This document shows positions 1-64,000 of a stretch of 64,000 nt of DNA, one piece after another. The stretch lies in contig OZ024743.1 of NCBI GenBank assembly GCA_964016885.1, positions 97,278,001-97,342,000 on the forward strand, given 5' to 3'. Each line of letters starts with the position of its first letter. The first letter of the stretch is position 1. Position numbers and translations under genes: made by a program. This DNA comes from Eledone cirrhosa. Taxonomy: Eukaryota. A model generated the notes under the pieces. The model searched no databases and was not told the origin of the DNA. It saw nothing but the letters and a program-made list of their open reading frames with translations.

Positions 1-110
1 GCATATTCGGGATCATAGGGACAAGGCGTACATATACAAATTAAAATACTCAATACTTGTAGAATGTGTGATGTAATTCAGAGACAAATTTTACAGAACT
101 AATTCCATTT

Positions 111-292
111 CGATTGGCAGTATCGGTAAAGGGTCTGACGCCATGCTTTGCAGCATAGAGTTACGGCCCTTTAAGGTCTGAGCTCAAATCTCGCCGAGGT
201 TAACTTTGCCTTTCGTCTATACGGGGTCGATAAAATAAAATACCAGTAATGCACTGGGCTAATTGCTGGCCTTGTGCCAAAAGTAGAAACAA
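111..292 (+). mobile_element. tRNA-derived SINE
   Basis: A-box-like TGGCAGTATCGG, B-box-like GCTCAAATC, core TTTGCCTTTC..GGGGTCGATAAAATAAA.TACCAG and tail GCTGGCCTTGTGCCAAAAGTAGAAAC. About a dozen copies in the window. Confidence 0.85.
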
Positions 293-382
293 AAGATTTT
301 TTTACACGTCATACAAATTTGACAGATCATTCCAGGTATCTATATTGTGTATGGCGTATATAGCAAGGTTATTTCGTACACG

Positions 383-597
383 GGTGGATGGCAGTATCGG
401 TAGAGCATCGGACACCATGTGTCACGGCAGAGAGTTACGGCCCAATACGTTCTCAGTTCAAATCCAGCAGAGGTTAGCTTTGCCTTTCATCCTTATGGGT
501 TCGATAAAATAAAGCACAATTGAGTATTGGGGTCGATTTAATCGACTTTCCCCTCCCCTTAAAATGGCTGGCCTTGTGCCTAGAGTAGAAACAATTA
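383..597 (+). mobile_element. tRNA-derived SINE (longer variant)
   Basis: Same head, core and tail, plus internal GGGGTCGATTTAATCGACTTTCCCCTCCCC. Confidence 0.85.
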
Positions 598-1025
598 TTT
601 CACACACGGAATCATCAGCACAAATATTCTCTAAGGAGCCTACAATAATGGAAGCAACTTCGGCAGAGGAAGAAACGTTTATCTTTATCTGGGTGCGGAG
701 AAATATTTCAAAGGGTGTATCTACATTGAGTTTAACTTATATATATATATATATATATATTCGATTTCATCTCTTTTTCTTTATACTTTCACTCGTGTAG
801 GACACCTCGGTTATTTTTCAATTTGTAAAAAAAACCTCACTTTCTAATATATATATATATATATATTTGTTGTTTACAAACTCGGGATGTTTGTTTACAA
901 ACACACCGAGCATTATAATAAATGTTCGGTAAATCCATACGTACATATATATATGTTTGCATGTATGTATATATATATACATACTACTGTACGTCTGTAT
1001 ACATATGTATGTACGTATATATACT

Positions 1026-1057
<32 letters not shown>

Positions 1058-1102
1058 CGTGTGTGTGCGTGTGTGTATGTAGATATATATATTATGTATA
1101 TG

Positions 1103-1135
<33 letters not shown>

Positions 1136-1148
1136 TTGTGTGTGTCTT

Positions 1149-1172
<24 letters not shown>

Positions 1173-1180
<8 letters not shown>

Positions 1181-1677
1181 TAACAGATTAAAGTTTAAGC
1201 AAGGAATCGCTGATTTCACCCTTAACGGGATCTTCTGAAACTACCAAAGTCAATCTGCGAACGCAGAAGTGAATATTTCAAAAAACGTTGCAACCGGAGG
1301 AAGACAGGAAGACGATACTTTGGTTCGTGGAAACGTTCCCTGGCAAAGAACGGGAAAAAACGAATATAATACGTCATTATTTGGAGCGGTGAAAAACAAT
1401 TACACGCAAAGACAAAACGACGTTTATAGTATAAAAGAACCAAAGTATCGTCTTCCTGTCTTCCTCCGGTTGCAACGTTTTTGAAATATCCACTTCTGCG
1501 TTCACAGATTGACTCTGTTAGTTTCAGAAGGTCCTGTTAAGGGTGAAAGCAGCGATTATTTGCTTAAACTTTAATCTGTTATTTTAATAAATATTTGCTC
1601 TACGGTTCTTATATATTTGATATACATTTATCCTTATCGAGCCCTCTTTGGATTTTAGTCTTCAAATTTATTATTGT

Positions 1678-1681
<4 letters not shown>
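1173..1681. mobile_element. Fold-back element with two outward-facing HHRs (CAGAAGA family), between (TA)n tracts
   Basis: Arms ~1173-1326 and ~1437-1589 are reverse complements, with a one-sided tail to 1681. HHR motifs at 1184-1257(-) and 1505-1578(+). Homologous to 15085, 41965 and 59265. Confidence 0.85.
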
Positions 1682-1715
<34 letters not shown>

Positions 1716-2712
1716 TCATATGTATGTTTGTGTTTATTTGTGAGTGTGTGCGGGTGTGTAAAGTTGTGTAGTGTGTCTGCAAGCAAGATTTGATTATAGT
1801 TAATTGTATATTTATTGCTAGCACTAAATATACAATTACTATGTTAATTTAGACGCCTATTTCATGCTTATTTTAACGGAAGAATGATATGTCGCACTTT
1901 AAACATGTTTAAACTTGAAGGTTTGTTTAATATGTACTTTTATAATTTACTCTTCATTTTGTCTAGCTTTCAAGTTTAATGTGTACTTTAAAATTCAGGT
2001 CATTTTATTTCATTGATCGTTAGGGGATGTATTTAGAATCAACCACCCGACCACTTTTTTATTAAGTTATATGCTTATATTTGAATACGAAATATATCAC
2101 TATAGGTGATTTAATTTCGTTGTCATTCCAAGTTCACCGTTACTATTAAAAGTTTCCTATTCAAAACATAATATCTTAAGTAACAGTCATTTACATAACC
2201 TTCAACCGTTGATTTAAATCCCTGCCGCATATATCTGAACACAAAAAGATCATTGCGATTCTTTACTAAATTTTAACTATAAATTAAATATATTCTTTAT
2301 CTCTAAAAAGCAGCTGTGAATCGTAAATGTTGCTAGGTTGTTGTTTTGTTTGTTTTCTTCTACCTGTACATAAAGGTTGTAGTAGTTTGAAATAGGTATT
2401 TCCTCCTACGTTAGAAAAGATACAACCATGTATTGAAACAGCTTCACTGTTGCCTTTCATTGAACCAGTAATGAGGAACACAAATAACGTCTATAACAAG
2501 AACTACTATGTGAGTATAATTGAAGGGGAAAGATGAATATCGAATATATCATATGGATATATATCTATATATTACTTTAAACCTTTTCTGAAAACATTTC
2601 AAATGAAAGACTGCCTATGTTTTGAGGATACAGCCGGATGAATTATAGACAGTTGCTTCTGATAGGCCCCTCATGAAGGCGCATGTGAGAACTCTGTTCT
2701 ATGGCTCTCCCA

Positions 2713-2782
2713 GGAAGAAGAAGAAGAAGAAGAAGAAGAAGAAGAAGAAGAAGAAGAAGAAGAAGAAGAAGAAGAAGAAGAA
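2713..2782. repeat. (GAA)n microsatellite
   Basis: Direct reading. Confidence 0.95.
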
Positions 2783-3374
2783 AAAGCTGTATTTTGTGGG
2801 GTTTAATAATATAACTAACTTTATTATTTTTAAGCTGTTGTTTGGAGAATACCAAAGGGTGGTCTCCTACTATCAAAAGTATTAATCTGAGAAATAATTA
2901 GGTGTGGGTCTTACCTGGTCAGGTACAGACACAAAACTAAATAGTTATGGTATGTTTGTCTATATAATATACAAATCTAGACTACGTCCAAATCAATTTA
3001 ATCAATTTAATGAAGATAGGAGCTGACAAAATGAAGGTATGTAGGCGTAGAATTCACCAATACCAACACAACAAAACACGTAAGGTGGTCAAAAGTGTGA
3101 GCAATGGGCTTAAAAATATAGAAATTGACTCAGGAACAGCGCATAAATGACACACATGATTCACACTACATTCCTTACTTCATACACAAAAACATGCAAC
3201 TATCATTGAAAGTTCTCAACATGATATTCTGAAGTAATTGAATTAATGGGAGACAGCGTGTCTTACATTATGGGGACATTTGCATATATTTGTATGACAT
3301 TTGTGTCATTTTGAGAGAAAAAAAATATTCAGATTGTTCAAGGAGAATATGGAAGAAATTTAAGTTACCGACAC

Positions 3375-3445
<71 letters not shown>

Positions 3446-3461
3446 GTTTATAATTATGTGA

Positions 3462-3500
<39 letters not shown>

Positions 3501-3574
3501 TATCTCCAGACATGCAACAACGGATATAAATCACATTAAATGAAATAATATCAACCAATGACATCCATTTTATT

Positions 3575-3704
3575 AGAAAGAGAGAGAGAGAAAGAGAGAG
3601 AAAGAGTGGAAGAGAGACAGAGATAGATAGAACGAGAGGGGGTGAGAGAGACAGAGATAGAGCGAGAGAGATAGATAGAGAGAGAGGGAGACAGAGATAG
3701 AGAG

Positions 3705-3754
<50 letters not shown>

Positions 3755-3840
3755 TGATAGATAGATAGATAGAGAGAGCGAGCGATAGAGAGCGAAAGAG
3801 GAAGAAAGAGACAGTGATAGATAGATAGATAGATAGATAG

Positions 3841-3871
<31 letters not shown>

Positions 3872-3970
3872 AAGAGATAGAAAGACCGAGAGACAGAGAT
3901 AGACAGAGAGCGAGAGAGAGGGAGCGAGAGAGGGAGACAGGGAGAGTGAGAGTGAGAGAGAGAGAGATAA
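3575..3970. repeat. Compound (GA)n/(GATA)n simple repeat
   Basis: Direct reading. Confidence 0.95.
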
Positions 3971-4491
3971 GGTAGAATATGTCTGCTGTGGGAAACAATT
4001 TAACTCAACACAATACTATAATACATTCAACATATAACAGTAAATTCGCAAGTTAAATGGTTCCAAACTATTGATCATTTAACTATATCTTATCCAACAT
4101 TCAATGGTTTTTTTGCCCATTATCTGCAAGTAAAGCAGTTGGCTTCCATAAAAATTTCTCTATCTTTCATTTTACTTCTTGGCTTTTCGAAAAATTTATA
4201 TAAATTTTTAAAAAATAGAAATGTTTCTTAACCTTTATGATGTTTTCTTATTATACGTTTTACGCTGTTTCGTTTTGTTATCAAATTAACGCTTTAATAC
4301 AAAATATGTCGCCTGCTGTTGAAACAACGCACACACACTTTCATATGTATGTGTACAAACATATATATATATATATATATAAAACATACACACACACACA
4401 CAGATAGATATACACGCGCATGTATATAATTTCAATATTCTAACACCGGGTGGGATAATTTGTTTAAAACATAAAAGTTATATATATATAA

Positions 4492-4589
<98 letters not shown>

Positions 4590-4741
4590 GTTTGAGTTTG
4601 AATTATTTTTTTTCCACATCTTACGTTAACTATTTTCCCATTTTGACGCTATAGTCACTTATATATTATGGAATACTGTTGGCTTTTTGCTACAATACTT
4701 TCTATACGTTTCATTTATATATATAATATATATATATATAT

Positions 4742-4844
<103 letters not shown>

Positions 4845-4877
4845 TCTTTATATATATATAACTTTTATGTTTTAAAC

Positions 4878-4926
<49 letters not shown>

Positions 4927-4944
4927 ATATATATATATATAATA

Positions 4945-6708
4945 TTAAGGATACTATTTATGGTTATGTATATATCAACACTTTTTATAGTTATATATAT
5001 TTTAAACCTTAAACAGTGAAGGTCAGTAATTTATTACTATCTTATTACCAGTAAGATAGATAGCTCAATGTAATAACATCAGTTGTTCTACAGAGCAGTT
5101 ATATAGAATTCACAAGAATCAAAGCTATGTTCAAAGCATCATCACCACTTCTAACACCACACCTCAAGGGCACACCTTACACCACCACTCCACACACTCT
5201 GATCCACCCTATCTCGCCACAAATCATTCCATCTATCTATAACTTTATACCTTAGAAATATCCCCATAAACACCTACTTTTATTATAATTTCTTTCAATT
5301 ACTTATAATTATATAGTGATACAATACAGTCTATATAAGCATTAAATACCAGATTCGACAATGAATTATTTATGCAATTGTATTTATATGTATGGAGTGA
5401 TAACATTGGATATATATAAGATTAACTTATTAACATAAGAAATCTGTATAACTTATATGTTGAGTGCAATGAATTATGTATGAATAGTCTGTGAGTTGTA
5501 TATGCATGTATAACTTGATGGATAGATTAATGAGATTGTAAATGAGGGATGTTTTTGTCTGCCCTAGAGATGTATTTGGCTTTGCCATGCAATCAGCCAT
5601 ACGCTGCTCTAGAACTTACCAGGGGTTATGTAGACATAATTCTAATAGGTCCCCTGACATGTTCTGTGAGTAGACTACATTTGCAAAGAACTTTGATATA
5701 AAGATATGGCTCTTTGTATGGAATATTCAGTTGTAGCACTGTATGATAGGGAGTAATCATCCTAATATAAATACCTTTAGTACATCATGATAGAGTAAAC
5801 TGTATTTAAAATTGGAAACTGGATATAAATATATAACCGTCTATATAAGGGACTCAATTGAGACGCCTTAAAATGTATGTTAGAACAATGAATTTAGTTA
5901 TGGAAATCAGCTAGTTACCTCCCTTTACGCATTAACTCCCCTTAATTACACGCATACTTCTGGATAATAAACCACTGTAAATTCTCACAGCAGAATCAAC
6001 CTATTCTATAAAATTGGATTAAATAACACTGAGCCGCAATAAGCTAAAATAATTTAATTTAATGCATCAAACATCCAATACGGAATCATCGTTACTTATG
6101 TGATGGATGTAAAAACTATATATTACTTTTCCTGAATGTGAAAATGGTGGCGGATATGGAAACCATAACTTTCTTTTGCTTCTCCTTTTTATTTTTATTT
6201 TTCGGCACACTTACTTTTTTATTATATACAAAAAATACCTTACCACTACAACCTCCATAATACTCTTACTTACCCGCTTAAAGTGCTTGTATTACATGTA
6301 ACACACTGCCACACAATAATCATATATAAATGAGACACACTTGCATACCCCACGTGTAACTAACGCATACACTAACTACTACATCTGACTAACAAACTAT
6401 CCTCTTGCATTATCTATGTTAACTGCCGAATGTATTTTAATTTTGTATTTTAATTTTGTTTTAATTTTGTTTTAATTTTAATTTTGATTTTGATTTTGAA
6501 TTTGAATTGCTGTACAAATATAGTATAGTATAATATATGTCACTCCACTGTACATCAATATATACATATGTATCTGTATGTCTCTTGCGTTGGAAAGGAG
6601 GTCAATTATGGGTACAAACATTGACAAATGCTCCGAAGACTCGAAGCCTAGTTTGGATGAAACAATTGTAAGTGAATAAATGCTTTGAACGAACATAGCT
6701 TTGATTCT

Positions 6709-6718
<10 letters not shown>
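4945..6718. mobile_element. Degenerate Penelope-like relic with short inverted ends and HHR
   Basis: 5105-5139 is the reverse complement of ~6680-6718. 4945-5139 is homologous to 31810-31980. HHR-like motif at 6629-6674 (CCGAAGA...GAAACAATTGTA). Confidence 0.6.
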
Positions 6719-6789
<71 letters not shown>

Positions 6790-6870
6790 TAAAACGAAGG
6801 AATTGTGGTAAGGAACCAGATGGACCATAACGCACCAGAGTACTCAATACTTAGGGTAGTAGAGTGGGAG

Positions 6871-6927
<57 letters not shown>

Positions 6928-6997
6928 AAGTAAGTATGTTTTGAAACAGTGAGTAGATTTGAAATTACAAAATAGAATAGCTTTCACCGTATTTTTT

Positions 6998-7145
6998 TAC
7001 TAAAGAAATTGTAGCCTGATAATAGGGTTTCGAACCCTCAGAGAAATGGAAAAAGATGAGTATTGACGTACATGTACGTCAATACTCATCTTTTACCATT
7101 CGTTTGAGGGTTCTAAACCCCATTATCAGGCTACAATTTCTTTAG

Positions 7146-7147
<2 letters not shown>
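6998..7147. repeat. ~150-bp spacerless palindrome between (TA)n tracts
   Basis: Centre GACGTACATGTACGTC; arms TACTAAAGAAATTGTAGCCTGATAAT / ATTATCAGGCTACAATTTCTTTAGTA. Confidence 0.9.
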
Positions 7148-7242
<95 letters not shown>

Positions 7243-7281
7243 CATATATATACATGTATATATATATACATATACATATAT

Positions 7282-7682
7282 ATATTAATATGTGTAGAAA
7301 TAAATACATAAACCCGTGTCTAAAATTACGAGGGTAGATTACGAGGTGTTATGTAACATTTAGTCTTATCTCCTGCTGACGAAATGCCTACGGATTACTT
7401 ATTACAAACACGATTCATTCAGGGCGAAACAGATTAAATCTTTAGTCTGTCTGGGAGATGAAATGGTTATTGATATGGTATGTATGGGAAATCATGTAAG
7501 AAATCTTGTAACATCCCATATGATTCAGGTTGAATGATATATAACATTTGTGGTGTAATCTACCCTCGTAATTTTAGACACGGGTTTACTCTGTTTTCTT
7601 CTACACATATTAATATTATAATGCTCAGTATTTATACTTTGAGTTTGTTAATTGCAGGGTATCTATATGAGTTATTAACTCT
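7282..7682. mobile_element. Inverted-repeat element enclosing one HHR
   Basis: Arms 7282-7342 and 7556-7616, tail to ~7682, (TA)n on both sides. Confidence 0.8.
7368..7459 (+). ncRNA. Type I hammerhead ribozyme with long stem III
   Basis: Stem I ATCTCCTG/TGGGAGAT; core CTGACGA; GCC(T)/AGGGC stem II after a 3-nt insertion; GAAA; stem III ACAGATTAAA/TTTAGTCTGT; GUC site at 7451. Confidence 0.7.
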
Positions 7683-7695
7683 ATATATTATTTAC

Positions 7696-7808
<113 letters not shown>

Positions 7809-7859
7809 TATATATAGATATATATATTTATGTATATATATTTATGTATATATATATTA

Positions 7860-8595
7860 CTTAACCCGACGGAGGAGGATCTCGGACTTACCCTTGTTAG
7901 GTTTGATGCCGAGTGCTGTATGCCTGGAATGAAAAGTGTTGTGAAAACTGAGACATGTCCCTCCCAAGGAAGCCAGCGCACTGCGTTGTACATGGAAACG
8001 GATTTCCAGTGATGCAGGGGGAAGAGTTGAGGTATCACTGGGGCCGTGTTCACGAGTTATGGAAGACTGGAGACTGAATTAAGTGCAATAATTGCAGGAG
8101 CTGGTGCAGCAGTGTACAAACTTCTGCATTCAGTAATCAGAAGAAGGTAGGCTGGTGTAAATCCAAATTGCTATCTTCAATTTGGTATTCGTGCCAACCC
8201 ATACCTATGGTCATGAAGCTTGGGTAATGTCTGAAAGAATACGATCAGAAATACGATTGGGTCTTCACGAAGAATACATAACTCAGAGATCAGAGAGTCA
8301 CTCTAGGTAGAGCAGCTATTTCTCTGAATTGAGAGAGCACAGCTCCGATATTACGGGCATGTAGTTAAAATGTTTCAAGAAAGAATCTCAGATTTTATGG
8401 TTAAATCCAAACGGCAGAAGACCCAGATGTAGAGCCAGAGCAAGATATTTAGATAACATCTATGAGCTTGGCTGGTCTCGCTTAGGGATCCAGTCGGATC
8501 AGTTGGAGACAGTTCTTTGTGACAGGACCCGCTAGTAGAAGTATTGGAGGACTCTGCCCTCAAGAACTTCTCAGGAATAAGTGGGTGAAGAAGAA
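7860..8595 (+). mobile_element. Degenerate RTE-like LINE 3' fragment
   Basis: Segment at ~8203 translates TYGHEAWVMSERIRSEI, the RTE post-RT YG.E.W motif. Many stops and frameshifts. Confidence 0.6.
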
Positions 8596-8811
8596 GTTTT
8601 ATTTACATTAATTTATAAATCTACTTTTCATAAGTTTCATGATTTTCAAAAGATAAGAGTGATGGTGATATATATAGCTATGCTGACTTGCAAGGCGCAT
8701 AGCTATACATTTCTCCATGTCTCGTAACTTTTGAATATAAACTTGTGAAACCGGTAAAAAGTTATAAACTATTGTAAATAAATCTACATAAGACACTAAT
8801 TTCATCCACCC

Positions 8812-8878
<67 letters not shown>

Positions 8879-9068
8879 ACCTAGACTCAGTGTCACCCTT
8901 TGTACGAAATAGCAATGACAATGGAGGTGAACAGGAATATGGATGTTTTTCTTCATTTTCCCTTGATATTTATATTTCATTTTTATTTTTCGTGTGCTGT
9001 TTACACACACACACACACACACACATACACACACACATACACACACACACGCACGCACACGCACACAC

Positions 9069-9105
<37 letters not shown>

Positions 9106-9514
9106 TACACACACATATTTATTCTTATGCGTCACAGAGTGATTGTGTGCAATTTATATCTTCCTGATATATTAAAATTAAGAAAGAGATGTGGAGAGAA
9201 ATTGACACAGTTAGATATGTAGATAGTTTGTGAGGGAGAATATTTGTTAATGATATTTGGAGAGAAAAATATGAAGAAATATAGAATTCAATTACACTTG
9301 GAAAAATAATACAGTTTTTCATTCATCTGCTATATACCTACTAATACACATATGTTTTCACATAAAAAACATATATTTCGTTATCTGATAACACTAAACA
9401 TTACGTATCTCACATACATTCAAACTAGCGAATTATTATAAAATTCCTAGTCTGAAATTCTTAGTTCTGACGACATGTGTTCCAATTGTTCGACAATAAA
9501 ATAGCTCCCTTCTC

Positions 9515-9740
9515 AAATTATCGTGCAAGTGGCTGAGCATTCTTCATATCCGTTCAGCTTTAACATTGTTTTTAGCCGATCAATACGCAGAGTATGAAAA
9601 GTTACCCTTTGTTTTTAAAAGGTGACTGGACTGGAGCAACGTAAAATGAAACGTCTTGCTCAAGGACGCAACGCTTAGCCGGTAATCAAACACATGACGT
9701 TGTGATCATGAGCCAAGGACCGTAACTCCTAAGTCATGTC
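9515..9740 (+). mobile_element. Old SINE-like dispersed repeat
   Basis: CGTGCAAGTGGCTGAGCA...GACTGGAGCAACG...TCTTGCTCAAGGAC motifs, recognised from memory as a common cephalopod repeat. Confidence 0.45.
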
Positions 9741-9783
9741 CCAGAAGGGAAATATACACCAATACAAATACATGCACACACAA

Positions 9784-9836
<53 letters not shown>

Positions 9837-10124
9837 TATCGTTCACCTATTGAATGAAGGGTTTTATTTCAACCGTGTTTAAATAAGCTTTAATGTTTTT
9901 ATGCCAAGCCCTGCACTATTTTCTTCTGGTGCACAACTCGTCATATTGCGTTTATTATTATTCATTTTATCTCTACGTATTATTCACATACTTAATGCCT
10001 GTCATAATATTTTCATTCCTCTCTATTTCACGCTCTATACTACCCTGTATATTCTATTCAATCGAATTGAGCACGCCACCTGCTCTTTATTTAGCACCGA
10101 TCGCTCAATAAATATTATAGACAA

Positions 10125-10311
10125 TTTGAAGGAAGACCACGAAAAACATGGGCGGAGGTGGTGAGAGCAGACCTCAGATCGCTGAAGGTCACTGAGGAGA
10201 TGACGAAGGACAGTGACAATTAGAGAGATGCTGTGCTGAATAGGACCCGTCCCACCCTTGCAAGCAGGGAAAAGCGGACGTAAAATGATGATGATGATGA
10301 TGATGATGATA
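10125..10311 (+). mobile_element. RTE-like LINE 3' end with (TGA)n tail
   Basis: GGAAGACCACGAAAAACATGG (GRPRKTW) followed by a short-repeat tail. Confidence 0.55.
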
Positions 10312-10616
10312 ATTTCCTATTCATCTTTCTCTTTGTAAATATCATTAGGTTTATATATATATAAAGTAATCTCTCCAGATGCAGGTGACCTAACCTGACA
10401 TGTATATTATATTGAAGATTAGAGTCTTGACCACGAATCTTGTGGTATCAGTGTGTTTTCTCTTGCTTCTATGAGAAAGCTTGAGAGAAAAATGTGCAGA
10501 GCTTTCTGCCGAAATTAAATTATACATCCTCAATAAAGTTACGCAGCATCTTATCAAACATCGAGTACTACATTAATTTATAAGTCTTGCCGGTCTTGGC
10601 AACATATACATTCCTT

Positions 10617-10704
<88 letters not shown>

Positions 10705-10884
10705 GCACACACTCATATATTTATGTATATATATCTTATTTCTTGAGTCATCTCTGTTTCGATGGTGAATTTTTCAACTCGCTTTTGATATGCCAGAAAA
10801 AAAAAATGTTGACGAACCAACGGAGAAGCTACCATTCCTTTGTCCTATATCTCATAGATTACAGTTAAATGTTCTTCAAATCAT

Positions 10885-11062
10885 TATTCGGTAGAGGGTA
10901 GGACGCCATGCTTTGCAGCATAGTGTTACGCCCCTTTACGATCTGAGTTCAAATCCCGCCGAGGTTAACTTTGCCTTTCGTCCTTATGGGGGTCGATAAA
11001 ATAAAATACCAGTAATACACTGAGATAATTGCTGGCCTTTTGCCAAAAGTAGAAACAATTAT
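10885..11062 (+). mobile_element. tRNA-derived SINE
   Basis: B box GTTCAAATCC, family core and tail. Confidence 0.85.
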
Positions 11063-11137
11063 ATCCCCTAAAAAAAACGGATGCATTGAAAAGTAAAATA
11101 TAGTCCTAGAGACATTTGCCTGAGTTACGGTCGGGTT

Positions 11138-14016
11138 GGTCACAGCTGTAATGTTATAGGTCACAGTTGTAACACTAGGTCACAGCTGTAATGTTATAGG
11201 TCACAGTTGTAACACTAGGTCACAGCTGTAATGTTATAGGTCACAGTTGTAACACTAGGTCATAGCTGTAATGTTATAGGTTACAGTTGTAACACTAGGT
11301 CACAGCTGTAATGTTATAGGTCACAGTTGTAACACTAGGTCACAGCTGTAATGTTATAGGTCACAGTTGTAACACTAGGTCATAGCTGTAATGTTATAGG
11401 TCACAGTTGTAACACTAGGTCACAGCTGTAATGTTATAGGTAATAGTTGTAACACTAGGTCACAGCTGTAATGTTATAGGTTACAGTTGTAACACTAGGT
11501 CACAGCTGTAATGTTATAGGTTACAGTTGTAACACTAGGTCACAGCTGTAATGTTATAGGTAACAGTTGTAACACTAGGTCACAGCTGTAATGTTATAGG
11601 TCACAGTTGTAACACTAGGTCACAGCTGTAATGTTATAGGTCACAGTTGTAACACTAGGTCACAGCTGTAATGTTATAGGTCACAGTTGTAACACTAGGT
11701 CACAGCTGTAATGTTATAGGTTACAGTTGTAACACTAGGTCACAGCTGTAATGTTATAGGTCACAGTTGTAACACTATAGGTTACAAATGTAACACTATA
11801 GGTCACAGCTGTAACGCTATAGGTCACAGCTATAACACTATAGGTCACAGTTGTAATACTATAGGTCACAGCTGTAACACTATAGGTCATAGCTGTAACA
11901 CTATAGGTGACAGCTGTAACACTATACGTCACAGTCGTAACACTATGTCACAGTTGTAACACTATAGGTCACAGCTGTAACACTATAGGTCACAGCTGTA
12001 ACACTATAGGTGACAGCTATAACACTATAGGTGACAGCTGTAACACTATAGGTGACAGCTGTAACACTATAGGTGACAGCTGTAACACTACAGGTGACAG
12101 CTGTAACACTATAGGAGACAGATGCAAAACTATAGGTACACTGTAACACTACAGGTCACAGATGTAACACTATAGATGACAGCTGTAACACTATAGGTCA
12201 CAGTTGTAACACAATGTCACAGTTGTATCACAATAGGTCACAGCTGTAACACAATAGGTCGCAGCTGTAACACTATAGGTGACAGCTGTAACACTATAGG
12301 TCACAGGTGTAACACTATAGGTGACAGCTGTAACACTATAGGTCACAGCTGTAACGCTATAGGTGACAGCTGTAACACCATAGCTGACAGCTGTAACACT
12401 ATAGGTGACAGCTGTAACACTATAGGTGACAACTGTAACACTATACATCACAGCCGTAACACTATAGGTGACAGCTGTAACACTATAGGTGACAGCTGTA
12501 ACACTATAGGTGACAGCTGTAACACTACAGGTCACAGCTGTAATACTATAGGTCACAGCTGTAACACTATAGGTCAAAGTTGTAACACTAGGTCACAGTT
12601 GTAACACTAGAGGTGAAGGCTGTAACACTATAGGTCACCGCTGTAACACTAAATGTCACAGCTGTAAAACTATAGGTCACAGCTGTAACACTATAGGTGA
12701 CAGATGTAACATTATAGGTTACGCCGTAAAATTATAGGCGACACCTGTAACACTATAGGTGATAGCTGTAACACTATAGGTCATATCTGTAACACTATAG
12801 GTTACAGCTGTAACACGATAGGTGACAGCTGTAACACTATAGGTCACAGCTGTAACACTATAGATCACAGCTGTAACACTACAGATCACAGCTGTAACAC
12901 TATAGGTGACAGCTGTAACACTATAGGTGACATATGTAACACTATAGGTCACAGCTGTAACAGTATAGGCGACATCTGTAACACTATAGGTGACATCTGT
13001 AACAGTATAGGTGACATCTGTGACACTATAGGTGACATCTGTAACAGTATAGGTGTCATCTGTGACACTATATGTCACAGCTGTAACTCTATAGGTCACA
13101 GCTGTAACACTATAGGTGACAGCTGTAACACTGTACGTCACACTGTAACACTATAGGTCACAGCTGTAACACTGTAGGTTACAGCTGTAACACTATAGGT
13201 GACAGCTGTAACACTGTACGTCACACTGTAACACTATAGGTCACATCTGTAACACTGTAGGTGACAGCTGTAACACTATAGGTCCCACTGTAACACTATA
13301 GGTTACAGCTGTAACACTATAGGTCACAGCTGTAACACTATATGTTACAGCTGTAACACTAGCTCACACTGTAACACTATAGGTCACAGCTGTAACACTG
13401 TGGGTGACAGCTGTAACGCTACATGTGACAGCTGTAACACTATAGGTCACAGCTGTAACACTGTAAGTGACAGCTGTAACACTGTAGGTGACAGCTGTAA
13501 CACTGTAGGTTACAGCTGTAACACTATAGGTCACAGCTGTTACACTATATGTTACAGCTGTAACACTATAGGTCACACTGTAACACTATAGGTCGCACTG
13601 TAACACTATAGGTTACCCTGTAACACTGTAGGTTACAACAGCTGTAACACTATAGGTCACAGCTGTAACACTATAGGTCATACTGTAACACTGTAGGTGA
13701 CAGCTGTAACACTGTAGGTCACACTGTAACACTATAGGTCACACTGTAACACTATATATCACAGCTGTAACACTGTAGGTGACAGCTGTAACACTGTAGG
13801 TCACAGCTGTAACACTGTAGGTGACATCTGTAACAATGTAGGTCATAGCTGTAACACTATAGGTCACAGCTGTAACACTATAGGTGACAGCTGAAACACT
13901 ATAGCTCACTGCTGTACCACTATAGGTCACAGCTGTAACACTGTAGGTGTCATCTGTAACACTGTAGGTCACAGCTGTATCACTATAGGTCACACTGTAA
14001 CACTGTAGGTTACAGC
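11138..14016. repeat. Minisatellite, 21-bp unit GGTCACAGCTGTAACACTATA, with a 40-bp higher-order block at the left end
   Basis: Direct reading; 11138-11760 alternates 21- and 19-bp variants. Confidence 0.95.
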
Positions 14017-14107
14017 CATACTGTTGCTTCACTATCCTAAGTATAAACGTTAAACTCGCCATTTATTTTCGCTCTCATAAGAAAAGAGAAATTGATAAAA
14101 AGTAATT

Positions 14108-14267
14108 GTTATGACGACCACGCGGATGATGATGATTGTGACGATGGTGATGATGATGATGATGATGGTGGTGCCGGTGATAGTGATAGTAGTAACGGTG
14201 AAGAAGAAGAAAAAGATGATGATGATAATGATGATGATGATGATGACGGTGATGATTGTGATAATGG

Positions 14268-14302
<35 letters not shown>

Positions 14303-14356
14303 ATGATGATGACAACAACGAGGATGAGGAAAGGAAAATGGAGATGATGACGATGC
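14108..14356. repeat. Imperfect (GAT)n repeat
   Basis: Direct reading. Confidence 0.9.
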
Positions 14357-15034
14357 CATTGTTGATGAATTTTGGTCATGAGGATATTACTTATAATAAG
14401 CTGTACGGTTCTGTCTAAATAGTTTGGTAATATAAGTTATGTTTACCTGTACAATATTCTAATAGTAAGTTAGTTTTTGGTTTAGAAAATAATATAAAGA
14501 ACGAACAAACACTTTTTTCTATCGAAATCTGAAATAGTCAGACATGTTCCGATAGTAAGCACTGTGTTCCATATTTTAACAGTTCTATACATCGTTTCTT
14601 TTGATTATTCCTGACTGGAATTGTGTAAAGCTTCAAGCAATTTTAGTATAGTCTCCGTACATAAATACTAAGAATATACGAAGAATAGAAGAAAGGAATA
14701 AAATAGAGATAATTATAAACGTATGCTTGTTGCAAGTGTATGATATCTCATAAAATCTAGGCACAAGAAAGAATATTTATATTGAACGACATAAGGTGCT
14801 CTAAAGTGACTTTTAAAAAAATGATATCTATTTTGTTTTTTGGTAAAAATGATTTCCGTGCTGATTATCAACATTTCTGTTATATATATTGTAAGCCACT
14901 GTCGTTTATATTTACCTCAAATAATAGTCAAATACTGGTGTAATCATACCCTAACCTTAAAAAAGCAATGGACATATTAAATTATGTTCTAAATATCCCT
15001 GGAATATGGGATTGTCATGACTATTTACCTCGTC

Positions 15035-15084
<50 letters not shown>

Positions 15085-15088
<4 letters not shown>

Positions 15089-15220
15089 ATAATAATAAAT
15101 TTGAAGACTAAAATCCAAAGAGGGCTCGATAAGGATAAATATATATCAAATATATAAGAACCGTAGAGCAAAATGGGTGAAAGCAGCGATTCTTTGCTTA
15201 AACTTTAATCTGTAATTTTA

Positions 15221-15224
<4 letters not shown>
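15085..15224. mobile_element. Truncated, internally inverted CAGAAGA-family copy in (TA)n
   Basis: 15085-15172 is the family tail in minus sense; 15175-15224 is the 3' half of the HHR in plus sense. Confidence 0.75.
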
Positions 15225-15294
<70 letters not shown>

Positions 15295-15693
15295 GGAAGA
15301 AATGAAACGAAATTGCATTTCTCACTCTTAGTACAGCTGTTACTTAAATATAAGTATGTATACGTACATACATATATGTATACAGACGTACAGTAGTATG
15401 TATAATAAATGTTCGGTGAATCCATACGTACATATATATATGTGTGCATGTATGTATATATATACATACTACTGTACGACTGTATACATATATGTATGTA
15501 CGTATACAAACTTATATTTAAGTAACAGCCGTACTAAGAGTGAGAAATGAAATTTCGTTTCATTTTTTCTGTTTATCGTTTTCGGTACCCCGACCGATTA
15601 ACTCACTCGATATGCAAATTAGGCTGCTCAGCCGTTAATATGCATAAGGAAAGTATATACTTTCAGACGTTCAACCATCTGGCAGGAAGGTAT

Positions 15694-15736
15694 ACCTTGC
15701 TGACGATAGCTAATAAGCTTGAAACTAGTACAGCGT
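15694..15736 (+). ncRNA. Minimal type I hammerhead ribozyme, unit 1
   Basis: ACCTTG-CTGACGA-T-AGCT-AATA-AGCT-T-GAAA-CTAG-TA|CAGCGT; palindromic stem III ACTAGT; GUA site at 15730. Confidence 0.8.
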
Positions 15737-16126
15737 TCCTTTGTCAGTGTTGAACAAATGAGCAACGATGGTTGCTAGACACTGTACGGCTTAATTCGGG
15801 ATGTTTGTTTACAAACACACCGAGCATTATAATAAATGTTCGGTGAATCCATACGTACATATATATATATATGTGTGCATGTATGTATATATATATACAT
15901 ACTACTGTACGTCTGTATACATATATGTATGTACGTATACATACTTATATTTAAGTAACAGCCGTACTAAGAGTGAGAAATGAAATTTCGTTTCATTATT
16001 TCTGTTTATCGTTTTCGGTACCCCGACCGATTAACTCACTCGATATGCAAATTAGGCAGCTCAGCCGTTAATATGCATAAGGAAAATATATACTTTCAGA
16101 TGTTCAACTACCTGGCAGGAAGGTAT

Positions 16127-16169
16127 ACCTTGCTGACGATAGCTAATAAGCTTGAAACTAGTACAGCGT
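16127..16169 (+). ncRNA. Minimal type I hammerhead ribozyme, unit 2
   Basis: Identical to unit 1; site at 16163. Confidence 0.8.
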
Positions 16170-16553
16170 TCCTTTGTCAGTGTTGAACAAATGAGCAACG
16201 ATGGTTGCTAGACACTGTACGGCTTAATTCGGGATGTTTGTTTACAAACACACCGAACATTATAATACATGTTCGGTGAATCCATACGTACATATATATA
16301 TGTGTGCATGTATGTATATATATACATACTACTGTACGTCTGTATACATATATGTATGTACGTATACATACTTATATTTAAGTAACAGCCGTACTAAGAG
16401 TGAGAAATGAAATTTCGTTTCATTTTTTCTGTTTATCGTTTTCGGTACCCCGACCGATTAACTCACTCGATATGCAAATTAGGCTGCTCAGCCGTTAATA
16501 TGCATAAGGAAAGTATATACTTTCAGACGTTCAACCATCTGGCAGGAAGGTAT

Positions 16554-16596
16554 ACCTTGCTGACGATAGCTAATAAGCTTGAAACTAGTACAGCGT
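16554..16596 (+). ncRNA. Minimal type I hammerhead ribozyme, unit 3
   Basis: Identical to unit 1; site at 16590. Confidence 0.8.
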
Positions 16597-16746
16597 TCCT
16601 TTGTCAGTGTTGAACAAATGAGCAACTCGGTTGCTAGACACTGTACGGCTTAATTCGGGATGTTTGTTTACAAACAAACCGAGCATTGTAATAAATGTTC
16701 GTTAAATCCATACGTACATATATATATATATGTGTGTGCATGTATG

Positions 16747-16786
<40 letters not shown>

Positions 16787-17017
16787 GAAACACACAGATA
16801 CATGCGGACACACACATATATACATGAATGCATCCGCACCCAACTGTGAGTTAAGGGTGCCAACTTCACCGATGTTGCTCAATGAATGACTGGGACAGAC
16901 CAATTCAGTTTGAACTAGACTGAACCAGTATCAGAGTTAAAAATACATTATGAAGAGAGAAGAAACATTTAGATATAATTAGTAATAAAATGTATCATAC
17001 CTAAACTGTTCCTAAAT

Positions 17018-17105
17018 TCCTCGACTACGTAGTTTCGTGGCATAAACAAAAACAATATATCAAAGATATAGAGTCCTTGCGAGGTCTGCCGACTTATCAA
17101 GAGGA
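17018..17105 (-). ncRNA. HHR, U3-A8 variant (left arm)
   Basis: Reverse complement of 17997-18084. Confidence 0.75.
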
Positions 17106-17996
17106 TACCTCATTTTACTAGTCTCAAGAACGCGTCTACACGACGTGAGAAAGAATCCCAAAAGGCGGAGGGGGAGATAGTCACGCGATATAACGGTCGA
17201 GAAACAGAGCTAAGCCTCTTATAACCACGAAGAAAATACCACGGAGGCGGAGGGGGTATTCATATCGAGGCCGTAGAAGAGGTAGTGAAGAAGGCGAGAA
17301 GTATGAGTAATGGAAGCTTTCCAGTTGTCCCCACACTTCAAAGATTGCTCGACCAGAGGGAGTTATTAATATATTTAGAAACACACAGATACATGCGGAC
17401 ACACACATATATACATGAATGCATCCGCACCCAACTGTGAGTTAAGGGTGCCAACTTCACCGATGTTGCTCAATGAATGACTGGGACAGACCAATTCAGT
17501 TTGAACTAGACTGAACCAGTATCAGAGTTAAAAATACATTATGAAGAGAGAAGAAACACATAATGTATTTTTAACTTTGATACTGGTTCAGTCTAGTTCA
17601 AACTGAATTGGTCTGTCCCAGTCATTCATTGAGCAACATCGGTGAAGTTGGCACCCTTAACTCACAGTTGGGTGCGGATGCATTCATGTATATATGTGTG
17701 TGTCCGCATGTATCTGTGTGTTTCTAAATATATTAATAACTCCCTCTGGTCGAGCAATCTTTGAAGTGTGGGGACAACTGGAAAGCTTCCATTACTCATA
17801 CTTCTCGCCTTCTTCACTACCTCTTCTACGGCCTCGATATGAATACCCCCTCCGCCTCCGTGGTATTTTCTTCGTGGTTATAAGAGGCTTAGCTCTGTTT
17901 CTCGACCGCTATATCGCGTGACTATCTCCCCCTCCGCCTTTTGGGATTCTTTCTCACGTCGTGTAGACGCGTTCTTGAGACTAGTAAAATGAGGTA

Positions 17997-18084
17997 TCCT
18001 CTTGATAAGTCGGCAGACCTCGCAAGGACTCTATATCTTTGATATATTGTTTTTGTTTATGCCACGAAACTACGTAGTCGAGGA
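17997..18084 (+). ncRNA. HHR, U3-A8 variant with long stem II (right arm)
   Basis: TCCTC-TTGATAA-GT(c)GGCA...TGCC-AC-GAAA-CTACGTAG-TC|GAGGA; GUC site at 18079. Confidence 0.75.
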
Positions 18085-18153
18085 ATTTAGGAACAGTTTA
18101 GGTATGATACATTTTATTACTAATTATATCTAAATGTTTCTTCTCTCTTCATA

Positions 18154-18184
<31 letters not shown>

Positions 18185-18189
<5 letters not shown>

Positions 18190-18371
18190 GCAAACGTACA
18201 GTAGTATGTATATATATATACATACATGCACACATATATATATGTATGTATGGATTCACCGAACATGTATTATAATGTTCGGTGTGTTTGTAAACAAACA
18301 TCCAGAATTAAGCCGTACAGTGTCTAGCAACCATCGTTGCTCATTTGTTCAACACTGACAAAGGAACGCTG
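18185..18371 (-). mobile_element. Inverted partial copy of the ~430-bp retrozyme-like unit
   Basis: Reverse complement of the unit from CAGCGTTCCTTTG onward. Confidence 0.85.
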
Positions 18372-18624
18372 GTTCGGTGATGTCGGATTCCATCAGGCTA
18401 CACTGGTCATACGGCGTTTCTCTACACGTAGGTTTGTAGATGACAGCTTCGATAGAAAATCAGATAAAATATCGTCTGGTATTTTCGTTTGTTCATGTTA
18501 CGCAAATGGTTGCTATTGATTCTAATATCTCGGGGGTCATAGATATTAGGTTTGATAAAATCAATTATACTCTACAAGGTGGTGCAGTAGCCTTGTCATA
18601 ATCCAAGGAATTAAGCAAGTAACA

Positions 18625-18679
<55 letters not shown>

Positions 18680-18860
18680 ATGAAAAATTTATGGTAAGGA
18701 ACCAGGTGGACCATAACACACCAGAGTGGGTAATAGGAAAAGGTACAGGACCCCGACGACAGAACTTAAGCCGTTTCGACGGCTATTTCTGAACTCGTCG
18801 GCTATGTGTGTCCAGAAATAGCCTTCTAAACGGCTTGAGCTCTGCCGTCGGGGTCCTGAA
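18680..18860. mobile_element. Small fold-back element with HHR-like motif (family also at 6790, 32650, 35430)
   Basis: Hairpin 18746-18858. Minus strand reads CCGACGA-G...C-GAAA-CGGC...GTC|GGGG. Shared tail GGTAAGGAACCAG.TGGACCATAAC. Confidence 0.65.
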
Positions 18861-18865
18861 CATTT

Positions 18866-18901
<36 letters not shown>

Positions 18902-19996
18902 ATATATATATATATATATACATATGTGTGTGTGTGTGTATCTGTGTGTGTGTGTGTCTGTGTGTTATATATTATTATTTATTTTGTTCATACACGGTAC
19001 AAAATCGCAACCTAGTATTTCAAGTGCCAACATTGACCATATCTCCAGAAATAAGAGGGTACAAATTGTGACCTACTCCTCTGGCGCTTATACGAGTTTA
19101 TAAGGGACCGTTATAAGTAATGCGTGCTAAAATGCTAGTTCATGAAAATTTACTAAAACAAAGGGAAATAAATCCACGATGTAAATTTGAAATAGTGAAA
19201 TCGTATAAATATTCGTGGGCTGTAGCATAAGTATGGTATTATATGGTATGTAATATAGAGATGGTAAAATTTACAACATATGGAGTAGTATGGTATTAAG
19301 TAAGTATGGGAAAAGAAACGGACAGAAAAGATAATACGAAAGTGCATAAATCAAATTAAGGTGGTTGAAAATCAGTCGCATTTGTTGAGTATTTCCACTT
19401 AGAATAAAGTTGGCTTTTGAGATGGAGGGTTCTTATAAATATTTAGCTCTATGAGTTCAAATAATTATTTCGGAGACGGCAAACCTTGTTATATTCAAAG
19501 TTCTCACTAAGACAGAGGCGGCATCTCTTGGTACCATTGGTTTAAGGTCTGAATCTTTGAAGTATATTCCAAGTAATCTTATGTGGGACTCCTTTCTCCT
19601 TTAACGCCTGACCTTGGTGTCAGGGCTATATTGGTTCTCGTATCAGGATTCCTGAAGGAGTGGAGTTGAGTTGCGAATAAAAACGCTGTTTAAAACAAGG
19701 TTGCAGCATACCAACTTATATTTCGCCACTTCTGCGGTGTTGGGCATAGTCTCTACCTCACACGCAACGGGTTAGAAACCGCCCCAGAGAGCAGAGAGAT
19801 TTTGCTAGAAAATGTACCTCAATCTTCCTCAAAGCCATAAAAGAGTGTAAAAGTATAGAAAATACACAATAGTTCCTGAATAGAATATAACTGAGAATAA
19901 AAGAAGAGGTGGTCACGCCCTTGACGAGTGGGTGTATGTAAATACATATAACCACACACACACACATATATCTATATATATATGCAAATACATATA

Positions 19997-20073
<77 letters not shown>

Positions 20074-22217
20074 TTACGCCGCGGCGGGGATTTTACACAC
20101 ATCTCTCTCTCTCTCGCTCTCTTTCTTTCTCTCTCTCTCTCTTCCTCTCTCTGTATATATATATATATATATGTGTGTGTGTGAGTGTATGCGTATATAT
20201 ACCTATATGGATGTGTGTGTGTTTGATGAGTATATGCATATACTCATCAAACACACATATATACATATATACTATATGATAGAGAGGGGGGGGGCGAGAG
20301 TGTTGAGATAAGAGAGAAGAGCTAAGATAGAGAATTCAAATGTTATATAATTGCCTGATCATTAACAATACAAGCAACGATCTATTAATAAACATCTTGA
20401 ATGCAATGAAAGTAAGAATTGAATATCGAAAAATTCTTTGCTTGGAGAATTTCGGCTGCAATGGAAAGTGTAAAAACCCGGAGGGACTTGGAATACAAAT
20501 ACTTAACTGAAAATACATAAGAACCAAGTTATCGTTGAGCTTCTAATACTTTGAAATGACGCATACAGAAAACAAAACCCTTATACTAAAATAGCGGGAT
20601 CTAAATGAAATCCGAAGTTAAGAAAAGAGAAGAAAATTTTAAAATTTATCTAACAATTAAAATTACAGTTAAGAATGAAATGATACAAATCTGTAATAAT
20701 GAAAGGATGCGATTTTACTAAAATATGATTTTGTTGGCGATGATTATGTAACAAATTTTATTGTGAAAGAACTGCAGGAAGTATAGTATGTGATTCGAAA
20801 TATCGTTTGATGAAGCTCGTTACTGGTGATTAAAAGAATCAATAATTTCCTTAATCGTGTGTTGTTTAAATGCAACCATTTTGATCAATGAAATCCTTAT
20901 GGAGAATGAAATGTACTGATCTCTCTCAAATGATGTTTTAAGAGTTCTTATGAACTAACAAGAAACATTCTACGTAAACGCTCAGCCTGCTAGAAACAGC
21001 AGCCAGGTTTGTCCCAAATGATACTTCACGAACGTACATTAGATAATGCAAACTAAAATACAATATATCTAAAGATTAAAGAGGTAGTGGTCATGTCTGG
21101 AACTCTTTTGATCATAAGTAAGAAAAGGAAAATAAGATATTGCGTTGAATCTACTCCGAAAGGGAGATTCTGCTAGAAACTATACCTAAATCCCCCTCAA
21201 AGCCATAGAAGAGTGCAGAAGAATGACAAATATACGATATATTCCTAAATAGAATGAGTATAAAAGAGGAGGTAATCACGTTCTTGATGAATGTCAAATA
21301 AGATATTCTGATATCCTGTTTCAGAGAGCAAGGGGGTATCTTTAAATAGAAAACATGTGTAATGTATGATATCATATATTATCTGGTAAAACAATATTTT
21401 ACCAACTAAAAATGGACAGATTGTAATTAATTAACCTAAAAAACAGCAAGAAAAACGGATACACTACTTATCCAACTACATTGTACAACTAAACTTGTTC
21501 ATTTCCCTTCATGTTGCACAAATTTTCGTTCATGTTTAGCCCTAAATCATCCCTGGTTAAGCAGATGTATGATCAAAACTTTTCCTCTAAACAGTGTATC
21601 CTAGTGTGCTACTATTAGAAGATCGAACGATCACACAGAAGCTCTGTCTCAACTTTTGTGAAAGATTTGCGAAGTTGATTGAATTGACATATGTTTACAG
21701 TTCTTGCCCATATTTTCAACGACGTATAGAAGAGGGGCAAAATCGAAGCCGGTAAATTTAAACTAAAAAAAAAGTAAAGTATTGTTGAGATTAAATATCA
21801 AAAGAGATTTACTTTATCGAAAATGGACGATGGCCATATCACAGATTATATCATCTATGGAGAACTGGAACCCAAGATTTCAGAGTCACCCTAAACTCGT
21901 TACATGGATATTTTCTTGACATGCAAGAAGGAGATCGATACAAACTTGGAAAGCTGGGAAAGACTTGCAGGTGACTGATGGAGGCTTCTGCAAAATCAGG
22001 CACGCAGAAAGAAACACAGCAGCACCGAGAGACAAATCAAAACAGATTTGACTTCTGCAACAGATTATCACTCACACATTCGTCTTTTCAACTACTGGTG
22101 GCACTACTCCAAGTTAAACGAAAACGTTAATGAAGGATCAAGTCCACCAGTGTTATCCAAGTCGAAAAGGATGACAAGGGATACAAATATGTTGTCACAA
22201 TTCATTGCATTATTATG

Positions 22218-22562
22218 TGGATTGGCAGTATCGGTAGATGGTCGGACGCCATGCTTTGCAGCAAAAAGTTACGGCCCTTTATGGTCTGAGTTCAAATCCC
22301 GCCGAGGTTAACTTTGCCTTTCATCCTTACGGAGTCGGTAAAATAAAGTACCAGTAAAACACTGAGATAATTGCTGGCCAAAAGTAGAAACAATTATTAG
22401 GGTCGGACGCCATGCTTTCCAGCATAGTTACGTCCCTTCACGATCTGAGTTCAAATCCCGCCGAGGTTGACTTTACCTTTCATCCTTACGGGGTCGATAA
22501 AATAAAGTACCAGTAATGCACTGGGTAATTTCTGGCCTTGTGCCTAAAGTAGAAACAATTAT
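22218..22562 (+). mobile_element. Two head-to-tail SINE copies (22218-22397, 22399-22562)
   Basis: Family head, core and tail appear twice; the second copy is 5'-truncated. Confidence 0.85.
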
Positions 22563-23247
22563 TAACATTACTCCTAGTAGGATAATGTGTTTAGCCAACT
22601 GAAGCAACTTTCTTTTTACCCCTGGTACGTTTTTAAAAAACTCAAAGAATGTTTGAGGGATTTAAATGAATATTTTGACGGATAAGATTAAGTACCGCAA
22701 TGCAGTAGCATATAGTAATTTCATAATATACTTCCATTGCTTTTAGAGTGCTAAATAAATTAAAACAAATAAAAATATAAGTAAACAGTTTTACTGTCGT
22801 CAAATGTGTAGAAATATTGCGGTTCAAGTTTTCCCTACGTTTTAAAAAGTACCAATTCGTTAATACCAGTCCAGAGCGGCAAATTACAACACTTTTAGAG
22901 CAGTATTCATCCAGGTTCTTTGTGATCGTTTTAACATTCTCTTAAAAAACCTAAAAAACGAATTTATGGTCTTAAATTGGGCGACAGATTAAGCTTGCAA
23001 TCCCAGAACTCAGATCAAAAACAGCCGGAATGAATGCTACACTAACAATTTAATACCATAACAAAGTCTTTGATGGCATTTAACAGAATGTTAGAAATGC
23101 TCAAAAGCCAGGGAATAGTGTTAAAGTGGGCAACGGATTTATTGCAAATATTTGGATTAGGAGTCGGGTTTGAGAATAATTCCGTTTCTTCTAACTTCCA
23201 ATCCTGGATGTCCTAAAACATATGTTTCATATGTCCTACCCTTCCAT

Positions 23248-23502
23248 TTATGGGTACATGTTAAAAGGTGTAACAAATAACTGGAAACTGTGGCAACATT
23301 CATTAATTGTTTCTATTTCATTGACACACACACTGCTGGATTTACCATAGTTTAGATTGTTAGATTTATGGCAAAGGGGAAGTGAAGATTCAGTTAAGGG
23401 AGTATGAAATATTTTACCACTAATTTCTATCAGAAAAACACGAATACCACAAGGTATTCGACCACAATGGTTTAACATATCAAATAGAGCCTGCTGTTGT
23501 AG
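23248..23502 (-). CDS. Candidate terminal coding exon of an unknown host gene
   Basis: Acceptor-like TATTTTCAG followed by 84 open, non-repetitive codons (LQQQALFDMLNHCGRIPCG...NMYP) and TAA. No family recognised. Confidence 0.35.
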   Translation of the reverse strand, partial: LQQQALFDMLNHCGRIPCGIRVFLIEISGKIFHTPLTESSLPLCHKSNNLNYGKSSSVCVNEIETINECCHSFQLFVTPFNMYP

Positions 23503-23958
23503 CTGAAAATATTTCAAAATATGCATTGAAAGCCCTTCTTTATATATCATCTTCGTCACCTTTCTCTTCCTCCCCCTCCTCTTCCCCCTCCTCCCTCTCT
23601 TCCTCCTAATCACCACCATCATCATCATCATCATAACCATTAAGGATATCTCTTTCTTTCATTTTACTTCTACATATAAATAGAAATATTTGAAACTAAG
23701 ATCCATAGTGTTTAGCATTTTGAAAACCTTTTTGAATATAATAATCAAAATTTAGCCATCAAAATACTTATTGAATAAGTCGGAGAATAAAATGCAATTA
23801 AACAACCCCAACAGAGAATCCCTTCATACAACAAAAACAAACAAAACGAAAATAATTAAAAATTCCTTACAAATCAATAACAATAAATATTATCATATCA
23901 TGCGCGTAACGAAAATTAAAATTTTGCCAAAACATTCCCGGTTAGAGCAACCCACCAA

Positions 23959-24044
<86 letters not shown>

Positions 24045-24644
24045 GTATATATATGTGTTTGTGTTGTGTGTTGTGTGGGTCTGTGTGTGTTGTGTGTGTA
24101 AACAGAAAATAAAAATATACCAAAGAAGCTCCGATTACGTTATTGGACTGTGTTTGTTCTTTTATTAATTTTTTCATAAAATCATTTCTTTTTAAATTAG
24201 AGATAAATGAGAAGAGATTCAGAGATCAATATCATATTATACGCGTCAGTTGTTATCTTCAGTAAATCAAAGGATTTTCCACCGAAATTGCATTTATAAT
24301 ACCAGTAAATCAACGGAGAGGAGATGAGGGGAAGAAAGAAAATACATTATAAAGAGAAGAAAGAAAAACAATATGGTGGAAATGTGATAAAGAGGCACAT
24401 AACGATATCGTTAAATAATAGAGAGCCATGCTAGATACAGAAGCCCTGAGTTGCCTAAGAGTTAATGATGTGTAATAGACTCTGCCTATGCAAACATGTA
24501 TGTATATATATATGTATATATGTATGTATAAGCATCGATTTCAGATGTGTCTGTATAACTATATTCTAACACACATATATTCTTGTGTATATAGTTAAAT
24601 ATCTATGTACCTATGTATCTATCTATATATATACATACATAATC

Positions 24645-24685
<41 letters not shown>

Positions 24686-24722
24686 CATATTTTCTAAATA
24701 TCCATTCATATATATATATACA

Positions 24723-24792
<70 letters not shown>

Positions 24793-25289
24793 CATACATA
24801 CATTCTATATTTGTGAAATGTGAAAGAATCTCAGTAAAAGGCTGACAATGAAATTTCTTGAAGACAAACGTTTTCTTTTTTCATGCGCAGAAGGAATAGA
24901 AAAGATTGAGAATCATTGGAAAATAATCCTGTAATCCTGCACAAAACAGGCACTATTCGAACAAAAGTAATAGTAGCTATCCTCTACGATATCATGAATT
25001 CAAGTCTAAATAGAAAATGAACGAGAATGATTCGGCCTCTGAAATATCGTAATAGAACCAGTTTCCTAGACTGCGTCAAAGGAATAAGAGTATCTATGTC
25101 ACTTGACAGCCACAACATTTAGCAATCAATTAAAACTTGAAATTTCAACTGGAGTATTGGTGGTTGTACATAGATATAAAGCTTTGTAAATGTGTCTACT
25201 CATACCAACGCTAACCTCCTTAGGTTTGTCGAATGCTGGAACTATTGTGTTTCAACACTAGTGATAATATCCTATGGAAAAATGATGGT

Positions 25290-25460
25290 GGGGAACCCGA
25301 CATCTATGCGCTTTCGTTCATTCGCTTTTTTCTATGGTTTGCTTTTCATCCGTACGGTATTGATAAAATATAGTACCAGTAACGCACTGAGGTCGATTTA
25401 ATCGACTTTCCCCTTCCCTTCAAATTGCTGGCCTTGTGCCTAAATCAGAAACCGTTATTA
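25290..25460 (+). mobile_element. Diverged SINE
   Basis: Core TTTGCTTTTCATCCG..GATAAAATA.AGTACCAG and family tail. Confidence 0.7.
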
Positions 25461-26282
25461 TTATATGCCAGGAAAAGCCTATCGGTAAAAGAGACTGTAG
25501 TGTGAGGGCGAACATGCTTTTCAATATAGTGATGGTGTTTACGATCCAAGTTATAATTTTGTCAGGAACATCTTTAGTTTCCATTCTCCGGGATCTATAT
25601 ATAATAAATGATAGTCAAGCACCGGATTTGATTTCATCGACTGTCCTCCTCCTCTTGATTTATGGCTTCATACAACTGTTAAATATGATGCTACAAATTA
25701 AATGTTTAGTTATTGTATTAAGGAGTTCGTTCTTCCGTTTAATTGGTTATTTATCCGCAGAAGTAAACTAATGCCATATACTTTATCTCGCCGTTAATTC
25801 GAAGCTTGCGTTGTTAACTTGACATTTAAATACACGAGTATTAAACTTTTTCCATCCTTTGTGACATATACGAATACGTTATGAAATATCCACCAAACCT
25901 AATAATAATAATTGGTCATTATTGAATAATGTACTGGTGCTGAAACTTCCTTAAAATCCAAATATAGATTTTTTAGATTTTTTCTGTCATTAAAATATTC
26001 ATAAACAAATAATGGATCATAATATAGGAAATATTTAAATGTTACATCCATATTTATTAATGGGATTTTATTCTAAAAATTCGGTTAGATAGCATTATTT
26101 GTTTTATTTTTGTTAAATACAAACATCGTAATAAACTTGGCATATGTCAGTGTGCAGATGATACTGTTATGTATATTTATACATTAGAAAAAAATCAGTT
26201 TTAAGCTAGAATGCAATAATATTTCAAAAGTACAGAATATCTTTTTCTGTGGAATAACGAAATGAATGGAGGATATTCATAC

Positions 26283-26433
26283 CTATATTCATGATAATAA
26301 TTCTAAATCCATTATTAAAGCAGCTATATATATTCTGTATTAATGTTGGCAAATGTAATTTATTTACTTTGGGTGGGCTCAAAATGATAAAGTTGAAAAA
26401 TGTAGTTGCTTTTGAGACGGGATTCAATCTAAA
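26283..26433 (-). CDS. Candidate internal exon of an unknown host gene
   Basis: Strong acceptor CTTTTCCATTCTTTTCCTTTACAG, 50 open codons (FRLNPVSKATTFF...), donor AG|GTATGA. Confidence 0.35.
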
Positions 26434-27229
26434 CTGTAAAGGAAAAGAATGGAAAAGAGTGGAACAACCTTAATGAGTCTATATGCGCATCCATGTGTAA
26501 CTGCCTGGTCAATTTGAGATAGAATAATCGTGGAGAGGGAGCAGAAATATATTTCTCGAGAGAAATACATAAGGGTGTGTGTATGTGTGGAGGTATTTCT
26601 TTATGTTTATTGAAATAATTAAACAGCGACGTTAAAAACGGTAAAATGGTGATTCCAAAGGATTCACATTGTAACCTTATTGCCGCCCAAGCAGCATAGA
26701 TAATAATTTGCCTTTAAAAAATTTAATTGCAATGCTGGAATCCTTTAATGAAAGCCGGCACTGTTTACAAAATGTGATACGAAATATTTAATTAAGTGAG
26801 TAACTAATGGCTTCTTACTAAGAGAATAATATTGGTCCATAAGAGAAGACCAACAGATGACTCATCTAATTAATTATAGTTTGCTCCAAATTTCCCTTCT
26901 AACCCTCTTATTCACCTTCTATACACCAATAGATGAGTTGTTTTCCCCTCTAAATACGTACACTACAGATTATAGCTTTCTGAAACGCAGGCATCTTAGA
27001 CTTCACACCAAACTTGCACTGCCACAATTAATAGAGATATCAGGTACAATATTCAATAAGAACCTTCACAATGCTTGTACTGAAGGTTTTCCCTTCTGTT
27101 TTAGTTTTTGTTATGGACTATGAGGGACATGAGCTTTTCATTTTGTCTCCTCACTAGCACAAACTTTGCTGTGTGTGCTCAGTTACTGATGAATCTCCCT
27201 GTTTGTATGTTTAGGTTGTTCTTGTGTAT

Positions 27230-28600
27230 TCTCTTTTTTTTATGTGGGTAGTTGTGGTTGTTATGTTGTCCTTGATGACTGTCTTAACTATTGTGGTGTT
27301 CGTGGAGTTGTGTTGCTGCGGATATGTCAGTGTTTCGTGTGCTTCTCTTGATTCACCTCTCTATAGTGAAATAGGATCATTATTTTTAATCTTTTCTGTA
27401 TCTCTTTTTACATTTTCCGTTTTGGGGTTCTTCTCGTCTTTACTATGGGAGGACGTGGTACCGGTGTTAGAGAGTTCCGACTCGGATATAGGTGGGGGGG
27501 GGGGGGGGGTTGTGTGAGTGTCAATGTGTGTTTAAATGAAGGGGAAAATGAATGAGAGGAAGAGTTGAGTTGACAGCCAGATTGGTTCGTTGATGCTCCC
27601 CGCTTCTGGTGCTCCCTTTGGTGGCGCTGGTGATCCTAGTGGTATCGCTGCTACTGGTGCTGGCTCTGTCTCGGCTGTTGATGTTACTTTCGCCACGGTT
27701 ATTGCCGTTGTTGTTGCTGTTGTCTCCCTTTAGTGGTGTTGTTGATGGGGCCCTGGTTTTCGCAAACGAGGATATGTCTTTCCCTGCTATCTTTTGTTGA
27801 ATGCAGAAAGCTCTTAGGTGACTGACTTCGCCACACAAATGTCGTCGTGGCAACATCATGTAGGTCATACCACGCGGAAGGCGAATTAGATCCGGGATTT
27901 TGTTCTGCTTCTCGAGTTGAACGTGATCTGAGACCAGGTTTCCCTCCAGGTTCTTTTAACCCCAGAGGAATTTCGCTTCCAGTATCCAGCAGATGCCTAA
28001 CTCTGCTAAGATTTCGTAAATGCGGACATTGACTATTCCCAAATAACATGGGAACAAAATGTATTGGTTCATTTTACAGGTGACCACCGAAAGTTTTGAG
28101 GCAAGGACTTCACTATTAAAGAGCACTGATATTCTTCCAAGTTGTCTGGATCTTGCGACGTCGGATATCCTGCATGATTTTCTTCAAATCTGTTTCCTCG
28201 TGCGCTTGATGCCCTAATTCTGTATTTTCTTTCTTTATAGAAATACATCTATGAATCAAAGCTTTTTTTCTCTGTAGTTTCCAACACCTCGGGAGAAATG
28301 CTTACATTAGTGCAGCCTTTTTCAATTTTTACTAATGTTGCTGCTTGTGCTAAGCCCCTTTCTGTTTCTGTTATGCTCACGTCGAATAGTTTTGTTGTTT
28401 TGGCTTCCGTAAAAGCGAACGTATTGTTGTTGTTATTCACGTGTTTGTTGCCCATGTTGTCGCTACTGTTCTTATTGTTATGTTCCTTTGTTGTAGTTGT
28501 AATGGTGGTAGTAGTGGTGTTGTCGTACTTGGTCTCATTCGATTGTTTATGTATCGGTGGTCGTGATAGTAATAGCGACATTACCACTTTAATTAAACCC
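27230..28600 (-). pseudogene. Degenerate LINE ORF1/gag-like relic
   Basis: Higher-GC tract with broken ORFs. RHLCGEVSHLRAFC resembles a decayed CX2CX4HX4C knuckle, flanked by Thr/Asn-rich low-complexity coding. Confidence 0.45.
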
Positions 28601-30581
28601 CCAAATATCAATGTCATTTAATACAAACTAAACCATAAGGTTTGTTTATTCACTCCGAATCAAATCAGTACCACAACTATAATGTGGCAACGAAGTAGTA
28701 ATGAAATAAACACTATTACCATATATTCAATATGAATAAAACGATATCTCATTTGAAAGGAAGGAAAATCCTCATCTGGAAAAAATAATAACCAACTGAA
28801 ATTGGTGCCAATAAGAGTTAATAGATAAAATATGAAACCAATATTACGATGTTAAGATGTGAATGTCCACATTAAATATTAATCAGCAAACATGCAAGAT
28901 CTTGTCAAGCTGCCAGTATCTGAAAAACTCATATCTTTCTTGGGTTGAGACGTAATATAACTTAATAAACCTTATAATGCAGCTACTATATGGTTTGCTA
29001 TTCAATGCCAGGTCAATGCTACTAGTCTTACTAAAGCATACAAACATTTCAGATAATACTTTTTTGTTGTAACTATAATGTACATCCTACTGCTTTACAT
29101 CAACTATTAAAATAAAGGCAACTACGAATCTAAACGTCTGAACTACACAGCATTCTTGCTGATTGATTACTTGCTAAATATCTTTATTTTACTCTAGCTG
29201 ATATTCAATATAATACTCAGCGAGTGATGGAAGCATATTTCAATACAAGTCGCTGTTAAGATAATAGATTACTAATTAATCTTAAAATTAAAACTCCATA
29301 GGGGTGCAATAAATCAGATCTCAATTTCCTGTGTATATATTAAGTGAGAGTCGATTCATTCAATCGACTAACATACATTTTCAGTTAGGAATATCTTATA
29401 AAGTAGACTACTAAGACGTGTCTCATACAACGCTAAGACTTTGTAATTTGAACAAAGAATTATTATTTCAAGAATTATTAATGGTTTATTCAAGGAAAAT
29501 CGTAACAACTGATTATCTGTCGCGCAAAGAAGGCTGAACAAATCAAATACGAAATGAAATTGGCTGGAGAGATTGTTATTGAAAGTATTTAATATCCGGG
29601 CTGTCTTTGTTAAAAATAAACCCGGAGAGAAGTTCTTCGCTTGTAAAGCAGAAATCTTCGTAAATATAATTGTTTTAAATTAAGCGGGACAACATCTGTA
29701 TTTACTATTTACTTTTGTTTCCTAGTCTACAGTGAAATGGATTTCGTTTCGACAAGTTAATTAAGTTCGATGTATGTTTTCTGTAGAAAAGTGTAAACAA
29801 GACATGTGAGCATTAGGAGTGGATGGCAACGTTTCTGGTACATAATTTTGATGCATTTTATAGAAATGAAACAAACATTGAAGAAGAACAATTAAATGTG
29901 ATTAAAACTTGGCGCCAATGCCATATCGGTTTCTGAAATATTACTCTGTTGTGAAGAATACTTTCATATATCCAATTAGTTATACACATTCTTTGATGAA
30001 GCTGTATACATGATGGTCAATCGATTACCGATTGTAAAGTTATTCTATGTACAAAATTCTTTTGTAATTAACTGAAATTGTTTTTAATATTTCGACGAAC
30101 TATATTTAAATTTATATAAGAATTCTTAAATTTTGATCCTAAACTAAATCACGACAAAATATTGATTCTTGTTTTAATGCAATCAGAAACCGTATTTAAT
30201 CCCAGTGACATAGAAAGGAATGCAGAAGAGTGCTAAAGATATATAAATACAGCAGAAATACCCTTCACCACTGTTTAAAATCTAGACAGGCTATTGTACA
30301 ATAATAAGCAATATAATGTTGTATATTGACCATACCGATATATTTATATAAACTCTATTCCTACTATATCAAGTATAAAACTAATAATATTTCTTCATTG
30401 TACTGTGTTATTTGCATTATTATTTCTGTTTGCCTTTTGCATACACACACACACACACGCATACACACATGCGCACACATACACACACATACACATACAT
30501 ACATATACACACGCATACACATTCACACACATACACACACATACACACACATACACACACACACACATACACACACATATG

Positions 30582-30633
<52 letters not shown>

Positions 30634-30637
<4 letters not shown>

Positions 30638-30905
30638 GTTTCTACTTTTGGCACAAGGTCAGCAATTACCCCAGTACATTACTGTTTCTTTATTCTATCG
30701 ACCCTGTAAGGATGCGAGGCAAAGTTAACCTTGGTGGCATTTGAAATCAGAACATAAATGCTCTAAAGCATGATGTCTGTGTGTTTGTTATCTATGTAGC
30801 GGCAGTAACAGCTAGAAATATCCGTGACTATCTTACAACGTCACAGAAGCTATAGTAAGTGATGGACAAAACCACGCGGGGTAACCCTGCAAACATTACC
30901 CACAC
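30634..30905 (-). mobile_element. SINE 3' part fused to a ~130-bp extra segment
   Basis: Reverse SINE tail and core, then a segment shared with 39781-39912. Confidence 0.7.
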
Positions 30906-31692
30906 GGATAGAAATGAAAGTATACCATATCGTTATAGACATACATATATACACAATGTTACATGATGTGAATGAATATATATACGTTGTGTTCGTTGAT
31001 ATGCAATGTTATATGAATAATCTTAAAAGTCCACACTTTCGCAGACACGCCAGCCCACCCTCACACATACTAATATACACACATACACATATAGATATGA
31101 TTTAGGTTTTGAGAATATACCTTTATCTATAAATAGTCGTTTATAATTTCGGTACAAGGCCAGAAATTTGGAGGGAGAGATAAGTAGACTAAATTGACCA
31201 AGTACTTGACTAGCTCTATATATATACCTCTGAAGGATGAAGAGTTGACTTGGTGAAATTTGAAATGAGAACCTAGAGAGAACAATTGCAAAATATTTTG
31301 TTTGAGGCCCTAACAATTTCTCTATTCTGCTGAACTTTTGAAAAATATACAAAAAAAAAAAATATACAAAAAAAAATATACAAAAAAAAAATATACAAAA
31401 AAAAATATACAAAAAAAAAAAAAATCCTCGTTTCTGCGTGGCGAGATCACAGCACAGCCCTTTAATAATAATGTCGGTAATAACAGCTTAAGTGTATGTT
31501 TAGACGACCGATGTTTATGTCAACGTAATGAAGATTAAAAGCCAATGTCATGAGTATTCTAGTAGAATGGCTGTCTATCGCATGAAACTGATTTCCTAAT
31601 TTACAGTGTCTCATCTGTTAAGCGAGTTCAGATTCAACACGTGAAAATTAGAGAGCCTATATATACCGAGTTTCAAGTAATTGCTTCCATCA

Positions 31693-31746
<54 letters not shown>

Positions 31747-31809
31747 AATAATTGTTTCTACGTTTGGCACAAGGCCAGCAATTACCCAGTGCATTAATAA
31801 TAATAATAA

Positions 31810-32625
31810 TACTATTTATAGTTATGTATATAATATAAACAACTATAAAGAGGAAGGTCAGTAATTTCTTAATTACCCTATTACCAGTAAGAGAAATAGC
31901 TCAATGTATGAACATCAGTTGTTTTACAGAGCAGTTAAATAAATAAATTATACAATTATCAAAGTTGTGTTCAAATCATTTAATAGCTGATAATCGTTTC
32001 TTCCAAACTCTAGTTTGAAGTCATCGGAGCATTATCAATGTTTGCACATATAATTACCCTCCTATTCAACTGAACAATAATATAGATACATATAAATTGA
32101 TGTTGTGAGCAACAGTTTCGTATTTACAGGGTGGAATGGATGTGACATATTTTACGAGAATTGTACAATAATTGTACAAACATTCAAGTTCAAATTCAAA
32201 TCAATATTAAAATTAAAATCAAAATCAAAAGCACGGAGTGGAATAAATGCAACAGTTAAAACAAGGGAATAGTTCAAATATTAAAGAGGCATTGAGGAAG
32301 CAGTTTTGAGAAAGGAAGAATGCGATAACAAATCATATGCAGGCGTGTGGATAGTGTGACTGCGTAAGTCATATACATTGAATGTTTGTACAATTATTGA
32401 ACAATTCTCGTAAAATATATGTCACATCCATTCCACCCTGTAAATACGAAACTGTTTCTCACAACATCAATTTATATGTATCTATATTATTGTTCAGTTG
32501 AATAGGTGGGTAATTATATGTGCAAACATTGATAATGGTCCGATGATTCCAAACGAGAGTTTGGAAGAAACGATTGTCAGCTATTAAATGATTTGAACAC
32601 AACTTTGATAATTGTATAATTTATT
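31810..32625. mobile_element. Fold-back element with two outward HHRs (C4 variant)
   Basis: Arms 31942-32187 and 32378-32625; one-sided tail 31810-31941; HHRs at 31981-32034(-) and 32533-32586(+). Confidence 0.85.
32533..32586 (+). ncRNA. HHR with CCGAUGA core
   Basis: TAATGGT-CCGATGA-TTCCAAAC-GAGA-GTTTGGAA-GAAA-CGATTG-TC|AGCTATTA; perfect 8-bp stem II. Confidence 0.75.
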
Positions 32626-32723
32626 CATATATATATCAATCAAAATATTTAGCCCCAGCGGCAGAGTTCAAGCCGTACTCTGGTGCGTTATGGTCCATCT
32701 GGTTCCTTACCACACTTTCTTCG

Positions 32724-32774
<51 letters not shown>

Positions 32775-32808
32775 TATATATATATAGATATATATATATA
32801 TATATGTA

Positions 32809-32957
<149 letters not shown>

Positions 32958-33328
32958 GCCTAGGGGTATTACTTCTACTACCACTATGACCACGACCACT
33001 AACAACAACAACAACAACAATAATAATAATAATAAAAGTGATGTTGATGGTGATGATTAATAGAAAATGCTATTTTTATCATTTCAAAAAAGCAAAACAA
33101 TTGATACGTTGGATATGACTATTGGTCGTTAGCATGCTCAACCAGCCGTGACGCTTAAACCAATCAGCTGTAGTAATTCAGTGAAACTACACACTGATTG
33201 GTCGAAATACAGTTTACAGGGCTTTGCATTCTGGAGCCACTTTTCTCTGTATAAAATGTATAAAAGGTAGGAAATTTACCCATCTCATTACAGTTGAAAA
33301 TTGCAAACTCGACTGTCACCACATATCA

Positions 33329-33367
33329 TGAACCTGAAGATTGCGAAAGCATGAAAGTACTTGTTCA
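33329..33367 (+). ncRNA. Solitary 39-nt minimal HHR
   Basis: TGAAC-CTGAAGA-T-TGC-GAAA-GCA-T-GAAA-GTAC-TT|GTTCA; perfect stem I, GNRA loop II, palindromic stem III. Confidence 0.75.
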
Positions 33368-33531
33368 ATTAACACTTAGAATTTAACATTCTATCATACT
33401 ATTTCATTATAATACCATTATATATATTTTAAAGGATTGTAAATAAAACGAGTAAATCAGACAAAGTTGGAATTCCTCTTATTAATATAATCTTCTATAC
33501 ACAATCATACACACCCGTGTATATTTACCTA

Positions 33532-33597
<66 letters not shown>

Positions 33598-34420
33598 TAC
33601 ATACGTGCAGTCATATGATGTTAATGTTGCAAGAAATACACTAGAAAAGGAGAATATCTACGTACATTGATGAGGAGTTTTTACATTGGAGCATGACGGA
33701 ACATGACTCCTTAATTCATAAGGTAGAAAGTGCCAGGGCATCTAGACCAATCATGATCTGTGAAATATCCTTGAGCTTCAAAGGAGGAACGATTGCATAA
33801 GGAACTGTAGAAATGTATTATTGTATGTAGTTTTATCGCTCGGAAGGCGGCTGGTCACCATAAATTCGGAATTAAGAGAACGAGACAAAAGCATACATAG
33901 AGAATAGAGACACAAACGTACACACACAAATACACACACACACACACGCACACAAACACACACACAAACTTACACACACACACACACACAAACAAACACA
34001 CACAAACTTACGCACACACATACACACATACGCACAAACTCACACACACAGAAGCTTACACAACACACACACAGACATACACACCCACACAAGCACACAC
34101 ACACACACATACACTGTGCGTGGTATTGTACTGGCTATCTCCGATATCTTCCACGCAAGCCTGAGATCTTGAGGCAGGAGGTCTAGCATTAGATATGTTA
34201 GAAGAGTTCAATAAAAAGAGGTGAACTGTCTGCAGTTATTAACGTTATCTGATCTGACACTTCTCGAGGTTTAAGAAGGTGTTTTTGGTATTTCAGAATT
34301 CACAGTTTTTAGATCTTTTCCGTCATAATTTGCACGTTTCCAAGATCTTACATTTTCTCCGTGTGCAGTTCCTTTACTGGATATATTAAAATACGTACGT
34401 ACACACATACGCACACACAA

Positions 34421-34460
<40 letters not shown>

Positions 34461-34804
34461 TCTCGATGTTACATAGATAAAGATCAACTATTTTTAAGGT
34501 AAACCTCTTCACGAAAGCATACTTTCGATATCAAAGAAAAAACATAAATTTCTTTCTTTAATACACAATACAATTAGACTGAGGTAAGCTCTGAATCTTT
34601 GATGTCAACTGTTAGCAATTCTTGGTAAAAATGCTAGAGGTCTAGAAAGGAAACATAAGGTAAGATGGGAATATTTACTCCCGAGATAGAATACAGAGTA
34701 TGCCGAGATTTAGATATTGCCTGTGTATTAGTATTACAAACACCAAGGTTGGTTGTACACATTTTCCCCTTTTGTCAAATAATATTATTTCAATTAACAT
34801 AGAG

Positions 34805-34995
34805 CGGTGGATTGGCAGTATCGGTAGAAGGTCGGACGCCATGCTTTGAAGCAAAGAGTTACGGCCCTCTATGATCTGAGTTCAAATCCCACCGAGGTTA
34901 ACTTTGCCTTTCATCCTTACAGGGTCGATAAAATAAAGTACCAGTAATGCACTGGGATAATTGATGGCCTTGTGTCAAAAATAGAAACAATTATT
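34805..34995 (+). mobile_element. Full-length tRNA-derived SINE
   Basis: A box, B box GTTCAAATCC, core and tail. ATTATTTTCAATTAACA precedes it and ATTATTTCAATTAACA follows it (TSD-like). Confidence 0.9.
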
Positions 34996-35429
34996 TCAAT
35001 TAACAATTTGGCAATGAATCAAATCCCTGTATATTTCTATATTTTACACTACAAACTCTACACACACCCTTATAGTTCAGCAATTATTCGGCCATCTAAT
35101 ATTTGTGGTCTATGCTGATTAGTTGGCCTAATGATACCACTGTTCCTGATTGGTGAGTAAAGGTTATAATTGTAAATATTAATGGAACTCTTTAAAATCC
35201 TGTCTATTTACATTACAACAGACAGTTGCTAAGTCATTTAAATTTCATGAGTATTTTTATTGTTTATATCTAAAGGAATATTGGGTGGAAGTTGATTTAC
35301 ATCACATACACACACTTACGCACGCATATATCTATCTACACAAACACACACATATATATATATATATATACACACGCGCGCGCACGCACACACACACACA
35401 CACACAAACGCACACCCATATATATATAT

Positions 35430-35530
35430 AGGAAAAGAGTCAGAACCCCGACGGCAGAGCTCAAGCCGTTTCGACAGCTATTTCTGGACTCGGAGTTCTT
35501 CTGGTTCCTTACCACACTTCCTTCGTTATA
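35430..35530 (-). mobile_element. HHR-family fragment with deleted catalytic core
   Basis: Minus strand AGAACTCC-[core missing]-GA-GTCC...GTC-GAAA-CGGC..GCCG-TC|GGGGTTCT. Confidence 0.6.
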
Positions 35531-35537
35531 TTATATA

Positions 35538-36444
35538 CTAGCAGTGGTACCCGGCGTTGCACGGGATAAGGTATTTTTGAACGCGGGCGCCAACAAACCT
35601 AATCGTGGAAAAACTGCATTCCTCGACAATATGTAAAGAAAATAAACCCAATACTCTGATGCAATTAGTATTAGGCATGCTTCTCCATCCACGTGGAGAA
35701 AATCGGCTTGGTGTTTTTGTACTTTAATAAAGTGGCATGAGTCAGCAGGACAGATGTCACCACTTATGTCAGAGGGAAGTCTGCAATGCTTCAGCAAGGC
35801 ATGACGTGCAATCAGAGAGCATGTGGAGCCTTTTCGAAGGAGTCTACCGCACCTTAGTAAGTAAACGCAACTAGACAAACGTTTACCAAACTGTGGGTAT
35901 AATTTAACAAATTTAAAGAGGAGGTTGTGCAATAAAATGGGCCCCTAAGCGTGTGCGCGTTCACTGGCATCTCTAAACGAAAGGGTCACCATCAGCGATT
36001 TCAAGGGCCCTTAAATAGGCCGTGTAAGCCATTCACTGACACCCCAGTAAGGAGGGGTAACCATCAACAATTGTGAGATTTGTCTTGAGCAAGGGTGGCA
36101 GAATAACCGGAGGAAGCAGACATTCAGACATACAGACAGATATTATAAGGGCGCGTTCTGGACGCATATGGAATTGTGGGAAATGACTTAATGCAGACAG
36201 CCAGACATACAGACAGATATTATAAGGGCGCGACGTTATATGTATGTATATATCGAAAAAGAGAAAGACTAAGAATTATAGAGAGAGATCGCTAAATCGT
36301 CTAATGCGGTCCCTAGGCCATTGAAATTTTGAGATTTCTTTGCTCAGAACACTCCCCGAAATTACATGTGTAAAGTTTGAAAACAGTGGTTGGGTGCTTC
36401 TCGAATTTTAGGGATTCAAACTCACACACACACAGACATCCTCA

Positions 36445-36514
<70 letters not shown>

Positions 36515-36518
36515 TAGA
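35538..36518 (-). mobile_element. Non-autonomous Helitron
   Basis: Minus strand starts TC then a TA run, ends with hairpin CCCG..CGGG and CTAG; flanked by A and T. Confidence 0.75.
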
Positions 36519-37205
36519 TTTAGCGAGAATCGCATTTCGGCTGGTAGAAAAGGCGAAACGAGACGAAAAAATCAGAAATAATGCTGGCGAGCGCTCCATA
36601 GTTAAACAACCAGAGCTAAACAATATGTTAAGAGGCCATACAAAACTGAAATAGTGGTCAAGAAAGGATCAACAACCTAAGCCAAAAAGCAAATCAAGCC
36701 AAACAGGTCGAAACAAAATAAATGATAAAAAAAACACATACCTGGACCCGTTGGAATTGATGTTAAAATTCAAATGCAGGGTTTCTATGACAACTAAATC
36801 AAAATACTGTCTGCTTAAAAATATAAGCTTTAGGTATAATAAAATAATCCGTTGGGTTACGGAGAAATAGAAAGATAGAGAAGGAAAGAGAGAGAGAGAG
36901 CAGAATAAACAGAGAGAGAAATATGGAGAGAGAGAGGAGACGGAAAAAATGAGAGAGAACGAAAAACTCTAAGTCATATCTTGTTGAGTTAACTTAACAA
37001 TTGAGATGAAATGAATAAATAAAAATTAGAAATGTTAATAATCATGAATGGAATATACATATATAATATGAGAAATTTAACCATTGTTTAAATATGATAA
37101 GATGTTTAGTTAATCAGTTAAATATTGAGATCAATATATTAAAGATTGGGATCTATATATTAAGAAATCCATATATTATTAAAGATCTATATATTACATA
37201 ACACA

Positions 37206-37270
37206 TATTTTATCTGATGAAAGGACACCATAATTTAACTTGGTGTCCTTGAAATATGTATAAGGAAATA
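37206..37270 (+). ncRNA. HHR with perfect 10-bp stem II
   Basis: TATTTTAT-CTGATGA-AAGGACACCA..TGGTGTCCTT-GAAA-TATGTATA|AGGAAATA. Downstream sequence is homologous to 41020-41155. Confidence 0.8.
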
Positions 37271-38054
37271 AATATGGTTTTATAAATATAGTTTCCATTT
37301 GTTAATATCGTATTTTTACTCCAAATATTTGTTGAGTGCTTTATATCAGTTATAAAAATATGTGCTTGTTGTATCCCAACAATTTAAATAGAACTCTTAC
37401 ATATATATATATATATATATATAGATGAGATTCTACAGGACTAGAACTGTTTCATTCATTAGAAATCATCAGGAATCTGGGTATCAAAAAATAAAAATGG
37501 TATTTATAGGTCTCTACAAGTGGTAGGAGAGGGTGGGGGAGTGGGATGGGTGTAGGTCATTGGTTGATAGAAAAGGGAATTCATTAAAAGCTAATTCTAC
37601 AAAGCTATAGTTTATTTTTATTTATTTATGTTTTTAGAGTAACAAAGGCAGACAGAATTCTATAAACAGGTTCTGGATGGCATACCATTCCTTGTCATTA
37701 AGTTTCTCTTAAGCTAACAGATGTCTATAAGATCAGTGGGGGGTCAGTCATGGTCGATAGAATTAAAGAAAAGGGAGATTCTTTAAAAGCTAAAATCATT
37801 AAGGTTCTACTAAGTGACAAAGGTTTAGAGAATTCTGTAGACAGATTCAAAATACTGAGTGCATATCTTACAATTATCTTCGAACTTCTCTTAAACTAAT
37901 CAACTATATGCCAAAAATCAACAGACACATTCACAAAAAAACATACTCACTCACACACTCACGCACAACCATAAACACACATACACATACACATATACAC
38001 ACATAAAAACACACACACATATATATAAATATATTTATATACATACATATACAT

Positions 38055-38173
<119 letters not shown>

Positions 38174-38199
38174 GAAAAATTGAACAGGGACAGAACAGA

Positions 38200-38995
38200 G
38201 AGGCAGTACGATAAATGTTTATTAAATTCACGCTCAGGAGAGTGGGGGGTAGGTGGAGGACGACGTTTCGGGCATAAGCCCTTCTTCAGGTGAGAGTTCA
38301 AAAGGTGTGTAGGGGAGTGGTGGAGAGACATATAGCGAAAGGAAACGGTGCGAATGAAAAATTAACAAATAAAGACAAAAATATAATAAATAATAAATAA
38401 AAATAAAGCATGATCAAAATACAAGGAATGAGAACATTTAAAAATAAAGGCATGATCAAAATAAACTGAAATTAAAAGGGGGGTAAACAGGTGGTGGAAG
38501 GGTGTGGGGTGAGTAGGGGTGGTGGCGGGTGGAGTGGGGAGAGGGAGACGGGGTGTCCGAGCGGGGAGGGCTGAAGGTGGTGTGTGTGGTTAGGTGTGCG
38601 TGTGTGTGTGTGTGTATGTGAAAGTGAGGGTTGGGGGAAGAACGGGGATGCATGTTCAGGAAGGTGTGTGTGGGGTGTGTTTTTGTGGATCGGAGGGTCT
38701 GTGCGTGTGTGGATAGGGGGGTGGGGGGAGAGGAATCAGGGGGCTGAGGGTGTAAATATGTGGTGGGAAGCAGTGTGTGTGGTTTAAGCGTGTTGTGGGT
38801 GTGGGTGGCGTGTGGATAAAAAAAATTGTTTTGGGATGTGTGTGTGGGTGAGTTATATAGGTGATGGTGTAAGAGGATGGTTGAAAGTGGTAAGTTACAC
38901 GGATGTATGGAGATTTTGGTTGGAAGTCAAAACGCGTGTGGGTAATCCAAGAAGCGGTGGTCGGAAGAGGAGAGATGTGGGGTGCGCGCGCAACC
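38200..38995 (-). mobile_element. Penelope-like 3' non-coding fragment with HHR core
   Basis: Minus strand CTGAAGA-A-GGGC-TTAT-GCCC-GAAA-CGTCG-TC at 38259-38290, then AATAAA. C/A-rich upstream tract. Stem I not evident. Confidence 0.6.
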
Positions 38996-39396
38996 ATATA
39001 TATACATATATATATATATATACACACGCATATATATACATACACACACACACACATATATATATACACACACACACACACACATATATACACATATAAA
39101 TACACTCACACACATACATACAAACACAAATATACATGTGTATACATATACACACAAATACACATAGATACATATACATATATATACAGATATATACATA
39201 CAGAACCTGTTTATAGAATTCTGTCTGCCTTTGTTACTCTAAAAACATAAATAAATAAAAATAAACTATAGCTTTGTAGAATTAGCTTTTAATGAATTCC
39301 CTTTTCTATCAACCAATGACCTACACCCATCCCACTCCCCACCCTCTCCTACCACTTGTAGAGACCTATAAATACCATTTTTATTTTTTGATACCC

Positions 39397-39447
39397 AGAT
39401 TCCTGATGATTTCTAATGAATGAAACAGTTCTAGTCCTGTAGAATCT
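39397..39447 (+). ncRNA. Type I HHR
   Basis: AGATTC-CTGATGA-T-TTC-TAAT-GAA-T-GAAA-CAG..CTG-TA|GAATCT; GUA site at 39441. Confidence 0.8.
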
Positions 39448-39529
39448 CATCTATATTAAAACTTTTATACTCTGCTATGTATTGAGTACCTTACTTACTG
39501 TGGTTACCTCCGATTCAACCCGGAATAAC

Positions 39530-39608
<79 letters not shown>

Positions 39609-39649
39609 TGTATATATATATATATATATATATATATGCATGTATAATT

Positions 39650-39977
39650 CATTATTTCTACTTTTGGCACAAGCCCAGCAATTATCCCAAGCAATTACTG
39701 GTGGTTTATGTCATCGATCCCGTAAGGATGAAAGGCAAACTCAGAACTTAAAGGGCCATAAATCTATGCTGTATAGCATGGTGTCTGTATGTGTATGTTA
39801 TCTATGTAGCGGCAGTAACAGCTAAAAATATCCTTGCCTATCTTACAACCTCAAAGAAGCCATAGTATGTGATGAACAAAACCACACGGGGTAACCCTGC
39901 AAACATTACACATAAAGGGCCGTAACTTTATGCTACAAAGCAAGGCGTCCGCTCGACTCTCTACCGATACTGCCAAT
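39650..39977 (-). mobile_element. SINE interrupted by a ~130-bp segment
   Basis: Head 39913-39977, insert 39781-39912, core and tail 39650-39780. Confidence 0.75.
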
Positions 39978-40229
39978 ATAACGTATATTATATATATAAT
40001 ATATATGTTATATATACATTTTCATAACGTATTATATATATTACTATGGGTATAGACTTCTGGTCTATAATATATATATATATACATATATACACACACA
40101 CAGATATGCATGGTAAGTTGTGGGGTCAAGTCTGCATAAAGAACTCGATGTAATCTATATGTTGAAAATGTTGTAGGTTAAAATAAATCCCGAAAAACAA
40201 TAAAACATTAAAAGGAAAACAGAGTCATG

Positions 40230-40638
40230 ATATAAGTTAAAACAATGAAATAAAAAAATCAAGTCATTAGAAATATACTTCACTGCTCTACGATCGTTTC
40301 TAGGTGATGACAATACAGTGTAACTATACTTCGATATCGATCTATGTAAGGTTAGTTACAAAATATCAGATAAAGAGAATATTTACTTACATGCATTTCA
40401 CCAGCTGTTGTCAAAAGCAATGCTGTTGTCAAAAGCAATGCTGTTGTCAAAAGCAATGCTTTTGACAACAGCTGGTGAAATGCATGTAAGTAAATATTCT
40501 CTTTATCTGATATTTTGTAACTAACCTTACATAGATCGATATCGAAGTATAGTTACACTGTATTATCATCACCCAGAAACGATCGTAAAGCAGTGAAGTA
40601 TATTTCTAATGACTTGATTTTTTATTTCATTGTTTTAA

Positions 40639-40645
<7 letters not shown>
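40230..40645. mobile_element. Fold-back element with a triplicated 18-mer at the apex
   Basis: Arms are reverse complements; centre (GCTGTTGTCAAAAGCAAT)x3; right arm has CTGATAT...GAAACGATCGTA. A single-arm homologue lies at 51243-51405. Confidence 0.85.
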
Positions 40646-41346
<701 letters not shown>

Positions 41347-41516
41347 AGGAGGTTATATCCATAGTAAGTAGAGCAGTCGGTCTAGAGGACGAGTTTGGTA
41401 TAGAGTTAGTTCGACAACAAATTAGCAAACACGACTCGAGGACGGGCGTTTCACCTCGTGTTTGGTTTGCTAATTTGTTGTGGAACCTATTCTCTCCACC
41501 CCCCTCTCTCTCTCTG

Positions 41517-41571
<55 letters not shown>

Positions 41572-41787
41572 ATGTATGTATAGTATATTTGGCAATATAC
41601 CGTATGTTTAATTAAACACATTTAGAAGACCATACACTATCAATTTTAAAATAGTGACTATGTCACTTACTTCTTTTCGGTGAAAGAAGAGAGAGAAGCT
41701 GACAGTCTGTTTCACGGTGGTTGGCGTTCCTCACAGCCACGTACTCCCCTGCTTCCGCCGAAAATTATAGAAGCTGGATTCTATACA

Positions 41788-41871
<84 letters not shown>

Positions 41872-41964
41872 GAAAATTATAGAAATTGTTGTAGCGAGAA
41901 GCTAACAGTATTCCATAACATATATATATATACGTATATGTATATATATATGTATATATATATA

Positions 41965-42272
41965 GTAATAGTAATAAATTTGAAGACTAAAATCAAAAGA
42001 GGGCTCGATAAGGATAACTATATATCAAATAACGTGGTTTTGTCTTTGAGTGTAATTGTTCTCACAGCTCCAAATATTGACGTATTATTTCCTTTCTTTG
42101 CCAGGAACGTCTCCACAAACCAAAGTATCGTCTTCCTGTCTTCCTTCGGTTGCAAAGTTTTTCGAAATATTTACTTCTGCGTTCACAGATTGATTTTTTT
42201 TTAGTTTCAGAAGATCCCGTTAAGGGTGAAAACAGCGATTCTTTGCTTAAACTTTAATCTGTTATTTCAATA
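41965..42272. mobile_element. CAGAAGA-family copy with inverted tail piece
   Basis: 41965-42030 is the tail in minus sense; 42031-42272 is the body in plus sense with HHR at 42186-42261. Confidence 0.8.
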
Positions 42273-42281
42273 AATAAATAA

Positions 42282-42396
<115 letters not shown>

Positions 42397-42791
42397 TGTA
42401 TGTATAAGGCAATAAATAGATAGATATATAGATAGAGAGATTTTTCTTTCTTCCGCCGCATAACTACTCAGAAGAGAGTCTGGTTATTGATATTATTCGC
42501 TTTAACCTGTCCAGCAATTTATGCTCTGATATTTTGTATTCTAGGATGAAAGGAACATTGGTATTGTAAATATCATGATTTAACAAAACATCATTCACCT
42601 CATTACAGCGAGCCAAATATGTTCGCGCGACCTGCTAAAAGTAATAACTAAACTATTCTGAAATCATTATCCTAACTTGCTAATATAAAGGACACTTTTT
42701 TCTATTGATCTATCACTCACACTATATATATCATAATATAAAAATCTTTATATATGTTGCATATATAATATATATTTTGTATGCTATATAT

Positions 42792-43993
42792 GTCGTGCCT
42801 TGCCCAAGGGAAACCCCCGCCAAGATGGAGCGCGCACTCTTCCAGTTCCTTTGGAAGAAGCGGGCTCCTTTAGTGAGGAGATCCATCTGCTGTCAACACC
42901 CTTCGAAAGGAGGGCTGGGGATGCCGTGGCTAGTGATGCGTAAACACGCATTAAGGCTACGACACCTCCACGTATTCCTCACCGGTCAACCGGTGTGGGC
43001 CCCGTTTGTGAGACGAACCTTTCCCAAACTCGTCTCACCCACCGAGCTGCAATCCTGGGTCAAGCAAAGACCGAGAAAACTGGGCGCCTGGCACACCGAG
43101 TGTGCCCAGGCGCTCAAGGCCCTCTGGCAAGCGGACCCGGTTATCAGTGGAGACTCCACCTCGACATTCTATAAAGGGCTGGTACGCAGCAGGTGCAACG
43201 ACGCACTCGGAGAAGTCCTAGACATGGGGAAGACGAACTGGCCAGCCTGTTCGGTAGGACATTCAGCCCGGGACCTATGGACAACTTCCAGAAGTCCCTA
43301 GCCTGGCAGTGCTACCGAGGGGTTCTACCCGTTCGTGAAAAGCTCTACAGACACGGGCGCCCGGGTAGGGACCCCGCCAAAAAGATCTGTCCCAGATGCG
43401 TGTGCGACGAGGAAACCGTTGCACACGCATTGGTACACTGCTCGGGCGTAGCCGATCTGTGGGGCTATGTCGAACGACTGCTGTCACGGGTGGGCCGATC
43501 CGGTTGACCACCGAAGCCATTGTAACGAGTAAGCCGCCCCCCCCCCTCAAAAATGAAGGAGAGGCGGTGTTTCTGTGCGTAATAGCCATGGTGAAAGAGG
43601 TTGTATGGTGGACGCGGCTGAAAGGACTGAGGTCAGGCACCTTTCTCTCTGGCCAACAACTGATCCGTTTCTTCCGATATCATTTCGGAAGAAGGATCAG
43701 GATGGAGAGAGAGGTGCTGCACCCCAGTCGTTTTTATGAAAGGTGGGTGAAAGGGGCGAGAATGGCCCGTGTGAATGGGCCTTCAGTCTACATCAGCCTG
43801 TAGATGGAAGAGATGAAGGAAGGAGGGAGCACCCTCGCTGTGCTCCTGAGGGGGTGCGAACCCCCAAAACGCCTCCTCCCTATTGAGGACTTTATTGTTA
43901 ATTTTATATTTATTTGTTTTCTTTACTCGCCTTTTTGTGTAAACTCCCCCCTTGTATTTGTCCCCTTCTTTTGCGCCCTCGTGGCAATAAATA
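42792..43993 (+). mobile_element. 5'-truncated Tx1/L1-type LINE (ORF2 C-terminus, frameshifted, plus 3' UTR)
   Basis: FQFLW...KGGLGMP post-RT motif; zinc-binding motif CPRCVCDEETVAHALVHC; stop at 43803; AATAAA at ~43987. Confidence 0.9.
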
Positions 43994-46010
43994 GAAATAT
44001 ATATATATAGAATATACATATAAAAAAATGGAAATATTTAACTAGGAGCTAAACAATAATACCAACAAAACTAACTACATATGTAAGCATATAATAACTT
44101 GGCTGGTCAGAAATAGCTAATGTTATTTGATCCCTACTATTGTTTTTATAGACTGAAAATCATCAATATTCCTCAATTCTACCCTATTTTATTCTTATAC
44201 TAAATATTTTATATATTTTGACTGACCATCGAAAATTCCCTTCTTTATCGGACACCTGCAAAATCATGCGTACTATCCACGTCACCGATGTTATCCAAGA
44301 AAGATGTATATTGGCATCAGTAACGTCACAATCAACATTTGAAGCTGGGTTGTCTGTAAGAACATATTTAAGTTGACATTGGCGTAATTGGAACTCAAAT
44401 CACCGCCGAGAGATGGAACGAATACTGAAAGTCATCTCATCACCTTTAACGATTCTGCCAATTACCTTGCCACCTTGCCTTCTGAAGAATGGATTGTAAG
44501 ATAAAAACTGCTTTCAGAGATATTCACTGTGGACTGCGGACTGTAAGATTGGTTAACCAATTACAACGATCACTTTATAAGTTCAGTGTTATAGAGTATA
44601 AGCTTATAATGAAAGTACAAGGGGAAAAAACTGGACATGTGAGAGCAAGTGAGAAAATCATTAGGTTTGAAGGTATAGAGACACATACACATACACACTC
44701 AGAGACGCATACAAACGTGTATGTGTATCTATATATATATATGTGGGGGTGGGGATATCATACATAATTGTCCACAACACCTAAATTGTATCATTTATAA
44801 TTTTGTGATTTACTCGAATGTTTTTCTTTCGTCTTTCGTGCAAATCTCGATTTTGTAAGCTGAAAGATAACTTATGAAATGATAGCACAGCTTTTAACAA
44901 AATGGTTCCAAGTCAATCCAATTATACATTCTCAGAAAAATTCAATCTCACAAATTGTACATAATGGTAGCTGAATCTATTAAGACTAGCAGCCAAATCT
45001 CCCTTATATCACAGACGTTTTAAAGAAGGAACAAAACATACACTATGTAGTTGGTTTAGTCAGAGTAGTGATATAGTTGATCATTGATTTGTTCAATCAG
45101 AGCAGCCTTGGTGCCAGGCAACAACAACAATATCAACACCCTCTTAGACATTTGTCTCTTTCATTTGATCTTTCACTTTGATCTTTATCGCATTTGCTTG
45201 TTAACTAAACTTTAGATAGGCTTACTGGCGCAGGTAGTTAATTTCTAATACATATCTAGATTGGTTGACTAAGAAACAAACTGAGTGTCAGTATCTTAAC
45301 AGACTCCAGAGAATATGATTGAAAATTACGATAGATTATGTTTTCTGTTTCAATTTAACAAAAAGTATGCTGTGCAAAATATTGTAATTATTTCATGTTT
45401 AAGTCATATCAGCATAACGATTATGTTGTATCACAAATATCTCAGTTGAGAAACAACTCAGCTATGCATGTGATTGTGCGGTGATGTGAAGCTATTAACT
45501 TACTGATATAGTTATATGATTCGAATTCTTCACAGTTCCTTTTCCCATGGAGTTATAACGTCTGGTGTAATCGTAGAGATGCCATAGTGATATACGACTT
45601 ATTTTAAACATTTTAAACCTGGTGGAGCCTTCCATTCTCCTAATCTGAATACAACCGATTTCCTTCAGAGAGTGTATGGGGAAAAGGAAGTGAGAAAGAT
45701 ATATAGAGAAGAAACGACCCCACTACCGGACTGGTAAATTTTTTTCATAGGAAATGTTGATCTCGATAAGATTTGAACTCGTTACACAGAAATAAGTGCT
45801 CCCAACACAAGTATCTAACCGATGTTCTAAAATCTCAGTCAGTAAACGACCTACTACAATGACATACTAACATCCAAATGAGAACGTATTTATAATTCAT
45901 ACATTTTCATTCAAAAGGTAACATTTTATCTCTGCTAGTCGCAAGACCTGTTAGAATTAGCAATACAATGTTACTCCTATCGCAACCTAATACGTATATT
46001 ATTCTATTTA

Positions 46011-46093
<83 letters not shown>

Positions 46094-46164
46094 GGTGTGT
46101 GTGTGTGTCTGTGTCTGTGTGTGTGTGTATTAGAAAGGGGAAGTAAGGGGAAGACAGTGGATAT

Positions 46165-47272
<1,108 letters not shown>

Positions 47273-47295
47273 TATCTATTTCAGAGCACCAATTC

Positions 47296-47439
<144 letters not shown>

Positions 47440-48416
47440 TTCAATAAAACAACAGCAGAAAGCCGGATTGGAAAATTTACTTTAGAAATTTAATCCTGCG
47501 AAATCATTATACATAATTCGATGGCTCAGCTCCATCATACGATTATGATGCAAGGCAATGTGATCTCATCAGGTGTCATCTGTAGAATTATGTAATAGTA
47601 TAATGGAGCATAGGATATAGAGAAAATAGAAAAAAGAAATTTAATTCGCGGACAGGTGTTATAGCGATAGCAGACATATGTGCGTGCGCATGTGTGAGTA
47701 TATGGAGGGGATGAGGTAGATATCAAACTTTTTAGACTTTTTTAAGTTGAAGTCTAAAATCGATTAAGAGAGACACTATAAAGCAGAATGCTCTGTGGCC
47801 TTTGTTCGTATTAGTGTTAGATTAAACACCATTATTAGGGATAGTATTTCATCAAATAATAATTATTCCAGTTGTCACTTTCATTAAATAATATATTTTA
47901 AACAATGTGAGGCATAGTATACTTTCGCTAATTAAACAATTACATATTATCAATTGTAAATTAATTTCTGTCAAATTAAATTAATACTTTCTCTAATTTT
48001 ATTAATGTTACAATCACACAAATAACTTTATAGTTTTTTGAAATATAAATACTTATTTTGTAGTAGCTTATTAATCATGCATTAATTAAATTATACAATA
48101 TTTTACGTCAATTCGATATTGTAGTCTTTAAAAGTGTTTTCACCCTATTGGAAATATATAGTATATATAGTATATATGCGTTTTCCTTACAGGTATGCAC
48201 ACATAGGGACACTTTTACTTCATACTTCTATTGGTTTCAATCATTATATATTAGTCAATGCTCTGATTATAATATACAGATACATCTATATATTAATAAT
48301 GGAGCTTGAACAAGGTTTTTCCTTTTTCACTCTCATATATTATTTCTGCTCATACTAGCAGAAACATGGCTTGAAGAACTATAATGTATTATCTTATTCC
48401 TCTTGGCTATTCGTCT

Positions 48417-48456
<40 letters not shown>

Positions 48457-48457
48457 C

Positions 48458-48855
48458 ATATTAATTCAAAATATTAACAAAATAGATATTCTTGTGATCA
48501 ATTATATTTTATTATACATATTTCAGCTGTACTGAGTTAAGTTCAACAGTACGTCCTCATCATATAAAATAATATGATGCATGACATACCCTGACATAAG
48601 ACTGAATCTTAACCATCTACTATGTCAGGGTATGTCGTGCATCATATTATTTTATATGATGAGGATGTACTGTTGAACTTAATTCAGTACCTCTGAAATA
48701 TGTCTAATAAAATATAATTGATCACAAGAATATCTATTTTGTTAATATTTTGAATTAATATTAATAACTCTGGAAACCCTTCACTGTTGAGTGTTTCCAA
48801 TCTATTGTAAACCTCATTCTTTGATGTATACATTGAACCTTGTTTAAATTTTAAA
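48458..48855. mobile_element. Short fold-back copy of the 52250-57433 family, both HHR cores mutated
   Basis: Hairpin 48458-48761 plus tail; HHRs at 48505-48571(-) and 48648-48714(+) both read ATGATGA. Confidence 0.85.
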
Positions 48856-48949
<94 letters not shown>

Positions 48950-49040
48950 GAGAGAGAAGAAGTTTATGAAATGGAAATGGAAACTTAGTAACATTTGAAT
49001 ACAAATCTACTAATTCTATATATATATATATATATGTATG

Positions 49041-49107
<67 letters not shown>

Positions 49108-49149
49108 GTATATATATATATAAATGAAATGATTACAAAGGAGAATACA

Positions 49150-51210
49150 TACTGTTAGAACATGTTTATACAAAAGCACCTACGTACGTTTCGCCCGAAA
49201 AGGGCTTATCGAGGTCATACAAGCCTAGAGAGTGTTCAGTACAGGACCCAGAAAGGGTTTTAAAGTGATAGTCACATCAAAGTTAATTCTTGCTTCAAAC
49301 AGACATGTTGTTATTGTCACACAGCAAGGGGAGTAACTCTGGCCGGTGTTTGAATAAATGTCCCTAAATGGCTTATCATCCGTTCACATGATGGTTGTTT
49401 TCCACTACTGTTTTATGGGTGCCACTTTACTGCTGCCTAGTCCAGACGGATCTGAGAGGCATAGTTGGTGTACAGATGTTTAGTTATGTAACCTACCCTC
49501 CGGCGTGTTATGGTTTGGTGCAGGGGAACCCAGTTTATGGTGTTCAGGTCTCAATTGGGGTCCAACCACAGAAAGACTGCTGTATTCTGTGTCTGCAGTT
49601 TATCACAGATTCTGCTCTGCTGTTGATGAGCTCTAGGGGTGCTCTTATGATATGGAAAAGTTCCATGAGGCAGAGCTGGCACTTCCTCTTGAAGTTGTAC
49701 GGTGTTGCCCTGCTGACAATTTCCCAGTATGTGGAGAAGCTCATGTTGGAGTCTTTCAATGTTGTGTTGTAGTTGGCGAGTGACGTGGAGTATCTTAGCT
49801 TCTTGTTTCTAAAAAAGTGGAGATGTGTTCGAAATCTAGTTTTGATCGAGCCAGGGGTGACCCCTATATAATGCTTGACGCTATTATGGCTAGTTACGGT
49901 GCACCTATAAATAACATTATCTGTCAGGCAAATTCCCCTGAGCGGACAGCTTCCCTGATCTCTACAGTTGCATTGTCGGTCGCGGTCGCTGCCGCTAAGG
50001 TGGCTCCTAGTGCCCGAAGTAAGGCCATTACTATCGCTACCTATGTTATTATCCACGCCACCGCCACTATCTCTGTAGTTAGTACTATTATATCCTATGG
50101 CGTGCGGGGTAGTACCATTATCACTCCGCACGCCACAGCGGCTTCTGTTGCCACTTCGTGATCCGTACAGGTCACCAGTATGCTGCCCAGTCTCGCCGCG
50201 GTTATGTCGGTTGCGTCTGTTGGAGCTGCCGCCAACACTGTCAGGTGCTGCTAGGGAAACGTTAAGGCTGTTGGGGTTGCTGTCAAGTCTATACTTATCG
50301 CTGCTATGGTGCCGTGCTTTGGTGGGCTTACTGTAATTAGTTATCCTTATGATGTCTCCTAGATTAAGTGTAGTGGAGAAGATATTTTAATATTGCTCTT
50401 ATTGAGGATTTTTCTGTACTTATGGTTGGGTGGGAAGTTCTTCTCTAAGGTTTCGAAAAATATCCTGGGCAAGTCAGAGGCCACACTCCAAGAGTAGGGA
50501 GGACGGAACCATAGGACATTACGTTGGCGGTTACGCGTAGCTGTGGGCTTACTACGGGTCGTGTTGGCTAGGTAACCGTTCTTATTGTTGCTACTGTGCT
50601 GAAGCCTACTGCGCGTCCGCATCGCTTTATGCTCGCGTGCACGCGCCTTACTTCCGTTATGTTTATATGTAGCTTAACGCCGGTTTGAAGGTGTAGGTAA
50701 TAGGCCATCGCTATTGTTAACCTTATAGGTAGGGAATAATTATAGTAGGCTACAGCAGCTACCGTTGCCCGTATCATGACACTTATTATGCGGTAGATCT
50801 TCTATACCACCACCCATGTAGTTATCGCTACGGCCGTGTTTCTTTGTGCGATTCTCTATACTATAGTTATTGACTCTATCATGACCGCTGCGTATTCGGT
50901 TATAGGTATGGCTTACTATAACATTAGTCCTATGATGGGGTGGTTTCTAGAGTTAGCGTTAAGGAGGTAAGAGATTCTTCGGTTATAGCCGGCATCTACC
51001 AAGGCTTTATTGTAGTAGTCGGCCGCTTGGTTGATGTTCTCTTTGGCGGACATCCTAGAGATCCTATGGGATACGCTATATACTATGGAGTTGAGAGTAG
51101 ACTTAGGATGGTTGGATGCATAATTAATATATGATAGAATCTCACCGTGCTTATGGTATGGCTTGATAGGCCCTTACCCAACTCCAGGGTCACGTCCAGG
51201 AAGTTGACTA
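49150..51210 (-). mobile_element. 5'-truncated Penelope-like element (RT C-terminus, linker, GIY-YIG endonuclease, 3' HHR)
   Basis: Motifs in order: VNFLDVTL; YINYASNHP...RISRMS...YNKALVDAGY; RNVLWFRPPYS...NFP..HKYRKILNKSNIKIS; CNCR..CPL.G.CL..NVIYRC..YIG.T..KTRF..H...CQLC. HHR-like motif at 49176-49216; (TA)n on both sides. Confidence 0.92.
49544..49980 (-). pseudogene. GIY-YIG endonuclease domain of the Penelope-like element
   Basis: VIY...YIG with catalytic R and E positions, and Cys motifs typical of Penelope endonucleases. Confidence 0.9.
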
Positions 51211-51402
51211 TATATATATATATATATACACAGCTGATGATATACATGTAAGTAAATATATTCCTTATCTGATATTTTGTAACTAACCTTACATAGATCG
51301 ATAACGAAATATGCGTACGATGTATTATTATCACCTAGAAAAGATCGTAAAGCAGTGAAGTATATTTCTAATGACTTGAATTTTTATTTCATTGTTTTAA
51401 CT

Positions 51403-52225
<823 letters not shown>

Positions 52226-53286
52226 TATATGTGTATATATATATATATATATTCAAAAGTTAAACAGGTTCAATGAATACATCAAAGAATGAGTTTTAAA
52301 ATAGATTGGAAGCACTTAACAGAAAAAGGTTTTCCAGAGTTATTAATATTAATTCAAAATATTAACAAAATAGATATTCTTGTGATCAAATATATTTTAT
52401 TATACATATTTCAGAGGTATTGATTTAAGTTCAACAGTATGTCCTCATCAGATAAAATAAGATGATGCATCACATACCCTGACATAGTAGATGGTTAAGA
52501 TTCAGTCATGGTAGTGATTAACATATGACAAAACTCAATAGTTATACCCTAATATTGAGAACATGAGAAAAATATATAATACAAACAATAGAGAGGGTGC
52601 GTGTAATACAGCTTAAAAAATACATGGCATCAATATAACAGTTAATAAAACTTTTTTTTAAACTACTGAAGAAAGAGGAAAGAAAGGAAGGCATAGAGAA
52701 AGAAACAGCTAATAGGATAATATAGTTAGTAGGTGCCTCGAAAAAACAAATGAGAGATGATTAAAGAGAGAGAGAGAGACAAAGGGGAGTAATTTATGTT
52801 CAAGTTTATAGACAATTTTCCATATATGCAATATATATCCAAACTTACTTAGATGACCGTTAATATTCAAAATATTTAATTTGTAATGAGTAATATTTTA
52901 GGTTTTAAAAGTTAATATGTATTTGTATTAATATTATATTATACTATCAAGTTTAATTTCTAAAATTCAAATTTTATGAAAACAAAAGGAATTGCGAAAC
53001 ACGAGAGAGAAAATATATAATGCTTTTATACCCTCCCGAAGGTAATCTTTACCAAAATTATTTATAATATTGACAACAGTTTATATAATATAATCTATAA
53101 AATAATTATAGTTACAATTATTAAAGAATTTATGATTAAACAGTTTGAGTGCCTAATGGAACAACCGGCCTTATAACTAAACTTAAAGAAGTCTGAATTT
53201 TTAATTATATATATGTGTTAATCAAAAATGCATAAGGATTATAATGTCTTTAGACTTAAGGTGCTACCTTTCAAATATATATAATA

Positions 53287-54994
53287 CTAGCAGTAAAGCC
53301 CGGCGTTGCTCGGGGTCGCTCAGTAGCTGTGTTAAAGTTACAATGTTAAGTTTCTTTATTGGCTTAAAAACTGTAGTGTCTACTGTGCAGACTTGCATGT
53401 GGTGTTTTTGATTAATATTCCCTCAACCAACAATATGCCTTATGAAGTTAAGAAAATATAACGATAACCCGAATGTTATAACAAAAGAGGATGCTGGGGA
53501 TAAAAACTGCACTGGTTATTTATTAACAAAGATCGAAAATGTAAACACTGCAACGCAGAGAAAAACATTAGCGTAACCAAATTATCAGTTATGTCTGTCT
53601 GCACGCCTATATCACCTCTCTGCACGACTGTCTGTCTGCACGCCATAAATATTTGCTTGTTTTACGTAGTCTTTAAATAGACTTGTTTTCAAGTAAAAAT
53701 ATTGTTTTAAAATGCTATTAAATGGAAATGAAGCAAAACGGAAGCTTAGTGTTCGAATGTTCATGTATTGTGTTAATGTCATTTTAAACGCTGAGAAAGC
53801 CAGCGTAATTTTTTACGTAAGACGCTCAATGTAAACAGAACAAAGGGAAATAACTGATAACTTACGCTCAAAAATCGATACATTATATTCGATTTCGTCA
53901 CATAGGGCGGGTCAATTTGAAATTTTTTTTTCCGATGTCTTCGCTAGGGCTCAATGTACAAGTATAGCAATTTCGCTGCAATTCCGTGAGAGATTCTAAG
54001 AGGAGATGTGTGCCAAAAATCGATAGACAGACAGACAACCACAGTTTTATATATATAGACTAGCAGTAAAGCCCGGCGTTGCTCGGGGTCGCTCAGTAGC
54101 TGTGTTAAAGTTACAATGTTAAGTTTCTGTTTTGGCTTAAAAACTGTAGTGTCTACTGTGCAGACTTGCATGTGGTGTTTTTGATTAATATTCCCTCAAC
54201 CAACAATATGCCTTATGAAGTTAAGAAAACATAACGATAACCCGAATGTTATAACAAAAGAAGATGCTGGGGATAAAAACTGCACTGGTTATTTATTAAC
54301 AAAGATCGAAAATGTAAACACTGCAACGCAGAGAAAAACATTAGCGTAACCAAATTATCAGTTATGTCTGTCTGCACGCCTATATCACCTCTCTGCACGA
54401 CTGTCTGTCTGCACGCCTATATCACCTCTCTGCACGACTGTCTGTCTGCACGCCTATATCACCTCTCTGCACGACTGTCTGTCTGCACGCGTATATCACC
54501 TCTCTGCACGACTGTCTGTCTGCACGACTGTCTGTCTGCACGCCTAACGACGAAATATTTGCTTGTTTTACGTAGTCTTTAAATAGACTTGTTTTCAAGT
54601 AAAAATATTGTTTTAAAATGCTTTTAAATGGAAATGAAGCAAAACGGAAGCTTAGTGTTCGAACTGATGAATTTTGCAGGTCAATATTTTGCTGGCTCGA
54701 CAACTGTTAATGTCATTTTAAACGCTGAGAAAGCCAGCGTAATTTTTTACGTAAGACGCTCAATGTAAACAGAACAAAGGGAAATAACTGATCACTTACG
54801 CTCAAAAATCGATACATTATATTCGATTTCGTCACATAGGGTGGGTCAATTTGAATTTTTTGTTTTCCGATGTCTTCGCTAGGGCTCAATGTACAAGTAT
54901 AGCAATTTTGGTGCAATTCCGTGAGAGATTCTAAGAGGAGATGTGTGCCAAAAATCGATAGACAGACAGACAACCACAGTTTTATATATATAGA
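53287..54994 (-). mobile_element. Head-to-tail dimer of non-autonomous Helitron (53287-54059, 54060-54994)
   Basis: Each unit has 5' TC and 3' hairpin CCCGAGCAACGCCGGG plus CTAG; junction CTAG|TC; inserted at A|T with no TSD. Confidence 0.9.
54365..54545. repeat. 37-bp minisatellite inside Helitron copy 2
   Basis: TGTCTGTCTGCACGCCTATATCACCTCTCTGCACGAC, more than 4 units versus ~1.4 in copy 1. Confidence 0.9.
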
Positions 54995-57319
54995 TAACAA
55001 AATACAATAATACAATATAGTAAATGTGTTACTGAAAATATTGTTAAACAATATATATAGTTAAAATATATTGTTAAAAAATTAATGTTTTATATCAATT
55101 ATTTTCATTTAGTTGATATGTACTATAAATATATAATTTAAAACTACATGAGTCCTAATGATAGGGGCTAGATACAAAATAAATATAAAAATAAAAAATT
55201 AAAATAATGAATTGTTTGCGAAACTTAAAAAAGCCCAATATTAAAGATATATTATAAAATGTAATATGGTTTTAATATAAATGTAGACAAAGAGTTGTCT
55301 ACATTCCAAGCCTCGCAAAAAGTCAGGAAAAAACACTAAACGATCAGGCCTTAATTTTTGACGTCTCTTATCAACTTTTGGGCTTAAAAAGTTATAACGG
55401 TTTATAATATTAATACAAATACATATTAACTTTTAAAACCTAAAAGTTATAACGGTTTATAATGCTTTATCTTCTAATCATTTATGATAGAATTAATGTT
55501 AGAATGAAGGATCCTCTATGTAAGCATATTATTTGGTAACTGGTTTACTTGATAAATATGCACACTTTAGGATTATTTTAGATATTTATAATTTTGATTC
55601 GGATGTTTATGTATCTGTCTCTGTTTTAAATATATAATTTGGATATTCAACTTGTAAATTTACCGATTATAATTGAACTGTAGATCATTCATGCGTTTGC
55701 ATATTTTATTCATTTTGAGTATGTTTTGGGGACTCAGAAAGTTAGATTTGCATTTATTTATTTTTATATATATCTAGGTGTAAATATAAAAAAACCATAA
55801 CAGTCCACAAATATTGGTCTCTTTCTCCACTGAACTAGAGGTAAAACTACAATTATAGCATTAGTGATAATGATTATAATTATTTATTTATTAAATGTAT
55901 ACCGTTTCATTAATACCTATAATAATATCTCTATATAGTTGTACAAATATGTTTATCTAGTGTAATAACATACTCGTAGTTACATTTACAAATAATTTAG
56001 ATACTCAAATGACTCTATATTGTTATAAGTGTTTGATATTCCCTGGAAGTTCGAATTTATATAATGATTTTTAGTTAATTTAATATAATTTAATGTAATT
56101 TAATTTATTTTAATTAAATTTAAATTTAGATTACCTTCGGCTTTTTCAAATATTTAGCTCCTCTTTCTATCACATTCGCTAAAATATTTTAGACGTATCT
56201 TTTGTCTACTTTATATTAAAACCATATTACATTTTATAATGTATTTTTAATATTGGGCATTTTTAAGTTTCGCAAACAATTCATTATTTTAATTTTTTTA
56301 TTTTTATATTTATTTTGTATCTAGCCCCTATCATTAGGACTCATGTAGTTTTAAATTATATATTTATAGTATATATCAACTAAATGAAAATAATAGATAT
56401 AAAACATTAACTTTTTAACAATATATTTTAACTATATATATTTTTTAACAATATTTTCAGTAACTTATTTACTATATTGTATTATTGTATTTGTTATATT
56501 ATATATATTTGAAAGGTAGAACCTTAAGAACATTATAATCCTTATGCATTTTTGATTAACACATATATATAATTAAAAATTCAGACTTCTTTAAGTTTAG
56601 TTATAGGGCCATTAGGCACTCAAACTGTTTAATCATAAATTCTTTAACAATTGTAACTATAATTATTTTATAGATTATATTATATAAACTGTTGTCCATA
56701 TTATAAATAATTTTGGTAAAGATTACCTTCGGGAGGGTATAAAAGCATTATATATTTTCTCTCTCGTGATTCGCAATTCCTTTTGTTTTCATAAAATTTG
56801 AATTTTAGAAATTAAACTTGATAGTATAATATAATATTAATACAAATACATATTAACTTTTAAAACCTAAAATATTACTCATTATTCTGAAATAACTTAA
56901 ATTAAATATTTTGAATATTAACGGTCATCTAAGTAAGTTTGGATATATATTGCATATATGGAAAATTGTCTATAAACTTGAACATAAATTACTCCCCTTT
57001 GTCTCTCTCTCTCTTTAATCATCTCTCATTTGTTTTTTCGAGGCACCTACTAACTATATTATCCTATCAGCTGTTTCTTCCTCTATGCCTTCCTTTCTTT
57101 CCTCTTTCTTCAGTAGTTTTAAAAAAAGTTTTATTAACTGTTATATTGATGCCATGTATTTTTTAAGCTGTATTACACGCACCCTCTCTATTGTTTGTAT
57201 TATATATTTTTCTCATGTTCTCAATATTAGGGTATAAATATTGAGTTTTGTCATATGTTCATCACTACCATGACTGAATCTTAACCATCTACTATGTCAG
57301 GGTATGTGATGCATCATCT

Positions 57320-57386
57320 TATTTTATCTGATGAGGACGTACTGTTGAACTTAAATCAGTACCTCTGAAATATGTATAATAAAATA
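57320..57386 (+). ncRNA. Minimal type I HHR, canonical core
   Basis: TATTTTAT-CTGATGA-GGACGTACTG..CAGTACCTCT-GAAA-TATGTATA|ATAAAATA; perfect 8-bp stem I. Confidence 0.85.
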
Positions 57387-57644
57387 TACTTGATCACAAG
57401 AATATCTATTTTGTTAATATTTTGAATTAATATATATATATATATATGCAAGCAGGAAAAGAATACACAGACTCATACACAGGTTCGTGTATGTGTGTTA
57501 GTATATACGTGTGCTTGTATATGTGCACGAATAATTAACACGGCATGCAGTAGCAGTTCAAGTCCCATTAGTGGGATTGTTGCTCACTATTGATCTGAAA
57601 TGTTTGAAAGCTTTGAGAAGTACAATGATTATCACTCATAATAA

Positions 57645-57682
<38 letters not shown>

Positions 57683-57760
57683 TGAGACTGCGCGTGGGTG
57701 TATATGTATATATGTATATATATATAGTTAGATAGATTGATATATATGTACATATGTGTA

Positions 57761-57796
<36 letters not shown>

Positions 57797-58143
57797 CTTA
57801 CTGTGGTTATCCCCGATTGGATCCTGGATAAACTTACAATCGTTTCTCTGGCGAGCAGCTCGAGGCACGATCAATGTGATGATGGAACCTGACTCTGAAA
57901 ATCGCAAGCGCTCTTGCCATAATAACAATTTTTGAACTGCTTATTCCCAAGAACTATGCTTGTAAATAATATTATTCTTTCTTTCCCATTACCTTATTAT
58001 GTTCCACATCACCACCTTTTTTCTTTTTCTTTTTACTTCAAAAACCTTGTTTGTAAATAATGTTGTTCTTTCTTCCCCATTTCCTTAACATGTTCAACAT
58101 CACATTATCTTCTCTCCATCATTTTACACCAATACATATCCCT

Positions 58144-58181
58144 CCTTTTGATAATGCATAAAATGGTGAAACCGGTAATAG
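58144..58181 (+). ncRNA. Degenerate U3-A8 HHR-like motif
   Basis: TTGATAA-TGCAT-AAA-ATGGT-GAAA-CCGG-TA; stems I and II are imperfect. Confidence 0.4.
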
Positions 58182-58412
58182 AAAATTATTAAATATATAA
58201 ATAAATAAATAAATAAATAAATGCAATTGTTAATTAATAAATAAATTAACTAATACCTTAACACTTCACACAAAGTAAAATATTTTGTTTTAAACATTTT
58301 ATAATCCAGAAAAAAGAGAAAAAAATAAAAGAAAAAAAAAATCTTTCTCGTGTTTCTCTACTTATTTACACATATATATATATTCCAACTCATGTGTACC
58401 TTCTCCACATTT

Positions 58413-58515
<103 letters not shown>

Positions 58516-58535
58516 TTATATATCTATCTATCTAC

Positions 58536-59146
58536 GCATTCATACACTGCCCGGGCGTCACTGACCTGTGGGGCTATGTAGAACGACTATTGTCGCGGGT
58601 GGGACCAATCCAGTTGACCACCGAGTCCATTGTCATGATCAAACCGCCACCCTCCTTCAAAAACGAAGGAGAGGCGGTTTTCCTTTGTGTGATAGCTATG
58701 GCGAAAGAGGTTGTATGGTGGACAAGGTTGAAAGGGCTGAGGTCAGACACCTTTCTCTCCGGCCAACAACTGATTCTTTTTTTCAAATACCACTTTGGAA
58801 GAAGAATCAGGATGGAGAGAGAGGTGCTGTACCCCAGCAAGTTTTATGAAAGGTGGGTGAAAGTGGCGAGAATGGCCCGAGTGAATGGGCCTTCTCTCTA
58901 TATCAGCCTGTAGGTTGAGGAAAAGGAGGAGGAGAGGAAAGGAGTACAAGCTCTTCGTACTCCTAGAGATGAGGGCTGCACATTTTTTTCGGGGGTCTGT
59001 GTTACCCATATAAACTGTCTCCCTCTATTGGGGAAAATCGACTAACTTTTAAATTCCATCTGTGATAACATTTTACACGTTTTTATTGTATGTAAACTTC
59101 CCCCTTTGTATTTGTCCCCTTCTTTTGTGCCCCTGTGGCTAATAAA
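58536..59146 (+). mobile_element. Shorter copy of the Tx1-like LINE 3' end within (TA)n
   Basis: [20 protein letters not shown]...RMARVNGPSLYISL*, homologous to 43430-43990. Confidence 0.9.
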
Positions 59147-59160
59147 GAAGTATATCTATC

Positions 59161-59264
<104 letters not shown>

Positions 59265-60695
59265 GTAATAATAATAAATTTGAAGACTAAAATCCAAAGA
59301 GGGCTCGATAAGGATAAATATATATCAAATATATAAGAACCGTAGAGCAAATATTTATTAAAATAACAGATTAAAGTTTAAGCAAAGAATCGCTGCTTTC
59401 ACCCTTAACGGGATCTTCTGAAACTAACAAAGTCAATCTGTAAGCGCAGAACTGGATATTTCAAAAAACGTTGCAACCGGAGGAAGACAGGAAGACGATA
59501 CTTTGGTTCGTGGAAACATTCGCTGGCAAAGAACGGGAAAAAACGAATATAATACGTCATTAATAGGAGCGGTGAAAAACAATTACGTGCAAAGACAGAA
59601 CTACGTTTATAGTATAAAAGAGGTCGTAGACTAATGTTCTCTTAGGTGGTGCATAGAGACGTTCTCTGGCAATGAACGAAAAAAACGAAGATAATACGTG
59701 ATATGAGGAGCGTGGAGAATAATAGCACGCAAAGACAAAACCACGTAAATGGTATAACTGAAGTCGTAGACTAAAATTCTAACTAGGAGACCGAATGAAT
59801 CTCCGCTACAGAGTTAAGAACAAAGTAAATAAATACAATACAGAAGTAATAGAAATAAATAAATACATACACGCAAACAAATACGTACATACACAAGCAT
59901 ACGCAAAAACTTACCATAGGTATACAAAACCACGCACATATAAATATGTGTGTGTGTGTATGCGTGTATACAAATAAATAAATAATTATATAAACGTATA
60001 TAAATAAATAATTACGTATATAACAAGCGCACACACATACCTACATGTAAATACACGAATGTTCAGAGACGTAAGTCAACCAAAACATGAAGTGCACAAT
60101 ACACACACCCTACATACGTACGAACCTGCATACTCACACAGACGCAAAACTCCCGTATACACATAGCCAAACCATATGTACCAGAATATATAAAATTATA
60201 CGCCATAACAATCAAATATACGTACGAGAAGGACACGTACCTTCACAAAACATACGAGTAATATATACTTACCTATGCAAATAAGTGAAGTTATAAACAA
60301 AACATATACTTAGCTCCCATATCAAGACGTAAAATATCCACGTATAGATCGGATTATCTTCGTTTTTTTCGTTCATTGCCAGAGAACGTCTCTATGCACC
60401 ACCAAAGAGAACATTAGTCTACGACCTCTTTTATACCATAAACGTGGTTCTGTCTTTGCACGTAATTGTTTTTCACCGCTCCTAATAGTGACGTATTATA
60501 TTCGTTTTTTCCCGTTCTTCGCCAGTGAACGTTGCCACAAACCAAAGTATCGTCTTCCTGTCTTCCTCCGGTTGCAACGTTTTTTGAAATATCCAGTTCT
60601 GCGTTTACAGATTGACTTTGTTAGTTTCAGAAGATCCCGTTAAGGGTGAAAGCAGCGATTCTTTGCTTAAACTTTAATCTGTTATTTTAATAAAT
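59265..60695. mobile_element. CAGAAGA-family fold-back element with ~340-bp arms
   Basis: 59352-59695 and 60353-60695 are inverted; tail 59265-59351; intact HHRs at 59367-59440(-) and 60608-60681(+). Confidence 0.9.
60608..60681 (+). ncRNA. Type I HHR variant (A4, U10.1-U11.1, CUU) with bipartite stem I
   Basis: CAGATTGA-ctttgtt-AGTTT-CAGAAGA-T-CCC-GTTAA-GGG-T-GAAA-GCA..TGC-TT|AAACT-TTAATCTG. Confidence 0.7.
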
Positions 60696-60717
60696 ATATG
60701 TATATATATATATAAAT

Positions 60718-61094
60718 CTAAGTATGTATGTATGTATACGTACATACATATCTGTATACAGACGTACAGTAGTATGTATATATACATACATGCACACATA
60801 TATATATGCACGTATCGGTTTACCGAACATTTATTATAATGCCCGGTTTGTTTGTTTGTAAACAGTGTACGGCGTAATTCGGGCTGTTTGTTTGTTTGTT
60901 TGTAAACAGCCCGAATTACGCCGTACACTGTTTAGGCAACCGATACGTGCATATATATATGTGTGCATGTATGTATATATATACATACTACTGTACGTCT
61001 GTATACATATATGTATGCACGTATACATACATGCTTACATTTAAGTAACAGCCGTACTAAGAGTGAGAAATGAAATTTCGATTCATTCTATTCC

Positions 61095-61098
<4 letters not shown>
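60718..61098. mobile_element. Fold-back fragment of the ~430-bp unit lacking the HHR (another fragment at ~880-1030)
   Basis: Inverted halves around ~60895; homologous to 15780-16005. Confidence 0.75.
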
Positions 61099-61186
<88 letters not shown>

Positions 61187-61409
61187 GCGTATGTGTGTGT
61201 GTGTATGTGTGTATACAGTACACAAGACGGTCGGCTGAAACATTCATAGGGCTGACCAAGATACTCTCATGGATTATTTCTCAACATCTTCTCTGGAAAA
61301 CTTTGCAGTTATTAACAAGAAAAGTTGAAATGTGTGCATGCAATATCTCAGAGCGCTAACATCACACCTTCATAATCCTCATATGACCTCTTCACCCAAC
61401 ACTCGTGTA

Positions 61410-62180
61410 TATATATTCTCTATTCTAGGGCGGGTAAAATTCCCGAGATCCATGGATGAGTTCTCTTCCTCCAGCGGTCTCTGTCCCTCATTATCGCTGC
61501 CATGTCCTGCGTCTCCAACAGACCGGTGTCTGTCCTTTTGGCATCAACATACGTTAATCTTGTCTTCCTCTTCCAGTGTGTCCATGTAGGTGCTCCCATA
61601 GGAGCACTGAGTGCAATCTCAACTCTGGATGCCGGTGAGCATGTCCAGCTAACCTCAGTCTCCTCTGTATCAGTTTTGAGCTGACTTTTGGGAGGCTCCT
61701 ATACAGCTCTGAGTTTTTCATCCTCAGAGTATACTGATTAATGTTCAGAGCCATCCTCAGCATTCTTGTGTAGCACTGAATTTGCCGACGACATAGTTTT
61801 GGTGACAAAAACAGTGAAGGAGGCAGAGGATTTGATGCGGGAGGTTGAGACTGTGTGGATGAGTGTGGGGCTGAGAATGAATGAGGCTAAAACAAAATAT
61901 CTGGTAGAGAATGTTGAGAAGCCAGAGGGGATTACTAATGTAGGCGGGAAAGCCGCTAGAATTGGTTGAGGACTTCCTGTATTTGGGAGCAAAGATTGGG
62001 AATACGGAAGTTGATGTGGTTGAGAGGAAGAGCAAGGCCTGGGAGGCGTGCCACAGCTTGAGATCGGTGTGGAAGTCGGACCTTTGTAAAGACCTGAAAA
62101 TCCGCCTCTTCATTGCTGTAGTGGAGTCTGTGCTGCTGTACGGGTCTGAGACTTGGACACTGACCAAGAAACTCACTAAG
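61410..62180. mobile_element. RTE-like LINE with 5' inversion
   Basis: Plus 61777-62180: FADDI...GLRMNEAKTK...FLYLG...VLLYGSETWTLTKKL. Minus 61775 to 61410: CYTRMLRMALN...RRLRLAGH...LLWE..GR and 3' end. Confidence 0.9.
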
Positions 62181-62381
62181 TAGTAACACAACAGTTAGTT
62201 CACCATACCGAAAACAATTGTTTCACCTTATGCAGATCTCCAGCTCGGACTGGTCATGGTTATACGGAACAGGAAGAACGTTCTTCCTGTTCCGTATAAC
62301 CATGTCCAGTCCAAGCTGAAGATCCGCATAAGGTGAAACAATTGTTCTCGGTTTGGTGAACTAACTGTTGTGTTACTACTT
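62178..62381. mobile_element. Spacerless 204-bp palindrome with two outward HHRs
   Basis: Centre AAC|GTT at 62279/80. Plus HHR at 62311-62351: CCAAG-CTGAAGA-T-CC..GG-T-GAAA-CAATTG-TT|CTCGG. Minus HHR at 62208-62248 (core CTGGAGA). Confidence 0.88.
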
Positions 62382-62438
62382 CTGCCAAACTCGTCCTATG
62401 GACTGAGTGCTCTACCACTACGGACATTACCTTCCGGT

Positions 62439-62504
<66 letters not shown>

Positions 62505-62519
62505 TCTCTCTCTCTCTCT

Positions 62520-62623
<104 letters not shown>

Positions 62624-63438
62624 ATATAAATAATTGTATAGTATAAAAATATTGCACAGATATTTCGTAATATGCTTAAATACATAAACACTACAAATTG
62701 GTGTAAGGAAAATTAATATATTGATGAGCCAATCATTGTAGTATAACAATGTGTTTTGTACACAGATATTACTGCTTCCACTGGAATAACCATAAAAATA
62801 TATCTTTCGTTAGGCCAGATAAGACATTTTGACACGTCAGCTCTTCTTTTAAAACATTTATTTCTCTTTGTCTTTACGTTTGGATTGACAATCTTCAAAT
62901 TTAGTAAAATAATTCTACGGTTATATTTTCGTTGTTATGTTTTCCCCAAAAGATTGTTTTGAAGAAAAAATATTGAAACATCTAAAACTAAAATCTAAAT
63001 CTTTTCAATTATTTCTTGCTATTTATAATTTAATTATATTTATATATTTGTAAGTTCAGCTTCAGTAAAAACATGACAAAGGTTTGAATAGTCGTTAAAA
63101 TATATTTGCAGAAGAGGTTCCTGTTCCTTACATATTGTGTTCAAATCCTGCAGAGTTCAGCTTGGTTTTCATAGAATCAATAAAGTACCAGCATGCACTG
63201 CGCTCAACAATTGACGTAACAACAGACAGTGTGTAAGTTTAGTAAAATAATTCTTCGGTAATATTTTTATTTTACTGTTTTCTTCAAAAGATAGTTTAGG
63301 AGAAAATATATAGAAATATCTCAAATCAAAAATCTTTTCAATTATTTCTTAATGTTTATAATTCAATTCTCTTTAGATATATATAATTTAGTTTCTGTAA
63401 AAACATAACAAGGACGGATTATTTGCAGAGTTGTAAAG

Positions 63439-63952
<514 letters not shown>

Positions 63953-64000
63953 GTAGGTACTCCGTCGGTTACGACGACGAGTGTTCCAATTGATTCGATC

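Follow-up and report, generated by a model that had tools for sequence, protein, structure and literature searches.

The 64,000-nt stretch of Eledone cirrhosa DNA analysed here (the window) harbours a tandem array that is one insertion of a dispersed, non-coding repeat family, designated family A, the features of which are listed in Table 1; unit positions (u) are counted from u1 = 15731, the base directly 3' of the predicted cut. TRF reported a period of 433, 3.2 copies and 95% matches over 15401-16760, and no ORF of at least 100 codons was found in the units, except for one AT-repeat frame extending into the flank, in agreement with an initial sequence-only reading of three near-identical non-coding units. 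That reading had placed the array at 15291-16760; the tandem portion was confirmed for 15401-16760, whereas the segment 15289-15404 was shown to represent an inverted arm. The three units exhibit 3-9 differences per ~330 aligned non-microsatellite bases, and an alternating dimer pattern was not supported, as unit 2 has private changes and units 1 and 3 carry the common state. GC content is 0.30-0.40 in the two 2-kb bins covering the array. The monomer was predicted to fold with a z-score of -8.4, a stability equalled in 0/100 shuffles and to which the AT-repeat hairpin contributes part. The inverted arm adjoins a (TA)n tract that terminates a fragment of a different repeat (15086-15221) and is likely to be the insertion target of this family A copy.

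Table 1. Positions of the family A and family B features within the window
Feature	Positions	Strand	Remarks
(TA)n tract	15221-15291		adjoins outward-facing 3' end of inverted arm
Inverted arm, family A	15289-15404	-	~u164-279; terminates at site B (u279), a fixed 3' end
Direct arm, family A	15401-16760	+	3.2 tandem units; u98 to ~u165 in AT-rich hairpin
Long-range helix	15527-15791	+	15527-15533 with 15785-15791, around the ribozyme domain
Type I hammerhead motif 1	15694-15736	+	predicted cut 15730/15731; C-C mismatch at 15696
Monomer, 433 nt	15731-16163	+	predicted, cleavage to cleavage
'Tail' between two fixed 3' ends	15950-16009	+	site A (u220-223) to site B (u279), internal here
Type I hammerhead motif 2	16127-16169	+	predicted cut 16163/16164; C-C mismatch at 16129
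Monomer, 427 nt	16164-16590	+	predicted, cleavage to cleavage
Type I hammerhead motif 3	16554-16596	+	predicted cut 16590/16591; C-C mismatch at 16556
Nested family B, 591-nt unit	16785-18157		arms 16785-17558 (-) and 17559-18157 (+)
Second family A copy	18186-18371	-	u1 to ~u182; 5' end exactly at predicted cleavage site

Motif 1 comprises, in order, helix I, the core (15700-15706), a U-U pair topped by a 4-bp helix II, GAAA and a palindromic helix III, with the extended stem spanning 15670-15754. In every window unit (3/3), CTGACGA and the palindrome ACTAGT are present together with GAAA, the U-U-based 4-bp helix II and the predicted cut sequence GTA/CAG. The latter falls at the cuts (after 15730, 16163 and 16590) that had been proposed to release monomers of 433 and 427 nt, and these predicted positions, like the palindromic stem III, were thus corroborated. 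Conversely, the earlier designation as a minimal HHR was not upheld. The min-HHR of metazoan Penelope-like elements (PLEs) is described, in the accessible part of PMC4209133, as having a helix I of 4-5 bp, a helix II of 7-8 bp and G10.1-C11.1 after an unpaired base, whereas helix I of family A comprises 6 contiguous bp in 97/121 copies and helix II comprises 4 bp. With this helix I, this helix II and a short palindromic helix III, the family A motif is, judged by its sequence, a canonical-sized metazoan type I hammerhead, which would be expected to act as a dimer.

In the three window motifs, the C-C mismatch leaves 3 bp of helix I, which is predicted to weaken the ribozyme of this copy; in run X3, possibly derived from the assembly's own sample, G accounts for 99% of the depth at 16556. 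With helix I interrupted at 15696, 16129 and 16556, the locus is less plausible as a source of RNA. The idea of a retrozyme array acting as an RNA source is supported as regards the retrozyme family and is weakened for the window locus, which is itself unlikely to be an efficient source of monomers. Predicted circular folds showed helix I at a probability of 0.45-0.94 in typical monomers and 0-0.15 in that of the window. An alternative pairing between the core and helix III was predicted to compete in 5/5 monomer folds (probability 0.3-0.98), and helix III itself was absent from the predicted circular folds of all five. For the family as a whole, the ribozyme is likely to cleave, the ACUAGU palindrome probably bringing two units together as a dimer. 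Rfam returned no hammerhead match in the window at the gathering score, nor among the 120 matches with E<=5, and its miRNA matches below the cut-off represent AT hairpins. Two copies (L151 and L152) were observed to lack exactly the base preceding the cut site, which may be a ligation scar or a chance deletion.

Helices within the ribozyme and beyond it covary between the two subfamilies. One helix I pair occurs as UG (35), GU (7), AU (2) and CG (1) among 49 distinct copies, i.e. those aligned out of 52 listed, three with indels or foreign flanks being omitted. An alignment of 360 columns was compiled from 38 of 48 segments, with extra units of the same array mostly omitted and most loci selected by patterns demanding an intact ribozyme core; in this alignment, 98.3% of cells pair, and 5/63 pairs change on both sides, across four helices inside and outside the ribozyme. 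The long-range helix (Table 1) contains two pairs with compensatory changes between subfamilies. Cells changed on both sides numbered 35, compared with 1-4 in slid controls, and the number of covarying pairs was not above that of shuffles (306/500 reach it), all of these counts representing few independent events. Furthermore, a subfamily-2 copy, chosen by proximity without a ribozyme pattern, differed from the window at 0/26 constrained core positions and at 57/305 positions elsewhere (Fisher p 0.006; N7 and loop II excluded beforehand).

To determine its copy number, family A was searched for in the entire genome (3.0 Gb, 1,796 contigs). A 311-nt query identified 564 candidates, of which the 40 scored were 97-100% identical and spread over many contigs. 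The exact 34-nt ribozyme pattern yielded 9,989 matches genome-wide (reversed pattern 0), and an overlapping pattern covering a helix I variant and the second subfamily yielded 15,275 (reversed control 0); these numbers are not additive, as the two match sets overlap, and they show that the array does not represent a single local duplication. Median divergence between loci was 4.8% for subfamily 1 (39 segments) and 2.3% for subfamily 2 (9 segments), compared with 18% between the two subfamilies, indicative of a young family with more than one burst. The recently spread retrozyme family envisaged in the sequence-only reading was thereby borne out, at more than 15,000 motifs.

All 23 complete monomers fall within 412-538 nt, their length varying mostly through the AT-repeat hairpin. 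Most family A loci hold 1-1.6 units. Among 24 loci taken in genome order, 20 carry one ribozyme per strand within 1.5 kb, three carry two and one carries three; window-like arrays are therefore a minority, and the 20 loci with a single ribozyme per strand would be unable to release a monomer. Based on its tandem units, low GC content, one hammerhead per unit, non-coding nature and dispersal in multiple copies, family A is classed as a non-LTR retrozyme of a known kind, and probably a non-autonomous PLE. At L027:1283-2574, in a locus with a 6-bp helix I (G000:C2:365006700-365008400), the array is mosaic: monomer 3 has variants in common with monomer 1 in u1-100 and with monomer 2 in u280-330. 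Short family A pieces without a ribozyme are present elsewhere in the window, at 879-1033 and ~60720-61100, the latter being an inverted pair that ends at sites A and B.

The termini of family A copies were shown to be asymmetric: 5' ends (read by eye from the table) are scattered round the unit, whereas 3' ends lie at two fixed sites ~56 nt apart, namely site A (~u200-223, mostly u220-223) and site B (u279). Under anchor-based classes, site A accounts for 46 ends in 72 independent loci and site B for 44, with TA repeats after 43 and 38 of these, respectively. TA repeats thus follow 81/90 terminal ends, a raw proportion in a TA-rich genome, and target-site duplications, longer than 4 bp where present in non-LTR retrozymes, would be masked, as most ends abut (TA)n. 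Ends were observed on both strands in 24 of the 72 loci, on one strand only in 39 and on neither in 9. Inverted insertions pair site A with site B in 22/24 cases (binomial p 1.8e-5 against independent choice); the remaining two were classed as B with B, one having an arm cut short at u257 and the other an extra break in the locus.

Partial tandems, 5' truncation and an inverted 5' arm were also found among family A copies. PLEs are described, in the accessible part of PMC8557442, as showing partial tandems, an inverted 5' copy, a (TA)n bias and a tail of 30-40 bp that is often present at one end only, and a tail bounded by two internal reverse transcriptase start sites, termed unique to PLEs, was demonstrated in vitro in PMC11167929. 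Because the family A footprint matches these tail, tandem and inverted structures, the family behaves as a PLE substrate, consistent with the PLE mobilisation that had been suggested, given the PLE-type ends (sites A and B, TA repeats). We infer that sites A and B, which bound the tail at 15950-16009, are reverse-transcription start sites. Target-primed reverse transcription by a PLE at (TA)n nicks, starting at site B for one arm and at site A for the other, is very probable, and the genomic evidence for PLE mobilisation of family A is unusually clear. Simple twin priming on one RNA was considered and rejected, as it predicts site-B arms from u224, which were seen only in L039. In several inverted insertions (L006, L017, L028, L036 and L039), the 5' ends of the two arms are within ~30 nt of one another in unit coordinates despite an arm-length difference of one whole unit, a hint that the arms may have been joined via hairpins of the element itself.

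Potential coding partners are present in the same genome. A GIY-YIG search returned 10,597 candidates, 150 of which were scored, and ORFs of up to 1096 aa combining a reverse transcriptase and GIY-YIG were identified, with hammerheads in their 3' regions and (TA)n ends. Several resident PLEs possess a Cys-rich linker before GIY-YIG, as in the Neptune/Nematis type, and for one resident PLE protein the relatives with a name are chiefly bivalve sequences (~47-63%). Among the 70 PLE loci inspected (30 GIY-YIG loci and 40 regions, out of more than 10,000 GIY-YIG candidates), family A is the element's own 3' region in none, and no 3' region is homologous to A or B; family A occurs in two of these loci, only as a separate insertion. 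PLE-protein matches near 12/72 family A loci are in mixed orientations and belong to families with their own 3' regions. In this limited sample of 72 family and 70 PLE loci, no ORF with reverse transcriptase and GIY-YIG was found joined to a family A unit, and thus no coding PLE of which the unit would be the pLTR, an alternative that the sequence-only reading had itself raised. The ribozyme of one resident coding PLE family is built like that of family A, with the U-U, a short helix II and a palindromic 2-bp helix III, and the two families have no further similarity. Coding RT-GIY-YIG families with U3-A8 hammerhead cores, at a distance of ~1.1 kb or 0.5 kb beyond the ORF, were observed at L102, L104, L101, L123 and L106 and at L093 and L118; a search for CUGANGA overlooks these hammerheads. 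In the window, 49544-50517 (-) encompasses a PLE-type endonuclease frame fragment with 39% identity to an abundant resident family and no Pfam match.

With regard to the RNA template, common family A copies measure 450-700 nt and read through the predicted cleavage site. To give copies of that length, reverse transcription begun at u223 or u279 has to pass the cut site; the usual template is thus not a cleaved linear monomer and would be either a circle or an uncleaved multimer. The second family A copy of the window, with its 5' end at the cut, had suggested a linear cleaved template as the main route. This was rejected because cut-site 5' ends are rare and not clearly enriched: of 11 genome-wide matches 7 were true, compared with 1 and 5 in unfiltered neighbouring-position controls, in a test confined to ends flanked by three mismatched bases. 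The four matches dropped comprised two 1-nt deletions, one internal deletion and one local duplication. Rare variants common to the units were detected in three arrays (8, 7 and 13 variants), as expected from one monomer template, and 5/8 multi-copy loci exhibited 0-1 rare variants common to all units, which together gives no decision between circle and multimer. The chances that the usual template is a circular monomer, as opposed to an uncleaved multimer, are judged to be even.

Overall, family A is a non-coding hammerhead repeat family of 430-540 nt that is probably copied by PLE enzymes, possibly by way of an RNA circle. In the mechanism proposed, a resident PLE reverse transcriptase and GIY-YIG endonuclease would copy family A RNA, with (TA)n nicks priming reverse transcription at two fixed internal RNA sites, A and B, one per arm, and with the reverse transcriptase likely reading round a ribozyme-made RNA circle. 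A more specific model, in which the hammerhead generates a viroid-sized circle, the PLE primes each nicked (TA)n strand at its own fixed site and several such circle families exist, is put forward tentatively. It is also possible, although short of an even chance, that the same non-autonomous PLE family uses an uncleaved multimer as template, with a slow or protein-assisted hammerhead and rare or irrelevant circles. Read-through of the cut site fits this equally well, as do the rare variants that are not common to all units in most arrays. In the one purified PLE system, the anole Poseidon, the ribozyme was dispensable, its mutants being without effect on insertion, and unprocessed RNA was the main template (PMC11167929); likewise, cleavage in vitro was reported for 1/9 Xenopus retrozyme dimers in the accessible part of Li, Clavereau and Pollet 2026 (bioRxiv 10.64898/2026.07.22.740005). 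A multimer template is, however, less readily reconciled with a core that is conserved while the rest diverges by 18% between subfamilies, with the three arrays that have 7-13 rare variants common to their units, or with the retrozymes of mussel, coral and axolotl, which are described as cleaving and accumulating as circles (PMC7229834, in part).

Two further readings concern the nature of the unit itself. That it represents the pLTR of a coding PLE, the copies being 5'-truncated insertions of that element, is very unlikely. The insertion features are indeed all those of PLEs, a relationship of Xenopus retrozymes to pLTRs is described (bioRxiv 10.64898/2026.07.22.740005, in its accessible part), and the 70 loci inspected represent a small share of the more than 10,000 GIY-YIG candidates. 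Units nevertheless close on themselves at 412-538 nt, leaving no room for an ORF, PLE matches near family A loci are in mixed orientations with 3' regions of their own, and in the two of 70 PLE loci that contain it, family A is a separate insertion. Family A may still have descended from an old pLTR. A repeat propagated at the DNA level (satellite, foldback or MITE-like), with the hammerhead as a passenger or chance motif, is scarcely credible: inverted repeats with TA flanks do resemble DNA elements, some homogenisation of units could be local and Rfam gave no match, whereas the polarity of fixed 3' and scattered 5' ends, arms that differ in length, covariation via G-U pairs on a single strand and the dispersal of short arrays on many contigs all argue against this reading.

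The metazoan non-LTR retrozymes described in the accessible part of PMC7229834 resemble family A in having non-coding units of a few hundred nt in tandem, a low GC content, one type I hammerhead per unit, a highly paired monomer, thousands of copies and PLEs in the same genome. The family A unit is near in size to those of mussel retrozymes (350-390 nt), and its U-U beneath helix II and 2-bp helix III are reminiscent of axolotl HHR_Amex2. In contrast to those retrozymes, family A has a predicted cleavage and putative circles and mostly occurs as loci of 1-1.6 units; for them, that part of the paper reports neither a pair of fixed 3' ends nor inverted arms nor (TA)n targeting. Partial tandems, an inverted 5'-truncated arm, a (TA)n bias, an optional tail at one end and a type I hammerhead are features shared with Neptune/Nematis PLEs (PMC4209133 and PMC8557442, both in part), from which family A differs by its lack of an ORF, its canonical-sized ribozyme as opposed to a min-HHR, its tail of ~56 nt as opposed to 30-40 bp (PMC8557442) and the lack, in the loci sampled, of a sequence link to a resident coding family.

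Two adjacent internal reverse transcriptase start sites bounding a tail, AT-rich targets and few ends at the ribozyme cut are also known for Anolis Poseidon PAc (PMC11167929). PAc is a coding element without a strand difference in start site in vitro, whereas the family A sites sort one per arm in 22/24 inverted insertions, each of the two sites being set in AU-rich surroundings with the potential to pair with a TA target. The vertebrate pLTR-derived retrozymes of bioRxiv 10.64898/2026.07.22.740005 are likewise non-autonomous PLE derivatives, and the window array falls within the definition of a minimum of two successive hammerhead-bearing units applied there. In its accessible part, the evidence of that study consists of co-occurrence and pLTR homology, includes no mollusc and gives 14,255 (axolotl) as the largest tandem retrozyme count, whereas the evidence for family A is an insertion footprint.

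No description of family A was found in the accessible literature on octopus/cephalopod retrozymes, hammerheads and Penelope or on non-autonomous Penelope with tail and inversion, and the words 'ribozyme' and 'retrozyme' are absent from the main text, as accessible, of a 2026 Octopus vulgaris repeat annotation (PMC13282606); an entry for family A as an unclassified repeat may already exist, e.g. in Repbase or Dfam. The present analysis thus adds a very large retrozyme family, in Eledone cirrhosa, to a class that is itself already known. The earlier basis for retrozymes riding on PLE enzymes was mainly co-occurrence and pLTR homology. Family A provides a PLE-specific two-site footprint in a 430-nt non-coding unit with young copies and natural variants, and therefore represents a small substrate for addressing the template circle and tandem or inverted insertion, its strict one-site-per-arm pattern being the part of use to specialists. 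If the more specific model is correct, PLE insertions would owe their tail, their tandems and their inverted structures to the one-site-per-strand rule, and several circle families, namely A and its subfamilies as well as B, which has a U3-A8 core, would have multiplied to tens of thousands of copies in this lineage. There is no indication of a host function for family A.

The nested family B unit is also non-coding and present in tandem and inverted form, with a hammerhead-like motif with a U3-A8 core at 17100 (-) and 18002-18084 (+). U3-A8 is a PLE hammerhead variant described in the accessible part of PMC4209133. The family B motif has a long branched helix II and a palindromic helix III and is identical in 61/61 matches, overlapping loci included. 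A 32-nt pattern gave 4,177 exact genome matches, copies are ~99% identical, and two fixed (TA)n-flanked ends lie ~170 nt apart. No run on record as RNA yielded the family A unit, which speaks neither for nor against its transcription. Both families were also detected at a depth of ~10-50 in runs X7 and X8, which are labelled as other organisms and in which the family A and B contigs could be trace DNA or derive from related hosts; one 620-nt contig from these runs wraps round the whole family B unit.

In total, 13 hammerhead motifs passed the descriptor in the 64-kb window. Hammerheads of other families were observed at 33334(+), 37472(-)/39403(+), 40797(-)/40970(+), 47062(-), 52451(-)/57328(+) and 38289(-), several of which form inverted pairs. 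A tRNA gene search of the window returned none. Two adjoining copies of one short repeat, which is presumably SINE-like, are located at ~22240-22560, and a 21-bp minisatellite of 139 copies occupies 11138-14016.
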